From the NCBI GenBank assembly GCA_963733195.1, contig CAVTCR010000050.1, positions 160,001-224,000 on the forward strand: DNA of 64,000 nucleotides, given 5' to 3'. Positions 1-64,000 of this stretch are shown piece after piece; within the stretch, counting starts at the first letter, position 1, and each line of letters begins with the position of its first letter. The notes beneath the pieces were generated by a model. It had not been told where the DNA came from, ran no database searches, and saw only the letters and a list, made by a program, of their open reading frames with translations. Source of the stretch: an uncultured delta proteobacterium. GTDB lineage: Bacteria > Desulfobacterota > Binatia > Bin18. Made by a program: the position numbers and the translations under genes.

Positions 1-77
1 TGCCTATTTCCATTCGCAAACGGCTCCCTGATGGGTCTCATTGCTTTCTCACGCTCGTCGTATATGCGTAACAAATG

Positions 78-96
78 AATGAACAAAATGTTCATT
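78..96. promoter_or_regulatory. Perfect inverted repeat, candidate repressor operator
   Basis: AATGAACA-AAA-TGTTCATT in the intergenic region upstream of the regulator gene. Confidence 0.35.
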
Positions 97-140
97 GCCA
101 CTGAACAATTACTGCGAATACCCCATACCCAGGTAAAAAT

Positions 141-289
141 CCTGAGGAAATTCTAAGGTTTTTCTGAGATTTTTCCGAAACTATGTTGTCAGCGCTAGTC
201 GCTCGTTTCACCCCTCGGTAAACATGCACTCGTTACTGCCACGAGTCAACAAACAAACGGTGACATTGCGGTGATATTACGGTGACAGT
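141..289. promoter_or_regulatory. Two arrays of 11-bp-period direct repeats, candidate winged-helix regulator sites
   Basis: 141-180 CCTGAGGAAAT/TCTAAGGTTTT/TCTGAGATTTT/TCCGAAA; 257-289 ACGGTGACATT/GCGGTGATATT/ACGGTGACAGT. Confidence 0.5.
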
Positions 290-386
290 TTCGTCCGCCT
301 GGTCGCACTAGTCGAACCGCTGGACAGGCAAAACAGAAAGAGGGATACTTCTGAGCCGCAGAAGGTGGCAAAGGAGGGGAACGTTT

Positions 387-3300
387 ATGTCCGCGCCGCT
401 ACTGAGTTTTCCCCCATACTCGCTTGACGTTGAGAATGCCTGTCTCTGGCAAGGAAAAAAGCGCATTGATCTCATGCCGCGAGACTTTGCTGTCCTCCAC
501 CATTTGGCTTCTCATCCCGAACGACTGGTAACTCACGAAGAACTACTCTCAGCTGTCTGGACCGACACCGTTGTGAGCCCAGGCGTGTTGAAAGTTTGCA
601 TTCGTCGTATTCGCCGAATCTTACAGGACGGGGCGGATGCGCCACGGTTTATCGAAACCCGCCATCGGCAGGGGTATCGGTTCATCGCAAAAGTAGTCAG
701 TAGTCAGGCAGAAGAAAAGCCAAAGGCATCAGTAGCTCCCGATACTCAGTTCTCCGCCCTCAGTCCTCCGCACTCTCTTCTAGTAGGCCGGGAAGCAGAA
801 TTTGAGCAGTTACAGGGGAAACTCGAAAAGGCCCTCCACGGCGAACGGCAAATTGTCTTCGTGACTGGAGAACCCGGCATTGGCAAAACCACTCTCATCC
901 GGGCGTTTCTCAGACAAGTTGCAACCCGTAAAGTGGCGGCGATCGGGCGAGGACAATGCGTAGAAACCTATGGAGCCGGGGAAGCTTACCTGCCGATTCT
1001 CGAAGCGCTGGGGCGACTCTGTCGGGCTCCAGAGGGCGAGCCGTTAGTCGAATGGCTCCGGCAACATGCCCCGACGTGGCTCATGCAACTGCCAACGCTG
1101 CTGACCACAAGTGAGGCGGAAGCCTTGCAACAAAAATTGCAGGGGGCCACTCAAGCACGGATGCTACAGGAGATGCTCGCCGCGGTTGAGACTCTAACGC
1201 CCGGACGTCCCCTTGTTTTGAGTATCGAAGACCTGCAGTGGAGCGATTATTCGACGCTTGATCTGCTGGCAATCTTGGCCCGTGGCCACGAGCCCGCTCG
1301 ATTATTGATCATCGGCACGTACCGTCTCGGAGAAATGCTCAGTAATGGCCATCGCTTACGTAAGGTCGTACGTGAATTGTATGCACATCAGCAGGCCAGC
1401 GAAGTGGCTTTGGGTCTCCTTAACGCATCTCACATCGGAGAATATGTACAACAGCGATTTCCTCACAACACGTTTCCCACAACCCTCGCCCCGGTTCTCC
1501 ACCAGCGCACCGAAGGCAACCCGTTGTTTCTGACCAATGTACTGGAGGATTGGGTAAGTCGCGGGGTCCTTATCCATGACGAAGAGAGCTGGAAGCTGCA
1601 AGCAAATTTCGAAGCGGTGGTGAGTGAGATACCCAACACGATTCGTCATCTCATTACGATTCAGAGTGAGCAACTGTTACCAGAGGAGCGTCGTGTCCTG
1701 GAGGTCGCCAGTCTGACTGGTATAGAGTTCTCCTCAGCCGCGGTAGCGGCAGCTCAGCAGACCGATGTCCTGGAAGTGGAAGAGTGGTGTGCAGGGCTAG
1801 CCAGCCGGCAACAATTTCTGCGGCCCGCCGGAGTAAGCCGGTGGCCGGACGGAACAATGGCCGAACGTTATGGATTTCTACATGCCCTGTACCAACAGTT
1901 CTGGCACGAACGAGTGCGTCTTGGACAGCGGCAATGGTATCACCTACGGATTGGCGAGCGACAGGAAGCTGCCTATGGCGAGCGGGCAGGAGAAATCGCG
2001 GCTGAATTAGCGATTCACTTTGAGGAAGGGCGAGATTATCCCCGTGCCGTACGGTATCGCTCGCAAGCCGCCGAGAATGCGATCCAACGCTATGCATCTC
2101 AGGAAGCAGTAGTCCATCTCACAAAAGGATTAGAACTGCTCAATCACCACCCTGACACCCCTGAGCGCATGCAACAGGAATTTGCTCTCCGAGCGACACT
2201 GGGGATTTCACTCCAAACGATTCAAGGTTACGGCAATCCTGTCGTAGAAGCAGCGTACACCCGGGCGCAGGAACTATCTCGGCAGATCGGAGAACCGGCC
2301 CAGCTTTTTCTCGTCTTGTATGGGCTTTGGATGTTTCATGTGTCACGAGCAGAGCACAACACTGCCCGTGACCTTGGGGAACAATTGCTTAGCTTGGCAC
2401 ACAGGGCACACGATAGCGGTCTGCTTATAGAGGCCCACGCAACGATGGGTGTCACTCTCGTATACCTGGGAGAGTTGCAGAGGGCCCGTACTGAACTGGA
2501 AGCTACTCTTACTCTCTACGACCCGCAGCAGCATCGTGGGCTGGCCTTTGTGTATGGACAGGACCCGAGGATTGCCTGTGGAGGGTACTTAAGCCAAGTC
2601 ATGTGGTTATTAGGTTATCCTGACCGCGCCCGACAGCGAAGCGAGGAGACTTTGCGATACGCTCAGGATTTCACCCACCCTATCAGTCAGGCGTACGCGC
2701 TTAACGAATGCGCCCTATTTTATCAACTCGTTCACAACACCTCGGTTGTTCAGCGGTTGGCAGAAGAGTTATTAGCGTTTTCTCAGCAACACAAATTCTC
2801 CTTTTGGGAGTTAGCAGCAGTAAGCCTACAGGCATGGTTGCTTACGGAACAAGGACAGCCGGCGAAATCCATTGCTCAGCTGCGTCAAGGTTCTTCTGTC
2901 CGAAAAGCCACGGGGACTGCCCTAAGATTACCGTATTACCAAGGATGCTTAGCCGAGGCCTACGGGAAGAATAATCAGCCCGAGGAGGGGATAACCCTTG
3001 TAGAGAGAGCTCTCGCAGTGATAGCAAGTACCGGTGAACGGTGGTGGGAAGCAGAGATTTATCGCCTCAAGGGAGCGCTTACGCTTCATCCCGACAGGTT
3101 ACAAACAGTCTCGTCAGTCAGGTCAGTTAAGGCAAGTCCAGTGTCGAAGTCCGAAGTCCCACAGTCCAGGTCCAGTGTAGAGCAGAGTCAGAGGCTGAGG
3201 AATGTTTCTTAAGGCAATCGAGATCGCACGAAGGCAGCAAGCAAAGTCACTGGAGTTGCGAGCGACAATGAGTCTCGTCCGTCTGCGGCAACAGCAAGGG

Positions 3301-3411
3301 AAGAAAAAGAAGGCCCGCGAAATGTTAGCAGCAATTTACGGTTGGTTCACCGAAGGGTTTGACACCAAGGACTTGCAAGAGGCCAAGGGTTTGCTTGAAA
3401 CTTTGGCTTAA
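387..3411 (+). CDS. Winged-helix (OmpR/CadC-type) + AAA ATPase + TPR transcriptional regulator; frameshifted near 3190-3210
   Basis: N-terminal wHTH (FIETRHRQGYRF), Walker A GEPGIGKT, LSIEDLQW, helical repeats. The family C-terminus EAEECF-LKAIEIARRQQAKSLELRA continues in other frames (ORF 3202-3411). Confidence 0.85.
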
Positions 3412-3467
3412 ACAGCAAGTGAGGGCGAGACCTGAAGCAAGTGCGTAACTGTTATTGGCAAACACCC

Positions 3468-3647
3468 TTATAAAGTCTTCAGATACTGGATCAGGTTCTT
3501 CCGTTTCTCCGGCAACAGGTTCGTACCGTACTCATGGCCACCATTTGAGTTTCCCTGCTTAGTCGTATCGAGGCGAGCTGCACCAGCACATTTTTCGTCT
3601 CCAGTGTCGAATCCTACTTTCACAGGGCCGAACTTGCGACTACCAAG
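3468..3647 (-). pseudogene. C-terminal fragment of a RoxA-like / di-heme cytochrome c family protein
   Basis: Manual translation LGSRKFGPVKVGFDTG...LDTTKQGNSNGGHEYGTNLLPEKRKNLIQYLKTL*; the GNSNxGHEYG...LIxYLKTL ending is typical of this family; no start or heme motif present. Confidence 0.7.
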
Positions 3648-3860
3648 GATCCGAACAACTGCTCGCCTTTTTCGTTGACTAGACCTGTAATCGCAGTGGG
3701 GAGCGTAATGCGAGCATTGCCAGGGAAACGAATCAAGATCACGCCACTTGCCGCCCGGGCATTGGCGTAGACCAGTTCGCCAAAGTCCTTGTCCTCGGTC
3801 AGCAGCACGCGGTGCTCAAGCACCGCCAGGTCGATGATTGCCGTGTCCTCGGCGCGCGAG
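3620..3860 (-). pseudogene. DUF5615 / PIN-like protein, 5'-truncated
   Basis: SRAEDTAIIDLAVLEHRVLLTEDKDFGELVY...GVILIRF; the usual N-terminal MRFLADE strand is missing. Confidence 0.75.
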
Positions 3861-3862
3861 GC

Positions 3863-4192
3863 TTTACACCAGTCGTCAGTGTCCCACTCGTCCTAGAATA
3901 CGAAAGTGTCTTGAAAAGAAAAAACTTCCTCCACGAAGTGGGCCTCACCGCAAAGGAGATGGACACGATCGTCGATTATTTTATCTCTCGGGCGTATCTG
4001 CAACCGATCTACTTTCTCTGGCGCTCCTTTCTTCCTAACGCGCACGATTCGCACGTGTTGGAATGTGCGGTGAATGGGAGGGTGGAAACGTTGCTGACCT
4101 TTAACAAAAGACATTTTCCCGCTGTACGGCAACGGTTTGGCATTTCGGTGCTCACACCGGGAGAATTTCTGAAAACGTTTGGAGGTTCCTAA
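3863..4192 (+). pseudogene. PIN-domain (PIN_3-type) toxin, 5'-truncated
   Basis: VVSVPLVLEYESVL...DSHVLECAVNG...LLTFNKRHF...VLTPGEFL; N-terminal VxDTNV motif is absent. Confidence 0.75.
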
Positions 4193-4194
4193 CT

Positions 4195-4491
4195 ATGGCA
4201 AAGCGAACAACGATCCGTCTCATTCCTCCTTTGCAGGAAGATCTCTCAAGACTCGCTGAGGAAATGCAGGTGTCGTACAATCAGTTAGTCAACTACGCTT
4301 TGGCGCAATTTGTCGAAGCCCAAAAGGGTCTGACTATTGTAGAAGCACGGGCCCGTCGAGGATCACGGGCGGCTTTCCTCCACGCACTGAAGAAGGCAGA
4401 CCCGCGGCGCAGGAAGCCCGAAACAGAGGATGCATTACCAGAGGGATACTCACGGCAAGTGTTGATTGCAAAGTTAAAAAGAGCGTCGTAG
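4195..4491 (+). CDS. Probable ribbon-helix-helix antitoxin / DNA-binding protein
   Basis: Small ORF directly after the PIN gene; TTIRL...LSRLAEEMQVSYNQLVNYALAQFV fits RHH/HicB-like antitoxins. Confidence 0.65.
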   Translation: MAKRTTIRLIPPLQEDLSRLAEEMQVSYNQLVNYALAQFVEAQKGLTIVEARARRGSRAAFLHALKKADPRRRKPETEDALPEGYSRQVLIAKLKRAS

Positions 4492-4632
4492 CGGGTGGAG
4501 TCAACGAAGCGTCTTCAGAGTCGTCCTACTTCAGGCTCATGACTATGGCACCGTTACCTCCTCCAAAAGTGCCTTTGCTTCCTTGACAGCTTACGTTGAG
4601 ACGCGATAGGGGGTACGCGACAGGAGGAAACT

Positions 4633-5997
4633 ATGACACAAACCACTGTGTTCAAGAACGCTCGGCTGATTGATGGTCTGAGTGATCAACCACGTAGTAA
4701 CGTATCACTAGTTATCACCGGCGATCGTATTACCACAGTTGAAGCAGGAGCAGTTCTTGCACCTCCAGACGCGCAGGTCGTTGATCTGCAAGGAAAGACG
4801 GTTGTTCCGGGCTTAATCGATACTCATGTGCATTCCACGTTCGTCGGCACTCCCAGTTTGCCGCTGTTTCTTGCTGCTGGTGTCACCAGCGCGCGCGACG
4901 TTGGTGGCAATCTCGAAAAAGTCAAAGGACTCAAAGCTGACCTCAACAGTGGCAAGAAACTTGGTCCGCGGTTGTTTATCTGTGGACCGTTACTCGATGG
5001 CTCGGTCAAGAGTTTTGAGTACCCGTCGTTTGCCGAGATGCTCGATAACATTCCGTCACCTGAAGTGGTGCCACAGAAAATTGGTGCGTTGCTCAACGCC
5101 GGAGTCGATGCGGTAAAGCTCTACTTTACTCTCATGCCGGATACTGCCACAGCGATCATCAAGTTTGTTGACAATCGCGTCCCAGTCACGGGTCATCTTG
5201 GCTATATGCATTCGCTTGACGCTATCAAAGCAGGCATTAACGGCTTGGAGCACGTGTGGATCTCGCCGTACAACGAGTTCTGCGCCCTTGATATGCAGTT
5301 TGGCGTCGGCGCGTCGATGATGAGCGGCAAGTTCTGGAATCAAACGCTCAAAGGCTGGGAAGAGGCTGACCTGCAGAATCCTCGTGCCCGTGAGTGGTTT
5401 GACGCGATGGTCAAACAGCAAGTGAATATGGGCACCACACTTGATCTGCTGTGGATCGCGAGATGTGGAGAAGAAGGCGTCAAGCGCGACCAAGATCGTT
5501 GTTACATTCCTCCGTACGCACTCTCTCGGCAACGGGCGATGGCCTCGCGCATCGGCGAACGTCCAGACTGGGATATTCACCCTGGGTTTTTTGATCCATA
5601 CAAAGGCACCCAAGCACTAGAGAAACATCAACAGGTCACTAGGATGTTGCACGAAGCTGGAGGGCTCGTGGTCGGAGGCACTGACTGCGGTGCGTTAGCG
5701 TATCCACCGCCGGGGTTCGCGCTGCTGCGGGAAATCGAACTGCTGGCTGATGCGATTGGCACCACAGCGGCCCTTAAAGCAGTCACTTCAGTTGCGGCTC
5801 GCTATCTCCGCCAGCAAGACAACATCGGCTCGATCGCCCCTGGGCGCTATGCAGACTTCTTGGTCATCGATGGTGACCCGTTGCGCGATGTACGGGAGCT
5901 GCGTAAGCTCACCACCGTCTACCGTGGCGGGGTGGCGTATGATCCACAAGCGCTTCTCGCCCAGGTACCAAAGTCAGATTTTGTTCCAATATCTTAA
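4633..5997 (+). CDS. Amidohydrolase family protein
   Basis: PGLIDTHVH metal motif, GTD, GSIAPGRYADFLV; AGGAGG RBS. Confidence 0.9.
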   Translation: MTQTTVFKNARLIDGLSDQPRSNVSLVITGDRITTVEAGAVLAPPDAQVVDLQGKTVVPGLIDTHVHSTFVGTPSLPLFLAAGVTSARDVGGNLEKVKGLKADLNSGKKLGPRLFICGPLLDGSVKSFEYPSFAEMLDNIPSPEVVPQKIGALLNAGVDAVKLYFTLMPDTATAIIKFVDNRVPVTGHLGYMHSLDAIKAGINGLEHVWISPYNEFCALDMQFGVGASMMSGKFWNQTLKGWEEADLQNPRAREWFDAMVKQQVNMGTTLDLLWIARCGEEGVKRDQDRCYIPPYALSRQRAMASRIGERPDWDIHPGFFDPYKGTQALEKHQQVTRMLHEAGGLVVGGTDCGALAYPPPGFALLREIELLADAIGTTAALKAVTSVAARYLRQQDNIGSIAPGRYADFLVIDGDPLRDVRELRKLTTVYRGGVAYDPQALLAQVPKSDFVPIS

Positions 5998-6014
5998 TCA
6001 GCGAAGGAGGCACC

Positions 6015-6410
6015 ATGAAGTTTTTACACACTATGATTCGCGTCAACAATCTTGACGAGTCACTGAAGTTCTATTGTGACCAGTTAGGCATGAAGCTCTT
6101 ACGTAAACAGGATTATCCCGGCGGTGAGTTTACCCTTGCGTTTGTTGGTTATGGCGACGAAAAAAATAATACCGTCGTCGAACTGACTCACAACTGGGGA
6201 ACAGCCAGTTACGATCAAGGTAATGCGTTTGGTCATCTCGCACTGGGCGTGGACGACATTTACAAGGTGTGCTCCGACCTCAAGGCCAAAGGCGTTAAAG
6301 TCGTCCGCGAAGCCGGACCGATGAAACATGGCAGTGCGGTGATCGCCTTCATTGAAGACCCGAACGGCTACAAGATTGAGTTGATTGAGCTGAGTGGAGC
6401 GCGCGGGTAA
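6015..6410 (+). CDS. gloA: Lactoylglutathione lyase (glyoxalase I)
   Basis: LHTMIRV, ELTHNW, GNAFGHLA, FIEDPNGYKIELI. Confidence 0.95.
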   Translation: MKFLHTMIRVNNLDESLKFYCDQLGMKLLRKQDYPGGEFTLAFVGYGDEKNNTVVELTHNWGTASYDQGNAFGHLALGVDDIYKVCSDLKAKGVKVVREAGPMKHGSAVIAFIEDPNGYKIELIELSGARG

Positions 6411-6430
6411 GAGCGGCATTCGCTGGGGCA

Positions 6431-6509
6431 TAAGGGAACGGTCAGGGAGAAACGGAGAGAGAACAGATTGCTAGATTTTCTTTCGTTTTCCCATTACCCT
6501 GTCCCCTTA
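6431..6509. repeat. Imperfect intergenic inverted repeat with about 8-nt periodicity
   Basis: TAAGGGAACGGTCAGGGAGAAACGG ... TCGTTTTCCCATTACCCTGTCCCCTTA. Confidence 0.45.
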
Positions 6510-6555
6510 ACAAGCTCATGTCCACATCTACTGTTCATAAAAAGGAGGATAAGTT

Positions 6556-6951
6556 ATGTCCTTAAAAGCAGCCAAAGATTCCATCGATCTCGGTATTTTC
6601 GTTAGTGACATCAAAAAGAGTCTCGCCTTTTACCAAGGCATTCTTGGGCTAGAGAAAACTGAAGAACTCGTAACCGGCTTCGGCACGTTACATCGCTTAA
6701 AATTCGGCACCAGTGACATCAAGTTGATGGACCCTAAGCAGGTGCCACCAGCTGGAGCCATCGGCTTGGAGAAACAACTCGGCATTCGTTACATCACCTT
6801 TGTGATCAAAGGCTTGACCGATCTGTGTAGCGAGCTCAAAGGCAAAGGGGTTGAGTTTACGATTCCTGAAACACAAATCCGTCCTGGTACGCGAATCGCG
6901 ATGGTGAAAGATCCCGATGGCAATATCCTGGAGTTTGTGGAGCGAGGGTAA
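6556..6951 (+). CDS. VOC / glyoxalase family protein
   Basis: VSDIKKSLAFYQGILG and KDPDGNILEFVE. Confidence 0.9.
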   Translation: MSLKAAKDSIDLGIFVSDIKKSLAFYQGILGLEKTEELVTGFGTLHRLKFGTSDIKLMDPKQVPPAGAIGLEKQLGIRYITFVIKGLTDLCSELKGKGVEFTIPETQIRPGTRIAMVKDPDGNILEFVERG

Positions 6952-6957
6952 CAATTT

Positions 6958-6983
6958 GTAGGGGCGCACCGTCGTGTGCCCCT
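6958..6983 (+). repeat. GTAG-type REP-like palindrome between convergent genes
   Basis: GTAGGGGCGCAC-CGTC-GTGTGCCCCT. Confidence 0.6.
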
Positions 6984-6988
6984 GACAC

Positions 6989-8090
6989 TCACTTCCAAAC
7001 CTGGGTCGCTACCTCTACCACCAAGCGCAATTTCTTCTCCTGATCGGCAGGCGTCAGCGGATTTCCAGGTGCGGTGCTGGCAAAACCGCATTGTGGGCTG
7101 AGGGATAGCCGATCGAGCGGAACAACGCGACTTGCTTCATCGATTCTTCGCCGTAACTCATCTATCGACTCTAATGCTGGAGTCTTGGTACTGACAAGTC
7201 CAAGCACAACATGTTTGTCTCGCGGCACATATTTAAGGGGCGTAAAGTTTCCCGCCCGTGGTGAGTCATATTCGAGAAAGAACACGTCGATGGCCAAACG
7301 ACTAAACATCTGTTCAGCCACGAACTCGTACCCGCCCTCCCCTAACCACTTGCCTTGGTTGTTACCGCGACAGAAATGCATGCCAACAGTGAGATTCAGC
7401 GGTTGATTCTGCAAAGACGCATTCACAACATCAATGTACTTGTGCAACATCTCGTCAGGGTTGTATCCACGTGCCTTGAATCCTTCTCGTAGTTTTGCAT
7501 CACACAGTAGAGGGAGCGACACGTCATCAAATTGCACGTAAGTCACTCCGAGTGCAGCAAGCGCTGCGAGCTCTTGCTGGTAGACTCGTGCAACATCAGC
7601 ATAGAACTCATTTACATCTGGATACGCTTTTTCAGAAACACCTTCACGCCAACGAAAGTAGTGTTGCGAACATGGGCTTGGTAACGTGGCTTTTACCGTG
7701 CGCTTTGTCAGCGTCTTAATGAAAACGCACTCCTCGGTCGCTATGCCACGGATACGCCGCAGTTTTCCCGTCACCACTGGGGTCAGATACTTCATCTTCT
7801 GACCTTGCTGGTCCTGGAATGACAATTCGGCTTCCATCTCGGTAAACCCACTCACAGCAGCCGGGAAAGTGGCCGAAATAATACAAGCGGCGATATTCAC
7901 CATCAGTGATCGACTGCAAGCCCACCGATTCTTGCAACGCCACTGCCTGGCAAATCCACCGATCTTCTTCCGCGCGGAGCGCTTCAACAGCGAGCTTGCC
8001 TTCGTCAAACGCACGGCGTGCCGCGAGCAGCTCTGGTGGACGCAACAAGCTGCCAATGTGTTCGGCACGAAACGGTGGGGGCACGTTCAT
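6989..8090 (-). CDS. Cobalamin-independent methionine synthase II family (MetE C-terminal-like); frameshift near 7860
   Basis: N-part PPFRAEHIGSLLRP...ITDGEYRR (ORF 7716-8090); C-part HFCRGN, FLEYD, LSPQCGFAS (ORF 6989-8068). Confidence 0.88.
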
Positions 8091-8099
8091 AATTCTTCT

Positions 8100-8507
8100 C
8101 TACGACAGCAACGCCTTGTTCTTCGTCAAGAAAATAGCGGCTCCAAGCGACACCCCGATAGCAATCAAAGAGTACATAATACCGAAGATTATGTAACTGC
8201 CTCCCGGTGGCCTCGGGTTTTTAACGTTGAATAGAATCAGGTTAAGCACAACGTAGGTCGCATAGGCGTGGCCCATCGGCAGAGCAAACCGTTTCCTTTG
8301 CCAGATGCCAAAAGCATACAGCGCGAGGAACAAGCCAAAGATAGGACCAACGATGGTGTTTGCCATCCCTGATAATCGATCACCTAGGAATACGAAGCCA
8401 GTCTCCTCACTGCCAAGGCGGAAAGGTTTTAAGAGGTTCGATATCGCTAACAGGCTAAAAAGGACCGTAAAGATCGTGAACAGCCGATGAGGGTGTTGTT
8501 CTGCCAT
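8100..8507 (-). CDS. Hypothetical membrane protein (about 4 TM)
   Basis: Hydrophobic ORF co-oriented with neighbours, RBS present. Confidence 0.7.
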   Translation of the reverse strand: MAEQHPHRLFTIFTVLFSLLAISNLLKPFRLGSEETGFVFLGDRLSGMANTIVGPIFGLFLALYAFGIWQRKRFALPMGHAYATYVVLNLILFNVKNPRPPGGSYIIFGIMYSLIAIGVSLGAAIFLTKNKALLS

Positions 8508-8529
8508 TGTCTCACTCGTTCCTCAACGC

Positions 8530-9840
8530 TTACTGCCCAAGAAAGCGCATAACCTCAATATCGTTGACATCAAAAGTATCCGTGTGTCCGACCACCACGA
8601 TCTTCATGTCAGCTTGCATCGCTAAGGCATTGGCTTGATTCTCACCAAAAGGACCGACTATACTTACGCCGTCACCGTCGAACGTTATGTCTAACATTCC
8701 GTTACTATTCAAGCGCATCACAAGAAAGTCATTCAAACCAAACCTGTCGGTGTGACCGCCAACCACAACCTTTCCATCTGCCTGCAGGGCAATGGCTTGC
8801 CCCTGGTCGTTTCCATTTTGCTGAACGACCACAATTCCTCCTGTCGGTAGTGGCGTGCCGATTGGATTGAACGTGAGATCAACACTACCATCGGCGTTCA
8901 GTCTCACAACCTGAATGTCATAGTTCCCAAATCTATTCGTCTGACCAGCAATGAGAATCTTGCCATCAGCTTGAAGAGTAGCAGCTTGGACTTGATCATC
9001 TCCAGATTGACTGATGACTTGAATGCCGCCACTCACACGTCCGCCCAAGATGCTCGTGTTAAACGTCGTATCAAGTCCACCATTGACATTGAATCGTAAA
9101 ACCTGGACATCGTTTGAACCCAGCGCATCCGTGTATCCCGCCACAACGATCTTTCCGTCACCTTGAAGCGCGACTGCACATGCACGGTCATCACCGGTGC
9201 GGCTGACAATTTGGCTTCCGCCGTTATTAAATGTTGGATCGAGGCTGCCGTTGGCATTCAATCGTAAGACCAGCACATCATTCGAACCAAACACCGTCGA
9301 GGTACCAGTTACAATAATTTTTCCGTCACTCTGAATGGCAACGGCTTTCGCGCGCTCATCCCCACTGCGATTGATAATCTGCACCCCACCGCTCGGACGC
9401 CCGCCTAAATTGCTGAAGTTAAACGTCGTGTCGAGACTCCCGTCAGCGTTAAATCGCATCACCAATATGTCATTCGTGCCAAATATATTAGTATAGCCAG
9501 TCACGACGATTTTGCCGTCACTTTGCAACGCCACTGCCAATCCACGGTCATCTCCGGTCCTACTCACAATTCGTGCTTGGCCACCGTTAAACGTCCCATC
9601 AAAGCTGCCATTACTGTTCAATCGCACGAGTGTGACATCATTAGAGCCAAAGGTGTTGGTGTATCCAGCAATGACAATCTTGCCATCTGTTGGTTGGATC
9701 ACTACCGCTTGTCCACGGTTATCCCCGGATTGAGCGATAATACGAATCCCATCGTTATCGAATGATGAATCCAGGACTCCAGCCGCGGCAAAGACTGCAC
9801 CCACACCACAGCCCAAAAGGGCGATTAAAACAACAAGCAA
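8530..9840 (-). CDS. Secreted delta-60 repeat (DUF5122-like beta-propeller) protein
   Basis: Signal peptide then about 7 repeats of AVALQ.DGKIVV.G.T...G.ND..V.R.N.DGSLD.TF; start uncertain. Confidence 0.85.
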   Translation of the reverse strand: MLVVLIALLGCGVGAVFAAAGVLDSSFDNDGIRIIAQSGDNRGQAVVIQPTDGKIVIAGYTNTFGSNDVTLVRLNSNGSFDGTFNGGQARIVSRTGDDRGLAVALQSDGKIVVTGYTNIFGTNDILVMRFNADGSLDTTFNFSNLGGRPSGGVQIINRSGDERAKAVAIQSDGKIIVTGTSTVFGSNDVLVLRLNANGSLDPTFNNGGSQIVSRTGDDRACAVALQGDGKIVVAGYTDALGSNDVQVLRFNVNGGLDTTFNTSILGGRVSGGIQVISQSGDDQVQAATLQADGKILIAGQTNRFGNYDIQVVRLNADGSVDLTFNPIGTPLPTGGIVVVQQNGNDQGQAIALQADGKVVVGGHTDRFGLNDFLVMRLNSNGMLDITFDGDGVSIVGPFGENQANALAMQADMKIVVVGHTDTFDVNDIEVMRFLGQ

Positions 9841-9954
9841 ACTACCAACGCAGCGTTGCCACCGAGTATCATGTAGTGACAGCTGCCGCAGAAGGATTCA
9901 TAGTTCCTCCTCATTCGGTCGTCGTTGCAGGGAACGGAAAGCTTACCTTTTCTG

Positions 9955-10845
9955 CTATAACAACTCTTGCAACTCTGGCAATCGCTTGCGCAAGCGTTCA
10001 GCTGCATCGTCCGGTGCCATGTAGGGAGGCCGCGCAGGTCCCATGTCGATTCCAGTCACCACTGAAGCCGTGACCTTGGTCGTCCCAAGATGACCTAACG
10101 CCTCTTCACCACCCCGTGGGAAACAGCGATTGAGGCGACGTTGCACTTCCACTGCTTTGGCAATCTCTCCAGCCTTGAACAATTTGAGTAGCTTCGCCGA
10201 AGCAGGCACAGCAAACACATTAATAAACCCACCAGCAGCACCGAGTTGCAACCCGGTGAGGAAGGCGCGGAATGTCTGTAGAATCTTCACCCGCCCTTGC
10301 ACTTCATCATACACCGCTTCGAGATGCTGAAGATCGGTGAGCACTTCTTTAATCCCAACAATCCCTTTGATCCCACATAATCGACCAAAGAATTTGGGAC
10401 TCATGTTGAATTTCGATAGCGCTGGATTGTGATACACGACCACTGGCAAGTGGCCAGCATCAGCAACCATCTTGTAGTGCAGGTAGACTTCTTCCTCACC
10501 GCAACGCCAGTAGTACGGAGGAATGAGCTGCTGAGAATCATAGCCCATCTCTCCGGCAATTTTGGCGAATTTCAATGCTTCTAACGTAGTCGCGCCGGAA
10601 GTCATCGCCACTGTGTAGATGTCCTTATGTTTGCGCGCTTGGTCGAGAGTCACTGCAAACACTCGGGTACGTTCAGCATCGTTGAGGTGAAGAAATTCAC
10701 CAATGCTGGGGGCGGCAACGACACCAGTGGCACCATTTTGCACGCACCAATCGACCTCGGCACGCAACGCCCCCTCGTCGAGTTCGTATTTCTTTGTGAA
10801 TGGGGTCACGAGCATTGCAATTACGCCATGAATATCGCGGGGCAT
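9955..10845 (-). CDS. Dihydrodipicolinate synthase family aldolase (aromatic catabolism)
   Basis: LVTPF, PPYYW, VYHNP, VGIKE Schiff-base Lys; ATG 10845 with GGAGG RBS. Confidence 0.85.
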   Translation of the reverse strand: MPRDIHGVIAMLVTPFTKKYELDEGALRAEVDWCVQNGATGVVAAPSIGEFLHLNDAERTRVFAVTLDQARKHKDIYTVAMTSGATTLEALKFAKIAGEMGYDSQQLIPPYYWRCGEEEVYLHYKMVADAGHLPVVVYHNPALSKFNMSPKFFGRLCGIKGIVGIKEVLTDLQHLEAVYDEVQGRVKILQTFRAFLTGLQLGAAGGFINVFAVPASAKLLKLFKAGEIAKAVEVQRRLNRCFPRGGEEALGHLGTTKVTASVVTGIDMGPARPPYMAPDDAAERLRKRLPELQELL

Positions 10846-10860
10846 AGGTCCTCCTCGGAG

Positions 10861-10924
10861 AGGCGTGAGGCTGTAGGCTAAAGGCCCAAGGGTCCTCCCC
10901 CTCAAGCCTGCAGCCTACAGCCTG
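10861..10924. repeat. Heptamer-periodic inverted repeat hairpin (AGGCnnn / nnnGCCT)
   Basis: AGGCGTG AGGCTGT AGGCTAA AGGC ... CAAGCCT GCAGCCT ACAGCCT. Confidence 0.85.
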
Positions 10925-10928
10925 CTTG

Positions 10929-11795
10929 TTAAATGTCAAACCAAAATATCACCTGCCCTGTCCCAAGGGCAGCTTCGTAAGTCCCATACTGCACGCCTGG
11001 TGAGGTAAATTTTTCTTCACCAAGTGCGCCAGCCATCATCAAGTAGTGAGCAAAGCGTCCTTCCGGAGAACAACGCTTGCGGTATTCCCCAGCAAGGTTC
11101 ACGACACTAGCGTGATCACCACGGCGGAACATTCCTATAATACGTTCATCATACTCACGATTCTCTGGCGACGTAATGTGCACCGGGTCGGCTCCGGTGT
11201 GGTCTAGTACATTGTCGTAGTCCCAGAAGCGATGCGAGAGTCCACCGGCAGCGACGAGAACCACACGGCGATTACTGTGCAGAATGCCCTCACCTACAGC
11301 ACGTCCGAAGGCCAGATCATTGTGAACACCGGCAATCTGGCACACTCCCGTAGAAAGCACCCGGCGGTTTCGCTGCGGATTGAAGTACGCCATTGGCACC
11401 AGCGTCGGATAATGCAGCGGCATACCACGATACGTCGAGGCAAACGCCCGCACGCCAGTATCCTTGGCACTGGTAGCAATAGCGGCGGCAAGCTCAGGGT
11501 CGCCCTGGTAGCTATACTCGTGTTCGTGTAACAACTCCGGCACTTCTTCAGAGGTATATACCCCTTCGATTCGCTCGGATGCATTCATCACATACTGAAT
11601 AGTCGAGAACCAGTGTGTATCAAAGACAACGAACGTGTCGAAATCGAGACCGGCCAGGCGTTCACGATAAAGTTTTTCCATCGCCTCGTAGAAAGTCGTC
11701 ACTCCACGTCCCATGTAGGCTTTGCGCTCGGCTTCACCGAAGATCATCAGACGGGGAACATGTGTCGTAAAGATCGCAGCAATTATTTGGCCCAT
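10929..11795 (-). CDS. hpaD: 3,4-dihydroxyphenylacetate 2,3-dioxygenase-like extradiol dioxygenase (LigB fold)
   Basis: TTHVP, VVFDTHW, GVYTSEEVP, AGGLSHRFW; next to hpaB. Confidence 0.8.
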   Translation of the reverse strand: MGQIIAAIFTTHVPRLMIFGEAERKAYMGRGVTTFYEAMEKLYRERLAGLDFDTFVVFDTHWFSTIQYVMNASERIEGVYTSEEVPELLHEHEYSYQGDPELAAAIATSAKDTGVRAFASTYRGMPLHYPTLVPMAYFNPQRNRRVLSTGVCQIAGVHNDLAFGRAVGEGILHSNRRVVLVAAGGLSHRFWDYDNVLDHTGADPVHITSPENREYDERIIGMFRRGDHASVVNLAGEYRKRCSPEGRFAHYLMMAGALGEEKFTSPGVQYGTYEAALGTGQVIFWFDI

Positions 11796-11811
11796 AATCA
11801 ACTCCTAAAGT

Positions 11812-11871
11812 TGCGTATTACGTAGTGCGTGATACGTGTTCATTTCGTTACGCATCACGTTTCACGCCTCA
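11812..11871. repeat. Heptamer-periodic inverted repeat hairpin (TrCGTnn / nnACGnn)
   Basis: TGCGTAT TACGTAG TGCGTGA TACGTG ... TTACGCA TCACGTT TCACGCC TCA (hpaB stop). Confidence 0.85.
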
Positions 11872-13325
11872 GTCTTCCTCCCGCTCCAAAAACTGCCGTA
11901 CCCGCTCCATCAACGGTTCCTTGGGATAAATGCCATACAACGCCGATGCCATGCGTACCGGATCGCCAAAGAAGAACCGTTCGTATAGCGTTTGCCGCCC
12001 ACCGAAGGCACTACAGGCGATGTCCCAGGCAAGGCGGAACAATTTGACACGATCACGAGCATTCATGTTGGCGACAACCAGATATTGATCGATATCATCG
12101 GCAATCGGACTCTCAAGCGCTGACTGTGGGGGAATCATCATCATCCCGGATGAACTCAGCAGTTGCAGAATCTCCACCATCCGCGGGTACATCTTCGGAA
12201 AGATATTGCGTGCGACATCAAGTGGTGGTCGGTGCGGGCACATCACTCCCCAGCGATCAATCGCCGCATCGGCTTCTCCAGCACGCAAACACGCCTTCAT
12301 TAGCTCTAGATTGATCATGCACTCGGCAATCTTCTCATGCACATGCGGAAATTCCGTCGCACCGGTCGCATCCACAATGAGACAGGCAACACCGAGAATA
12401 AACTCGGCCTTAGCGATGTTTTTACAGACCACCTGGTGCATCATGTGCACAACAGCGTTCGTCGTTGCGTACGCCGCATTACACAAGTCCGGACGCGCCT
12501 TCAGAAACACTCGTTCCCACGGCACCAGCACATCATTAAAGATAACAATCGCGTCCATTTCCTCAAAGCGCGAGCCGAGTGGATGTTCTGTCGAAGAGCG
12601 CCCATAATCGAATGACTCACGGCAGATGTACTTGAGCCCCGGTGTGTCAGACGGAATGGCAAAAGCAAAGGCATAGGGCGCAGTGTCGGCGGCAGCTTTC
12701 AAAACTGTTGAAGGGAACACCGGCAATTTCATCCGACAACGGACCAAGCGTTGCCAAAATACGCGCACCGCGAATGATGATCCCCTTATCAGTTTCTTTA
12801 ACGATACGCGCCGCAACGTCGGCACTTGGTTGTCCAGTAGCAGTAATGGCACGATTCGCTTGTGGATTCACTAACGTATGGGTCAAACAGAGATCATGCT
12901 CACGAACATACGTATAGTAATTGCGGGCATTCTCAGCATGGCGGGGATCATTCTGGGCATAGAACTCTGCTGCTGCTGCGGACGCCATGAGACTCACATT
13001 GAGATAGTCAGGCGAACGGCCCATCATGCCGCCACTGTAGCGTGCCCACTGCAACATCATGCGGGTCCGCCGTTGTAGGTCTTCCTGCGAACGAGGAGTG
13101 ATAAACGATAGCCCGACTCGATCACCTGTCGTTGGGGAGGTATAGGTCATTTCATCGCGCAGCGCAGGGTCATGCTGCATGTCATACAGATGAGCAACTG
13201 AACGAGCACCACGCCGTAACGCCGGATGGCTGGTCACATCGCGAACACGTTCATTTCCCAACCAGACTTCAGAGCTACGGTCTTTCAGTCCTTGTAGGTA
13301 TTCGTGCCCCAGTACGCACCGACAT
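11869..13325 (-). CDS. hpaB: 4-hydroxyphenylacetate 3-monooxygenase, oxygenase component; frameshifts near 13308 and 12723
   Basis: RTG.EYLQGL, MMGRSPDYLN, HTLVNPQANR, SRFEEMDAIVIFNDVLVPWERVF, FGGRQTLYERFFFGDP split over three frames. Confidence 0.9.
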
Positions 13326-13335
13326 AGGTTCTCCT

Positions 13336-13408
13336 GGGGTCAGGGGTCGGGGGCCAGGGTCGGTTTTTCCCATTCTACCGATCCCCGATCCCCGACCCCC
13401 GACCCCTA
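13336..13408. repeat. Heptamer-periodic inverted repeat hairpin (GGGGTCr / CCGAyCC)
   Basis: GGGGTCA GGGGTCG GGGGCCA GGGTCGG ... CCGATCC CCGATCC CCGACCC CCGACCC CTA (stop). Confidence 0.9.
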
Positions 13409-14878
13409 GTATGGTATACAAACAAACTTCGGCTCAGTGTAAAACTCCAAACTGTAACGACCACCTTCACGACCAAAACCACTTTCACGGGCGCCACCGA
13501 ACGGAGTGCGAAGGTCGCGCAAGAAGAAGCTATTCACCCACATCATACCAGTCTTAATCGCGCTCGACACTCGTAACGCCCGGTTCACATCTTGTGTCCA
13601 TAGGAATCCAGCTAAACCGTAGACAGTTCCGTTCGCCAGTCGAATCGCTTCCGCTTCGTCGTGGAACTTTTGTACTGCGAGCACAGGACCAAAAATCTCT
13701 TCATGACAAATCCGCATTGCAGGAGTAACATTCTCGAAAACCGTCGGTAGGAGATAATTACCTTTTTGCAGCGTTGGGTCACTCGGTCGCTTTCCACCAG
13801 TCAGGAGCCTCGCTCCCTCATCGAGACCCGATTGAATGTAGCCTTCAACCCGTTCGCGGTGCTGCGCTGTGATTAGTGGCCCGAAATCTGTCGCCGGATC
13901 AAGCGGGTCCCCGACTTTCAGATTCGCTACTGTTTTGAGAAACCGCTCCATAAAACGATCATAAACGGCATCCTGAAGAATCAATCGCGAACCAGCCACA
14001 CACGACTGTCCTTGGCTACGAAAGATCGCACGCACAGCTCCCTTCACGGCGGTTTCCAGATCAGCATCAGTAAAGACGATATTCGGCGACTTGCCGCCAA
14101 GTTCCAACGATACCCGTTTGAGTGTCTCTGCTGCCGCTTTCAGTACACGTTTGCCGGTCGCCACACCCCCAGTGAAGGAGACAGCGTTAACATCAGGGTG
14201 CGTCGTCAGCGCAGCCCCGACCTCACCAAAGCCAGAAACAATGTTCAGTACTCCGGCAGGTAACCCAGCCTCCTGGGCAATCTCGCCTAGCTTCATCAGA
14301 CTTAACGGCGCGAGTTCAGACGGCTTGAGAACCGCAGTACATCCCGAGGCAAGACAGGGAGCAAGCTTCCAGGTTCCCAGCATCATTGGCGAGTTCCAGG
14401 GAATGATGATCCCTACCACACCGAGTGGCTGCCGCATGGTGACACTCATCAAGTTGACATCAACACCAAGTGAGTTGCTCTCCGTCCAGTGGGCATCTTG
14501 GGTCCACTGCGATAGCGCATCAGCAAAGAACGAAAAATTATTCGCCGCGCGCGGAATGTCGTGCCCGCCGCTTTCTTTCACGGGCTTGCCAACATCAAGG
14601 CTTTCGATGCGTTCCAGCTCAGGGGCGTGCTTCACAAGAAGTTCAGCAAAGCGACGAATCATCTTCGCCCGGTCTACTGTCTTCATCTTCGGCCACGGGC
14701 CATCGTCGAATGCCTTCCGCGCTGCAGCTACAGCACGATTCACATCCTCGACTCCTGCTTCTGCCAACTCAGTGAGTATTGTGTTATTCGCTGGATTGAG
14801 GACAGGAAAGGTTTTACCACTCGCGGCGGGGATATACTCGCCGTCGATAAATAGTTGCGAACGAAAAGTTGGTTGCAT
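13406..14878 (-). CDS. Hydroxymuconic-semialdehyde-type aldehyde dehydrogenase (HpaE-like)
   Basis: PWNSP, FTGG, LELGGKSP, GQSCVAG, EEIFGP, LRDLRTPFGG; clustered with hpaB/hpaD. Confidence 0.88.
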   Translation of the reverse strand: MQPTFRSQLFIDGEYIPAASGKTFPVLNPANNTILTELAEAGVEDVNRAVAAARKAFDDGPWPKMKTVDRAKMIRRFAELLVKHAPELERIESLDVGKPVKESGGHDIPRAANNFSFFADALSQWTQDAHWTESNSLGVDVNLMSVTMRQPLGVVGIIIPWNSPMMLGTWKLAPCLASGCTAVLKPSELAPLSLMKLGEIAQEAGLPAGVLNIVSGFGEVGAALTTHPDVNAVSFTGGVATGKRVLKAAAETLKRVSLELGGKSPNIVFTDADLETAVKGAVRAIFRSQGQSCVAGSRLILQDAVYDRFMERFLKTVANLKVGDPLDPATDFGPLITAQHRERVEGYIQSGLDEGARLLTGGKRPSDPTLQKGNYLLPTVFENVTPAMRICHEEIFGPVLAVQKFHDEAEAIRLANGTVYGLAGFLWTQDVNRALRVSSAIKTGMMWVNSFFLRDLRTPFGGARESGFGREGGRYSLEFYTEPKFVCIPY

Positions 14879-15079
14879 AGCACCCTCGCGAAGAGAGTCT
14901 TACAATTGTTGCTGCTCTTCTATCACTTGCTTGGATAACTTACTTGAGGCTGCGTCCTTTTTTCATGCGGCTTGCTCATCTCGAGCATGTTGGCGTTGCG
15001 CAAGAACCTGCGCTTTCTGCTTACAAAGCTAAGGGTGAAGTGCGAACACATCGGTCAACGTTGAATTCCTTCCTCTCAT

Positions 15080-15832
15080 TCAGTGAGGATCGGGATTCTG
15101 TGTGCCATTCTTGAGCAGTGTCCGGACCCGTTGTAACTCTTCGTCCTCTGCGTCAAAGCGAGTCTCCAAAGATCTTTGGTGCGAAGTCACCTCTTCCAGC
15201 CGTTGTTCAAGCTTCTCCACATGGTTGAGTAATGTTGAAAGCGCACGACTCACTGGATCAGGAAGGTCTGCGTGATCAAGATCAATGACCGGTTTCCCCG
15301 AGGGTTGATGCCGACCACCTTCTTTGACAACTTTTCCCGGAATGCCAACCACTGTGGAATGCGCAGGCACCGATTGCACCAGGACTGACCCTGCGCCAAT
15401 CCGGCTGTGACGGCCAACGGTAATCGGACCGAGTACCTTCGCCCCAGCGCCGACCAGCACCCAATCCTCAATGGTCGGATGTCGCTTCCCGCGCTCGGTA
15501 CTCGTTCCAGCAAGTGACACACCTTGATAGAGCGTGACATCGTCACCAACTTCCGCTGTTTCTCCAATCACTACACCCATGCCATGATCAATAAAGACAC
15601 GGCGACCAATGCGGGCACCAGGATGAATTTCGATCCCGGTAAGAAACCGCGCGACGTGACTGACGACACGCGCGAGCGTCACCAACTCGTGTCCCCAGAG
15701 CCAGTGCGCGAGCCGATGACACAACACCGCATGAAACCCTGGGTACGCGAGAACCACTTCCCAGGTGGAACGTGCTGCCGGGTCGCGTTCAAAAACCGCA
15801 CGAATATCTTCTCGGACTTCTTGCAAGAACAT
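15080..15832 (-). CDS. cysE: Serine O-acetyltransferase
   Basis: [33 protein letters not shown]. Confidence 0.95.
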
Positions 15833-15847
15833 AGGTGCTTTCAGCGC

Positions 15848-15940
15848 GGGAGTGAGGATTGAGGATCTAGGGGAGGTTTACAGGCCTACGATACGCTTCT
15901 CTCTCTTACCTAGTGCCCACCTCCCAATTCCCATCGCCCT
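15848..15940. repeat. Degenerate heptamer-periodic inverted repeat between cimA and cysE
   Basis: GGGAGTG AGGATTG AGGATCT AGGGGAG ... TACCTAG TGCCCAC CTCCCAA TTCCCAT CGCCCT. Confidence 0.6.
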
Positions 15941-15943
15941 TTC

Positions 15944-17575
15944 TCAAGCTTTTGCTCGTCTAGAGGCTGAGGAACCATCACTGAACGGTATAGGTTTCCC
16001 CTTTGCCTTTTTATCCTTATACAATTTGTATTCAATACTATCGACTAATGCTTGCCAGCTCGCTTCAATCACATTGGGTGAGACACCAACCGTCCCCCAG
16101 CGATCGTCTTCATCTCCGGATTCGATTAACACCCGCACCATCGACCCAGTTCCGCGCCCATCGCCCAGTACACGAACTTTGTAATCGTGCAGTGCAACTT
16201 TCTCTAATTGCGGGTAGAATTTTGTCAGCGCCTTGCGCAGCGCACGATCCAAGGCATTTACCGGACCATTGCCTTGTGCAGCCGTATGTTCCACTGCACC
16301 GTCTGGCCCTTCCACCATGATCGTCGCTTCTGACAGTGGGGGTTCATCTTCTTTGCGTTTTTCGTCGATTACGCGAAATCCGATCAGGCGAAAATGTCTG
16401 ACTTGCCCGTTGAGCGCCTTCTGCATGAGCAGCTCAAACGAACCTTCAGCACCTTCGTACTGGAAACCGATGTGTTCCAAGCGTTTGACTTCATCAAGGA
16501 TGGTTTTCACTGCCGGATCGGCGTTCTCAACATCCAAACCAAACTGTTTTGCTTTATACACCACGTTACTACGACCAGATAAGTCAGACACCAACACCCG
16601 CTGATGATTGCCAACAATCTCGGAGTCAATGTGTTCGTAGGTTTCACGGTTTTTCTGCACGGCCGCAACATGCAGACCACCTTTGTGAGCGAAGGCACTC
16701 ACTCCGACATAGGCCTGGCGCTTGTTCGGCTCGACGTTGGCGAGTTCATACACAAAGCGTGAGAGTTCCGCGAGTCTTTGCAGTTGCGTCGCATTTACAC
16801 ACTCATAGCCGAGCTTGATTTGTAGATTGGGTACAATCGAACAGAGATTAGCGTTTCCGCAACGCTCACCAAAGCCATTGATCGTGCCTTGGACTTGGAT
16901 CACTCCGGCTTCCACCGCAGCAAGTGAATTCGCTACCGCCATCTCACAATCGTTATGGCAGTGGATCCCTAACGGTGTCGTCACTACTTGCTTGGCTGCC
17001 TTCACCCCGGCGATAATCTCGTGTGGCATGCGCCCACCACGGGTATCACAGAGCACGAGGATATCCGCCCCAGCCTGAGCCGCAGCTGTCAGGCATTCGA
17101 GTGCGTATTCCGGATTGGCACTGTACCCATCGAAAAAATGTTCGGCATCAAAGAACACCTGATCAACGCGTTTCTTGAGGTAGGCGATAGAATCGCTGAT
17201 CACTTCGAGATTGGCTTTTTTGGAGATGCGCAGATCATCGCGGACATGCAGATCCCACGTTTTGCCGACGATCGTGACAGTAGGCGTGTCGGCTTTAAGG
17301 AGTAAGCGAATATTGAGGTCATCCGCTGCTGCAATGTTTGCTCGCCGCGTAGAGCCAAATGCGGCAACTTTGGCGTGTCGCAAGTGGAGTTTCTTCACCG
17401 CATGAAAAAACTCTTCATCACGGGGATTGGATCCTGGCCAACCGCCCTCAATGAAATCAATACCGAACTCATCGAGCTTTTCAGCTATTCGCAGCTTGTC
17501 ATCAAGCGTGAAAGAGACGTCTTCCGATTGGCAGCCGTCTCTCAGTGTCGTGTCATACAATGCAATCCGTTTCAT
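15944..17575 (-). CDS. cimA: Citramalate synthase
   Basis: [50 protein letters not shown]. Confidence 0.93.
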
Positions 17576-17582
17576 GAACTCC

Positions 17583-18797
17583 TCACTTCGCTCCTGGGAT
17601 AAAGGCATCATGCAGTACCCGTACCGCTAATTCGGTGTACTTCGCTGCCACCACAACCGAGATCTTAATTTCTGAGGTTGAGATCATTTGAATGTTGATG
17701 CCTTCGCGCGCCAACAGTTGAAACATCTGGGCGGCAACACCGGCATGACTACGCATACCGAGACCAACAATGGAGACCTTCGCCACATCGGGGTCAAAGT
17801 TCACTCCTTGTGCACCGATCTCGGGCATGATCGCCTTCATCCGCGTCAGCGCTTTCGGAGCATCTCCTTTAGGAACCGTAAAGGTCATGTCTGTGGACCC
17901 ATCGGCACTGCCGTTCTGTATAATCATATCAACAACGATATTTTCATCAGCGATTGAGCCAAACACCTTGGCTGCTAAACCTGGACGGTCTGGCACATGC
18001 AGCAAGGTAATTTTTGCTTGATCAAGATCGGAGGTGACTCCCGAAACCGTGACCTCTTCCATGCTCGGCTCCTCTTGGACCAGCCATGTTCCTTCGTCAG
18101 GTGAGAAACTCGACCGAACATGCACTGGCACCTGATATCGCTTGGCAAACTCAACGGAACGAATCTGTAAAACTTTTGCGCCAAGGCTGGCCAGTTCCAA
18201 CATCTCATCATACGAGACGCGTTGAAGCTTGCGCGCCTGTGGGCAAATGCGCGGATCGGCGCTGTAGACTCCGTCTACGTCGGTGTAAATCTCACAAACA
18301 TCAGCCTTCACCGCCGCTGCAATCGCTACCGCCGTGGTATCCGATCCGCCACGGCCTAGGGTCGTAATGTTATCTTTTTCATCGACCCCTTGGAAACCGG
18401 CAATCACGACAATATGCCCCTGCTGGAGACCGGATAAGAGTCGGTCAGTCTTGATAGTTTTGATCCGGGCCCGGCCATAGGCACTGTCGGTCTCAATGTG
18501 GATTTGGTGTCCCAACAATGAGAAAGCAGGATAGCCCAGGTCTTTGAGGGCCATCGCTAACAATGCGACGGTCACTTGCTCACCAGTAGAGACTAACACG
18601 TCACTTTCACGTTCATCGGGTTGGGGAGTGACATCCTTGGCTAACGTTAAGAGCCGGTTGGTTTCTCCACTCATGGCAGAGACGACAACAGCCACTTGAT
18701 GTCCGGCAGCACGCGTCGCCACAACCCGCTTTGCTACACCTTTGATCCGCTCGACTGATCCGACTGATGTTCCACCGTATTTTTGCACCACCAACAT
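17583..18797 (-). CDS. lysC: Aspartate kinase
   Basis: [24 protein letters not shown] domains with STSEIKIS. Confidence 0.96.
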
Positions 18798-18830
18798 AGA
18801 GTGACCCTGAGAAAGCTTGGAGCGGTCCGT

Positions 18831-19337
18831 TTACCGCCCTGACGGTTTTTTCAGTACCTTACCTGCCGCAGACTGTTCTGTCAGTAGCTGCTGCAGCATT
18901 TGCTCGTACCACCCACCGAAGGCAGTCATCGTCAATGCGCGTGTTTCTTCTCCAGTAATCGCCAGTGACACGAACAGGTATTCCGTGACGACACCGACCG
19001 GTAAAAACTGGAACCACTCGATAACTGTTATCCCTTGCCCGAAAAGGTATTCTTCAATCCCCAGCCCCTCGATTTCCCTATCTTCCAGGCGATAGAGATC
19101 GATGTGGTAGAGAGGGAGCTTTCCCTTATAATGTTCAGCAATCAGAGTAAAGCTTGGGCTATATACTTCGTTTTCGTCAATGCCGAGTCCAGCGGCCAGT
19201 CCTTTGACAAAGCAGGTTTTGCCGGCACCCAGATCGCCTTCGAGTCCAATCACGGTACCGGACGTTGCTAGCCGTGCGAGACGTGCAGCAAAGGCTTTCG
19301 TCTCCTCAGCTGAGTTTACAAACAACTCATAGGCCAT
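18831..19337 (-). CDS. tsaE: tRNA t6A biosynthesis ATPase TsaE
   Basis: GDLGAGKT, SPSFTL, YHIDLYRL, IEW. Confidence 0.95.
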   Translation of the reverse strand: MAYELFVNSAEETKAFAARLARLATSGTVIGLEGDLGAGKTCFVKGLAAGLGIDENEVYSPSFTLIAEHYKGKLPLYHIDLYRLEDREIEGLGIEEYLFGQGITVIEWFQFLPVGVVTEYLFVSLAITGEETRALTMTAFGGWYEQMLQQLLTEQSAAGKVLKKPSGR

Positions 19338-20992
19338 GCCTCGTCACTGTAGCGGTTTGGACTTCGTGACGTAAGGCATGTATCGCAGAAGGCAAACGGT
19401 CGATGAGGTCGTGAGCAAGTATTCCCACCTCTCCCTTCTCGTCTGCAGCACGATCACCCACATATCCATGCAGGAAGACGCCAATCTGGCAGGCGTGCTC
19501 TGGTGTATATCCTTGCGCAAGTAAGCCACCAATGATGCCAGTTAACACATCACCCATACCACCGCTCGCCATCCCAGGATTACCAGTAGGATTGACCCAA
19601 GCCCTCCCATCTGGCGCAGCAATCACTGTCCGTGAGCCTTTGAGTACGAGGTAACAACGATGCTGGAGAGCAAAAGTCCGGGCAATTTCCAGCCGTTGAG
19701 ATTGAACGTCCGCATTGCTCACTTTCACTAAGCGCGCCATCTCGCCAGGATGAGGAGTGAGAATCACTGAGACATGGGCTTCGCGAAGAACGGTAAGATC
19801 AGTCGCTAGACAATTGAGCCCGTCCGCATCAATGACGAGTGGGAGTGGACTCTTCAACAGCAACCATTGCGTCAAACCAATTGTGTCGCTTGAGACCCCA
19901 ATTCCAGGGCCGAAAGCAATCGCACTTTTTCCCTGTACCGCATCAGCCACTGCATTCTCATTCAGTGCTAAACTTCCATCTTGCCGTTCGGGCATCGGGA
20001 TGGTCATCGCTTCAATCAGGACCGATGAAAAGATCGTGTTCAGTGAACTTGGTCCGGCTAACGTGACCAGACCCGTACCGACACGCAAAGCAGCCCCTCC
20101 GCTAAGGAGAGCAGCCCCACTCTTCCCCCGCGCCCCAGCTAACACGAGTAGGTGGCCAAAGTCTCCTTTGTGCACATCTAGAGTTCGTGGACGAACGAGG
20201 GCACCCACCGATTCCTGCGTTAGCAATATGGTCTGCGGTTTGACGGTCGCAACTGCTTCAGGTGCAATTCCGATATCGACAATTTCCAATCGACCGACCT
20301 TAGCCTTTGCTGAAGGATGGAGCAGACCGATTTTCGGATAACCAAATGTCACAGTGAGAGATGCTTGGATTGCCGTGCCGAGTGGCACACCACGGTCGGT
20401 ATCAAGCCCAGAAGGAGTATCAACTGCGACTACCGGTACACCGCTCCCATTAATCAACTCGATCAGCTCAGCCATGAATCCACGCACTGGGGCGCTCAAT
20501 CCGGTGCCGAGCAGCGCATCGACAACGAGACCACAGTGACCCAGCTTCTTCTGCACCACATCGAGTTGTTCAACCGTAGTGACTTCGCTGATGCGTCCAC
20601 GCAGACGGGCAAAGGCTTTCAGGTTGCGCAGCGCATCCCCTTTCACTTCTTCCTTTTTTGCTGTGAGGATCACCTCACAGAGAATGCCCTCTTTCTTTAG
20701 TAAGCGTGCCATCACAAACCCATCGCCACCATTATTGCCTTTGCCGGCAAACACCAGGAGCGGATTTTGTGTGCGCTTGAGGGAAATTTTTGAGCAACGC
20801 CGCGGTTGCCCCTGCGCCGGCACGTTCCATCAGCACATGCCCTGGAGTGCCATACTGCTCGATGGTGAGCCGGTCTAACTCGCGCATTTGTTGCGCGGTT
20901 ACCAGGTAGAGTGGAACTGGATGAAGACTGTTAGGTTCAGCGATCACAATATCGGTGGGAATACTGCCTGGCAGGGTGAAGATCAAGACCAA
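19327..20992 (-). CDS. nnr: Bifunctional NAD(P)HX epimerase/dehydratase; frameshift near 20785, start uncertain
   Basis: VTAQQMRELDR...LMERAG (ORF 20732-20992), then GKGNNGGDG, HKGDFG, TPHPGEM, GGMGDVL (ORF 19327-20823). Confidence 0.9.
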
Positions 20993-21400
20993 TCAGGAAA
21001 GGTTACTTCGCCACAACAACCCGCCCGTTGGCTTGCTTTTCCAGGTTGTAGTGCACATCTACACTCGGTGTCTGTCTGTCATCTCTACGGTCCCAACGCT
21101 TGAACGTCACCTTCGCTTGTCTCGCTGGTTGCCCATCCAACTGGATATCTTGCTCTCGTAGCTCAATACAGCGTTAACTAAGTTTTCTTGTATTGTGCAT
21201 TAGCAGCAAGCACGCCCTGATAGTGTCGATTCAGTTTGTTTCTGGCAGAAGCAAGCGAGAATTGCCAGTGGATTTTGATCTTCTTCTGCTGGCGTTCTGT
21301 GAGCAGCGTCAAGACCTCTTAGGTTGCAGGGCGCTCGAAAAAATGGACGTACTGCTTCCTCAGGAAACGAACCGACGTCGTGTCTTCGGCAAGAATTTCT

Positions 21401-22795
21401 TTACACTCCTAAATGTACACGCAAGGTCTCAGCGACTTCCTGGGCACACATCAGCACCATACTTTCATCTTCGCCCTCAACCATGACGCGGACTAATGGT
21501 TCGGTACCCGAATAGCGGACCAGGAGTCGTCCATGTTCTCCCAATGCGCCCTGGATTCGTGCCATCGCCTTGGCCACTGGTTCAACAGTAGTGAGATCGC
21601 GCCGTTCGCGTACCTTCACGTTAATGAGTTGCTGAGGGTAACGCTGGATAATCTTTTTCAGATCTGAGAGCGGGCGTTGGCGTTGAATCATAATGGCTAG
21701 GAGGGTAAGTAAGGTCACCATCCCGTCGCCTGTTGTATTCACGTCAAGTAACACGATGTGACCAGATTGTTCACCACCAAGATTGTAGCCGCCACGTAGC
21801 ATTTCTTCGACCACGTAGCGGTCTCCAACTGCGGTACGCACCAGGTGGGCATTCATTTTCTTGAGGGCGACTTCAAGGCCGAGGTTACTCATCACCGTCC
21901 CGACAACCGTGTCCCGCTGTAGCGTCCCACTGCGTAACATCTCTGCCGCGACAATGCCCATGACCGCGTCACCATCAACAATTTCCCCGGTTTCGTCAAT
22001 CAGAATGGCCCGGTCTGCGTCGCCATCGAGCGCAACGCCCATTTGTGCCCCAGTTTCATGGACCAAGCGTTGGACATGCTGCGGGTGTAACGCCCCACAG
22101 TCGCGGTTAATATTTTCTCCGTCCGGCTCAATCCCTAGCGCTGTGACATGGGCACCTAATTCTTCCAACACCTCAGGAGCTAATTTGTATGCTGCACCAT
22201 TCCCACAATCGACCACGACTTTAATCCCGTCGAGCGTAAGTTGGCGGGGAAATGCAGCCTTGACAAAGACATTGTACCGTCCGAGTGCATCATCGATACG
22301 GTGGGCTTTGCCGATCGCCGTAGCAGTCGGACGTAAATGGTCAATCTTTTCATCAAGCACCAGAGACTCGATCTCATCCTCAACTTCATCCGGTAGTTTA
22401 AAGCCATCGCGGGAGAAGACCTTAATCCCATTATCTTGGAAAGGGTTATGTGAGGCCGAAATCACGACACCGGCATCAGCACGCAGGCTTCGCGTCAAGA
22501 AAGCAATCCCGGGCGTGGGTATTGGGCCGACGAGTAAGGCATCAACACCCATTGAACAAATACCCGACGATAAAGCGGTCTCCAGCATGTAACCAGAGAG
22601 CCGCGTATCTTTTCCTATAAGAATCTTATGGCGTCCGGGGTGTTCACGAAATGTGTGCGCCAGCGCACGCCCAACACGCAACGCAGTTTCTGCAGTCATT
22701 GGTTCAACGTTGGCAACGCCACGTATCCCATCCGTGCCAAACAGCCGTTGGCGTAGGGCGTTGTTCTTTTTTGCTGTACCATTCTTGTTGGTCAT
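21401..22795 (-). CDS. glmM: Phosphoglucosamine mutase
   Basis: [39 protein letters not shown]. Confidence 0.96.
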
Positions 22796-23784
22796 CGGTA
22801 GACTCCTGAAATCTGGGCTTTTCCCCCTGTCCGGGGCTTTGGTAATTTTTTCTTATTGTCTTCTATGAATCGTAGCTCAACCTTCTCTGGGTCTTGCGAG
22901 ACTAACTCAACCCCTGGTGGTACGACAACAGCAACTGGAACCGTTGTCGCGTCAGGCCCTTGTCCAGTAGCATCGGCAAAGACATGATCTTCATTAAACA
23001 CTAAACCTTCGACGAGCAGCTGAGGTCCACGTACCGTCACCGCAACGCGAGATGGGCGCGCTACCACCAGAGAAGCTGCATTTTTCACGGTGATCGCAAG
23101 GTTACGGAATTCCTGAGTTGTTATTACCTCAGCAATCCCAATGCGGACATGAACGCGATCTTTACTATAAGAGACAAAACCTCCCTCTGGGCCACGGAGG
23201 GCAACATCTCGTGTAACGGGTTGAGTAAGCGTACTCAGATCAAAGACATCAGTCAGCACGGTTTGAAGTTTCTCAACCTGAGGTGCGGGTCCGGTGACTT
23301 CGATCTTCTCCGGATTCAGTTCCGTCTCTTTCACAAGGTATCCTCGTGGTGGCTTACCTATCAATTCAAGCTGTACTGGAACTGTCCGTTTAATGATCTG
23401 GGCGATGTTGAGGTTGACTTGTGCAGGACTGATACGAATTAATCGTACCCCACGGGGAAGGTTCAGCATGTCAGGGGTAATGCGAAAAGAAGCCATGCCA
23501 GGCCGCACCTCACGGAGATCGAGTCTAAGCTTCTTTGAATTCAATTGACTGAGCAACGACCTCGGGCCGCGAAGTCGGAGGTCAACATATTCATCCCGTG
23601 TTCCATTAATCATCAATTGCGCAGGCAGATTTTGAAATTCGACCGGAACAACGAGCGTCTTCTCGGCATCACGCTCAGCATAGTTCACGAAAAGCCACAG
23701 TCCACAGGCAAATGCTATCGAGAAAAGCTTGAGCCGCCCGTTTCTAACGACGCGTCGGTTAATCCTCTTGCCAACCCATTTCAT
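22792..23784 (-). CDS. cdaR: CdaR / YbbR-domain protein
   Basis: N-terminal TM ([12 protein letters not shown]), repeated beta-rich YbbR-like domains, position between cdaA and glmM. Confidence 0.85.
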
Positions 23785-24532
23785 GAGTAAATAATTGTTG
23801 CAGCGCCGACCGCAGCGTCTGAGTATCCAGGTTTCGCGTAATTTGGCCCCCTCGCACTAGCGAAGCGGTTCCCTCTTCCTCCGACACAACCACCACGACA
23901 GCGTCGGTTTCTTCCGTAATACCAATCGCTGCACGATGACGAGTCCCGAGCGCTTTGGTCACATTCGGGTTCGTCGTTAATGGCAAAATGCACCCTGCTG
24001 CGGCAATCCGCCCCCGTCGCACCACTAACGCTCCATCATGCATCGGAGCTGCGGGAAGGAAAATACTTTCAATTAATTCTTTATTCACTACCGCATCAAT
24101 CGTCGTCCCGGCCTCCATATAGTCGTTCAGCCCAACTTCACGTTCCAACACAATGAGCGCTCCGACACGGCGATCAGCAAGGCGCGAGGTCGCTCGGGTG
24201 AGTTCTTCCAGCATCAGCTCATATGAAGTATGTGCTTTCAAACTAAAGAATGGGCCTCGCCCTACCTCTGTTAATGCTCGCCGAATGTCACTCTGAAACA
24301 GCACCACAATGACCAACAGAATAGAGGTAAGAAAATTGTCGAGAATCCAGTTCAGCGTGTACAGTTCAAAAACTTGCGAGAGCAGATACGTTCCGAACAG
24401 GATAACCAATCCGATCAGCATCTGAACGGCACGAGTGCCACGGATTCGGAGAATGATCCAGTAGACAACAATGGCGATCAACGTAACATCGACGGCATCT
24501 TGCCACCGGAGCTGGGTCAACAGATCGGTCAT
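23759..24532 (-). CDS. cdaA: Diadenylate cyclase CdaA
   Basis: Three TM segments, HDGAL and GTRHRAA motifs, VVSEE. Confidence 0.95.
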   Translation of the reverse strand: MTDLLTQLRWQDAVDVTLIAIVVYWIILRIRGTRAVQMLIGLVILFGTYLLSQVFELYTLNWILDNFLTSILLVIVVLFQSDIRRALTEVGRGPFFSLKAHTSYELMLEELTRATSRLADRRVGALIVLEREVGLNDYMEAGTTIDAVVNKELIESIFLPAAPMHDGALVVRRGRIAAAGCILPLTTNPNVTKALGTRHRAAIGITEETDAVVVVVSEEEGTASLVRGGQITRNLDTQTLRSALQQLFTHEMGWQED

Positions 24533-24739
24533 GACAACGAGCGTCCTTTGTCTGCCCCTTTGGCCGTCCCCATTTCCGCTGGAGGAGCGCTAGGCTGACA
24601 CCATACTGCTCGGCGCGAATTTTGGCGATGTTCAGAGGAGAAGGGGCCCATCGCCACGCGTGCATAACGATAGCCGAACACTAGAGAATCCGAGTATAGA
24701 ACAACACTCGTCCACTATCGCAGGTTACCGAAAATATTG

Positions 24740-26572
24740 TTATGAGGCAGCGGGTTGCGGTTCACTTACCGCCACGTTACTTGGTGCAAAGCTTCTGAGG
24801 ATCTCGTCAATCTCAGGTCCGTCGAGCACTTCTTTTTCCAACAGCACCGCCGCCATCCTATGCAGAATTTCGAGGTTCGACCGCAGCAAGCGTTTGGCGC
24901 GCTCATAAGCGTCCCGAAGAATTCGTCGAACCTCACTATCAATCTCAATCGCGGTTTGCTCAGAGTAGTCTTTTGTCTGCGTGAAATCACGCCCGAGAAA
25001 GATTTGCTCTTCCTTCTTCCCAAAGGTTATAGGGCCGAGGTTTTCACTCATTCCCCACTCACAAACCATACGGCGGGCAAGATCCGTCGCCTTCTCAATG
25101 TCATCACCCGCACCAGTCGTAACCTGTCCAGAAGACAGTTCCTCAGCAACACGGCCACCAAACATAATTGCCAAACGGTTGTGAATATACTCGCTTGACC
25201 ACGTATGCCGGTCGTCCATTGGCACTTGTTGGGTCACACCGAGCGCCATACCACGTGGGATAATTGTCACTTTATGTACTGGATCAGTATCAGGAATCAA
25301 CTTTGCCACTAGAGCGTGTCCAGCTTCATGATAGGCAGTACTCCGCCGCTCTTCGGTACTGAGAATCATACTCCGCCGCTCTGCACCCATAAGGACCTTG
25401 TCTTTTGACAGCTCAAAGTCTTGCATGTCGACTTTGTCCTTGTTCTTGCGGGCAGCCAGTAACGCCGCTTCGTTCACCAAGTTTTCAAGGTCTGCACCAG
25501 AAAAGCCAGGAGTGCCACGGGCAAGCTGCACAATATCAACCCCGTCGGCCAGCGGAACGCGACGGCTGTGCACACGCAGGATCTCTTCACGTCCGCGCAC
25601 ATCAGGGCGGGGCACTACCACTCGGCGATCAAATCGACCTGGACGCAGCAGGGCAGGGTCAAGAACATCAGGACGGTTTGTCGCAGCAATCAGGATCACA
25701 CCTTCGTTAGTCTCAAATCCGTCCATTTCAACCAATAATTGGTTCAGGGTCTGCTCGCGTTCATCATGACCACCACCAAGGCCGGCACCACGATGGCGAC
25801 CAACAGCGTCAATTTCATCAATAAAGATGATGCAAGGCGCCTGTTTCTTACCCTGTACGAATAAGTCACGCACTCGCGAGGCTCCAACACCGACAAACAT
25901 CTCCACGAAATCTGATCCACTAATGGAGAAAAAAGGAACACCAGCTTCCCCTGCAATAGCGCGGGCAAGCAAGGTTTTTCCTGTTCCAGGAGCACCGACA
26001 AGGAGAACACCCTTGGGAATGCGACCGCCAAGGCGGGTAAATTTCTTGGGATCCTTCAGAAACGCGATGATCTCTTCCAGCTCTTGTTTCGCTTCCTCAA
26101 CTCCAGCGACGTCGCTGAAAGTAATCCGATGTTGGTTTTCTGTCAAAAGCTTAGCGCGGCTCTTACCGAAGGACATCGCTTTACCGCCACCCATTTGCAT
26201 CTGGCGCATAAAGAACACCCACACTCCAATCAATAGGAACATGGGGAACCACTGCACAAGTAGGGTGATATACCAAGGCTCACCATCTTCTGGTCGCGCC
26301 TCTATACGTACCCCTTTCTCACGTAGGGTTTTAATGAGCTCGGGATCTTCAGGCGAAAAGGTCTTGAACCGCTCGTCATTCTTCAATTCCCAATGAATCG
26401 TTTTTCCCTGAATGAGGACTTTCGCCACTTCCCCTTTTTCAACCGAGGCATAGAAGTCGCTAAATGGTCGCTCAGGTTCTCGTAGTTGCTGGCGATTAAA
26501 CACGTTGAAAAGCACCAGGAACACTAAGCCTAGCAAAAGCCACAAGGCGAGATTATGTGAGACTTTATTCAC
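24740..26572 (-). CDS. ftsH: ATP-dependent zinc metalloprotease FtsH
   Basis: [31 protein letters not shown]. Confidence 0.97.
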
Positions 26573-26614
26573 TCCTTTCCCCTTTCATCCAATTCCGACA
26601 GCCTAACATAGTTT

Positions 26615-28018
26615 TTATTTCTCCGGCAATGGGATGACCTCGGCTCGGCAAACACGCTGGGTCGTCGCTGAGATCTTAGCAACTTCACCTCGCACACATC
26701 CAGGAATCCACGCGATGAGATCGCCAATCTCAATCAGGGGCAAGCCTCGCCGGAGCATAAGGGGCACTTTCGCATCAACAAACACATCGTGCACTTTCTT
26801 TTTCCCGCCTAACCCCAGAGGGGTAATGCGGTCTCCCGGTCGGAAGCTTCTTACCAGGAAACGGCCATCGCACTGGTCCATATCAAACAAGGCGTGCCAG
26901 AGGTCCGCTGTGCGCGCACTCTCCGCAGGACCATTCCATATAAAGGGAGCAGACATTCGTACGCGCCATCCTCCTTGCGGAATGTCAATCTCCTGCCCGG
27001 GGAGCAATGCCTGGCTATACGGCAGCACCGTTGGAACACGAGAAGGTACAGACAGTTTTTCTTCAAGCACAAGATGTATACCTTCACGCCGGACCGACAC
27101 ACCTCCCGGCAAGTCGACAGCCACTCGCGAGTGTCCTGCCGCTAAGGTCCGCAAATGATCCAAGTGATACGAGGTTATCTCACGCACAGAAGAATGGCAC
27201 TCAACCCACTGGCGCAAAATACGCGTCTGCAACACAGCTGGTTCAATCGCGAGTCGCGGGAGCGACAACACAGAGGCCGATTCTTGCGCCCGGCCTCGCG
27301 CTGTCGTGGCAAGCGTTTCCAACCAGGTTTCTTCTTCTCGAAACACTTCCGCCATTTGCACGAGATGGTCACGAATACGTGGAGAGTACTCGCGTTCGAG
27401 TAGAGGTAACAGCTCGTGACGTATTCTGTTCCGCGTATAGCGCAGATCCAAGTTGCTGGCGTCAGTCACAAACGGCAACTTTAGCGCAGTCAGGTATTGC
27501 ATCACCTCTTGGCGCGTACAATCGAGCAACGGACGAACAATCCACCCGTCTCGAATGGGAGGAATTCCTGCCAATCCCCGCCGGGCACTCCCACGGAGAC
27601 AGCGAAAAAGCACCGTCTCCGCTTGGTCATCACGCGTATGTGCAAGAGCAACAGCGGCGAGTTGAGCCTCTTCACGGACACGACGAAAAAAGCGGTAGCG
27701 AGCCTCACGTGCCCACACCTCAATTCCACTCCGTCTCGTCGGTGGGATAAGCCGCTCGACAGTGCACGGCACCTGCCAACGCTGGCAGAGAGACTCAACC
27801 AAGCGCTGTTCTTCCTCAGCCTCAGGACGGAGCCTGTGATTCACATGAAGCACGTGTAGACGCAGTCCTTGCGTGGGGGCAAACGAAACAAGTGCCGCGC
27901 CCAAGGCAACTGAATCTGGACCACCGGAAACAGCTACGCCAAGCGTACTTCCACGTAGAGCGGGAAGAAGCCGTTCAAGGGCAAGCTCAATTGTTCTACT
28001 CAAACGATGCCTGAACAT
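26615..28018 (-). CDS. tilS: tRNA(Ile)-lysidine synthase
   Basis: SGGPDS, HVNH, AHTRDDQAET, RPLL, D.SN...YTRNRIR. Confidence 0.95.
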   Translation of the reverse strand: MFRHRLSRTIELALERLLPALRGSTLGVAVSGGPDSVALGAALVSFAPTQGLRLHVLHVNHRLRPEAEEEQRLVESLCQRWQVPCTVERLIPPTRRSGIEVWAREARYRFFRRVREEAQLAAVALAHTRDDQAETVLFRCLRGSARRGLAGIPPIRDGWIVRPLLDCTRQEVMQYLTALKLPFVTDASNLDLRYTRNRIRHELLPLLEREYSPRIRDHLVQMAEVFREEETWLETLATTARGRAQESASVLSLPRLAIEPAVLQTRILRQWVECHSSVREITSYHLDHLRTLAAGHSRVAVDLPGGVSVRREGIHLVLEEKLSVPSRVPTVLPYSQALLPGQEIDIPQGGWRVRMSAPFIWNGPAESARTADLWHALFDMDQCDGRFLVRSFRPGDRITPLGLGGKKKVHDVFVDAKVPLMLRRGLPLIEIGDLIAWIPGCVRGEVAKISATTQRVCRAEVIPLPEK

Positions 28019-28107
28019 AGTAACGTGTAATCGTACCCCCCGAGATCTTGTCCGTGCTCTTCGAGGTGCTTGTACTCAATTCTCCAGCTTGGCATGATGC
28101 TCACCGT

Positions 28108-28770
28108 ATGAAAAAGGTGTTGTATGTCTATGGACTTTTTGTTCTTGTTCTTTTCTCTACAACTGCTCATACTGAAGACGAAGTTCCCTGGAGCACGGAT
28201 CGCTCTCCAGAGCTCGGGAAGCTCTTACGAGAATTGAACCACCTTTATGGGGCAGATACGGTCTCACTCCTAAGCTGGCTCAATGACGCCAGCATCCATC
28301 ACAAGCGCTCCGTTCTCACCGCAACTGTTCGGGTTGATGGAAAAGAGACGATGGACAACTTGAGTTTCCTCGTATTCAAGGTGGAAACCGGCGTGATTTT
28401 TAATACACAAACGGATGACCAAACAAGCCGTCTTGTAAATCTATGGGAACAAGTGCTCGCAAAAGCCTTTAGCCACTTCGATACCTTCACTGCACCCACA
28501 GACGGTATTATGATTAATTTACTCTCCCACTGCAAAGCGTTCGCAGAGAAAGACGAGATGGCGGACCATATCGATGAACCTGGTTCGGTTGAGGAAGTGA
28601 AATTCTACTTTCCTGGTGAGCCGCTACGCGCCTATCTGGGGAAACAACTGTCAGCGCAAACTCTTCTTAGCCGAGCGTCCATTCTGGTCAATGGGACACG
28701 CACTCCGGTGTTTCTCCCTGGAGAAGGCACCCGAGCTGCAGTAGAGCAGTCTGTAAACACTAGCGAGTAA
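28108..28770 (+). CDS. Hypothetical exported protein
   Basis: Signal-peptide-like MKKVLYVYGLFVLVLFSTTAHT; long open frame. Confidence 0.7.
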   Translation: MKKVLYVYGLFVLVLFSTTAHTEDEVPWSTDRSPELGKLLRELNHLYGADTVSLLSWLNDASIHHKRSVLTATVRVDGKETMDNLSFLVFKVETGVIFNTQTDDQTSRLVNLWEQVLAKAFSHFDTFTAPTDGIMINLLSHCKAFAEKDEMADHIDEPGSVEEVKFYFPGEPLRAYLGKQLSAQTLLSRASILVNGTRTPVFLPGEGTRAAVEQSVNTSE

Positions 28771-28899
28771 TTGTGCACGGATCTTTTGGCAGGAGTAACG
28801 CACGGGGGCGTTGTCTGAAAGGTCGCGGCTAGAATCTTCCACCTGTTGGTACATTCCCTACTACCCTCTCATGAGCAAGTGACAAAAATAGGGCAAGCT

Positions 28900-29577
28900 T
28901 TACTCAAGAGCGACGATACCGTAGCGCACTGCGTACCGGACCAATCCTGCGGTGTCGTGAATGTCGAGGCGTTTCATCAACCGCGCACGATGCACCTCAA
29001 CCGTCTTTACTTTCATCTTGAGTAGGGTGGCAATGTCTTTAGTTGACCGCCCCTCGGCAACTAGCTGGAGAATCTCCCGTTGGCGCGGGGTCAGGTGAGT
29101 TAAGGGTTCTCGCTCTTGTGAGGTGGGCTTAGTTCTTTCACCTTGGAGTCGTGGCAGGTAGTCATTCAATAGGATAGAGGTAATCTTCGGACTGAGGTAA
29201 ACGTTCCCTTGGCTCACCACCTCAATAGCCCTCGTCAATTCCGCAGGTGTAGAATCTTTCGACAAGAATCCAGCCGCACCTAACCGTAAGGCATGACGAA
29301 CGTGTTCTTCGTCGGTATACATCGACATCATTAGGACGCGAACCCCCGGATATTCCTTAGTGATTCGTGCCAACATTTCCATGCCATTGAGGTTGGGCAT
29401 GGCAATATCCGTCAATACCAATGTCGGGCGACTTTCTCTGATGAGGCTAAGAGCCTCATACCCATCGGCGGCTTGGGCTACAACCTCCACGTTCGGCAGA
29501 TTGCGCAAGAGGCCAGCCACTCCGGCACGAACCAAGCCATGGTTCTCTACTAATAAGACCCGAACTGGCTTTGTCAT
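28900..29577 (-). CDS. NarL/LuxR-family response regulator
   Basis: Receiver (LTDIAMP) plus LTPRQREILQLVAEG...KTVEVHR HTH. Confidence 0.93.
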   Translation of the reverse strand: MTKPVRVLLVENHGLVRAGVAGLLRNLPNVEVVAQAADGYEALSLIRESRPTLVLTDIAMPNLNGMEMLARITKEYPGVRVLMMSMYTDEEHVRHALRLGAAGFLSKDSTPAELTRAIEVVSQGNVYLSPKITSILLNDYLPRLQGERTKPTSQEREPLTHLTPRQREILQLVAEGRSTKDIATLLKMKVKTVEVHRARLMKRLDIHDTAGLVRYAVRYGIVALE

Positions 29578-29689
29578 AAGATGCTGAACAATAACAACTC
29601 ACAGTCTCCAGAATGATCAGAGGGCAGCCTGTCCCTCTACCTTTTGATGTCATAACGCTTACTCCATTTGACAGAGGCAAAAGAATCAA

Positions 29690-29778
29690 TCAAGGAAAAA
29701 AATCCTCAAAAGCCTTAGTAAAAATACTACGGGAGATTAAAAAAATTCCTCATACGAACATAGGGAAGAATTTCTTGA
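29690..29778. promoter_or_regulatory. Cluster of imperfect palindromes upstream of the response regulator
   Basis: TCAAGG-A7-TCCTCA, TTAGTAAAAATACTAC, TAGGGAAGAATTTCTTGA. Confidence 0.3.
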
Positions 29779-30030
29779 GGACCAGGCGGGAAACGCATTC
29801 CTCAGGGTGCTTGCTCTGACGTCACCTCGACGCTGCATGACCGTAGCTATCGCGCTCTGTTGTTTTCGCCAAAAGAAACAATTGGTGATAATTCTATGGC
29901 GTAAACAAAGACTATGCAACGAGAAAGAGCAAAGAATCAGGAATGCCGCGTTCCAGCTCCGGGGTCGTAGCAGAGACGGAGATTCCTCAGTGATGGAGAG
30001 GCGACTGCCCTTTACCGAATTACTTCTGCC

Positions 30031-31236
30031 TTAACGATCGCTGAGGGGAAACCAGGCGCTGACCCGCGTTCCATGTTGGGCAGTCGATTCAATGCAGAGA
30101 TTCCCGCCAGCTAAGTGCGCCCGTTCCTGCATGCCGACAATGCCCCAATTCCCGTTGGCAACTGAACGATCTCGTGCCGCATCCACGTCAAACCCGACAC
30201 CATCATCTTTAATCCATAGGCGTAACGCGGTCTCTTCTTGCCGTAAGTCAATCGTAACGTGTTGTGCCTGCGCGTGTCGGATGACATTTGTGAGGGCTTC
30301 CTGCACGATGCGAAAACAGCCAATCTCAACCTCCCCTGGCAGGCGGCCAGGTAGAGTGTCGACATGGAACTGAATTTTCAGCCCAGTCCGTTCGCCTTGA
30401 CGAGACAGATACCAGCGTAGAGCAGCAGGAAGCCCCAGAGTTTCAAGCGGCGCCGGTCGCAAATCAGTGAGAAGTGCACGCACTTGCTCCATAAGGTGGT
30501 CAATCAGACCAGTGCTCTCTTGTAAACGCGCTCGGTCCGGAACCGATTCATGTTGCAATTCTTGTAGTCCGATTTTTAAGGCCGTCAATGTCTGGCCCAT
30601 CTCGTCGTGCAACTCGCGGGCAATACGTCGACGCTCCTCCTCTTGCCCCTTCAAGAGTTGCCGAGCGAAGATGTTCTTACTCTCGATCAGCGCCTCCAAG
30701 AGGCGCTTTTGTTCAGTAATATCGACAAAGGTACCGATGTAGCCAGCAACAGCAGAGGTTTCATCATGGACTGGTACACACTGACTCAGGACCCACATAA
30801 CCTTACCATTGGAACACTGAAGACGGAATTCATCACGAAGCATCTCTCCAGATGCCATCCCCCGATGCCAGCGGCTAACTGCCAAGTCACGCTCTTCAGG
30901 GTGTAAAGCCCGTGCCCACCCACCTCCAGACGTCTCAGGTCGGGTCAGGCCAGTCATCTCGTGCCACTGTCGATTGACGTACAAGCATCGGCCTCGAGCG
31001 TCAGTATAGAAAATTCCTACCGGTGCTTCCTCAGCAATCGTACGAAAATATGATCCGCGCGCCACCAAGTCTCGCCCAAGCCGCTTAAGAGTTCCCTTCT
31101 CTTTAGCTTCACGTAAAGTCTGCTGAACGACAGGGGTAAGCCAAGCTTGAACCAGCCAGCGGTTCATTCCGGCAGAACCGCTTTGGTCTGTTCGGTTGAA
31201 CTCCTGGATAGCGTTCGCAGAATCTATTCGCTCCAT
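30031..31236 (-). CDS. PAS-domain sensor histidine kinase (HisKA_3 type)
   Basis: PAS/PAC, EERRRIARELHDEMGQ, QEALTNVIRHA, DDGVGF; start uncertain. Confidence 0.92.
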   Translation of the reverse strand: MERIDSANAIQEFNRTDQSGSAGMNRWLVQAWLTPVVQQTLREAKEKGTLKRLGRDLVARGSYFRTIAEEAPVGIFYTDARGRCLYVNRQWHEMTGLTRPETSGGGWARALHPEERDLAVSRWHRGMASGEMLRDEFRLQCSNGKVMWVLSQCVPVHDETSAVAGYIGTFVDITEQKRLLEALIESKNIFARQLLKGQEEERRRIARELHDEMGQTLTALKIGLQELQHESVPDRARLQESTGLIDHLMEQVRALLTDLRPAPLETLGLPAALRWYLSRQGERTGLKIQFHVDTLPGRLPGEVEIGCFRIVQEALTNVIRHAQAQHVTIDLRQEETALRLWIKDDGVGFDVDAARDRSVANGNWGIVGMQERAHLAGGNLCIESTAQHGTRVSAWFPLSDR

Positions 31237-31525
31237 ACGACGATCCTTTCCTGTAGGAGTCATGCGGACAATGCATAGATTTGACGCATCTCTATCGAAC
31301 ACCCGTAGAACGATGACAGAGGGGAGAGTCCCTTACTCCGGCTTCATTTAAGATATTGCTGAAGTTCGAAAATAGTCTCAAACTGTTCGTCATTGCGTTC
31401 AAATCAGTTCATAGATTACTGAACACGAACAACTGAGAGGATTTCTTTTCTGACCAACCGGCCAAGAGCCGAACAACAGGAAGAGCAATTCGAGAAAGGA
31501 AACTGAGACTTTAGTCCAGGGTGAA

Positions 31526-31571
31526 GATAGCGGCGGGCGGAATCGAACCGCCGACCTAGGGATCATGAGAC
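31526..31571 (-). repeat. 3' half of tRNA-Met (att site)
   Basis: 46-bp direct repeat of 33632-33677 with one mismatch, from the anticodon arm to the 3' end. Confidence 0.92.
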
Positions 31572-33630
31572 TAAGATAACCATGGCTATTATCATTGATC
31601 TTTTTAGAAGTTTTACTAGTCGATACATCATCCTGCATGAACCGACACGCATCCCAGACGCAACCATACAAGTTATGATAGTTGTAGAGGAGAGAGGCTC
31701 TGCTCCGCTTTCTTCCTCAGCTAGCAGCTTTCCAGCAATTCCGCTCTGTGTCATCAGGCACTAACGCGTGGGGTGAGGGGAAACTCGTCGTGCGAAGCGA
31801 GCAATCCGTTGACGCTGATTTCCCGGGTATGGTAGTACACCGGCAAGATAACGTGTGTGTAACTCTGCATTCTGACCCATCTCGTGTAGGCAGGAGAGGT
31901 AACGATGACATCCAATCGACGAAGCAACACGCAGAGCAACCATATTGACTCATAAATAAGATTTGCAGAGGTTTTTATGTCAGGGATCATTCGTTGGAGG
32001 TTTATCTCCGTGCTGCTCAGGCTCTGCGTGCTTCTCATAGGGGTGGTGGGTCTCGGTACTGGGGCGAGTGCCCAGACGGGGTGTCATTACTATGCCTCCC
32101 CGACCGGCACGGGGAACGGGCTTTCTCCCGCAACCCCGTTTAAGGTCAACAATTTTTGGGCAGTCGCGGCTCCAGGGAAGACCCTGTGCCTGTTAGATGG
32201 GGCGTATAGCGGGTCAGAATCGATGATTGACCCGCCGGATAATTTGAGTGGCACCCAAGGGAACCCCATTACGGTCCGGGCCCTGAATGATGGGGCAGTG
32301 AGGATTGACGGGGGAGGGCGCACGGCACGTCATCGATCTCATCGAACAGTAACGACTGGTTTGTTGTTGAGGGGATTAGATGACGCGCAGTGGCTCTCAA
32401 AGTTGGGGTCGGCGAGCGGTCACTCGCTAGTGATAATAATATTATGCGTTGTGTTGTCTGCTGGGACATTTCACCGTCCACCGGGGACGGGGATGGCGCG
32501 GATTACGTACCGAAGGAATACTAACGTCAACAGGGGAAACGCTGTTTGAAGACGTGGCTTGTTTTGGGCGCGGTCGAAAAATATTTTACCAATGCGCAGG
32601 GAGGCAACTAGTGGTCAGTATTCAAGCTCGACTTTTAGGCGCGTCTGGGGGAGATGGGAAGGCAAGTACGGATACTGTTGCTAATCCGAAACACACCTTT
32701 GAATTGTTCGTATAACTCGTGGTAATACCATATTTGAGAATATCATTGGGACATGGGACGATTCTGGGCAGCCAAGTTTGAGCGAACCTGAAGGCGCTCG
32801 ATTTTCTGGGCGCACGTCAAACCAGCTCCAGGTGCGATATGCCTATTAACCGTCATGGGATGATCCAAATCCTGGGTTCCATATTGGCTGATTAATGACT
32901 GGAGATCTAACATGACTTCAGGCAAAACCTGAGAGATAGCGTCCGCGAGGCAAAGCGATAAATTACCCGTTGACCAGATTCTCTTGGCAAACGAACTCCC
33001 TGTTTTTCCTGGAGCCGGAAGATGTCGTTTGCAGGGAAAAGAGCCATTGCGTATGGACAATATGAGCATCCCAGGCACGCAGTTATTTCTCAGGGCCGGG
33101 GGGATGAGTGTCGCCAAAATTGGTGGAAGCGCGCATCAGTGTATATTGGCAGCGAGTGGAAGAAAGACAAACATTTCGTGAAGGGGCAACGATAGAGGCG
33201 GCTATTGGTTCCGGGAACAGTATTCATGGACCGAAGGTACCAGGGGCTGCGCAAGCGCTATCAGGATGGGGTTCTTACTGGCGAGCCGCTCTGGCCATGG
33301 CCGATGAACCAGCGCATTAAGAACGCCATGATGGCATCGGGCAGGTCTCCGGTTGATGTAACCCAAACGGTGACCCGGATATTTGGTCCAATTCCTCAGA
33401 GGTGCCTTAGGAGCAATAGTAATAGTAGTGTGGGCGCACCAGCTAACCTGCGTATAACCCAATAGTAATTATTCTGGACTGAAGGGAAGCGTAAACCATT
33501 ATGACACCTGATATGGGATGCATAACGTTTAAGTGGCAAATAACCGAAGCGATAGATATTTCTTTATCATCGCATTTCCGCAATGGGTTCGGACACTGTT
33601 TTAGAGAAACGTGTAAGTAGTGGGAAAGGT
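31572..33630. mobile_element. Small island A bounded by the complete tRNA-Met and its displaced 3' half
   Basis: Flanking direct repeat; cargo is one degraded secreted-protein gene; no integrase inside. Confidence 0.7.
31977..33465 (+). pseudogene. Heavily frameshifted secreted protein, probably parallel beta-helix / polysaccharide-lyase-like
   Basis: Signal peptide, YYASPTGTGNG...PGKTLCLLDGAY...GTQGNPITVRALNDG; C-terminus RYQDGVLTGEPLWPWPMNQRI; middle broken into short ORFs. Confidence 0.6.
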
Positions 33631-33633
33631 TGA

Positions 33634-33707
33634 TAGCGGCGGGCGGAATCGAACCGCCGACCTAGGGATTATGAGACCCTCGCTCTAGCCTACTGAGCTA
33701 CGCCGCC
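33634..33707 (-). tRNA. tRNA-Met (CAT), probably elongator; CCA not encoded
   Basis: GGCGGCGTAGCTCAGTAGGCTAGAGCGAGGGTCTCATAATCCCTAGGTCGGCGGTTCGATTCCGCCCGCCGCTA folds as a cloverleaf with paired 1:72. Confidence 0.93.
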
Positions 33708-33746
33708 ACATGAGGAAAGTCAGGTGACTTACAGACAATTGCAGGG

Positions 33747-34095
33747 TCAACTCCGAGGAAGGGTAAGTTGAAGGGTAGTTGTTTGAGCGGTCAACGCACT
33801 TTCTATCCGTTTCGCAGCTTCCCGTAAGTCCCCATCCGACACAATGTGATAGCGGTCAAAGATGTTGCGTGTCTTATGACCACTCATTTGCATTGCTACT
33901 CGTTCAGGGATACCTGCTCTCACCATATTTCTCACTGCCGTTCGTCTGAAGTCGTGCGGAATCCTACCAACAAGCCCCGCTTCCTGGCAAGCCCGGTGCC
34001 AACGCTTGTAGTAGTTCGCAATCTTTCGCCCATAGTCATGAAAAACAAGTGGACACTGAGGATCGCGGGTAGTGTCTTCAATCTGTTGGTATGAG
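33747..34095 (-). pseudogene. Tyrosine recombinase / integrase C-terminal fragment
   Basis: PHDFRRTAVRNM...SGHKT..IFDRYHI (HxxR, H, Y residues); N-terminal part with first catalytic Arg is missing. Confidence 0.88.
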
Positions 34096-34370
34096 AACAA
34101 GCGGCTATGAGGGAGCGAGAGAGGAGAACTGCCGATGGTGGAAGCAGTCGTACGGTGTCCGCACTGTCGAGTGACACGGTAGTGAAGTATGGCCGGGCAA
34201 GTAATGGCAAGGCGCGGTGTCGCTGTCTGCAATAGGTTGACACGCGCCCTCGACATCGAATAGGGTTACCGTCGTTCAACAGACGTCGGCGTCAGCGGGG
34301 CGGAGGCTGAGCCCAGCAAAGACCGTTCGAGCACCGCAGGGGCTGACGCGCGCGCCAAGGAGCCACTGGT

Positions 34371-35792
34371 ATGCGTCATCTGCTTATCCATCTCATCAAT
34401 CCGAAGACCGATTCACTGACCACGCGGCCCCTGTATCTGAATCGGGCCCTGTACTCGCCGCTGGCCGGCTTGCTCGCCGTCGCCGGGGCCCTGCCGCGCG
34501 ATCGCTGCGAGGTGGTGCTGACCGACGAGAACATCGAGGCGATCGATTTCGACCTCAAGGCAGACCTGGTCGGCATCTCCGCCATGACCTGTTACGTGAA
34601 CCGCGGCTACGAGATTGCCGATGCGTTCCGGGAGCGCGGGGTGCCAGTAGTGATGGGGGGGGTGCACCCGAGTTTCATGCCGCAGGAGGCGCTCAAGCAT
34701 TGCGACGCAGTGGTGATCGGCGAGGCGGAGTTAGTGCTTCCCCAACTCCTCGACGACCTCGAACGGGGCGTGATGCGTGGCACGTACAAGGCGGAGAGGC
34801 TGCACCCGATGGAAGGTCTGCCAATGCCACGGTATGACCTGATCAAAAAGAACCGGTATGTGAACCGGACGTTCGTGCAAACCTCCCGCGGCTGTCACCA
34901 GGGCTGTACGTTCTGCGCCGAGCCGCTGATGAACGGGCTCAAGTTTCGCTACCGTCCGGTGGAAGACGTGATCCGCGAAGTCGAGAGCTGCGGCTCGCGC
35001 CTCATCTCGATCAACGATGCCGACTTCTTCGGCACGCCGGAGCGTCCGAAGGAGGTCATGCGCGCCCTCAAGGGGCGGGGCATCCACTGGCAGGCCGGCG
35101 TTACCTCAAAGCTCGCGCAGGACGACCATATGCTCGAGCTTGCGGCCGAGAGCGGCTGCACCTTACTGAGTATCGGCTTTGAGTCGATCACGCGCTCGAC
35201 CCTGACGAGCGTCCACAAGCACGTGAACCGTCCCGACACCTTCGCGGCCTTGGTGGAAAAAGTGCACTCCTACGGGATCATGGTGTTCGGCCTCTTCATG
35301 TTCGGGTTTGACGGCGACGACGGCTCAGTCTTCGAGGAGACCGCCCGGTTCAATATCGACGCGGACTATGATGCCTGCGCCTATTCGGTCCTCACGCCCT
35401 ATCCGGGCACCCTGACCTGGTACGAGATGAAGAAGGCCGATCGCATCGTCTCCTTTGATTGGACAAAATATGACCAGGGAAATGTGGTCTATCGACCGGC
35501 ACAGATGTCGGGTGACGAACTCCGACTCGGGCAGGCCTCTGCCTATGAGACGTTTTACGCGCCGTCATCAATCCTCCGTCGCTTCCCGCTGCGCGGGGGG
35601 CGCAATCGGCTCCAGTGGTCCATCTACAATCTGTTCATGAAAAAAGGTGCAGCGACGGATCGTAAGGAGGCGATTGCCGAGCCGACCATAGCCCCCGCCA
35701 CAGCGCCGATGCCCCCCCTTCTACCGCTCAAGCGGGAGTGGCGCCAAGCGGTGGTGGAAGCGACAGGGGCCGCCGGGCTGGATGGTCAATGA
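34371..35792 (+). CDS. B12-binding-domain radical SAM protein
   Basis: VVMGGVHPS, QTSRGCHQGCTFC (CxxxCxxC), IGFES, LTPYPGT. Confidence 0.92.
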   Translation: MRHLLIHLINPKTDSLTTRPLYLNRALYSPLAGLLAVAGALPRDRCEVVLTDENIEAIDFDLKADLVGISAMTCYVNRGYEIADAFRERGVPVVMGGVHPSFMPQEALKHCDAVVIGEAELVLPQLLDDLERGVMRGTYKAERLHPMEGLPMPRYDLIKKNRYVNRTFVQTSRGCHQGCTFCAEPLMNGLKFRYRPVEDVIREVESCGSRLISINDADFFGTPERPKEVMRALKGRGIHWQAGVTSKLAQDDHMLELAAESGCTLLSIGFESITRSTLTSVHKHVNRPDTFAALVEKVHSYGIMVFGLFMFGFDGDDGSVFEETARFNIDADYDACAYSVLTPYPGTLTWYEMKKADRIVSFDWTKYDQGNVVYRPAQMSGDELRLGQASAYETFYAPSSILRRFPLRGGRNRLQWSIYNLFMKKGAATDRKEAIAEPTIAPATAPMPPLLPLKREWRQAVVEATGAAGLDGQ

Positions 35793-35821
35793 GCCGACGC
35801 CTTGGCGCTAGGCTCTTTTCG

Positions 35822-35921
35822 CAGAACATGGGAGGCAGAGGGTTTTGTTCACCGAAATGCAAAAACAGAGATGCAGTCCAACGGTTTCGGGAACGTCATA
35901 GCGAAGAATTGCGAACCAAGG
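35822..35921 (+). pseudogene. CGNR-type zinc-finger C-terminal fragment
   Basis: RGFCSPKCKNRDAVQRFRER within ORF 35738-36055. Confidence 0.5.
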
Positions 35922-36125
35922 CCCGTGACCAAGCGGGAACGCGTTGTTGTGCACCGTCGCGGGAAGGCCGTTGCTGCTTTGATTCCTTTGGAAGACCTTG
36001 CCTTGATGGAAGAGTTGGAAGACCAGAAAGATATCGAGGAGTACCGGGTTGCTAAAGAGGAGTGGGAACGTGACGGAAGGAAGACGGTACCGTGGGTGAA
36101 GGTCAAGGCGGACCTCGGACTCTAG
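35922..36125 (+). pseudogene. Phd/YefM-family antitoxin, 5'-truncated
   Basis: ERVVVHRRGKAVAALIPLEDL...LEDQKDI...VPWVKVKADLGL. Confidence 0.75.
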
Positions 36126-36129
36126 CTTC

Positions 36130-36220
36130 TTCCCGATCCTATCGGCTCGAATTCACCACGGGCGCGGATCGGCATTCCGCAACTTCTCCAAAGCCATTCA
36201 AGAACGCCTCACCCCTCACC
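36130..36220 (+). pseudogene. RelE/ParE-family toxin N-terminal fragment
   Basis: SYRLEFTTGADRH...PKAIQERLTPH directly after the antitoxin, cut off at the tRNA half. Confidence 0.6.
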
Positions 36221-36263
36221 TATGAGACCCTCGCTCTAGCCTACTGAGCTACGCCGCCACATG
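36221..36263 (-). repeat. 5' half of tRNA-Met plus 5 upstream bases (att site)
   Basis: 43 bp identical to 33670-33712; ends in the anticodon loop. Confidence 0.92.
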
Positions 36264-36277
36264 GTGAAGGAGAGGTT

Positions 36278-36307
36278 TTTATACCAGAGGGGTCAGAGAC
36301 TGGGCAA
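36278..36307 (-). promoter_or_regulatory. Sigma70-type promoter upstream of the tRNA 5' half
   Basis: TTGCCC-N18-TATAAA with TG extended -10, about 20 bp before G1 at 36258. Confidence 0.6.
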
Positions 36308-36394
36308 GTCCAGCGCTCGATTACTGGCCCCAGTTGCGCCATTGCCACTTTCACGCGATCATCGCGCATTCCGCAAGGAAGGAGCGTCACTATA

Positions 36395-37562
36395 ATGAGA
36401 GAAGTCGTTATCGTTTCTGCTGCCCGTACAGGAATTGGCAAGGCGTTTCGAGGCAGCCTCAACAAGACTCATGGAGCAACACTCGCGGCTCATGTCATTA
36501 AGCATGCGGTCGAACGCGCAAAGATTGATCCTGTCGAAATTGAGGACGTAGTACTGGGTTGTGGCCTGCCTGAAGGAGCGACTGGTCATAATATCGCCCG
36601 TGTGGCAGCGTTACGAGCCGGATTGCCGAAAACTACAGCTGGAGTAACGGTCAATCGTTACTGCTCGTCTGGGTTACAGGCGATAAGTATGGCAGCGCAG
36701 AGGATTATTGTCGATGGCGCAGATACTATGGTTGCTGGCGGCGTAGAATCGATCAGCCTCGTACAAGGCTCGCTAAACACTAACAATTTCGTCGAAGAGT
36801 GGATGCATGCGAACCTGAAATCCATTTATTACCCGATGCTCTCAACGGCGGAGATCGTTGCGCAACGTTACAAGGTGTCGCGTGAGTCACAAGATGAATA
36901 CTCATTGATCAGCCAACAACGCACGGCCACCGCGCAAGCCGCAGGGAAATTCAGAGATGAGATCGTCCCGTTCACAACCAACATGGAAGTCACTGACAAA
37001 GCAAGTGGGCAAACCTCTCTTCAGGAAGTAACGCTTTCGCGAGATGAGGGGAACCGTCCAGATACGACGCTTGATAAGCTCACTGCCCTCCCCTCTGTCA
37101 CGAACGGCAGCATTACCGCAGGAAATTCCAGCCAGCTTTCCGATGGTGCAGCCGCCTGCGTGCTGATGGAAGCAAGTATCGCCGCGAAGAAAGGGCTGCA
37201 ACCAATGGGCGTGTATCGTGGTCTCATCGCCACCGGTTGTGAACCTGACGAAATGGGGATTGGGCCGGTGTTCGCTGTTCCCAAACTCCTACAGAGGCAT
37301 GGACTGAAGATGGAAGACATCGGCCTGTGGGAACTACGAAGTTTTTGCCGTGCAGACCTAATTGTCGCGATCGGCTAGGGATTCAATGGAACGATTCGTG
37401 GATGGTGGCGCGATTTCCATCGGTCACCCATACGGCATGAGTGGTGCACGCATGGTCGCCCATGCCCTTGCCGAAGGCAAGCGACGTAGCGTGAAGTATG
37501 TGGTCACAACGATGTGTGTTGGCGGCGGAATGGGCGTCGCTGGTTTATTCGAGGTCAACTAA
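36395..37562 (+). CDS. Acetyl-CoA C-acyltransferase (thiolase); frameshifts near 37335-37400
   Basis: VNRYCSSGLQA, TAGNSSQLSDGA, MGIGP, GGAISIGHPYG, TMCVGGGMG. Confidence 0.9.
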
Positions 37563-37569
37563 AAAGAAA

Positions 37570-37594
37570 AGGGGAAAGGATAAGGGATAAGGGG
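37570..37594. repeat. Left arm of heptamer inverted repeat enclosing the four-helix-bundle gene
   Basis: AGGGGAA AGGATAA GGGATAA GGGG. Confidence 0.85.
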
Positions 37595-37619
37595 TGGGGA
37601 ATAGAAAAGAGAGGCTAAT

Positions 37620-37996
37620 CACCAGCTCTGCTTCTTGCAATGACCTGATCTGCGCTGCCAGAGAGCGACTAAGTTCCAAAAGTGAAGTTCGCAAGTCGTT
37701 GTAGTGGACTTGATCGATGAAGCTAAGATCTATGCAACCCGCAGTAGACTGCGAACTTCTCCGGCGGAGCCCTTGGCGATAAGGAGGAAACGAATGTACT
37801 CCTTACGCGAAGAGCGCTCAAAACCTTCAGCGATGTTTGTCGGAACAGACACGGCAGCTCGTTGGAGTTGGTCGCGCAAGCCAAAGTCTTTGCTCAGCTT
37901 GCCTGCGGCTGTGAGGAAGTATACTTGCTTGACCAACTCAATTCCCTTTTGCCAAACCCGTAGATCTTCAAAATTTTCGATTCTTTTCTTCTCCAT
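37620..37996 (-). CDS. Four-helix-bundle protein (23S rRNA intervening-sequence protein family); frameshift near 37731, end approximate
   Basis: FEDLRVWQKG, DFGLRDQLQRAAVSVPTNIAEGFER, FLLIAKGSAGEVRS; last helix (DLSFID...LLELSRSLAAQIRSL) in another frame. Confidence 0.9.
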
Positions 37997-37998
37997 GT

Positions 37999-38030
37999 CC
38001 CCTTATCCTTTATCCCTTATCCTTTGCTCC
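37999..38030. repeat. Right arm of heptamer inverted repeat enclosing the four-helix-bundle gene
   Basis: CCCC TTATCCT TTATCCC TTATCCT TTGCTCC. Confidence 0.85.
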
Positions 38031-38068
38031 GCTATCTTTGTCTCTATCGGCCAATACACGGAGGACCT

Positions 38069-38950
38069 ATGCCCTCGCTAGGAACGATTGACATCGTTTG
38101 CAACTTATTCACCGAAGAAGAAGTCCGTCTTGGTCGCACTGGTGTAGATGAACATTTCCTTAATCAGGTGCGCTTCCCGCAGGAATTACGTCGCGGAGTG
38201 TCAATAGAAGCCTATCTCGAGAAAATGGACCGTGCCGGAATTCAACGCTCACTCCTCATCGCCGTCCGCGCTGGTGATTTACGCGTTAGGCACTCGTTCG
38301 AAATTCCATACGAGCGGGTCGCAGAGATTTGTCAGAAGTATCCCGACCGGTTCTCTGGTCTTGCGGGTGTGGACCCTACACGCGGGATGCAAGGATTGCG
38401 CGAACTAACCCATGCGGTGCATGAGTATGGTTTTGTTGGTGCGCATCTCTATCCGCATTGGTTTGAGATGGCTCCTGACCATGCCCGCTACTATCCGATC
38501 TATGCCAAGTGTTGTGAGCTTGAGATTCCCATCATGATGCAGGTGGGGCATTGCTTGCGATATCAAAAAGATCGCGTCTTACCGAGTGTCGGTCGCCCAA
38601 TCACTCTCGACCGTGTTGCCATCGATTTCCCTGAACTCACGCTCATTGGCATTCATATTGGTTATCCCTGGACCGAGGAGATGATCTCGGTCGCATGGAA
38701 ACACCCCAATGTCTACATCGGCACCGACGCCTATGCCCCACGCCACTGGCAGTCACCGCTTGTGCAGTTCATTAACACTTGGGGACAAGACAAAGTATTA
38801 TTCGGCACCGATTGGCCGGTGATTGACCCAGAACGAGCAATGGCAGAGGTAGACGGGCTTGAGATCAGACCAGAACCAAGGCGAAAATTATTGCGTGACA
38901 CTGCACTGCGGATTTTTCGCTTGCCAGAGTCCGCAGCAAGGACTAAGTAA
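38069..38950 (+). CDS. Amidohydrolase_2 family metal-dependent hydrolase
   Basis: YPIYAKCCEL, HIGYPW, KVLFGTDWP; ATG 38069 with GGAGG RBS. Confidence 0.88.
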   Translation: MPSLGTIDIVCNLFTEEEVRLGRTGVDEHFLNQVRFPQELRRGVSIEAYLEKMDRAGIQRSLLIAVRAGDLRVRHSFEIPYERVAEICQKYPDRFSGLAGVDPTRGMQGLRELTHAVHEYGFVGAHLYPHWFEMAPDHARYYPIYAKCCELEIPIMMQVGHCLRYQKDRVLPSVGRPITLDRVAIDFPELTLIGIHIGYPWTEEMISVAWKHPNVYIGTDAYAPRHWQSPLVQFINTWGQDKVLFGTDWPVIDPERAMAEVDGLEIRPEPRRKLLRDTALRIFRLPESAARTK

Positions 38951-39005
38951 CGAGGACTGAGGGCCGAGCAAAAAAGAGAAAACTCAGTCCTCAGCACTCG
39001 AAACT
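38939..39005. repeat. Heptamer-periodic inverted repeat hairpin (AGGACTG / CTCAGyn)
   Basis: AGGACTA AGTAACG AGGACTG AGGGCCG AG ... ACTCAGT CCTCAGC ACTCGAA ACT; overlaps the stop codon. Confidence 0.8.
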
Positions 39006-39012
39006 GAAGAAG

Positions 39013-39366
39013 TTACCATTCGAGATCCTGCGGTCGTGGTCCTGGAAGGTTCGGGTCAATCTCCATAGGGGTGGTCTTTAATACTGGTCGGCAGGCATCA
39101 GGAAGTGCTGACAAAAACTCGTCTTGAACGAATTCACTCTCTCCTAGAGTCACGCCATACCCTACACCACCAATCACAGCCATTCCTCCACAGGTCGCGA
39201 TCTTGACCGGAAGCGCAATAATCGTCCCGATGATGCTAAACACCGCACCACCGGTTGCAGTGGGAAGATCGCGCTGTGCCGCACGTACGTTCGCGCCTGT
39301 GAGGAGTTGCACAGAGAACATCATTGCCACTGCTGTCATCACTAGAGTGGTACGTCTCAGTTTCAT
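39013..39366 (-). CDS. Hypothetical exported / membrane protein
   Basis: GGGAGG RBS, signal peptide, Gly-rich hydrophobic core. Confidence 0.65.
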   Translation of the reverse strand: MKLRRTTLVMTAVAMMFSVQLLTGANVRAAQRDLPTATGGAVFSIIGTIIALPVKIATCGGMAVIGGVGYGVTLGESEFVQDEFLSALPDACRPVLKTTPMEIDPNLPGPRPQDLEW

Positions 39367-39572
39367 CGTTGCCTCCCTACGCTACGATCCATCGTATTCT
39401 CTCATTCCGCGAGCAAAGTTACAAGGCGAAATCAGACGTAGCATAGAGAAGGGGCAGAAAACTCTCAACCGTTCCTTACGCGCGTCGCTGAGATGCGGCT
39501 CCGTTTGCTGGTAATCGTATTGTATGTTGATCTGAGGAAGAAAATGACAGTGTAATAGGAAGACTCTCAGCG

Positions 39573-39980
39573 ATGGATGTCACGGAAAAAGGACAAACTC
39601 CTTTCCTACGCAAGAGTTTGTTCAGCAATTGGAGCAAAACGGAATACCTCCTGCTGATGATCGTCAGTCTCTATGTGTGTAGTGCCTGGCTTATCACCCG
39701 CGTGTACGACCGTCCCGAGGCGTTTCGTGGGTTATTGTATGTCCCGGTGTCCGGACTCGCCTTCTTTGTCGTATTAATGACCTACCTCATCACTCGTATC
39801 TTCTGGATCATGATATGGTGGCATCCTTACTATTTGATTCGGACACTCCTGCATGACTTCTCGCAGACGCTCTTAAACCCCAAACGCCTCTTGGGTGCCC
39901 TCCCTCTTACCGCGATGTTTTTTGTTTTTTTCGGGTCCTTTTCCAGTATGAAGAGCATGATTCCGATTATTAACCCTTTA
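39573..39980 (+). pseudogene. N-terminal fragment of a membrane protein resembling PAP2_3-type phosphoesterases
   Basis: Three TM segments ending FFGSFSSMKSMIPIINP, then runs into the convergent gene; no catalytic region. Confidence 0.45.
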
Positions 39981-39997
39981 CGTCTTTCCAATCACCA

Positions 39998-40477
39998 TCA
40001 AAGCTCCACACCAGCATTTCGCAGCAAGGTCTCTAGCTCGGGCATCTGTTGAATGAGCAAATGCAGCAAGTACGGTGTGGCGAGGAAAAGCAGCGCAACA
40101 CTCACTACTACCGTCGTCCACATCCACCGCGCGGTACTGGAGAAATACGTACTCCGCCACAGCAAAGGCAGTGCTAACGGTCCAACAAGCAGCAACATGG
40201 TGACCACATAGGATGGACGATAGTACCAATCAAGCGCATGACCAAAGGCCGCCGCTGTTTTATACGCATCAATCGCGCTGGAGAGCCACACCATTACCAC
40301 CGCCAAGACAACCGTGAGACGGTTTATACTGAAAGCCACACAGCAATTCCTCCCAAGGAGCAAGCAGGATACGAAGATGATAAGACCTTTGCTTCGTTCC
40401 GCATTGTACACTTGGCCAAGCCCAGGAACGACAAGCGAGAGCAGAAACGCAAGGTAAGGATTCTTCTGCGTGGGCAA
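39998..40477 (-). CDS. Hypothetical membrane protein (KNPxLAxLLS..PGLGQ.YN motif)
   Basis: TM2/DUF5683-like N-terminal motif; TTG start with RBS after tadG. Confidence 0.7.
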   Translation of the reverse strand: MPTQKNPYLAFLLSLVVPGLGQVYNAERSKGLIIFVSCLLLGRNCCVAFSINRLTVVLAVVMVWLSSAIDAYKTAAAFGHALDWYYRPSYVVTMLLLVGPLALPLLWRSTYFSSTARWMWTTVVVSVALLFLATPYLLHLLIQQMPELETLLRNAGVEL

Positions 40478-40494
40478 GAAATGTTTGTTCCTGA

Positions 40495-41413
40495 CTATCG
40501 AATGAGGATAGGATTGGAAGCATAAGTGCCGAAGCACTCTCCCGTTCCAGCAGAGCTTGGCGCAACTTCTCCGCACTGCAGTGTAACTGTGATCCCTTCA
40601 CCAGTCCCAGTCCTACAAATAGCAGCAAAGCCTTCTATCAGCTTGGAACCCGGGTTAACATCATCCACCACAGGAACGATCGTCGCGCTAGGGCACTGCT
40701 GGGGAAGAAGCCCCTCTAGACGCGCCGCTAAATTTGCTAGATCTGGTGGGATTGGCTGCAGAGTAATGGGCGTCCCCACTTGCACTGGTAGCGGAAGAGA
40801 GGCTACTGGCGCTAGCGCGGCAGTTACTAACTCTAAGAGCGGGCGGGGATTCATCACAGCCATCAGGAAAATCCCAGAAAGCCCGCGATATGGCAAGCTG
40901 TGCTAGCTTCTCTCCTGTTGTCTTTATTCCCGGACACGGTAGATGAGCAACTGCACTGAGAGTGATGTTCTCTTGCCCGGTCTCTCCTGCTCCGAAGACG
41001 TTTCTAATACCCGCGAAGAACACCTGTGTCGGCACGTCAGTTATTACGCGTACGCCATTGCACGGGGCACTCCCTCCCCACAGGTTCCAGCTTGACGCTT
41101 CTTGCAGTTCTCCACTGGTCTGATTGTAGTTCATCGGGGCAACGTCGTTCGCTGGACTGACACTACTGTTGACCACATTTTTTTCACTGAATGTGTTTGC
41201 GAGCTCCTCGGCTCTGGTCTTCCGATCGCCAGAATCCTCAATTAGTGCCGCTGCAGCCGCTAAGGCTGCAGCGTCTACTCGCGCCTGGCCTTGAGCTCGC
41301 ACAAACACCAGCCAGCCAGTATCAAGCGCAAGGCCAAGGAATAGAAGAAACAGCAGCAATCCCATGGCCACAAAAACCAGTACCACACCACGATCGTTGC
41401 GTACGGTGTTCAT
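40495..41413 (-). CDS. TadG-like Flp pilus-associated protein; frameshift near 40870
   Basis: RGVVLVFVAMGL...LGLALDTGW...DAAALAAA; C-terminus in ORF 40495-40896. Confidence 0.8.
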
Positions 41414-41433
41414 AGTACTTCTCAACTCGGATA

Positions 41434-41908
41434 TCAGGATGGTCTTTGCCATTCCCAACGCATCTCGGCTGTGCGAGAGATTGTGATCGGTCTCAAACCC
41501 AATCAGTTGCAGGAGAAACCAGCCATACTGCCCTTCGATGGTCACCCGAACCGCATCTTCGTTTATATTATCTGAAGGAACAAATTCACTTTCAAGCGTA
41601 AAGCCGTTAAATAAGCCAACATCAGGGATTTTGGCGGATGCAACTTTGAGAATAGAGGGACCACTGCCACAAGGGACGGTACAGGTTCCCTCTTCCCCTG
41701 CCGGAAATCCTCCCCCCCCCACAGAGCGAACAACTGCCCCGGCGCGTGCCCCTTCGCGAGCAGCATTCACAATCACTTGTCCGACAAAGAATGCCAAACC
41801 AAAATCGACAATCCCACCAATGATGACGAGAAGAAAAGGAAGGATGAAAGCAAATTCGATGAGCGCTTGCCCGCGTTTATTGGAGTGAAAGGAAAGGATA
41901 CGGCCCAT
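41434..41908 (-). CDS. tadE: TadE-like pseudopilin; frameshift near 41490
   Basis: RGQALIEFAFILP...DFG...NAAREGAR; alternative frame ends TISRTAEMRWE...TGA at 41434. Confidence 0.85.
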
Positions 41909-42048
41909 AGCCCCTCCGTCTTTCAGCGCTTTGACTTACTAACATACCTGTTTTTGAGATCACTATTCAATTATCTACGACCGCTGTGTACGGTACAGGT
42001 CCAAATGGCACAAAAAGATAGACCACAAATACCCCGGATTTGCAACCA

Positions 42049-42064
42049 AGCAAGATCCTTACCA
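42049..42064 (-). promoter_or_regulatory. Candidate sigma54 promoter for tadE-tadG
   Basis: TGGTAA-GGATC-TTGCT with GG and GC 12 bp apart. Confidence 0.55.
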
Positions 42065-42167
42065 AGGCAGCCACCTGGTCCCATTTTGCACTGCAAAATG
42101 GGAGAAGTTCATAGGGGTTATACCGCAAGTTGCTAAAAAAATAAGCTCCTAAAGAATGAAGTTCTTA

Positions 42168-42232
42168 TGTCACTTTTGTCAAAACTTCTGTCATTTCTGA
42201 CAAATGACAACGGCATGACACAGAGTCTGACA
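42168..42232. promoter_or_regulatory. Candidate enhancer array for a sigma54 activator
   Basis: TGTCA-N4-TGTCA (42168), TGTCA-N4-TGACA (42189), further TGACA at 42205, 42216, 42228. Confidence 0.6.
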
Positions 42233-42264
42233 GTGGAATTGTTGAGAAAATCACCGCTTTCCGC

Positions 42265-42280
42265 TGGCACATAGCATGCT
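42265..42280 (+). promoter_or_regulatory. Sigma54 promoter for flp
   Basis: TGGCAC-ATAGC-ATGCT, correct -24/-12 spacing. Confidence 0.7.
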
Positions 42281-42353
42281 CCCTGTTTCTTTGCATATAC
42301 GACGCTACACTATATGGGGGTGGCACAAATTAATCTGAGAAAGGAGCTCTTTT

Positions 42354-42572
42354 ATGAAAGATTTATTGAAACGTCTATTGATTGAAGAAGAAGGACAAGG
42401 CATCACCGAGTATGCTCTTATCCTCGGCTTGATCGTGTTTGGGGTCTGGGTCATTATTAATTCTTCTAACATAGGCGAGGCTATTACTACCCTTTTCGCG
42501 AATGTCACAGGTGAAATTGGTAAGTGTAGCGTCCCTGGAACCTGCGGCGAAGGCTCTGGCGGCACTCCATAA
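42354..42572 (+). CDS. flp: Flp family type IV pilin
   Basis: EEGQGITEYALILGLI (G-x4-EY); AAAGGAG RBS. Confidence 0.92.
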   Translation: MKDLLKRLLIEEEGQGITEYALILGLIVFGVWVIINSSNIGEAITTLFANVTGEIGKCSVPGTCGEGSGGTP

Positions 42573-42695
42573 TGCATGGCCCTCAGCAGTCTAGAGCAGC
42601 GAAGAGTCAAGCCTGAGCAAAAGCTGGCAGTTTGTTTCTTCACACTTCTTCTACCAAATCCCTCCTCCTGTCCGGTTATTGACCTATACAACTTG

Positions 42696-42729
42696 TAAGA
42701 GAGGCACCTGAATTCAGGTGCCTCTCTTA
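42696..42729. terminator. Perfect 34-bp palindrome between flp and the prepilin peptidase gene
   Basis: TAAGAGAGGCACCTGAA/TTCAGGTGCCTCTCTTA. Confidence 0.6.
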
Positions 42730-42805
42730 GTTCTATCCCGCAGAGCCTCAGGCGCGATTGCCGAGATGTGGCTACCTTTCTCATCCAAAGGACAATAAGA
42801 AAGAC

Positions 42806-43348
42806 ATGGTCATCCTCAAAGATGTCCTTTTCCTCCTCTTCTCTGGACTCGCAGTGATATTTGATCTCAGAGAGCAACGCATCCCTAACTGGCTCAATTT
42901 CCCGGCGACAGGAGCCGGATTACTGCTGAATGGCTGGAATGGGTTTCCCTCCTTACTCGATAGTCTATACGGTTGCGGGCTCGGCATTGGGATTTTCGTC
43001 CTGCCGTTCATCCTCGGTTGGTTAGGCGCAGGGGATGTAAAACTCATGGGTGCACTCGGAGCTATTCTCGGGTCTGCGATCATTCCTCGCGTTGCCTTCT
43101 ACTCCGTTCTTGCTGGAGGCTTGCTTGCCCTATTTTCCCTTGTGGGAAAAAAGTTTAAGCTTAGAAGCTTAACAAGTGTTTGGTTGGACTTCAAACTGCT
43201 GCTAATGACTAAAGGAACAGTATTACCTGAAGCAGTTGGACAACGGAGCCGGAAAGGCTCACATACGGTTCCTTACGGAGTCGCAATCGTGTTAGGAGCG
43301 CTAGTTGCAGTGTATTATGATCCCGATGGACACTGGGCAGGATTTTAG
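42806..43348 (+). CDS. cpaA: A24 family prepilin peptidase (CpaA/TadV)
   Basis: DLREQRIPNWL, LGAGDVKL, VPYGVAI. Confidence 0.92.
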   Translation: MVILKDVLFLLFSGLAVIFDLREQRIPNWLNFPATGAGLLLNGWNGFPSLLDSLYGCGLGIGIFVLPFILGWLGAGDVKLMGALGAILGSAIIPRVAFYSVLAGGLLALFSLVGKKFKLRSLTSVWLDFKLLLMTKGTVLPEAVGQRSRKGSHTVPYGVAIVLGALVAVYYDPDGHWAGF

Positions 43349-43360
43349 CGCAAGAGGTGA

Positions 43361-44191
43361 ATGTCTATGCAAAATCGCTTACGACTCGCCATGCTGATTG
43401 CGATCTCGTTTGGGCTGCTCGCAGCCTACGGGATTTTTAGTTTCCTTCGGCAGCAACGTTTGGACTCCGAGCGATTCAGAAGCTCACTACAAGATATTGT
43501 CGTCGCAACCAAAGAGATTCCCTCTGGAGCTGCCATCACCACGGATATGGTGAAAACTACTTCTTACCTCAAGGCCTCTGTCCCGCCAGGCGCGTTTTCC
43601 TCGCTACAACAAGTGACCGGAAAAATTGCTAAGACCACGATCGCACCGGGTGAACCGATGCTTCCTTCCCGTTTGGCCGATAAAGCTGGATTGACTGTGT
43701 TGTTAAGTCCGGGGTACCGCGCCATTGCCGTACGCGTCAACGAGATCATTGGGGTCAGCGGATTTATTGTTCCCAACGATCGGGTCGATGTCATAGCCCT
43801 GGTCGCTTCTCCTTCCGCTGCCAACGAACCCGCCAAACAGATCTCGAAGATCGTGTTACAAAATAAACGCGTCTTATCAGTCGCACAAACAGTCAATGAA
43901 CCAAAAGATGGAAAACCACAGGTTGCAAGTTCGATTACATTGGAATTGACTCCTGAGGAAGCAGAAAAATTGTCGCTGGCCTCTATTGAAGGGCAGATTG
44001 TGTTAGCGTTGCGAGCGGCACAGGACGAGAACATCGTCGACACGCCGGGGAGTACTACTCGTGATCTTCTCAACCTTGCCGCACCGCCACCACCAGTGCC
44101 AATCGCAGCACCGCCACCACCTGCGGCTCCTCCGGCGCGATACCGGGTAGAGCTCTATGCAGGCAGCAAACGATCGGAGTTTGAGTTCTAG
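43361..44191 (+). CDS. cpaB: Flp pilus assembly protein CpaB/RcpC
   Basis: SAF domain, PGYRAIAVRV, GVSGFIVPNDRVDV. Confidence 0.93.
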   Translation: MSMQNRLRLAMLIAISFGLLAAYGIFSFLRQQRLDSERFRSSLQDIVVATKEIPSGAAITTDMVKTTSYLKASVPPGAFSSLQQVTGKIAKTTIAPGEPMLPSRLADKAGLTVLLSPGYRAIAVRVNEIIGVSGFIVPNDRVDVIALVASPSAANEPAKQISKIVLQNKRVLSVAQTVNEPKDGKPQVASSITLELTPEEAEKLSLASIEGQIVLALRAAQDENIVDTPGSTTRDLLNLAAPPPPVPIAAPPPPAAPPARYRVELYAGSKRSEFEF

Positions 44192-44209
44192 AGAAAGGGG
44201 CATAGGCAC

Positions 44210-45934
44210 ATGGGGAGTTGTGGGACACGAAGAGGGAGGGGCGTGCCTTGGGGGATAGCCCTCAGTATGCTGTTAGGACTGTGGGGAAGAGGTCAGATCG
44301 CTTACGGTCAGGAAACACATCCATCCATCTCAGTCACAGTGAATCAGTCGCGGGTTTTGCAATTGCGCACACGTTCACGCACGGTATCAGTTGCACAACC
44401 AGACATCGCCGACGTCGTCGTGTTATCCCCCACCGACCTGCTGATTAATGGCAAAGCCGTGGGGACAACCTCACTTGTCATTTGGAATGAGCAAGGAGGA
44501 ATTTCGCACTTCAGCCTTACTGTCATTCCTGATGTGCTCGGCTTACAACGACAACTGCGTGCTTTGTTCCCTGATGATCAGGTCGAAATATCAACTTCAG
44601 GCTCCACCCTCGTACTCAGAGGAGAAGTGGCCAACGAAGTCATTTATGACAAGGTCTTAGAGATCACCCGTACGTACCTGCCTACCAGGCAACAAACTGC
44701 AGAGACGGCGACACCTGGCACGTCACAATCTGTGAATGTTAATACACGGACGCAACCCCGCCTCCCGCAGACTGGCACTGCCTTTGCCGGCGGTGGACAA
44801 TTAGCCTTTCTTCCAGAATCAGCCCTGACCGACACCAACCGATGGGGTGATAAACGGCAACTACCGGGGATTGTCGACCTGTTAGTCATTCGCGAGGCTC
44901 GCCAGGTACAGCTCGACGTTATTGTCGCAGAAATCTCTCTCACGCGGCTACGGGAGCTCGGCGTCGACATCGGCGTAGTCGGAAAACATACATCTTTCTT
45001 AAGCCGAGCAGGAACACAGGGCGGGTTCTCTGCTGGTTCGCTGTTTGAAGATACCAGCCAGTTTCCGCCCACCACTCTTTTTGGCGGTGGTACTTCTGCT
45101 GTGCTTTCCCATGTGACAGGAAATTTAGCACTGACGACAGTCTATCGCCTTTTTCAAGATAAAACCGTTACTGAAGTGCTGGCCCAACCCCGCTTGGTGA
45201 TGAAAAACGGACAGTCTGGAGGATTTCTGGCTGGTGGTGAGTTCCCCGTTCCCTTTGCAACCGACGATGACATCACTATCGACTTCAAACCATTCGGGGT
45301 ACGGCTGGACTTTGTGCCAACTATCACGTGGTCTGATACAATTGATCTACGTGTGTTTCCAGAAGTGAGTGACATTGATCCGTCGGTATCAGTAGCGTTT
45401 GGCGGGGTCGTGATTCCAGGGCTCCGGGTGCGCAGAAGCGTGAATCGTGTCGAGATGCGTGAGGGAGAGACACTGATTATCAGTGGCCTTCTCGATCGCA
45501 GGACTCTCAGAGACCTGAGCAAGATTCCTTTCCTTGGCGACCTCCCGATCATAGGCGCGCTCTTTCGTACGACACGCTTTCGCAATCAGGAAACAGAGTT
45601 GATTTTCGTCGTGACGCCTAAGGTTGTGAAGGCGCTGCGTCCAGGTGTACGGCCGCCGCTCCCATCACTTCGCAAGTATAACGATCCGGATATGCGTCAG
45701 GTCCCTGTGCCCACACCTCCCTCTGCACCAATACCACCGCAGGCTTCTCCTGCTCCGTATCAGGCTCCAGCACCGGAGTCTTCCTTACAGAAATCGACGC
45801 TTGGGGAGTCAACTCCAGAGAGCAACCTGCCCACACCAACATCTTCCCCTAAGCCAACAATCCCCGTACCATCCTTACCATTACCAGCCTCTTCTAGTCG
45901 CCCCGCTCCTGCCGGAGGACCAACACTACCGTAG
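44210..45934 (+). CDS. cpaC: Secretin CpaC/RcpA with Pro-rich tail
   Basis: PDIADV, FLAGGEFPVP, KPFGVRLDFVP, IPFLGDLPIIGALFR. Confidence 0.93.
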   Translation: MGSCGTRRGRGVPWGIALSMLLGLWGRGQIAYGQETHPSISVTVNQSRVLQLRTRSRTVSVAQPDIADVVVLSPTDLLINGKAVGTTSLVIWNEQGGISHFSLTVIPDVLGLQRQLRALFPDDQVEISTSGSTLVLRGEVANEVIYDKVLEITRTYLPTRQQTAETATPGTSQSVNVNTRTQPRLPQTGTAFAGGGQLAFLPESALTDTNRWGDKRQLPGIVDLLVIREARQVQLDVIVAEISLTRLRELGVDIGVVGKHTSFLSRAGTQGGFSAGSLFEDTSQFPPTTLFGGGTSAVLSHVTGNLALTTVYRLFQDKTVTEVLAQPRLVMKNGQSGGFLAGGEFPVPFATDDDITIDFKPFGVRLDFVPTITWSDTIDLRVFPEVSDIDPSVSVAFGGVVIPGLRVRRSVNRVEMREGETLIISGLLDRRTLRDLSKIPFLGDLPIIGALFRTTRFRNQETELIFVVTPKVVKALRPGVRPPLPSLRKYNDPDMRQVPVPTPPSAPIPPQASPAPYQAPAPESSLQKSTLGESTPESNLPTPTSSPKPTIPVPSLPLPASSSRPAPAGGPTLP

Positions 45935-45961
45935 GAGTTCGGGGATGAAGGAGTACACGCT

Positions 45962-47185
45962 ATGAGCATAAAGATTCCTGTTATCCTGATCGGAGAAGAT
46001 AGCATCGCCCTTGCCTCACTGCGGCAGCAATTGGAAAAGGATTCAGGTTTCGTTGTGCATAAACGCCCGAATGGATTCGGTGAAGCTGCGGAACTCTTGC
46101 AAAGGACACCGACCCCAGCCATCGTGGTGATTGATCTTGGGCGTGATCCTGACAAGATTTTTCAGGCAACCGAAGATTTCAAACGTCACTTTCCCAATAC
46201 GCACCTCATTATGACCACAGCGGACAATAGTTCGCCGGTGATTTTACGTGCGCTACGCACCGGAGCCGAAGAGTTCTTCTCACAGCCGTTTAATTGGCCG
46301 GAAGTCGTGCAGTCCTTTGAGCGCTTGCGCGAGAAAGTGACCCAGTACATCGTCACCCATCGGCAGCAAGGTCACCTGCTTACCGTTTTCTCAGCCAAAG
46401 GCGGTGTCGGCACAACTACCGTGACCGCTAATCTCGGAGTGGCCTTAGCCACCACGCAACAGAGAACGGTGTGCCTTGTTGATCTCGTCTTACAGTTTGG
46501 CGGACTCTCGAGTTTCCTGAATTTGGACGCATCTTACACTATTCTCGATTTTGCTAAGAATCTCCAACGCATCGATCCTTTGTTTATTGAAGGCTCACTG
46601 GGTAAGCATGCTTCAGGCGTTCGTGTGTTAGCAGAACCGGCGCATGCAGAGGAAGCGGGGAAAATCACGGCAAGTGACATTGATCAGACGATCGATGCCT
46701 TGACTGAAGCCTTTGACTTCGTGTTGGTCGACACGCCAAAGGAATTTGACGAAACGTCGTTCGTCGCGCTGGATAAGGCCGATCGTATCCTCTTTGTTAT
46801 GGAAATGAGCATCCCCGCACTCCGTAGTGCACATAAGGCGTTGGAATCATTCGAGCGGTTGCGTATAGACCTGAAAAAAGTCCGGCTCATCCTTAATCGC
46901 TACGAAAAAAGTAAACTCCTTAGCCAGGACTCGCTCGAGAAAACCCTGGCGGTGCAAACCTTTTGCACAATTCCGAACGACTACCCAATCGCCATTTCTT
47001 CGTTGAATCAAGGAGTGCCGATTCTCGACACCAGCCCCCATTCAAAACTAGCCAAGAGCTACCAGAGTTTGGCAACCGCCATCGACCGAGACCTCTCCTC
47101 CTCGGTCTCGGTCACGCGACCAAAACTCGAGCAGAAGAAGGCAGGCTTGCTGAGTCGTCTGATTCCCGCACGAAACGCGAAATGA
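45962..47185 (+). CDS. cpaE: CpaE/TadZ (atypical receiver + MinD-like ATPase)
   Basis: [29 protein letters not shown]. Confidence 0.92.
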
Positions 47186-47198
47186 GGAAGGGCACGTC

Positions 47199-48591
47199 AT
47201 GCGTACTCCACCATCATTCCCCTTCGAAACGATACGACGAGAACTCGAACGGCCCCGGACAGAAACTCCGATCAAGCCCCAACCCCGTAGCGAGCGGGCC
47301 CTTGCACCAGACCTGTTCACTCAGAATCTCAAAATCAAGATTCATCGCAAGTTAATTGATACGATTGATTTGACTCGACTCTCAACGTTGGAGAGCGAGT
47401 CGGTCAAGACAGAAATTCGCCATATCCTTGAAGATATGATTATGGCAGAGGCGTTGCCGCTCAGTCGTTCCGACCGTGAGCGGATTGTCGCTGAAATACA
47501 ACATGAGGCGTTCGGCCTTGGACCCATCGAATTTCTCATGACAGATCCGACCATTTCCGATATTTTAGTCAACACCTACGACAATGTCTTTGTCGAACGA
47601 AATGGACGCTTGGAACGAACCGATGTCCGTTTTCGTGACAACGAACACGTGATGCAAATCATCGAGCGCATCGTTTCTCGCGTCGGTCGGCGCATTGACG
47701 AATCGTCACCGATGGTTGATGCGCGTCTCTCAGACGGATCTCGTGTGAACGCGATTATTCCGCCACTTGCTCTGGATGGACCGATTCTCTCTATTCGTCG
47801 CTTTGGTGCTGACCCGCTGACGATGCAAGACCTTGTTCAATTGCATTCGATTCCTGAGCCGATAGCCGATATCTTATCGGCCTGTGTAAAAGCCCGACTC
47901 AATATTCTGGTCTCTGGAGGAACCGGAGCAGGGAAAACTACGTTGCTCAACTGTCTGTCCAACTTTATCCCCTCTCACGAGCGTATCATCACGATCGAGG
48001 ACTCTGCAGAATTAAAATTACAGCAGGAACACATTGTCCGCCTCGAAACCCGTCTACCGAATATTGAAGGTAGAGGGACAGTCACCCAGCGGGACTTAGT
48101 GCGCAATGCACTGCGCATGCGACCGGACCGCATCGTACTTGGCGAAGTCAGAGGTGGAGAAGCGTTGGATATGATCCAGGCGATGAATACCGGCCACGAT
48201 GGTTCACTTAGCACGATCCATGCCAACAGTTGCCGGGATGCATTGTCACGCGCGGAAACAATGATGTTAATGGCTGGCCTCAATCTTCCCGAACGCGCGC
48301 TGCGAGAACAGATTTCCTCAGCCTTGGATGTCGTCATCCAGCTCTCGCGCCTGAGTGACGGCACTCGTAAACTGGTCGAATTCTCTGAGGTGACGGGCAT
48401 GGAGGGCCAAACGATTACTACCCAGTTGATCTTTCGCTTCGATCAGACCGGGATTGAGAATGGTAAAGTCCTCGGAGACTTCACTGCCACTGGTGTCCGC
48501 CCTGCTTTTCTCGACCGTTTAGAGCGGTATGGGCAGAAAGTACCGAGCAGTTACTTTACACCGCTGAACCATCAAGAAGAGAGCGATATGA
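47199..48591 (+). CDS. cpaF: Pilus assembly ATPase CpaF/TadA (in frame with tadB as given)
   Basis: [44 protein letters not shown]. Confidence 0.93.
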
Positions 48592-49556
48592 CGATTTTTC
48601 TCCTCGCCATTCTTGCGTTCCTTGCGCTCTCGAGTTTGTTCGTTGCCATCATTCTGTTGACGCAAGCGGCAGAGAGTTCACCGCAGACCCGAATTCGTAA
48701 ACGTATCACTACCCTGGGCTCCAGCTCCATAGGCGCTAGTACCCCACTGCTCAAAGATTCGCTCTATAGCGAGATTCCCAGTTTCCATCGGTTGCTCTCC
48801 GGTGTTCAAATAGCAAAGAATTTGGATCTTCTCCTAGATCGCGCTAATCTAAACATCGGCGTCGGCTTGTTTATCCTTTTGTCATTCTCTACCGCCGCCG
48901 TTGCGTTTTCCATTTTGATAACCGTTTTCAATCAACCGAGTGGATTGTCTATGTTCGGCGCAGCTTTGACTGCTATCGGTCCTTATATCTACGTGAAGTA
49001 TTTAGCACACAAACGGATGCGAAAATTTCTCGAGCAATTACCAGATGGTCTCGATATCATGGCACAAGGGTTAAAAGCTGGACTGGGTCTGAGCCAAGCG
49101 CAAGCCTATGTGGCAAAGGAAATGCCAGATCCGATTGGTACAGAGTTCGCCGTCTTCATGGAGGAATTGAATCTGGGACTTCCAATAAGAGAAGCGCTGG
49201 AGAATTTTATTGAACGTCTTCCGCTCCCAGAGATGCGCCTGTTTAGTACCGCCCTCTCCGTTCAGCGTGAAGTTGGTGGGAGCTTAGCCGAACTGTTGAA
49301 TAATTTGGCAGACGTGATCCGCGAACGGTTCCGAGTCGAACGCGAGATCAATAGCTTGACGGCGCAAAACCGCATGGCAGCATGGGTGGTATGTTCGCTT
49401 CCACCAGTGTTGTTTGCGGGGATGTATACTATCAATCCTAAGATGATGAGCGAAGTTGCCGCGAGCGGCGTAGGATGGATCATGTTTATGCTTGCTCTAG
49501 TCTTGGAAATTACCGGGATCGTGGTCTTTCGTCGGCTCTTACGTCTCCATATCTAG
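48588..49556 (+). CDS. tadB: TadB inner-membrane platform protein
   Basis: [22 protein letters not shown]; internal ATG at 48588. Confidence 0.9.
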
Positions 49557-49573
49557 CCGCCCGCGCAATCGAT

Positions 49574-50506
49574 ATGGAACTTTTGCTTGTCGCGATTGGC
49601 ACCTTCGGTTTTGTTGGAGGACTCTCCCTTCTCTTCCTCGCTCCTAAAGTTGACAGTGAAGAGGACATTATTCAGAAGCGCCTGGCTGCCATTAGCGAGG
49701 GATCAGCAAGAACCAACGGTCAACTGCTTATCGATAACTCGGAAAAAACTTTCTGGGAGCAGACGGCAAACTTTTTTCTCGGTGACAAGGAACTCCCTGA
49801 ACGCTATACGGCAATTGGTCGCACCCTCCACCAAGCCGGATATTCCGGGGAGCGCGCAATGCGGATCTTTTGGGGGGTCTGTTTTTTCTCGACCATTGCT
49901 TTTGCCGCAGCTGCGTTTCTCTTAGCCTCGATCTCGTTTGCACCGTTCTCTAGTACCCTTATGCTGGTCTTCGCCGCTGCCGGGGTTGGCTATCTCCTGC
50001 CACATAGCAATGTTCGCCGCAAGGCGAAACAACGCATGCTAGAAATTCGCGAGACCTTCCCTGACACACTCGACCTGTTGGTGATTTGCGTTGAAGCCGG
50101 ACTTGGAGTTGATAATGCATTAATAAAGGTCTCCGAAGAACAGCAAGGGCAAGGGTTGGCAGTCGGTGATGAACTCCTCTTGATGACGCGAGAGATGCAA
50201 GCCGGCTTGGCGCGGCGTGAAGCGCTCACGCGCTTAGCCGACCGCCTCGACCTTGAAGAAGTTCGTGGGCTGACCGCGTTTCTCGTGCAAACCGAAGAGA
50301 TCGGCGGTAGCATTGCCAGGTCTTTGCGGATATATGCCGAAACGATGCGACAGAAGCGTATTCAAAAGGCCGAGGAGGCCGCACGGAAGCTGGTCATTAA
50401 ACTACTCTTCCCATTGGCACTCTGTATCCTGCCGGCACTGTTCTGTGTAATTTTCGCACCACCAGCAGTGAATATTGCAAAGGTGCTGAAGTACTATACT
50501 CACTAG
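49574..50506 (+). CDS. tadC: TadC inner-membrane platform protein
   Basis: FPDTLDLLVICVEAGLG, KAEEAARKLVIKLLFPL. Confidence 0.92.
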   Translation: MELLLVAIGTFGFVGGLSLLFLAPKVDSEEDIIQKRLAAISEGSARTNGQLLIDNSEKTFWEQTANFFLGDKELPERYTAIGRTLHQAGYSGERAMRIFWGVCFFSTIAFAAAAFLLASISFAPFSSTLMLVFAAAGVGYLLPHSNVRRKAKQRMLEIRETFPDTLDLLVICVEAGLGVDNALIKVSEEQQGQGLAVGDELLLMTREMQAGLARREALTRLADRLDLEEVRGLTAFLVQTEEIGGSIARSLRIYAETMRQKRIQKAEEAARKLVIKLLFPLALCILPALFCVIFAPPAVNIAKVLKYYTH

Positions 50507-50520
50507 AGGACGATGATGTC

Positions 50521-50919
50521 ATGCCGGCATTGAATCTAACAAAGAAAACGTGGCTCGCTACTACCGTGAGGAAAGCGGATAACTTCTTTACACGCCTCGT
50601 TGGACTCTTGCGTCGTCAGTCACTCGGCCCGGAAGAAGCGTTGTGGCTTATACCGAGCAAAGGCGTTCACACTATTGGAATGAAGTTTCCCATCGACGTG
50701 ATCTTCCTTGACCGAACCAATAAAGTCATCGCCACAGTTCGGGATTTAGCCCCGCTACGAATTTCACGTCTCCATTTCAGTGCTCATAGCGTTTTGGAAC
50801 TTCCACGAGGGGCGGTCAACAAATCATCGACGACCGTCGGTGATCAACTCGAGATTCTGTTGGCTGAGTCGTCAGCCATGGACGATCTCAAAGACACCTT
50901 ACTGAATAAGGTCACCTGA
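50521..50919 (+). CDS. DUF192 domain protein
   Basis: ADNFFTRLVGLL, VHTIGMKFPIDVIFLD, VLELPRG. Confidence 0.88.
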   Translation: MPALNLTKKTWLATTVRKADNFFTRLVGLLRRQSLGPEEALWLIPSKGVHTIGMKFPIDVIFLDRTNKVIATVRDLAPLRISRLHFSAHSVLELPRGAVNKSSTTVGDQLEILLAESSAMDDLKDTLLNKVT

Positions 50920-50960
50920 CCTAATTGTGGAACATACCAGGATTTGGGTTTTTCGCCAAC

Positions 50961-51025
50961 GATGGCAGGCACAGCCTGCCCTACCTTGAATCTGCGGGGA
51001 CACGTAGGGCGGCTCCGCCCGCCAC
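50961..51025. repeat. Pair of oppositely oriented GTAG-type REP-like palindromes
   Basis: Minus strand GTAGGGCAGGCTGTGCCTGCC (50964-50984) and plus strand GTAGGGCGGCTCCGCCCGCC (51004-51023). Confidence 0.65.
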
Positions 51026-51082
51026 TGGATGAACAAACCAGAAACCGAACCTTAGTGTAACTTCCATATAGACAAAGTCCAG

Positions 51083-52396
51083 CTAAGAGACAGAAGACGA
51101 GCTTTCGTCTTTGAGGTCTTTGAACTCCGCAAACTTCTCCAGTTTACGGTAGAGCGTTCGCACTGAAATTCCCAAGCGCTTTGCAGCTGAGGCTTTATCT
51201 CCGCCCGCTTCCTGCAGCGCTGCACGAATCACTTCTCGTTCTGCCTCATCGATGCGGCCCACAACTTTCGCGCTCAGCTCCTCGCGGTGCCCAGTCGCAT
51301 ATTGTTGGAGATGCATAGGAAGGTCACTTATAGTTATATGCTCGTTGTCTGACACTAAGACAGCACTCTCAACGACATTACGGAGTTCGCGCACATTGCC
51401 TGGCCAAGAATAATCCGCCAAGAGGGTTTGGGCGGACTGGCTGACTTTCTTGGGCGGCTTTTGCATCCGTTGACAGCATTGCAGGGTAAAGTGCTCAACC
51501 AACGGCAGGACATCTTCGCGTCGCTCCCGCAGTGGAGGTAAAATGACACGGGCACTATTGAGCCGATAATAGAGGTCTTCACGAAAGCGCTGTTCCTGGA
51601 TCGCTCTCTCCATCTGTTTGTTCGTCGCAGCAATAATACGCACGTCAGCGGTTTTCGGTGTCGATTCACCGACGCGATAAAATTCGCGGCTTTCAAGAAA
51701 ACGCAGCAACTTTAGTTGTATCGCAAGAGGCAAGTCACCGATTTCATCAAGAAACAAGCTTCCACCTTCTGCCGTTTCAATTAAGCCTTTTTTATTCCTT
51801 TCTGCCCCAGTGAACGCACCTTTTACATAGCCAAATAATTCACTCTCCACCAACGTTTCGGGAATCGCCGTCATGTTGCAGGCGACAAGCGGGCCATCCC
51901 GTCTGGCGCTGTGCTCGTGAATATAACGCGCCATGACTTCTTTTCCGGTTCCGGTCTCACCAGTGATAAGCACGGTAATGTCATAGGGGGCATAGCGGTG
52001 GACAAGACTAGTGACCTCACGAAATTTTGCGCTGTCTCCGATGATAAGAGGAATCTGTTGCTCGCTACTTCTAGTAGCCTCCTCTTCTTCGGGTGAATGG
52101 AGGTTCAGTAGATACGCCAGATTATGAGGATAGCGGGGGTGAAAATGGATAAGAATCGTATCCCCACTCCCTCCCTGTATCTGTCGCATAAACTGCTCCC
52201 AGTTACTTCCATTGCACAACGTGAGGTCGAGAAAAATATACTTGAGTTGATCCTTTGGGATACGAGTACAGGTTCGTTCTGTTTCCTCCCAACTGCGGCT
52301 GATATGAATGAGGAATTGACGTTCTTCGAGCAGTTTTTGTATAGCGACCGGAGATGCTCCTGAAGAGTGCACGAGCAAAACTTGATACGCTGTCAT
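51083..52396 (-). CDS. Sigma54-dependent Fis-family transcriptional activator with divergent receiver-like domain
   Basis: GETGTGKE, ESELFG, GAFTGA, WPGNVREL, LGISVRTLYRKL. Confidence 0.95.
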   Translation of the reverse strand: MTAYQVLLVHSSGASPVAIQKLLEERQFLIHISRSWEETERTCTRIPKDQLKYIFLDLTLCNGSNWEQFMRQIQGGSGDTILIHFHPRYPHNLAYLLNLHSPEEEEATRSSEQQIPLIIGDSAKFREVTSLVHRYAPYDITVLITGETGTGKEVMARYIHEHSARRDGPLVACNMTAIPETLVESELFGYVKGAFTGAERNKKGLIETAEGGSLFLDEIGDLPLAIQLKLLRFLESREFYRVGESTPKTADVRIIAATNKQMERAIQEQRFREDLYYRLNSARVILPPLRERREDVLPLVEHFTLQCCQRMQKPPKKVSQSAQTLLADYSWPGNVRELRNVVESAVLVSDNEHITISDLPMHLQQYATGHREELSAKVVGRIDEAEREVIRAALQEAGGDKASAAKRLGISVRTLYRKLEKFAEFKDLKDESSSSVS

Positions 52397-52722
52397 AATT
52401 CTGTCCGTAGAGGCGAAGGCCTCAGCCCCGACAATAGACTACATCCAAGAGGGAAGAAAGTGATGTCATCAGCCCCTTCCACACGATACAGTATACACAC
52501 TTGGTGAAACAATGGCGTAGAGTTGTCAAGTGATGATAGAACAATCCAACGGAGGAGAAGTTTTCCTGATGACATATCAAGTGACATACGCTACAAAGCA
52601 GTCTTAGGTGGTTTCGCCGTAGGGTCGGCGTTTCTTTCTTCTCTTGCTCGCCATACAACAAGTGAGTGAAACTGCTAAATCTTTTTACAGGACTGCCGTT
52701 GGAAAGGGAAGATCAACGCGTC

Positions 52723-53739
52723 ATGATACACCGAGATTTAAAACTCACAAAGAGCGTGCTCTTTACTTTGCTCTTCGTCGCAAGTGGTTGTACCGCACAG
52801 AAACCCCCTTCCTCTCCTTCCCCTACCGGGGGAACAACCAGGGTACCAGCCTCGTACTACACTACCTATTATTCTACCCAAAAGGCCCGATCTCTCGGTG
52901 AAACGTACAGTGAGAATCTCGATCATATTCTCGATCAACTCACTCGGAGTTCAATCGGTCAGTTGCAGTTCGCGAATGCTGTTGTTTCACTGAGTGTAGG
53001 ATTTTTCACCCACGCCGCGAGTCAGCCTCCTGACGAGCGATATCTGGAAGCCATCATCGGCATGCCAGATATTTTAGACGAGGAGAAAGATTTTAGTACG
53101 CTTGTGGAACAGCTCTTCTCGGATTACGGCCGTGAACTGTTGTCTACCATGGCGCAGGACGAAACCATTGCCCGCGATACGAAGATCGCAGGATACGGAC
53201 TCCATTTTTCGTGGAGAAGCCTCCTGAAGACTCCCTCTGGTCCACGTCTCTCCATGCGCGAGGCAGTTCTCTATCTCGCAAAAAATCAAACGCAACAGTT
53301 TCTCAACCAACAAATCACGCAGGACATGCTCTTGACTCATGCAACACTCTTCTCGCGCCAGGGAGAGCGACCGGCAGAACTGGTTCAATACGTCTCTCCG
53401 GCACAATCGCCTCAGCTTCCTTCCCCTATCCCACCGGAGAGCCAAGAAGACCCTCCGACTCTTTCTCTTTATGATCCAGAACCACCACAGGAAATACAGC
53501 CCTCGCCAATTCCAGAAACAGACGGTCTCCAATATCCACCCCAACCGGTGGAATCGGTCACCCGTAAGGAGCTGAATACTGCACGGAAAAGTAAGGGCAA
53601 ATTGCGCGCTTTAACCGCCCCCTCTGCCGTTGGGCAGAGGAGGCGAATCATCATCCGCCGCCCCTCCCACAACACCACAGCCATCATTCCCATCCCCACA
53701 ACGGAGGGACACCTATCAACTGATCCCGCCAGCAGGTAG
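52723..53739 (+). CDS. Hypothetical lipoprotein with Pro-rich tail (3' end possibly frameshifted)
   Basis: Lipobox-like FVASGC; long open frame. Confidence 0.65.
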   Translation: MIHRDLKLTKSVLFTLLFVASGCTAQKPPSSPSPTGGTTRVPASYYTTYYSTQKARSLGETYSENLDHILDQLTRSSIGQLQFANAVVSLSVGFFTHAASQPPDERYLEAIIGMPDILDEEKDFSTLVEQLFSDYGRELLSTMAQDETIARDTKIAGYGLHFSWRSLLKTPSGPRLSMREAVLYLAKNQTQQFLNQQITQDMLLTHATLFSRQGERPAELVQYVSPAQSPQLPSPIPPESQEDPPTLSLYDPEPPQEIQPSPIPETDGLQYPPQPVESVTRKELNTARKSKGKLRALTAPSAVGQRRRIIIRRPSHNTTAIIPIPTTEGHLSTDPASR

Positions 53740-54002
53740 TGGTTTAGTTTGGTCGACGACATTACGAAAATGGCATTCTGAACGGAGCGGAGTGGAGCAT
53801 CTCTCCCCTTCGCGCTTTCGCACGAGAGATGCTTCGGCACGGGGCTCCTCAGCATGACACGGAGCGCGTAGTTTCCTCTTAACCTGGGAAGGGAAACTGA
53901 ACCGCTACCGAAAATGCTGAAGATTTCTTCTCAGTGACCGATCGCTCCTCTTATAACACTATCCAAACGGTATGCGTATTTCGGAGAAAGGACACTCCCA
54001 TC

Positions 54003-54410
54003 ATGGATGAACGTAATCGTCGTGAAATGACCCGGGTACCACTACGACTCGATGTCATTCTTCGATCAAAGAGTTCCCCTGCTATGCCCGGAAAAACAAC
54101 GGACGTCAGCCTCAAAGGCATACACATAGACTGCGGTAATCCGCTACCAGTGGGTTCTATTTGTCAGCTCACACTTCTCGTTGGCCTTCAGGCTGATCCG
54201 ATTCGCATTGAACTGGGAGGTACGGTTGTGCGTGCCGATAAGAATGGGATGGCGGTCGAAATCGAGGACGTATTGCCAATTGATACACTCACACACCTGC
54301 AGAACATCATGCGATATAATGCAACCGATGGCGATTGTATCGATCAGGAACTCTATACTCGCGTCAGTCGGAGGTGGGGGCAGGCGGTTTCCGATGATCT
54401 CCTGAAGTAA
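54003..54410 (+). CDS. PilZ domain protein
   Basis: RREMTR (RxxxR) and DVSLKG (DxSxxG). Confidence 0.85.
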   Translation: MDERNRREMTRVPLRLDVILRSKSSPAMPGKTTDVSLKGIHIDCGNPLPVGSICQLTLLVGLQADPIRIELGGTVVRADKNGMAVEIEDVLPIDTLTHLQNIMRYNATDGDCIDQELYTRVSRRWGQAVSDDLLK

Positions 54411-54486
54411 ACCACAACCAATTATCTGTTGACGTTTCGTAATCGAAGACTTGTGAGTGAAAACGTTAGTTAACGAACGTTCCTCA

Positions 54487-56463
54487 TCACTCGACTTCTG
54501 TGTGTGAATCAGTCTCACGAGAGCGCCCTTGCCTGACGCTCTCAGCCTGCGGTTCCTGACGTTTAAGTTGTTTGGAATTGCGCGTATTTTGTCCAGTACT
54601 AGCCTTGCTCGCTTTACTTGGTGATGGAGCAGTATTTGCCTCCTTGCTGGAAGTCGTACCTGCCGACCCATTCCCCCACCACCCTTCCGACAACGGCTTC
54701 ATGAGCGTCAGACCAACTACGATACATAACACCAAAGTTGCTCCGATTATCTGGCGCCTGTTCATCCGAGCAATTACAGAACGGAGCCGCCATAAGGCCA
54801 ACTGACTGGGCGATATCGAGGAACGACGCAGTTGCTGCACGATCTGGAAGAGGGACTGCCGAGCTCCTGTTTCTGCACCAGGATCTGTTCCTGATTCCTT
54901 CTTGAGAGCAGCAACCATCTCTTCAATTATATGAGGAGAAATTTTCTCCTGGCCCGTTGCATAAGCAGCCACCATCGCATTGTTACATATGGCATTGATT
55001 TGCTGGGGGACCGCTTCGGAGTGCTGAGCGATCATCTCAATCACTTCCGGAGCAAATAAATCGTGTTGGTTCCAGCCGGCTGCACGAAACCGATGGTGAA
55101 TAAATATATCAATTTCTTTTTTGCGGAGCGGAGTTACACGGCAGCGGACAGCGAGACGTTCCTGAATCCATCTCAATTCTTTGCGGCCGAGTTTCACCTC
55201 TAGCTCAGGACGCGCGACGAGGACAATCTGTAATAACTTGCCGTGGGGCCCTTCGAGGTCAAGAAGTTGTGGGAGCTTCTTCAATGCCTCAGGAGAAAGG
55301 TTGTGGGCATTATCAAGAACAAGAACTTCAGTCCCTCCCCGATACGTCCAGGCCCAGAGGGCATCTTCAATCGCCTCAAGCTTCACTTTCTCATCGTCAG
55401 TATTAGTGAAACGTAGTGACAATTGGTCACAGAGGGTGGAGAGCAACATCTCAAAGGTTGTATTTGGCGCGTCACATGCAACCTCGTGAACTGTTTCTTC
55501 CAGGGAATTCGTCAATAAATGAATAAGCTTTGTCTTTCCTGTTCCTGGTTTTCCCAGAAGAGCAATGAGGCCCTTTCTTTCACGAATCGCGTTCAGAATA
55601 CTCTTATATGCCTCCTCATACACGGCATTGGTGTAAAAGAAGCGTGGATCAGAAGCAAAAATGGTCTTAAAGACATCTGGGTCCAGTGAAACACTCTGGG
55701 GAAGCATTTGGTGTACCGCAGACCGGACTCTAGTCAAATGAACCGGAAGTGGAGAAGCTTGCGCCCAAGCGGAAGTGACATCGCTCACCTGTACGCGCGG
55801 ACTCCCCTTCGCTACCTGATAAAGTTGTTTCTCCGTCACCTCCAGACACGACAACTTCCCCCCATACACTAAGCCCGTATCAAGCCCCACCTTGTACGGT
55901 AACTCAAACCGCACCGCCCGATGCGGCGTGTGCCCAAAGACCACCGTGTACGGCAAAAGGTGCGTATTGGTTAGGAATTCCTGCCGAATCCACAACATCT
56001 CCTCTACAGTCTGTTCCGCTAACGGTAACAGCGGATTGACCCCAGCATGGACACAGAGGACCTTGTCGACCACGGTAAACGTTTCGAGTTCCTGGAAAAA
56101 CTGCAGGTGCTCGGGGGGCAACCTGTCCGCTACCTCTTGCCCACTCACTCCTTGCGGCACCCGATAACTCCGCAATGTCGCCTGCCCTCCATTGTCAAGG
56201 AACCCCTCCCCAAAATGTCCTTCCTTGCCAAGAAAGTCGAGGAACATATCTTCATGGTTCCCTTTAAGACAGGTCAACTGATAGTTTCTCTCAGCCTTGA
56301 GCCGCAACAGAAAATCCACCACCTCCCGGGACCCTGGTCCGCGATCGATGTAATCGCCGAGGAACACGAGCCGGTCGTCTGGCTGCAGTGGCAACCCCGC
56401 CACTAAAACTTCCAGCTCTTGAGCACACCCATGAATGTCCCCAACAATGTACACTCGCTCCAT
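54487..56463 (-). CDS. PPP-family metallophosphoesterase fused to an ExeA/GspA-like ATPase with C-terminal TM
   Basis: GDIHG, GDYIDRG, GNHE, FGHTP; then DPRFFY, GKPGTGKT, LQIVLVARPEL, PQQINAICNNA. Confidence 0.85.
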   Translation of the reverse strand: MERVYIVGDIHGCAQELEVLVAGLPLQPDDRLVFLGDYIDRGPGSREVVDFLLRLKAERNYQLTCLKGNHEDMFLDFLGKEGHFGEGFLDNGGQATLRSYRVPQGVSGQEVADRLPPEHLQFFQELETFTVVDKVLCVHAGVNPLLPLAEQTVEEMLWIRQEFLTNTHLLPYTVVFGHTPHRAVRFELPYKVGLDTGLVYGGKLSCLEVTEKQLYQVAKGSPRVQVSDVTSAWAQASPLPVHLTRVRSAVHQMLPQSVSLDPDVFKTIFASDPRFFYTNAVYEEAYKSILNAIRERKGLIALLGKPGTGKTKLIHLLTNSLEETVHEVACDAPNTTFEMLLSTLCDQLSLRFTNTDDEKVKLEAIEDALWAWTYRGGTEVLVLDNAHNLSPEALKKLPQLLDLEGPHGKLLQIVLVARPELEVKLGRKELRWIQERLAVRCRVTPLRKKEIDIFIHHRFRAAGWNQHDLFAPEVIEMIAQHSEAVPQQINAICNNAMVAAYATGQEKISPHIIEEMVAALKKESGTDPGAETGARQSLFQIVQQLRRSSISPSQLALWRLRSVIARMNRRQIIGATLVLCIVVGLTLMKPLSEGWWGNGSAGTTSSKEANTAPSPSKASKASTGQNTRNSKQLKRQEPQAESVRQGRSRETDSHTEVE

Positions 56464-57248
56464 TGCTTCGTGCCTTTTACTTCCCTGCTGACGGTGTTGC
56501 TATCCCTTCAGAAAGTTTCGTCTGCGCCCAAGCGGAAGTGACATCGCTCACCTGTACGCGCGGACTCCCCTTCGCTACCTGATAAAGTTGTTTCTCCGTC
56601 ACCTCCAGACACGACAACTTCCCTCCATACACTAAGCCCGTATCAAGCCCCACCTTGTACGGTAACTCAAACCGCACCGCCCGATGCGGCGTGTGCCCAA
56701 AGACCACCGTGTACGGCAAAAGGTGCGTATTGGTTAGGAATTCCTGCCGAATCCACAACATCTCCTCTACAGTCTGTTCCGCTAACGGTAACAGCGGATT
56801 GACCCCAGCATGGACACAGAGGACCTTGTCGACCACGGTAAACGTTTCGAGTTCCTGGAAAAACTGCAGGTGCTCGGGGGCAACCTGTCCGCTACCTCTT
56901 GCCCGCTCACTCCTTGCGGCACCCGATAACTCCGCAATGTCGCCTGCCCTCCATTATGCAAAAACGCGTCACCATAGTGGCCAGGTAGTCCGATAAAGTC
57001 GAGGAACATATCTTCATGGTTCCCTTTGAGACAGGTCAACTGATAGTTTCTCTCAGCCTTGAGCCGCAATAGGAAGTCTATAACTTCTTGAGACTCCAAT
57101 CCACGATCGATGTAATCGCCGAGGAACACGAGCCGGTCGTCTGGCTGCAGTGGCAACCCCGCCACTAAAACTTCCAGCTCTTGAGCACACCCATGAATGT
57201 CCCCAACAATGTACACTCGCTCCATTGCTTCGTGCCTTTTACTTCCCT
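55760..57248. repeat. Tandem direct repeat of about 727 bp (55760-56486 and 56523-57248)
   Basis: Near-identical copies except two short divergent patches and one G-run length difference. Confidence 0.95.
56477..57225 (-). CDS. Stand-alone PPP-family metallophosphoesterase; frameshift at G-run 56876-56880
   Basis: ORFs 56782-57225 and 56477-56836 together match the fused copy; 5 G here versus 6 G in the other copy. Confidence 0.85.
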
Positions 57249-58015
57249 TTATACACCGGTTCTCGCTTTTCTAAAAAGGCAGCGACGCCTTCACGACAAT
57301 CTTCGGTCTTGGTCATCCGGCGTTGTTCATTCATTTCCGCTGTCAGTGTATCGTCAAGACTGCTTGCCAGAGCTTTGTGAATTGACGCTTTTATTGCAGC
57401 CAAGGCCAATGGCGCATTCTTTGCCAAGCGTTCGGCGTAAGTTACTACGTAGGCTTGAAACTCGGCTTCAGCAACCACATGGTTCACGAGCCCTATGCGA
57501 AACGCCTCTTCAGCATTCACCATATCGCCCGTTAACGCCATTTCCATCCCACGCAGACCAGCAAGTCGTGGGAGGAAATAGCTAGCGCCGCCATCGAGTG
57601 TCAGTCCCCGCTTAACGAAAAGGAGGGAAAACCGCGCAGCCGGAGAAGCCAGGCGGACATCAGCAGCTAGGGCAAGAGAACAACCGTAACCGGCCGCTAC
57701 GCCACCAACAGCAGCAATCACCGGCTTCGGTAAGTTCCAGAGGGCTCGAATTGTCGCGTTAAATCCGTCCTCGAGAAGGTCTTCGTTCGCAGGAGCCGAT
57801 TCGCTTTGCCCGGATCGTAGATCAGCTCCCGAACAAAATGCACTGCCTGCCCCGGTTAACACCACTACTCGTGTGTCTGTGTCTTTGCCGCTTTCAGTAA
57901 GGTGCTCACGGAGAGCAAGGATCGTCTCACGGTCAAGCGCATTCTTCCGCTCGGGTCGATTAATCGTGATCCAATGCACCCGCGATTGTTTTTCGCTCAA
58001 GACAACACCATTCAT
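57239..58015 (-). CDS. Enoyl-CoA hydratase/isomerase family protein
   Basis: NRPERKNAL, AFCSGADL, PKPVIAAV, EGVAAFLEKREP. Confidence 0.92.
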   Translation of the reverse strand: MNGVVLSEKQSRVHWITINRPERKNALDRETILALREHLTESGKDTDTRVVVLTGAGSAFCSGADLRSGQSESAPANEDLLEDGFNATIRALWNLPKPVIAAVGGVAAGYGCSLALAADVRLASPAARFSLLFVKRGLTLDGGASYFLPRLAGLRGMEMALTGDMVNAEEAFRIGLVNHVVAEAEFQAYVVTYAERLAKNAPLALAAIKASIHKALASSLDDTLTAEMNEQRRMTKTEDCREGVAAFLEKREPVYKGK

Positions 58016-58667
58016 TGTTGATCTCCTTCACCGGGACGGAAAAAACTTCCTGAAACGCACGGCAGGCCAATTGCACTACTTCACGCATCTCAATAGTAAT
58101 TCTCACTTCTTGCGCAATACTCGTTACCGCCGCTTCTGGCAATCCACATGGAACGATATACGAGAATGGGTCAAGATCGACATCAATATTTAACGCAAAG
58201 CCATGCAGTGAGGTTCCATGCTGGACTGCAATACCAACGGCTCCGATTTTTTGCTCTTGCACCCACACACCCGGAAACCCACGTCGACGTTCCACAGCAA
58301 CACCATAGTTAGCACACAAGTGGCGCATTACTTCTTCCAAATGCGCGATAAAAGCCCGCACCCCATAGGAACGAAAAAGGGTCGAAAAAATCGGATACGC
58401 TACAAGCTGTCCCGGACCATGATACGTGGCACTCCCACCCCGCGTACTCGCAACTAGCGAGATCCCCTTCTCTGCAAGTTCCGCACGAGAGCGTAGAAGA
58501 TGCTCAGTCTGACGGCGATAGCCAAGCGTCACCACAGGATAGTGTTCTGTAATAAGAACCACATTCTCTCCAGTTTTTCGGCAGCGAGCATGAACGCTCT
58601 GCTGTGACCGCAAAGCCCACAGATAATCAGTCAAACCAAGAGAGGCAACAAGAATCTCCATAGGCAT
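57960..58667 (-). CDS. lipB: Octanoyltransferase LipB
   Basis: EHYPVVTLG, RGGSATYHGPGQLVAYP, KIGAVG, HGFALN, IVPCG. Confidence 0.92.
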   Translation of the reverse strand: MPMEILVASLGLTDYLWALRSQQSVHARCRKTGENVVLITEHYPVVTLGYRRQTEHLLRSRAELAEKGISLVASTRGGSATYHGPGQLVAYPIFSTLFRSYGVRAFIAHLEEVMRHLCANYGVAVERRRGFPGVWVQEQKIGAVGIAVQHGTSLHGFALNIDVDLDPFSYIVPCGLPEAAVTSIAQEVRITIEMREVVQLACRAFQEVFSVPVKEINNEWCCLERKTIAGALDHD

Positions 58668-58766
58668 AGAAGACCAGTACTTGAGACTACTCCACTTAAT
58701 GTGGAGGCACAAGCAACAAGTATTGACTCCCCTTCCCCTTAGATGGTACCGCTGTATCCATTCATT

Positions 58767-59171
58767 ATGATGTTAGTGCGCTTGTTGTACAAAAGCTACG
58801 CGTTTGTCGCAGGGACTGCCCTGATCCTGTTAGGAGTGGGGAACTACCTGACAGCTGAATCGAAGGTTCACCATTACCAATCAGTCATGACTACGATTTC
58901 TTCATTGCGGCAACCTTCCTCGGATTTTCTGCCGTACGGAGAGAAAGCCTATTTCCCGAGCGAAGCACACGAACGGTGGGAGATTGCACGAGCGAAGCGT
59001 GACTTTTATCAAGTGGTACTCAGTGCAGGGCGCTTAATGATGGGGATCGGATTCCTTTGTACTGCCGTAAGTTTGATCCGATTACGCCGCCAATACGCCC
59101 TGGGAACGGCAACGCTTCTTTCAGCTACGATGAGTAGGAATTATGCGCAGAGACCGCCATCTCCCACATAA
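58767..59171 (+). CDS. Hypothetical two-TM membrane protein
   Basis: Two hydrophobic segments flanking a soluble loop. Confidence 0.6.
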   Translation: MMLVRLLYKSYAFVAGTALILLGVGNYLTAESKVHHYQSVMTTISSLRQPSSDFLPYGEKAYFPSEAHERWEIARAKRDFYQVVLSAGRLMMGIGFLCTAVSLIRLRRQYALGTATLLSATMSRNYAQRPPSPT

Positions 59172-59223
59172 AAACGTACTTACACAAGAATGGGTTCTTG
59201 GTGATTTCTCATCAGATGAGCGA

Positions 59224-60228
59224 ATGAGCCTGATTCCTGTTCGCTCACGTCAGAAAATGCTGTCGCGTAGCAATAAAGAACACAGCCGCTCCCCTATTTT
59301 TTCCCTAGCTGCGACGATAGCGTTTCTTCTTCATCTCGCGGTCTTGCTTTTTCTCTGGCAAAAACCTCATCTCACAACACCAGCGCAGGAGTCGTTAAGC
59401 TCACAGGTCACAGAAGTTGAATTTGTTCCGCTTCTTGATCCCGTTTCCACGGCTCGACTGCCCGCGCCTCCCCCGCAACAGGTATTGCAAGATTTTCATT
59501 CATCAGCATTGGCTCGTGCAGAGTCTCTTGAACACACTCTTACCCAAGCTGTTGCGCAACGAGCCACTGCGGAAGCTGAACAACAACAACATCTCGATGC
59601 TCTTGTCATAGCGCAAGCAACACTCCAGGGCCAAGTAACTTCGCTTGCTGAGGAGAAAGCCGAGATCATCGCGCGACTCGAGAACGAACGCCAGCGTAAT
59701 GTCACATTGGCGCAGCAAGTCCACGATATCCAGCAGGCACGAGACAAGGAACTACAAGAAGTAAAAGAGACTTACGATCGTCTCGTCGCTGCGCTCCAAG
59801 GAGAGATCTCACAAAAGGAGATTGCTCTTCACCAGGCAAAAGATAAACTAACAGTGACTATTCTTGACCGCATCTTGTTTCCCAGCGGTCAGGCAACTCT
59901 GACTCCAGAAGGGGAACAACTTATTGAAAAGGTCGGAGCGATCCTCGTAAAAGTGGCCGGACAACGTATCCTCATCGAAGGACACACGGATAACGTGCCC
60001 ATCGGAGCAACCCTCAGTACGCGGTTTCCTTCCAATTGGGAATTGTCGAGCGCTCGCGCTGCAGAGGTCGTCAAATATCTGATTTCCCGTGTTCAACTTT
60101 CGCCACAGCAGTTGAACGCGGTTGGACGAGCAGATACGAGCCCAGTCGCTAGCAACACAAACGAAGAAGGTCGTAGACTCAATCGACGCATCGAGATCAT
60201 CGTCCTCCCGTTAGAGGCGCAGTCGTAA
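59224..60228 (+). CDS. OmpA/MotB C-terminal domain protein with TM anchor and coiled coil
   Basis: ILFPSGQA, IEGHTDNVPI, SNWELSSARA, NRRIEI. Confidence 0.88.
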   Translation: MSLIPVRSRQKMLSRSNKEHSRSPIFSLAATIAFLLHLAVLLFLWQKPHLTTPAQESLSSQVTEVEFVPLLDPVSTARLPAPPPQQVLQDFHSSALARAESLEHTLTQAVAQRATAEAEQQQHLDALVIAQATLQGQVTSLAEEKAEIIARLENERQRNVTLAQQVHDIQQARDKELQEVKETYDRLVAALQGEISQKEIALHQAKDKLTVTILDRILFPSGQATLTPEGEQLIEKVGAILVKVAGQRILIEGHTDNVPIGATLSTRFPSNWELSSARAAEVVKYLISRVQLSPQQLNAVGRADTSPVASNTNEEGRRLNRRIEIIVLPLEAQS

Positions 60229-60369
60229 AGACGTCCATAAGGACATCCACCGAACCCTGCGTTGCCGCTCCTGTTTTCTCTAGGTCTGTAGGCTCGCGGC
60301 TCCCCTTGCAGGAGTACAGGGTTACGCTATAAATGAGCCACCAGCCTGGAGGAACGTTGAGGAATTTAC

Positions 60370-61071
60370 ATGCTGCGATGGCTTCCGGAGGATGTCTCTC
60401 CGTATGGCGCGGGGATCGACGCGCTCTTCCATCTTATTTACCTCCTTACGGCTATTGTCTTTCTCGCCGTTACCGCTGTCATGATCGTTTTCCTCTTCCG
60501 GTACCGTGCCCGAGAAGGTCGGCGAGCGATATATACACACGGTAATACCACCGTTGAGATTCTGTGGACGATCGTTCCAGCTGCCATTTTCATCTGGCTT
60601 GGGCTGCTCAGTAAGTCGCAGTGGGAAAAGATCCGCATGACCATGCCTCTCTCAGATACGATGATCCGTGTCACTGCGAAGCAGTTTAATTGGGAGATCC
60701 TGTACCCTGGACCGGATAGGCAATTTGGCACTACCGACGATAAGCAAGTCGATAATGAGATCCATATCCCAGTCGGACAGCCGATTCGCGTCATCATCAG
60801 CTCAAAAGATGTCATCCATAGCCTCTTTCTTCCCAACCTCCGTTTCAAACAAGATGCGGTTCCAGGACGGGACATACAGGCATGGTTTCAAGCAAACAAA
60901 CCAGGGAAGTACGAAGTTCCCTGTGCCGAACTCTGCGGCTTCGGCCACTCCGGCATGAAAGGATGGCTGTATGCCCTCTCTGCCGAAGACTATCGACAAT
61001 GGCAGCGCGAGCAATGGCCACAGGAGATTCCGTTATCTGTAGAGACGGAAAAGGGACACCCGGATGAGTAA
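60370..61071 (+). CDS. coxB: Cytochrome c oxidase subunit II
   Basis: EILWTIVP, DVIHS, CAELCGFGHSGM CuA motif. Confidence 0.95.
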   Translation: MLRWLPEDVSPYGAGIDALFHLIYLLTAIVFLAVTAVMIVFLFRYRAREGRRAIYTHGNTTVEILWTIVPAAIFIWLGLLSKSQWEKIRMTMPLSDTMIRVTAKQFNWEILYPGPDRQFGTTDDKQVDNEIHIPVGQPIRVIISSKDVIHSLFLPNLRFKQDAVPGRDIQAWFQANKPGKYEVPCAELCGFGHSGMKGWLYALSAEDYRQWQREQWPQEIPLSVETEKGHPDE

Positions 61072-62906
61072 AGCCATAGCGCCAGCTTCCTTTTCTGATC
61101 ATACCGTACCAACTGAACCGCCAGGGTTCTGGCGAACATATATCTTCTCGCTTGATCACAAAATGATTGGTAAGCAGTTCTTATTCCTGAGCGGTGTGAT
61201 GCTCGTCTGTGGTGGCCTGCTCGCCATGTTGATGCGCTGGGAATTAGCCTGGCCGGAAAGCCCACTACCGCTGATCGGCGCGTCGCAACAATTTATCGAC
61301 AGCGGCACGCCCCAAACGGCAATGGACAAAACATGGCAGGAATGGCTCGCGCAGGACGAAGCCGAACAAAACTGGCTGGCGCGCACTATGCCTACCGGTG
61401 CAGTGACTCCGGCGTTTTACAACTCCTTGTTCACCATGCACGCCACCATCATGATCTTTTTTGTTGTCACTCCATTTTTGGTGGGTGGATTTGGGAATTT
61501 TCTTATCCCGCTCATGATTGGTGCTGGCGACATGGCCTTCCCGTTCCTCAATATGCTTTCCTTCTGGTTCACGGTGCCCGCCGCAGCACTTGTATTGTAC
61601 AGTTTTTTTGTTCCAGGCGGAGCCGCGGCAGGAGGATGGACAATGTACGCAACGCTCTCTGCCAAGGCACAATATAGCGGCGTCGAGTGGGGCGTAGACC
61701 TCTGGATTATCAGCCTGATTTTGCTGAGCGTGGCCTCACTCATGGGGTCGATCAACTACATTACCACGATCATCAACATGCGAGCGCCGGGAATGATCGT
61801 GGTTTCGCCTGCCGCTGACGATATGGTCACTGTTTGTTACTGCGATTTTGTTGTTACTTGCCTTGCCGGTTCTCACGGCAGCGTTGTTGCTGTTATTATT
61901 TGATCGAACGATGGGAACAAGCTTTTTCTTACCCGAAGGCGGTGGGGAACCATTACTGTGGCAACACTTATTTTGGTTCTTCGGCCATCCTGAAGTCTAC
62001 ATTTTGGTGCTCCCCGCAATGGGAGTGACATCAGAAATTCTATCGACCTTCTCTCGTAAGCCAATTTTTGGTTACCGTGCGATGGTCTTGTCTATGATAT
62101 CTCTAGCGTTCCTGTCGTGGGTTGTCTGGGGGCATCACATGTTTCAAAGTGGTATGAATCCCGCCCTCGGCACCGCGTTTATGCTCACAACCATGGTCAT
62201 CGCCGTTCCATCCGCGATTAAGACATTCAATTGGCTCGGGACTCTATGGGGAGGAAATATCCAGTTTACCAGCCCGATGCTGTTCGCCCTCGGTTTTATT
62301 TCCAACTTCGTGATCGGCGGGTTGAGTGGTATCTACATGGCCTCAACCCCGGTCGATATCTATATTCACGACACCTACTTCGTCGTTGCCCACTTTCACT
62401 ACGTTGTCGCTGGGATTATCTTTGGCATGTTTGCTGGGTTGTACTATTGGTTTCCCAAAATGTTCGGACGTCTCCTCAATGAACCTCTTGGGAAAGTGCA
62501 CTTCTTTCTCACGTATGTATTCTTTAATACCACGTTCTTTCCTATGCATTTCCTGGGAGTCGCAGGCCATATACGTCGTATCTATAACCCCACACAATAC
62601 GAATTTCTCCATCCTATGCAGGAGTGGAACCTTTTTATCACTTATAGTGCCTTCTGTTTGTTTCTTGCCCAACTGCCATTTTGCGTAAACCTCATCTGGA
62701 GCCTCAGGTACGGACGAAGAGCAGAGGCCAATCCGTGGTTCGCTAACACACTCGAATGGAGTGTTCCCTCCCCGCCTACACATGGGAATTTTGTAGTGAC
62801 GCCAACTGTGTACCGTGGCCCGTACGAATACAGTTCTCCACTAGTCACCGAAGACTGGTTACCACAGGATCGGGTACTGAGTCCGGCAACTGTTGCTGCA
62901 CGATAA
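61064..62906 (+). CDS. coxA: Cytochrome c oxidase subunit I (A1 type); frameshift near 61797
   Basis: DHKMIG, TMHATIM, WFFGHPEVY, WGHHMF, VAHFHY. Confidence 0.95.
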
Positions 62907-62913
62907 CTTGATT

Positions 62914-63859
62914 ATGAAAACCTTTTCGTTGAACTCCCCGTCGCCTTCACCGTGGCCGCACCGCTTCGCGTTGCTCACCACACTGGCGACACTGCCGCTG
63001 TTGTTTATCGGCGGATTAGTCACCAGCACGAATTCTGGACTGGCCGTACCGGATTGGCCGACCACGTTCGGTGAGAATATGTTTCTCTATCCCTGGTCAA
63101 AGATGGTGGGAGGAATTTTCTACGAACACAGTCATCGCCTGTTTGGTTCGCTGGTCGGCTTTTTGACGATCTTCCTGGCGATCTCTCTGTGGGTAACAGA
63201 ACCGCGGCAATGGCTACGCTGGCTTGGGGTTGTTGCGCTTGGCGCGGTCATTGTTCAAGGCATCCTCGGTGGTCTTACGAGTCACCCTGCTTGAACAGAC
63301 GCTTGCGATTGTTCATGCATGCTTTGCTCAGGCGTTCTTCGCACTCGCCGCCAGCCTCGTCCTTTTTACTTCCGCCGAATGGCGCACCCCCATTGTCCCA
63401 CAGGCTGCTCCAGATGCAGGAAGAGTTCAGCGCCTTGGCGTCCTCACCACAGGACTCATTTATGTACAGTTAATTTTCGGCGCTATCCTCCGCCATCGTG
63501 GAGCAGCAGATATGCTCCATATCGCCGGGGCAGTAATCGTTACCGTCCACGTGATATTGCTCGCAGCACGAGTGACACGGAACTACGACAACCTTCCTGT
63601 ACTGGTGAAGACTGCACGTTGCTTACTCAGTCTCCTGGTTGTACAGCTGTTGCTTGGTATTGGCGCCTATCTTGGGAAATTCACCCAGTCTGGAACCGCG
63701 CTAAATCCTTATGTCGTGCCGCTTGCGACGACACATGTGGTTGTAGGTGCACTTATGCTTGTGACCTGTCTTATTTTAACTCTGCGGTCGTATCGTCTGT
63801 TGACGCCTCAGCCTCTGACGCTACAATCTCACACATTATCGAAGCAGGCTTCCCTATGA
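62914..63859 (+). CDS. ctaA: Heme A synthase (COX15/CtaA); frameshift near 63273
   Basis: GGLVTSTNSGLAVPDWP, EHSHRL, QGILGG, conserved His in later helices. Confidence 0.9.
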
Positions 63860-64000
63860 CACCATCGACAGATTCGAATCTCGTTCTGGATGTTTCGGCT
63901 TCTCGCATACGACGACGGGCAGTTGACTACTTCGAGCTGACTAAACCACGGATTGTCGCCATGATCTTGATTACCACTGCCGCAGGGTTTTATCTTGGCG
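63856..64000 (+). CDS. ctaB: Heme O synthase (protoheme IX farnesyltransferase), partial at window end
   Basis: Manual translation ...DYFELTKPRIVAMILITTAAGFYLG; ATGA overlap with ctaA. Confidence 0.85.
   Translation, partial: MTPSTDSNLVLDVSASRIRRRAVDYFELTKPRIVAMILITTAAGFYLG

Follow-up and report, generated by a model that had tools for sequence, protein, structure and literature searches.

An elongator tRNA-Met gene of Candidatus Binatia probably rebuilt from the att arms of two different integrative elements

The analysed DNA comes from Candidatus Binatia, a soil bacterium represented by a metagenome-assembled draft genome (6.9 Mb, 87 contigs, 93% complete, 4.5% contamination). The window, that is the whole stretch of 64,000 nucleotides that was analysed, contains one tRNA gene, which ARAGORN placed on the minus strand as tRNA-Met(CAT) at 33632-33708 and which in the conventional 74-nt reading runs from 33707 to 33634. 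It is a complete elongator-type tRNA-Met(CAU), with 95-99% identity to the single tRNA-Met of relatives. Two partial copies lie on the same strand. The 5' remnant (36263-36221) comprises a 5-nt leader and the tRNA from G1 (36258) to A37 (36221), so that its tRNA part ends at the base after the anticodon, and it is identical to the complete copy at all 43 nucleotides. The 3' remnant (31571-31526) starts at G30 in the anticodon stem, ends 2 nt after A73 (31528) and matches the complete copy at 45 of 46 positions, the mismatch being G for A at 31564, which is position 37, the base 3' of the anticodon. The two partial copies overlap in GTCTCAT only, and the layout of 5' half, complete tRNA and 3' half that a sequence-only reading of this DNA had described was confirmed. 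These 43-nt and 46-nt copies are the top two direct repeats of the 12-kb region, followed by one of 29 nt and 83% identity. In the whole 6.9-Mb assembly exactly three matches to tRNA-Met were found, all of them at this locus. The condition set there, that this be the sole elongator tRNA-Met, also held in the 93% complete assembly, where the two other CAU tRNAs resemble the initiator and tRNA-Ile2; the closed genomes of two relatives (G015 and G009) each have a single close match.

The region that separates the 5' remnant from the complete tRNA (33708-36220), named here island B, carries at its tRNA end the C-terminal fragment of a tyrosine integrase (33768-34088, minus strand), which comprises about the last 105 codons, reads into the tRNA and has lost its N-terminal two-thirds. 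The fragment matches the Pfam Phage_integrase profile (E 7e-9, positions 109-166 of 172) and the HMM of its own family (E 1.5e-49, positions 251-356), and is 73% identical in amino acids to a full-length relative, the 368-aa integrase of G005, whose reading frame ends about 12-16 nt ahead of the same tRNA. It does not contain a complete PF00589 catalytic domain, and since its coverage is limited to these profile positions, the regions of the first arginine and of the lysine are absent. In the G005 integrase the residues fitting the catalytic set (R199, K227, H291, R294, H317, Y326) are invariant in the alignment. Between the integrase frame and the tRNA lies an integrase-end motif, here called M (GTAAGT-cacc-TGA..., 33732-33718, minus strand), which occupies the same place in at least 10 loci of the integrase family, in both polarities. 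In the window alone the motif pattern gave 6 matches against 12.8 expected, which is not significant, and the window's own copies have drifted.

The cargo of island B consists of a B12-binding radical SAM gene (34371-35792, plus strand; Pfam Radical_SAM E 2e-16, B12-binding E 8e-16) and the remains of a toxin-antitoxin module. The composition profile gives a G+C content of 0.59-0.64 for the radical SAM region, against about 0.50-0.54 in the flanks. An ORF for a Phd/YefM-type antitoxin (35802-36125, plus strand), homologous to the antitoxin of G014, reached E 7.6e-6 with Pfam PhdYeFM_antitox, a match of 26.1 bits that is under the curated cut-off of 29.8. Its toxin has been lost: the ParE/RelE-type gene (36092-36220, plus strand) is an N-terminal fragment cut at the junction with the 5' remnant, so that about 40 codons are left of what in G014 is an intact toxin-antitoxin pair (78% nucleotide identity to the fragment; Pfam ParE_toxin E 1.7e-12 for the G014 toxin), and an intact adjacent type II pair (Phd / ParE) is not present. 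In G014 the sequence at the break point of the toxin gene is GCGTCTATGGAC, similar to the att core. The sequence beyond the 5' remnant of the window differs from the clean CATAA[G/T]CCAAC junctions of relatives and, since the toxin gene is cut there, does not form a clean att junction. These observations suggest a secondary deletion where island B meets the 5' remnant.

Island A (31572-33633), on the other side of the complete tRNA, is a decayed classical 3'-side island that retains short broken ORFs only. None of the three ORFs tested matched a Pfam family, and no integrase was found in it by tblastn, by the family HMM or with an integrase of a second family as the query. Its tRNA-proximal arm (33592-33633) aligns with G005, G013, G011 and G024, and its distal arm (31572-31678) aligns with G008. 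As the window has no intact integrase and island A none at all, it was by this arm homology with relatives that island A was assigned to an element family. In G020 the 3'-side island at tRNA-Met contains the remnant of a convergent integrase (Pfam E 8e-21), with just 25-30% identity to the family of island B. Repeats of the type GGTTGCGG(A) adjoin this remnant, and in G020, G008 and G024 they also precede the 3' remnant by 80-150 nt; the arms after 5' remnants carry different repeats, of the GATATAG type. Just past the tRNA's 3' end an inverted M-like motif, cgtGTAAGTagtgggaaaggttga, is present (33610-33633, plus strand). Such a motif follows 4 of the 7 tRNAs of the genome that have a co-directional integrase, and 0 of the 35 others. 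The suggestion drawn from it, that islands A and B belong to one integrase family in two orientations, is weakened by the G020 integrase, which represents a second family.

Two promoter-like sites deserve attention. Upstream of the 5' remnant lies TTGCCC-N18-TATAAA (36307-36278, minus strand), a candidate for the pre-insertion promoter of the resident gene, which ends 19 nt before G1 of the remnant. It aligns both with the block preceding the intact tRNA of G010 and with that upstream of the 5' half in G002, and corresponds to the sigma70-like promoter described earlier at this place; the consensus scanner passed over it, as this demands T at the last position of the -10 element. The other block, CTTGCCA-N18-TAGGAT (33991-33961, minus strand), lies within the integrase codons, ends 253 nt before G1 of the complete tRNA and is a candidate for the present-day promoter. 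It was listed by the consensus scan, with 9 of 12 matches and a TG extension, and its pattern occurs 11 times genome-wide, counting both strands. Over 31300-36500 the totals of the scan are uninformative: it listed 4 promoter-like sites where 3.2 were expected, and 3 terminator-like sites where 4.3 were expected. In relatives, the block upstream of tRNA-Met has been kept through several independent deletions, and for this reason the integrase-internal block may now drive the tRNA. Transcription of the complete gene may thus start at this block or reach it by read-through from the old promoter.

Relatives show how the locus looks before and after such events. In G010 the gene order is the same as in the window (amidohydrolase, IVP, thiolase, one intact tRNA-Met, histidine kinase, response regulator), no islands are present and no partial tRNA copies occur within 20 kb. 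This genome supplies the island-free site for which the sequence-only reading had suggested looking, and at the same time the unoccupied site in a related genome that belongs to the Islander criteria. The histidine-kinase and response-regulator genes adjoin the 3' remnant in the window as they adjoin the intact tRNA in G010. A metagenome contig with 97% identity runs 9 nt into an intact tRNA, a weak hint of an allele that is free of island A. An integrase remnant stands directly upstream of tRNA-Met in 8 of the 20 loci of relatives, and in 1 of those 8 it is joined to a 5' half. Displaced 5' halves were found, with clean junctions that are conserved, in G002, G003, G024, L070 and L073 and at the tRNA-Phe locus of the genome itself, and the three-part layout is repeated in L073, an independent assembly with a contig of 1.14 Mb. 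One further locus, in G011, had been considered as an example of island A alone; this was rejected when the alignment revealed an integrase-derived promoter block upstream.

The integrase family is known from Binatia, Acidobacteriota, NC10 and Rokubacteria; it often replaces the 5' side, and according to a quick tree its polarity has switched several times. In the genome studied here a family integrase lies co-directionally upstream of 7 of the 42 tRNAs and convergently downstream of 1, and all these copies are broken or truncated. Among 16 species-level loci the tRNA directly follows the integrase in 12 (9 co-directional, 3 convergent), and among 80 metagenome loci a tRNA lies within 300 nt in 35 (10 co-directional, 25 convergent); a displaced fragment was seen in 1 of these 35, whose contigs are too short to contain such fragments. 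The tRNA begins 12-20 nt beyond the integrase stop codon, at a fixed 15-20 nt past motif M in both polarities. Some loci are one-sided: L061 has the classical polarity alone, its integrase being full-length and its 58-nt 3' remnant lying at a distance of 8.3 kb, and L070 has the 5' type alone. In L120 and L136 the integrase is followed by the 3' part of a tRNA only, beginning at tRNA positions 32 and 28, in the region of the anticodon stem-loop. At the Cys, Arg-CCT, Phe and Met loci of the genome an upstream integrase is combined with one to three 3' remnants downstream and no other integrase, and at the Phe locus, as in G003, units of integrase plus 5' half have been pushed upstream in tandem. 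No relatives of the integrase were found in viral contigs, and in phage and plasmid collections all matches were below 30% identity and of a different clade, giving no view of attP; no unintegrated copy of the element displaying attP was found among viral contigs, phages and plasmids.

These results make it likely that the single elongator tRNA-Met gene was entered by two different integrative elements, both of which crossed over in the anticodon loop, and that the working gene is a chimera of their att arms. Element B would have carried an integrase of this tyrosine-integrase family and an att site starting just after the integrase stop codon, which carried a short leader and the tRNA's 5' half in the same direction as the integrase. 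Its integration would have set the integrase and the 5' half ahead of the remaining gene, so that the original promoter and 5' half would have been pushed upstream (36307-36221). Element A would have been a classical island that brought a 3' half and displaced the original one downstream (31571-31526). With the 5' half coming from B and the 3' half from A, the gene at 33707-33634 would thus be composed of two att arms. Both elements would later have decayed, B leaving the last ~105 integrase codons, the radical SAM gene and, from the toxin-antitoxin module, an orphan antitoxin with a truncated toxin, and A no integrase. The reading builds on the observed layout, homology, island-free site and family-wide att position, and the order of the integration events is one that we infer. 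The assignment of the 3' half to island A and of the 5' half to island B had already been proposed from the sequence; it is now supported by the free site in G010, the integrase-to-tRNA junction, the displaced 5' halves of five relatives' loci (G002, G003, G024, L070, L073) and the arm homology. It follows that the complete gene would be element DNA, 2.5 kb away from the pre-insertion promoter. A consequence drawn at the same time, that both remnants could be locked in place, was not supported in that form, as many states of island loss occur at tRNA-Met among relatives. The lock would be weak, because an intact gene would result if the complete copy recombined with the 5' or the 3' remnant; excision of island A by a crossover in GTCTCAT would install a probably harmful G37, since the 3' remnant has G at this position.

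The same layout could be explained by a single element that recombined at a short core within the anticodon loop, divided the host tRNA into the halves now standing at its ends and supplied its own complete tRNA-Met behind its integrase, as in tRNA-dependent lysogeny. Such a mechanism is known in phages, at least in the available part of PMC10865867, and would account for the presence of just one integrase remnant between the two halves, for the recurrence of the three-part layout in L073 and at the tRNA-Phe locus, and for the 3'-side islands at Cys, Arg-CCT and Phe that have no integrase of their own. It would also suit the inverted integrase-end motif across the tRNA (4/7 co-directional loci against 0/35 others), which the two-element model does not predict. 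However, G020 has a separate convergent integrase in the 3'-side island at the same tRNA, the repeats by 3' remnants (GGTTGCGGA) are unlike those by 5' remnants (GATATAG type), and one-sided loci exist in both forms, 3' only in L061 and 5' only in L070. The 3' parts that alone follow the integrase in L120 and L136 are expected if the tRNA part belongs to the att site, and the constant distance from motif M to the tRNA start in both polarities also speaks against a single element, which we therefore consider improbable. Even less probable is an integron-like platform, in which a resident integrase next to the tRNA would capture, at the anticodon loop, integrase-less cassettes ending in a tRNA 3' half. 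The four loci with an upstream integrase and one to three downstream 3' remnants (Cys, Arg-CCT, Phe, Met) look like such a platform, but every integrase copy in the genome is broken or truncated, and repeated classical integration normally yields tandem 3' remnants as well. The 3'-side island can bear its own integrase, as in G020, and the units of integrase plus 5' half move within elements, since they too have been shifted upstream in tandem (Phe locus, G003).

An assembly or binning artefact, by which mis-joined contigs of related strains would have produced the three copies, might be suspected, since the genome is a draft assembled from a metagenome (87 contigs, 4.5% contamination). The whole stretch was found in no public run: none contained more than 8% of its sampled words, and four runs gave scattered pieces of related populations, mostly of the radical SAM gene, with no joints and no usable signal of transcription. 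The repeats, however, are just 43-46 nt long on a contig of 272 kb, the flanks are colinear with G010, and in other genera independent assemblies show equivalent layouts. The short repeats and the same three-part layout in L073 make an artefact highly unlikely. In Nanoarchaeum, split tRNA halves are expressed and joined in trans. A functional split tRNA of this kind would agree with the apparently intact promoter retained by the 5' half, but a complete copy stands between the halves, a visual check revealed no complementary trailer or leader beside them, their flanks are att-arm sequences common to relatives, and the 3' half has G at position 37. The probability of this explanation is close to nil.

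If two elements built the gene, the origin of its present promoter may lie in the integrase itself. As a tentative extension, which we regard as possible though doubtful, the integrase gene of the family would hold a working tRNA promoter within the codons ACQEAG..GKI (CTTGCCA-N18-TAAGAT), and therefore every 5'-side integration would re-head an essential tRNA gene. After decay of the element the host would retain the block and the leader as promoter; the 'original' promoter of the window would then be an earlier integrase fossil, and the tRNA-Met of Binatia would have been re-headed repeatedly. The promoter block was found in 3 of 16 co-directional and 0 of 28 convergent family members, all three being of one clade, and the mean promoter score was 7.06 in co-directional against 6.64 in convergent members. 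Should this extension be true, the family would offer a clear example of a coding sequence with two uses, which the host inherits once the element is dead. The preferred two-element reading has consequences of its own. An essential gene would have been wholly assembled from the att arms of two elements, which suggests that not only the sequence of core translation genes but also their transcriptional control can pass to mobile elements; in this one genome 7 of 42 tRNA genes, about one in six, now stand behind integrase remnants. Software for island finding and tRNA annotation must expect 5' fragments, and such integrases may be suitable for targeted insertion where replacement of the promoter is desired.

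In typical tRNA-gene islands the 3' end is replaced and the gene stays on its own promoter. The locus shares with the classical tyrosine-integrase islands, as far as the available part of the Islander account describes them (PMC4383910), the crossover in the anticodon loop, the restoration of the gene by the att arm of the element and the displaced fragment in the same orientation at the far end; islands that are decayed or stand in tandem are frequent there as well. According to the same part of this source, an island is recognised by an intact tDNA and a cognate fragment in the same orientation, a 5' fragment lying upstream or a 3' fragment downstream (PMC4383910), and both kinds are found here. 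As to the integrase expected within an island, island B has the C-terminal remnant only and island A none. Island A fits the classical type fully. Unlike it, island B displaces the 5' side and therefore tRNA-Met loses its own promoter; with both sides occupied, no original part of the working gene would remain outside the short crossover region. Tyrosine integration at a tRNA gene and reliance of the host on the tRNA sequence of the element are also features of tRNA-dependent lysogeny in mycobacteriophages such as Fionnbharth, where, in the accessible part of the report, the tRNA is not rebuilt at the phage junction and its place is taken by a separate complete phage tRNA (PMC10865867). That system is the model for the single-element alternative; for the present locus the data speak rather for a tRNA rebuilt at the junctions, and the one-sided loci L061 and L070 together with L120 and L136 argue for tRNA parts that lie within the att site. 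In the streptococcal ICE-related cis-mobilisable elements, elements accrete at one att site and integrase-less remnants accumulate. The pile-up of element generations and att repeats, with remnants that lack recombinases, is shared with that system, but here it occurs on both sides of the tRNA and with opposite polarity. Comparable in architecture are the pTN3-like archaeal integrases, which target tRNA 5' halves with displacement of the promoter (available parts of PMC8371274 and PMC5495485). In these SSV-type integrases of Thermococcales attB is the tRNA's 5' half, and the full-length tRNA is rebuilt and reportedly expressed from the integrase side, as stated in the accessible text of PMC8371274; the 5'-half target and a rebuilt gene cut off from its promoter are found here too. 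Their attP lies inside the integrase ORF, and therefore integration splits the integrase gene (PMC8371274, same part), whereas here the att site starts after the stop codon and the integrase of G005 is whole (368 aa) when integrated. Moreover, their hosts are archaeal and the present one bacterial, and the present family also has members of classical polarity. The sequence-only reading had called 5' replacement uncommon, which agrees in general with the available part of PMC8371274 but not with this integrase family, where it is frequent. Summarizing, replacement of the 5' half has a precedent in the pTN3-like elements of archaea; among bacteria it is rare.

ARAGORN called one tRNA in the window, a tRNA-Met(CAT) at 33632-33708 on the minus strand (conventionally read as 33707-33634), and two partial copies of it lie on the same strand. 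The 5' remnant (36263-36221) is an exact 43-nt repeat consisting of a 5-nt leader and the sequence from the first tRNA nucleotide (G1) to the base after the anticodon. The 3' remnant (31571-31526) is a 46-nt repeat, which begins in the anticodon stem, ends 2 nt past the discriminator base and differs from the complete gene at one base, G for A at position 37. The overlap of the two remnants is limited to GTCTCAT. No other direct repeat in 12 kb is as good (the runner-up has 29 nt at 83%), and the 6.9-Mb assembly contains no further matches; the three-part layout described in the sequence-only reading was thus borne out. Three CAU tRNAs are present in the genome. By general identity rules, the copy on contig C60, with its C1-A72 mismatch and A11:U24, is presumably the initiator, and the one on C42, with a GGGCCC acceptor stem, we take to be tRNA-Ile2. 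The window copy is the sole elongator type, and closed genomes of relatives also contain one close tRNA-Met copy each. Since the assembly is 93% complete and several expected tRNAs are missing from the 42 found, its status as the only copy is certain for the assembly, not for the organism.

The site before insertion is represented among the relatives, which belong to Candidatus Binatia, by the genome G010. Its gene order (amidohydrolase, IVP, thiolase, one intact tRNA-Met, histidine kinase, response regulator) is colinear with the window flanks, and no partial tRNA copies were found in 20 kb of this locus, so the empty site sought in relatives exists. A promoter-like block, TTGCCC-N18-TATAAA (36307-36278), stands ahead of the 5' remnant and can be aligned with the blocks preceding the intact G010 tRNA and the 5' remnant of G002, which is of the same genus as the window genome. 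Therefore, the pre-insertion upstream region is located at the 5' remnant and the downstream region at the 3' remnant. The thiolase gene adjoining the 5' remnant (36395-37562, plus strand) is split into 327-aa and 66-aa ORFs overlapping near 37362-37378, by either a frameshift or an assembly error; in relatives it is a single 391-aa ORF. Further along, a 23S rRNA intervening-sequence protein gene (37730-37996, minus strand; Pfam E 2e-29), present also in G010, lies between 30-nt inverted repeats at 37565-37594 and 37999-38028 that are rich in GGGATAAGG, the whole spanning 37565-38028.

In island B (36220-33708), between the 5' remnant and the complete gene, a tyrosine-integrase remnant, the final third of the protein (Pfam E 7e-9), adjoins the complete tRNA-Met on the same strand and covers positions 251-356 of the family HMM (E 1.5e-49). 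A full-length 368-aa homologue in G005 stops about 12 nt before the same tRNA. The remainder of the island comprises a B12-binding radical-SAM gene, located in a stretch of 0.59-0.64 G+C. Integrase remnants directly upstream of tRNA-Met were found in eight of the 20 loci fetched from relatives; in one of these eight the remnant is joined to a displaced 5' half, a sign of tandem insertions. Displaced 5' halves in G002, G003 and G024 share a clean junction (CATAA, then G/T, then CCAAC), past which GATATAG-type repeats occur, and such halves are also present in the more distant loci L073 and L070 (a tRNA-Ile2-like gene, Terriglobales). The window junction is unlike those of the relatives: CATA is followed by GGTGAGG, cutting a ParE/RelE-type toxin gene. 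In G014 this gene is intact, accompanied by a Phd antitoxin and placed upstream of the tRNA; its sequence where the break falls is GCGTCTATGGAC, resembling the core of the attachment (att) site. We infer that the window junction would be a secondary deletion, possibly at a pseudo-site.

Island A (33633-31572), between the complete gene and the 3' remnant, contains no recognisable gene among three ORFs tested, and no integrase signal was obtained by the family HMM, tblastn or a second-family probe. Over the 25-42 nt nearest the tRNA, the island can be aligned with the sequence flanking the complete gene in G005, G013, G011 and G024, and over its distal ~100 nt with the sequence preceding the G008 3' remnant. 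The equivalent island of G020 carries a tyrosine integrase (Pfam E 8e-21) in convergent orientation, downstream of the tRNA and facing it at a distance of about 115 nt from its 3' end, with only 25-30% identity to the island-B family. Repeats of GGTTGCGG(A) adjoin this integrase and recur 80-150 nt ahead of the 3' remnants of G020, G008 and G024; the exact repeat is absent from the window's copy of the arm, which has drifted. Given the arm alignments and the G020 island, island A is best read as the decayed form of a classical island, probably one of the second (G020-type) integrase family. This family has XerC/D-like motifs and GGTTGCGGA arm repeats at 3'-side tRNA-Met islands (G020 locus L052, oriented 1530-5075), and its homologues in the window's own genome show 64% and 56% identity (C28:30869-31345 and C56:122727-122945).

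Remnants of the island-B family lie co-directionally, i.e. upstream on the same strand, at 7 of the 42 tRNAs of the genome (Arg-ACG, SeC, Arg-CCT, Phe, Met, Arg-TCG, Cys), the six non-Met loci being immediately upstream of the tRNA at C5:62139, C11:21479, C17:1553, C18:78218, C73:98650 and C74:160994. One more is convergent, downstream of tRNA-Ala(GGC) at C81:199257, and every copy is broken or truncated. The tRNA-Phe locus (L055, C18:68487-83745) is a larger version of the window layout, in which an integrase fragment with a 5' half (C18:68881-68918) is separated by 9.3 kb with IS transposases from a second integrase fragment with the complete tRNA-Phe (C18:78218-78292), and 3' pieces follow at C18:79218-79279 (tRNA positions 14-75) and 83713-83745. 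Decayed tRNA-linked islands are plentiful in this genome: additional 3' remnants, matching exactly or almost so, belong to tRNA-Gly(GCC), Leu(CAA), Arg(CCT) and, in three cases, Cys (C5:27501-27545, C56:61769-61805, C17:5853-5897, C74:148623-160203).

In a species-level sample of 16 loci from one-genome-per-species contigs, the tRNA directly follows the integrase in 12 (nine co-directional, three convergent); no tRNA was called in the other four, one of which, L068, has an integrase fragment and then a tRNA-Met 5' half by BLAST. A complete tRNA lies within 300 nt of the integrase in 35 of 80 metagenome loci (10 co-directional, 25 convergent). Among the other 45, 33 have at least 120 nt of room, and a small tRNA library gave partial matches in seven of these and none in 26. 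Three of the seven, with ample room, have only a convergent 3' part, which begins in the anticodon stem-loop in L120 (tRNA position 32) and L136 (position 28) and in L127 comprises just a terminal stretch from position 63; L120 and L136 look as an att site holding a tRNA 3' half would be expected to look. A quick maximum-likelihood tree of 34 integrases (6 of 40 candidates dropped for a stop codon or fewer than 280 aa) requires at least seven polarity changes, three forced by well-supported branches, and polarity clustering on it is not significant. In both polarities a DNA motif, GTAA(G/C)T-NNN-TGATT, separates the integrase reading frame from the tRNA end. The stop codon shifts within it (TGA in Binatia, TAA in locus L061), which favours a site acting at the DNA level over a constraint on coding.

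It is likely that two different elements built the complete tRNA-Met. The earlier proposal that island A supplied the 3' half and island B the 5' half is supported by G010, the integrase-tRNA junction, the displaced 5' halves and the arm homology. The same layout would be expected if a single element had split the tRNA and brought a replacement copy, as in tRNA-dependent lysogeny (PMC10865867). This explanation is favoured by the single integrase remnant seen here and at each of the Cys, Arg-CCT and Phe loci, and by an inverted integrase-end motif after the tRNA 3' end, found at four of seven co-directional loci versus none of 35 others, which the two-element model does not predict. However, the second integrase in the G020 3'-side island, the different repeat motifs in the two outer arms, the one-sided loci L061 and L070, and the fixed distance of the tRNA from the integrase end in both polarities make a single element improbable.

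A distance of 2.5 kb now separates the complete tRNA-Met from its former promoter, and the integrase in front of the gene has lost its own start. Another promoter-like block, CTTGCCA-N18-TAGGAT (33991-33961), falls 253 nt ahead of G1, among the conserved ACQEAG..G(K/R)I codons. Counting both strands, the genome contains 11 instances of this pattern, of which two belong to the Met and Cys integrase remnants. The block is present at 13 of 21 tRNA-Met 5' ends examined in Binatia, at 256, 256, 253, 253, 241, 241, 114, 83, 78, 66, 35, 30 and 13 nt from G1. Short distances, following internal deletions that differ between the loci, were recorded in G011 (L040, 83 nt), G016 (L041, 35), G014 (L043, 66), G004 (L047, 30) and G020 (L052, 78). 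According to the alignment, about 200 nt of integrase codons between block and leader have been deleted in G014, with both kept; G011 and G020 resemble it in this, and G016 has kept the block in an otherwise fragmentary alignment. Homology of the short-distance blocks to the integrase is significant in G011, G016 and G004 (0/300 shuffles each), suggestive in G002 (3/300), and not significant in G010 (20/300) or the window's old promoter (40/300). Even seemingly island-free tRNA-Met loci may carry a fossil left by an earlier 5'-side integration. The block is missing from the Phe, Arg-TCG and Arg-ACG remnants, and in the wider family it occurs in 3 of 16 co-directional members, all of one clade, versus 0 of 28 convergent ones, which counts against a general role. 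An embedded candidate tRNA promoter in a Binatia subclade is a reasonable hypothesis.

The suggestion that an only elongator tRNA-Met could lock both remnants in place was not upheld. Recombination of the complete copy with either remnant would restore an intact gene, and therefore the islands are not pinned by essentiality; the constraint falls on imprecise deletion. A37 is needed for the modification of tRNAs reading A-starting codons, and a crossover inside GTCTCAT, which would transfer G37 of the 3' remnant, would be a partial exception to free loss. A soil-metagenome contig matches the flank on the downstream side of the 3' remnant (31300-31571) at ~97% identity, and its 9 nt past 31571 match the intact tRNA, not island A, a weak hint of a related population with an allele lacking island A.

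Classical tRNA islands are well known, and the Islander rules already admit an upstream 5' fragment (PMC4383910). A review (PMC8371274) states that rebuilt bacterial tRNA genes retain the original promoter "with very few exceptions" and that 5'-half targeting is "seldomly encountered in bacteria", in agreement with the earlier view of 5' replacement as uncommon. In the literature searched, which is no proof of absence from print, four points appear new: a bacterial integrase family with common, evolutionarily labile 5' polarity, the share of tRNA genes affected in a single genome (one sixth), the probable assembly of an essential tRNA from two elements, and a deletion series keeping the promoter-like block. 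[quoted passage not shown] The island-B system shares their polarity but has its att site after the stop codon, an unsplit integrase and a bacterial host, features that would place it outside the pTN3-like family.

Follow-up and report, generated by a model that had tools for sequence, protein, structure and literature searches.

An uncultured Binatia bacterium carries, between genes for a thiolase and an amidohydrolase, an insert of ~466 bp in which a minus-strand gene for a four-helix-bundle protein (PF05635/TIGR02436) is bracketed by complementary arrays of about five heptamers each (GGATAAG). Comparison with related loci shows that such genes and their arms belong and travel together, and that every lineage of the protein has retained a repeat word of its own, an association described here for the first time. 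The insert may well be a free-standing relative of the ORF-bearing intervening sequences (IVSs) of 23S rRNA, with gene and arms forming a heritable, horizontally transferable cassette, a reading in which our confidence is about even. The window is the whole 64,000-nucleotide stretch of DNA that was analysed, and its features are collected in Table 1.

The insert and its repeat arms

The paired parts of the arms (37565-37594 and 37999-38028) are complementary at 83% over 30 nt, with 404 nt between them, and the 16-mer AAAGGATAAGGGATAA is perfectly inverted between them, in agreement with the 16-nt perfect inversion reported in an initial annotation of the DNA. When the left flank was aligned locally with the reverse complement of the right flank, the score of 17.5 was reached by none of 2000 composition-preserving shuffles (maximum 16.5), and in each arm self-identity was highest at lag 7 among lags 3-11. 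The arms are placed as that annotation had them: the left begins 2 nt past the thiolase stop codon (TAA, 37560-37562) and the right ends ~30 nt upstream of the amidohydrolase gene's own GGAGGA (38060-38065), which is followed by an ATG at 38069. The inner end of the right arm is the purine-rich stretch ahead of the small gene's ATG; because GGATAAGGGGAC precedes this start, the arm supplies the purine-rich pre-start region, as had been proposed. In predicted folds of either strand, MFE and centroid alike, the insert is closed by the arms (z -4.4 and -6.1). Rfam gave no match in 37300-38300 (E up to 1), PADLOC gave none, and a scan of 37450-38150 for sigma-70-like sites returned none.

Table 1 Positions of the genes, arms and gene-less hairpins in the window
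Feature	Position	Strand	Details
Thiolase gene (upstream host gene)	36395..37562	+	Thiolase_N E 3.5e-66; Thiolase_C in two pieces
Left arm	37565..37600	+ strand view	3' arm in the small gene's sense; lag-7 identity 0.69; ~5 units: GGGGAAA GGATAAG GGATAAG GGGTGGG GAATAG
Four-helix-bundle gene (PF05635 / TIGR02436)	37632..37996	-	Profile matches; true stop uncertain
Right arm	37996..38030	+ strand view	5' arm in the small gene's sense; lag-7 identity 0.64
Amidohydrolase gene (downstream host gene)	38069..38950	+	Amidohydro_2 E 2.2e-43
Gene-less hairpin	10861..10923		Word GGCTGTA/GGCTAAA; 25 nt, 80%; 6-nt loop
Short gene-less hairpin	11827..11867		Word of GCGTGATAC type; 12 nt, 92%
Gene-less hairpin	13336..13409		Word GGGGTCG, that of cassette G000:C53:98001; 24 nt, 83%
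Gene-less hairpin	38939..39005		Word GGACTGAG, that of cassette G000:C53:41378; 23 nt, 74%; 10 nt, 100%

The small gene and its protein

The small gene is, as had been supposed, the sole family-matching ORF between the arms, but its frame is broken after codon 88. Codons 1-88 occupy 37733-37996, with the ATG at 37996, the last ~34 codons lie in a different frame, and homology stops at 37632; with the intact orthologue from a genome of another genus (G010) as query, tblastn returned 80% over 88 aa and, in a second frame, a further 34 aa at 50%. The thiolase gene is likewise frame-broken in this assembly, near 37335-37395, where a contig assembled from short reads of a strain that is nearly identical (DNA run X2) has 8 additional letters. 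This assembly therefore drops bases, and so the break in the small gene is possibly an assembly error. The 88-codon N-terminal frame by itself matches PF05635 with E 1.9e-29 (102.4 bits; cut-off 33.8) and TIGR02436 with E 5e-26 (91.1 bits; cut-off 24).

The structure predicted for the intact G010 orthologue, modelled in place of the window's broken copy (pLDDT 95.3), was matched in a fold search to XCC0516 (2GSC; TM 0.85-0.92) and BT_0352 (2RLD; TM 0.76-0.88), entries with 5 chains each, and the S23p protein of 23S rRNA IVSs, which belongs to the same family, is described as a 'homopentamer ... toroidal' (PMC4990558). By homology, then, the protein here is probably a pentameric ring. The suggested link to the fold of Avd, the accessory protein of diversity-generating retroelements (DGRs), also held: the fold search, though not a profile search of PDB sequences (E up to 1), reached Avd, with the four-helix bundle in common both with 4DWL (TM 0.76/0.88) and with Avd in DGR ribonucleoprotein structures (8UB7 and related entries).

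Filled and bare alleles of the junction

The filled/empty polymorphism that had been anticipated exists at this very junction, with filled alleles in the window's genome (G000) and G010 and bare ones in G002 and L112. Relative to the window's genome, G010 is of a different genus and G002 of the same genus. The bare alleles are spacers of 20-40 nt without any hairpin, which contradicts the proposal that hairpins elsewhere in the window are the empty forms of this site. No target duplication is readable between filled and bare alleles, and in a tree of the amidohydrolase the four genomes form a polytomy with respect to gain or loss of the insert.

The two filled copies are orthologous, with an unbroken 76% blastn alignment running from the small gene through into the amidohydrolase gene. 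Between them the small gene has a pN of 0.119 and a pS of 0.880, and is thus under purifying selection. Both copies carry paired arms of the GGNNAAA family, which pair via different units, showing that the arms keep complementarity and the lineage-specific word across a divergence large enough to saturate synonymous sites.

In run X2, one contig joins 37590 to 38003 via 16 other letters, forming a gene-less hairpin with these arms. We rejected it as an empty allele: its shorter side has only 21 letters at 85% likeness, and the hairpin may therefore stem from another locus or organism. Of the words in a 2.5-kb stretch that includes the insert, 5-7% occur in the best-matching RNA runs and at most 27% in the best-matching DNA runs, and the RNA contigs overlap parts of both flanking genes only, not the insert.

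Cassettes in this genome and across phyla

Nine cassettes of this kind occur in the genome. All eight PF05635 loci lie between inverted periodic arrays, with a word that on reading differs at each, and all eight exceed the 99th percentile of shuffles; the ninth cassette is a decayed copy (C50:106738-107182). The initial annotation had proposed inspecting the flanks of homologues, and across 83 loci (75 from many phyla and the 8 of this genome) inverted arms were present at 74 with the 99th percentile of shuffles as threshold, and scored above all shuffles at 56. Shuffles were preferred as the null to mismatched pairs and a 'direct' control, both of which are inflated because words are common to loci and some flanks contain whole hairpins. 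The arms have a period of 7 in 25 of the 29 strongest loci and of 8 in the other 4, and a median length of 4.9 and 5.0 units, with more than six almost never seen.

The small transposase-free cassette that had been suggested for the window was what we found, namely a discrete insert, occurring in filled and empty states, that consists of two complementary arrays of 7-8-nt units and one gene; its only ORF is the PF05635 gene, and it contains no recombinase, transposase or nuclease. An insertion sequence or MITE was rejected on the grounds that this is the sole ORF and that hairpins of one family are not copies. Of 39 cassettes in co-directional contexts, 38 are oriented like their neighbours, and the window's copy, which runs antisense to its operon, represents the rare orientation (1 of 39). 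Mismatches in the arms are G.U-compatible in the gene's sense in 48 cases, in the antisense in 43 and otherwise in 66, so that a strand-specific wobble signal is absent. We also discarded the idea that the arms block all three reading frames with stop codons: read inward, they close 0, 1, 2 or 3 frames in 17, 25, 13 and 13 loci, without clear excess over their reverse complements (24, 14, 18 and 12).

The repeat word follows the protein lineage

Arm 6-mers were shared (Jaccard at least 0.15) by 39% of the 33 locus pairs with at least 70% protein identity and by 1-2% of those below 60%, and the observed correlation between identity and arms was reached in 0 of 500 permutations. A replicate within Binatia, restricted to between-genome pairs, gave 22/52 against 6/1148, again with 0 of 500 permutations. 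Since similar pairs within Binatia are mostly orthologous sites, at which cassettes are stably inherited, this association partly reflects shared descent. In six pairs, several of which cross phyla, the genes are 76-96% identical and the arm family is common, while flank homology is undetectable; the word is thus kept despite unrelated flanks, and the transferred unit is therefore the gene together with its arms. That each lineage has a word of its own hints at what the protein recognises.

The counts of the word family of the window's cassette across genomes are likewise new here. All four genomes that hold this protein lineage have GGNNAAA arms, with 194, 305, 256 and 96 triple-unit matches to GGNNAAA, as against no more than 11 in any relative that is without the lineage and has a completeness of at least 90%. 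The exceptions are G001, G005, G006, G008, G013 and G014, which are 74-89% complete and hold 26-437 matches; the loci examined in these six included neither an orthologue nor a cassette with GGNNAAA arms.

Gene-less hairpins

The initial annotation had also listed five 'empty hairpins' in the window. Inverted repeats are present at four of the positions (10861, 11812/11827, 13336 and 38939), while none was found at 15848, and the idea that these are empty forms of this cassette did not survive, as 0 of 4 carry its word and those at 13336 and 38939 carry the words of other cassettes. The hairpin at 38939 is conserved in G002.

The genome as a whole has 116 gene-less periodic hairpins, of which 77 lie in co-directional, 16 in divergent, 11 in convergent and 12 in unclear contexts (raw counts, which by themselves do not discriminate). 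For 7 of the 9 cassettes, gene-less hairpins with the cassette's own word exist, a feature that is new here; two cassettes are without hairpins, and three hairpin families in this genome are without a resident cassette. Hairpins of one word differ in unit order, unit number and loops. Because they are not copies of each other, they are neither simply 'emptied' cassettes nor MITE-like copies. Also new is the polarity of the hairpins in the census, the G-rich arm being 5' in 127 of 131, whichever the strand. Loops of 300-500 nt were found four times under strict pairing, all at four-helix-bundle cassettes, and a looser census likewise yielded only cassettes. A 664-nt loop (G000:C28:61835-62552) was rejected as a second type of cargo, being the cas4 gene of a cas6-cas4-cas1 string, and a loose k-mer census (345 pairs) was discarded as mostly chance matches.

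Discussion

The closest known relatives of the insert are the ORF-bearing IVSs of 23S rRNA, a link that the initial annotation had drawn from the protein family. In Coxiella burnetii, the helix-45 IVS with its S23p ORF is a ~430-nt element, in which tandem heptamers lie directly upstream of the start codon and differ in copy number among strains; RNase III cleaves mid-stem, beside the tandem heptamers, and the excised RNA is quickly degraded and the S23p protein apparently not made (PMC4990558). Such sequences also occur in the 23S rRNA of Leptospira, Brucella and Xanthomonas (as cited in PMC4990558). The window's insert shares with the Coxiella element the protein family, a similar size, terminal inverted repeats around the ORF and tandem heptamers beside the start codon. 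It differs in its site, however, since it lies not in an rRNA helix but between protein-coding genes, a thiolase gene and an Amidohydro_2 gene, and antisense to them. Moreover, in those parts of the IVS literature covered by our search the heptamers are a local detail of one IVS, whereas here they are family-wide, lineage-specific and accompanied by gene-less relatives; the literature searched yielded no description of such an armed cassette outside rRNA.

The gene-less hairpins, for their part, resemble intergenic tandem arrays of 7-nt units reported from other bacteria, such as the heptamer repeats of Nostoc (PMC4692102) and the TAACTGA repeats of Beggiatoaceae (PMC4679880). In Xanthomonas, GGGAATC heptamers form 70-75 convergent pairs on opposite strands (PMC4692102), with the design and polarity seen here. 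The sections of these two papers available to us discuss G-quadruplexes or translational regulation, and 'four helix', 'S23' and 'intervening sequence' have 0 occurrences in either.

On the reading we favour, the two arms of a transcript crossing the insert would pair as a ~30-bp stem with the gene looped out, and RNase III, a gene for which was found in the genome, would cut this stem as it does in rRNA, a step akin to the mRNA intervening sequence suggested in the initial annotation; we regard this step as about evenly balanced between right and wrong. The folds closed by the arms and the co-orientation of 38 of 39 cassettes speak for it. We propose more tentatively that the pentameric ring, itself deduced by homology, may bind its own lineage's word, both in its own arms and in gene-less hairpins with the same word; the hairpins that match 7 of 9 cassettes and the GGNNAAA counts favour such binding. 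Against the reading as a whole stand the antisense setting of the window's copy, with no sigma-70-like site in the region scanned, the fate of the Coxiella RNA and protein, the six exceptional genomes, and the hairpin families and cassettes that lack a counterpart.

An unlikely but specific version of such binding would make these proteins programmable ring-shaped readers: the five subunits would each take up a single 7-8-nt unit of a G-rich strand in unpaired form, and each lineage would have a private regulon. The G-rich arm would be synthesised first on either strand, so that the protein could bind it before the C-rich arm appears, and binding would therefore decide co-transcriptionally whether the stem forms and RNase III cuts. 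Besides its cassette, each lineage might thereby govern a set of hairpins between operon genes, numbering from dozens to hundreds, as a horizontally transferable post-transcriptional regulon. Avd provides a pentameric assembly seated on structured RNA, and TRAP a ring protein on tandem (G/U)AG repeats in the trp leader, with 11 subunits and 5-nt spacing. The likeness to TRAP concerns a possible mode of action and not membership: both would be homo-oligomeric rings in which each subunit faces roughly one short unit, on an array so located that binding could putatively decide which RNA structure forms, whereas the TRAP fold is unrelated and here there would be 5 subunits (by homology) and 7-8-nt spacing. 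If true, ring-shaped readers would explain why the period is 7, why arrays have ~5 units and hardly ever more than six, why polarity is strict, and why word and protein are inherited together.

Alternatively, and rather improbably in our judgement, the arms might act in DNA, as recombination or insertion sites or as single-stranded or cruciform hairpins used in making or moving the cassette and its gene-less relatives, with the protein as a DNA-binding accessory in a REPIN/RAYT-like partnership without a recognisable nuclease. In REPIN-RAYT systems, a single-copy gene has its own repeat on both sides in inverted orientation, every gene lineage has a repeat family to itself, and numerous hairpins of that family without a gene are scattered through intergenic regions; the gene product, RAYT, is a Y1 transposase, and the REPINs are copies that hardly differ from one another. 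Here 7 of 9 cassettes likewise have their own repeat family, and resident cassettes matched by hairpin families would suit such a partnership; unlike REPINs, however, hairpins of one family have just the word in common, and the gene is PF05635 rather than a transposase. We know of no catalytic motif in the small helical protein. Filled as well as bare alleles, and gene and arms in unrelated contexts across phyla, are also what movement as DNA would leave, yet no target duplication is readable at the junction, the one ORF encodes no mobility enzyme, and Binatia cassettes stay at fixed sites. The absent wobble signal (48 vs 43) is as expected of DNA, though it neither favours nor tells against an RNA stem, and the polarity of the hairpins could mirror array synthesis; the 38:1 co-orientation with neighbours, on the other hand, points to a constraint at the level of the transcript.

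It is less probable still that the hairpins are a host-level intergenic feature, for instance mRNA stabilisers or processing sites, into whose existing loops genes have landed, so that the arms would belong to the site. The sheer number of gene-less hairpins, the location of 77 of the 104 classifiable ones between co-directional genes and the similarly bracketed cas4 gene are compatible with this idea, but the same arm family accompanies related genes in unrelated genomes and contexts, the bare alleles of the junction are entirely without a hairpin, and loops of 300-500 nt are confined to four-helix-bundle cassettes. Finally, that the small gene is the Avd accessory of a diversity-generating retroelement can be practically dismissed: for all its Avd-like predicted fold and the rank of PF05635 as the commonest family near DGRs (PMC10053308), its sequence identity to Avd is 13%, its neighbours are the thiolase and amidohydrolase genes in place of an adjacent reverse transcriptase, and of the genome's 12 reverse-transcriptase matches 0 lie near any cassette, with none on C50, C52, C53, C62, C63, C7 or C84.

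Read as a free-standing relative of the rRNA IVSs, the locus and its relatives link two puzzles: the function of the S23p protein, stated to have been unknown since the 1990s (PMC4990558), and the overabundance of heptamer repeats in the genomes of bacteria, reported without explanation (PMC4692102). They also offer concrete objects for tests, namely a protein of ~125 residues, a 35-nt array of known word, a stem, and natural states that are filled, bare or gene-less. If the lineages do read their own words, they would amount to a collection of sequence-specific nucleic-acid binders that is widespread, compact and diversified by nature; otherwise the cassette would still be an unusual selfish element that crosses phyla with no recognisable mobility enzyme.

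Complementary heptamer arrays enclose a PF05635 gene

Directly 3' of the thiolase stop codon lies a purine-rich array (GGGGAAA GGATAAG GGATAAG GGGTGGG), matched about 400 nt downstream by a complementary array that ends about 30 nt 5' of the amidohydrolase GGAGGA. None of 2000 composition-preserving shuffles reached the alignment score of these two arms, and self-identity peaks at lag 7 in both (0.69 and 0.64). The initial annotation described a repeat-bracketed gene here, and that observation holds: our repeat search recovered the perfectly inverted 16-mer it had reported, the flanking thiolase and amidohydrolase (Amidohydro_2) genes are both on the + strand, and the arms enclose a single family-matching gene, on the minus strand, with profile matches to PF05635 (E 1.9e-29) and TIGR02436, the four-helix-bundle family of 23S rRNA intervening sequence (IVS) proteins. 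The ATG of this gene lies immediately next to the arm's inner end.

The small gene is broken past codon 88, its final ~34 codons lying in another frame, and the thiolase gene is likewise frame-broken. Since short-read data from a near-identical strain include a contig with 8 additional letters at 37335-37395, within the thiolase gene, the assembly of this genome (G000), in which indel errors are present, seems to drop bases. Its frame breaks alone are therefore poor evidence for pseudogenes, and the one in the PF05635 gene is possibly an assembly error rather than a proven pseudogene. By reading, five of the eight PF05635 loci in G000 look interrupted; stop codons were flagged at 3/10 such loci of the related Binatia genome G002 and at 0/8 of another, G010.

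Coordinates of features (window positions unless a G000 contig, C, or a retrieved locus, L, is named)
Feature	Position	Strand	Detail	Basis
Thiolase gene stop codon	37560-37562	+		sequence reading
Left arm, window cassette	37565-37594		30 nt, 83% complementary to right arm	inverted-repeat search
Right arm, window cassette	37999-38028		30 nt, 83% complementary to left arm	inverted-repeat search
GGACTGAG hairpin	38939-39005		just 3' of amidohydrolase stop	
Decayed ninth cassette	G000:C50:106738-107182		outside window; AGTAGYC arms around ~340 nt	
Arrays bracketing cas4	L190:4836-5553 = G000:C28:61835-62552		outside window	
Cassette on C7	G000:C7:79548-80005		neighbours examined	by eye
Cassette on C63	G000:C63:35637-36165		neighbours examined	by eye

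The junction exists with and without the cassette

A thiolase gene beside this amidohydrolase gene was found in only four genomes: G000, G010 (another genus), G002 (same genus) and that of locus L112. As the initial annotation had anticipated, the junction has filled and bare alleles, with the cassette in G000 and G010 and none in G002 and L112; its further proposal, that the empty allele is a hairpin, fails, as the bare spacers (~20-40 nt) hold no hairpin. The local tree at the junction is a polytomy and does not order gain versus loss.

The two cassettes are orthologous, sharing orientation and a contiguous 76% nucleotide alignment that extends from the gene across the arm and on into the amidohydrolase gene; the first 88 residues of their proteins are 80% identical. 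Synonymous differences in the small gene are saturated (pS 0.88) while pN is 0.12, showing purifying selection on it, even antisense. Across this divergence both copies retain paired arms of the GGNNAAA family, but via different units: GGATAAG in G000, and GGCGAAR/GGGGAAAA in G010, where GGATAAA units are left unpaired. Because neutral DNA would lose both word and complementarity, either selection or arm-from-arm copying keeps them.

The same design recurs across the genome and the family

G000 (6.9 Mb, 93% complete) carries eight PF05635 loci and a ninth, decayed cassette, and in a side-by-side reading all nine are enclosed by a G-rich array and the complementary one, each with a different word: GGGGTCG, GGAGTCTR, GGATAAG, GAGAATKG, TAGGGAA, GGACTGAG, AAGGTTCA, GGGTGTT and AGTAGYC. 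The inverted match between flanks exceeded the 99th percentile of shuffles in all eight scored loci. The decayed copy, missed by the PF05635 search, still reads ...EGF...FYDIVQGSLEEC... in one frame. By eye, family names included, one of the C7 and C63 cassettes lies within or between DNA-methylase-like frame pieces, with the motif ...CGSGHILL... just downstream, and the other directly 3' of a restriction-specificity-like gene.

A family scan with the intact copy on contig C62, taking one genome per species, returned 581 relatives, the best 80 of which came from Planctomycetota, Acidobacteriota, Nitrospirota, Chloroflexota, Desulfobacterota, Gammaproteobacteria, Verrucomicrobiota, Armatimonadota and others. 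Among the 83 loci with enough flank for scoring (75 of these 80, plus the eight of G000), 74 exceeded the 99th percentile of shuffles and 56 outscored every shuffle, so that homologues are as a rule flanked by inverted arms, the check that had been proposed; nine fell below threshold (L020, L023, L024, L032, L041, L043, L072, L077 and L082). With arm boundaries taken from local alignments of repetitive sequence, and relatives being non-independent samples, the median arm is about 5 units long, arms stand a median of 34 nt 5' of the start and 30 nt 3' of the stop (29 strongest loci), and the 5' arm is G-rich in 56/68 loci. Three loci, L197 (G002) and L198 and L196 (G010), have long inverted arms with units of ~10-11 nt or without clear period; period 7 is thus the rule in PF05635 cassettes and is not universal.

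The heptamer word follows the protein lineage

Arm similarity correlates with protein identity across 68 cross-phylum loci (Spearman 0.15, reached by 0/500 permutations), and arms are common to 39% of the 33 pairs that are at least 70% identical, versus 1-2% of pairs below 60%. Between-genome pairs in a second data set, of 52 Binatia cassettes, give 22/52 versus 6/1148 for arm sharing, a signal much of which is shared descent at orthologous sites and which is hence not independent evidence. Six pairs combine 76-96% identical genes and a common arm family with flanks in which no homology was detectable over 1.2 kb on either side: L026/L033 (Planctomycetaceae / Desulfacinum), L016/L044 (Desulfobulbaceae / Hydrogenedentota), L021/L044, L017/L042, L052/L060 and L025/L033, the last compared over the upstream flank only, its downstream flank being too short. 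Like arms amid unrelated flanks mean that the arms are part of what is transferred rather than a property of the target site. The cassette is a discrete element: one conserved gene with a pair of complementary arrays whose heptamer is lineage-specific. It is inherited vertically for long periods and is occasionally transferred whole, and a given site may hold it or lack it.

Gene-less hairpins carry cassette words and differ within a family

A census of G000 found 757 short tandem arrays with periods of 6-9 (587 of period 7) and 131 inverted array pairs scoring beyond the 99th percentile of a displaced-region null, 116 of them with loops under 100 nt. Loops of 300-500 nt occurred only at PF05635 cassettes (4/4 pairs under strict pairing), larger ones being weak matches or the cas4 case. 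G outnumbers C in the left arm of 127/131 pairs, and since this is an inverted repeat the G-rich arm comes first on either strand. Arrays of at least six units are almost absent from gene-less hairpins (4/210 arms). The sole non-PF05635 gene found so enclosed is cas4 in a cas6-cas4-cas1 string, where heptamer arrays forming an almost perfect inverted repeat (AGGATTTAGGATTTGGGCTCTAGGCT and its complement) stand on either side of it, with only one arm in each spacer and polarity as in the cassettes.

Five hairpins, at 10861, 11812, 13336, 15848 and 38939, had been listed as empty forms of the window cassette. Four are inverted repeats and 15848 is not; none holds the GGATAAG word. Counting a match as at least five 7-mers common to hairpin and cassette arms, seven of the nine G000 cassettes have hairpins with their word (39, 14 for the window cassette, 8, 6, 5, 5 and 1), and two have none among G000 hairpins. 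The hairpin families ACGTAA, AGTTGTC and ACGTGAT lack a matching cassette in the 93%-complete genome; relatives do hold cassettes with the first two words. Hairpins of one family are not copies, since the order and number of their units vary, as does the loop sequence; this argues against simple copy-and-paste. The GGACTGAG hairpin is conserved, word included, in G002 (L091), and in G010, which has a different downstream neighbour, no more than half of it is recognisable.

Among 41 relatives surveyed, kin genomes being non-independent, the four that carry the protein lineage of the window cassette (identity of 76% or more), each with GGNNAAA arms, have 194, 305, 256 and 96 GGNNAAA triple-unit matches, and G002 and all other genomes at least 90% complete have at most 11. 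The exceptions, G001, G005, G006, G008, G013 and G014 (26-437 matches, no lineage gene among examined loci), count against this association; they are 74-89% complete, contig ends are a frequent place for cassettes, and their lineage gene may have been missed through incompleteness.

A possible RNA mechanism

A structural model of the intact G010 orthologue (pLDDT 95) matches 2GSC and 2RLD, then Avd, the accessory protein of diversity-generating retroelements (DGR), and Avd-containing DGR ribonucleoproteins. Avd is nucleic-acid binding. PF05635 is described as resembling Avd in PMC10053308; a DGR accessory gene would share this fold, but no reverse transcriptase lies near any G000 cassette, and we hold that assignment to be very unlikely.

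The closest likeness is the Coxiella IVS, as described in PMC4990558: a 428-nt element whose 28-bp terminal stem, equivalent to the cassette arms, is cut mid-stem by RNase III beside tandem heptamers (three to four GACAGAT units before the S23p start, varying in number by strain). The same text describes the Xanthomonas homologue as a homopentameric toroid and terms IVS origin and role unclear. PMC4692102 reports 70-75 convergent pairs of GGGAATC arrays in Xanthomonas and bacterial over-representation of heptamers, without explanation; the terms 'four helix', 'S23' and 'intervening sequence' are absent from that paper and from PMC4679880. A full-text literature search, with subscription journals and supplements outside its scope, found no paper describing a heptamer bracket outside rRNA, which we report as not found, not as proof that it was never printed.

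The window arms close the predicted fold of both strands (z -4.4 and -6.1), and G000 encodes RNase III. With flank gene orientation called from longest ORFs, cassette genes run with both neighbours at 38/54 loci and against both at 1/54 (6/9 and 1/9 within G000, the window copy being the rare antisense case). A promoter-type scan showed no sigma-70-like site at the window cassette. The modelled fold closure, the RNase III gene, the co-orientation and the Coxiella stem cut count for action as RNA; the arm mismatches, without strand-specific wobble excess (48 vs 43), do not, nor does the search for RNA reads, which yielded none over the insert. By analogy with rRNA, the arms would pair in RNA to give a stem for RNase III to cut, a proposal we hold to be evenly balanced, and such cutting would let an insert be tolerated between or within genes. 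The PF05635 protein may bind the heptamer word of its own lineage, which we put forward somewhat more tentatively. A bolder and rather unlikely reading is that the protein forms a pentameric ring which reads a run of five G-rich units: the G-rich arm is always transcribed first, so a ring bound there would decide whether the stem forms. If true, this reading would account jointly for the period, the array length, the polarity and the co-inheritance of word and protein.
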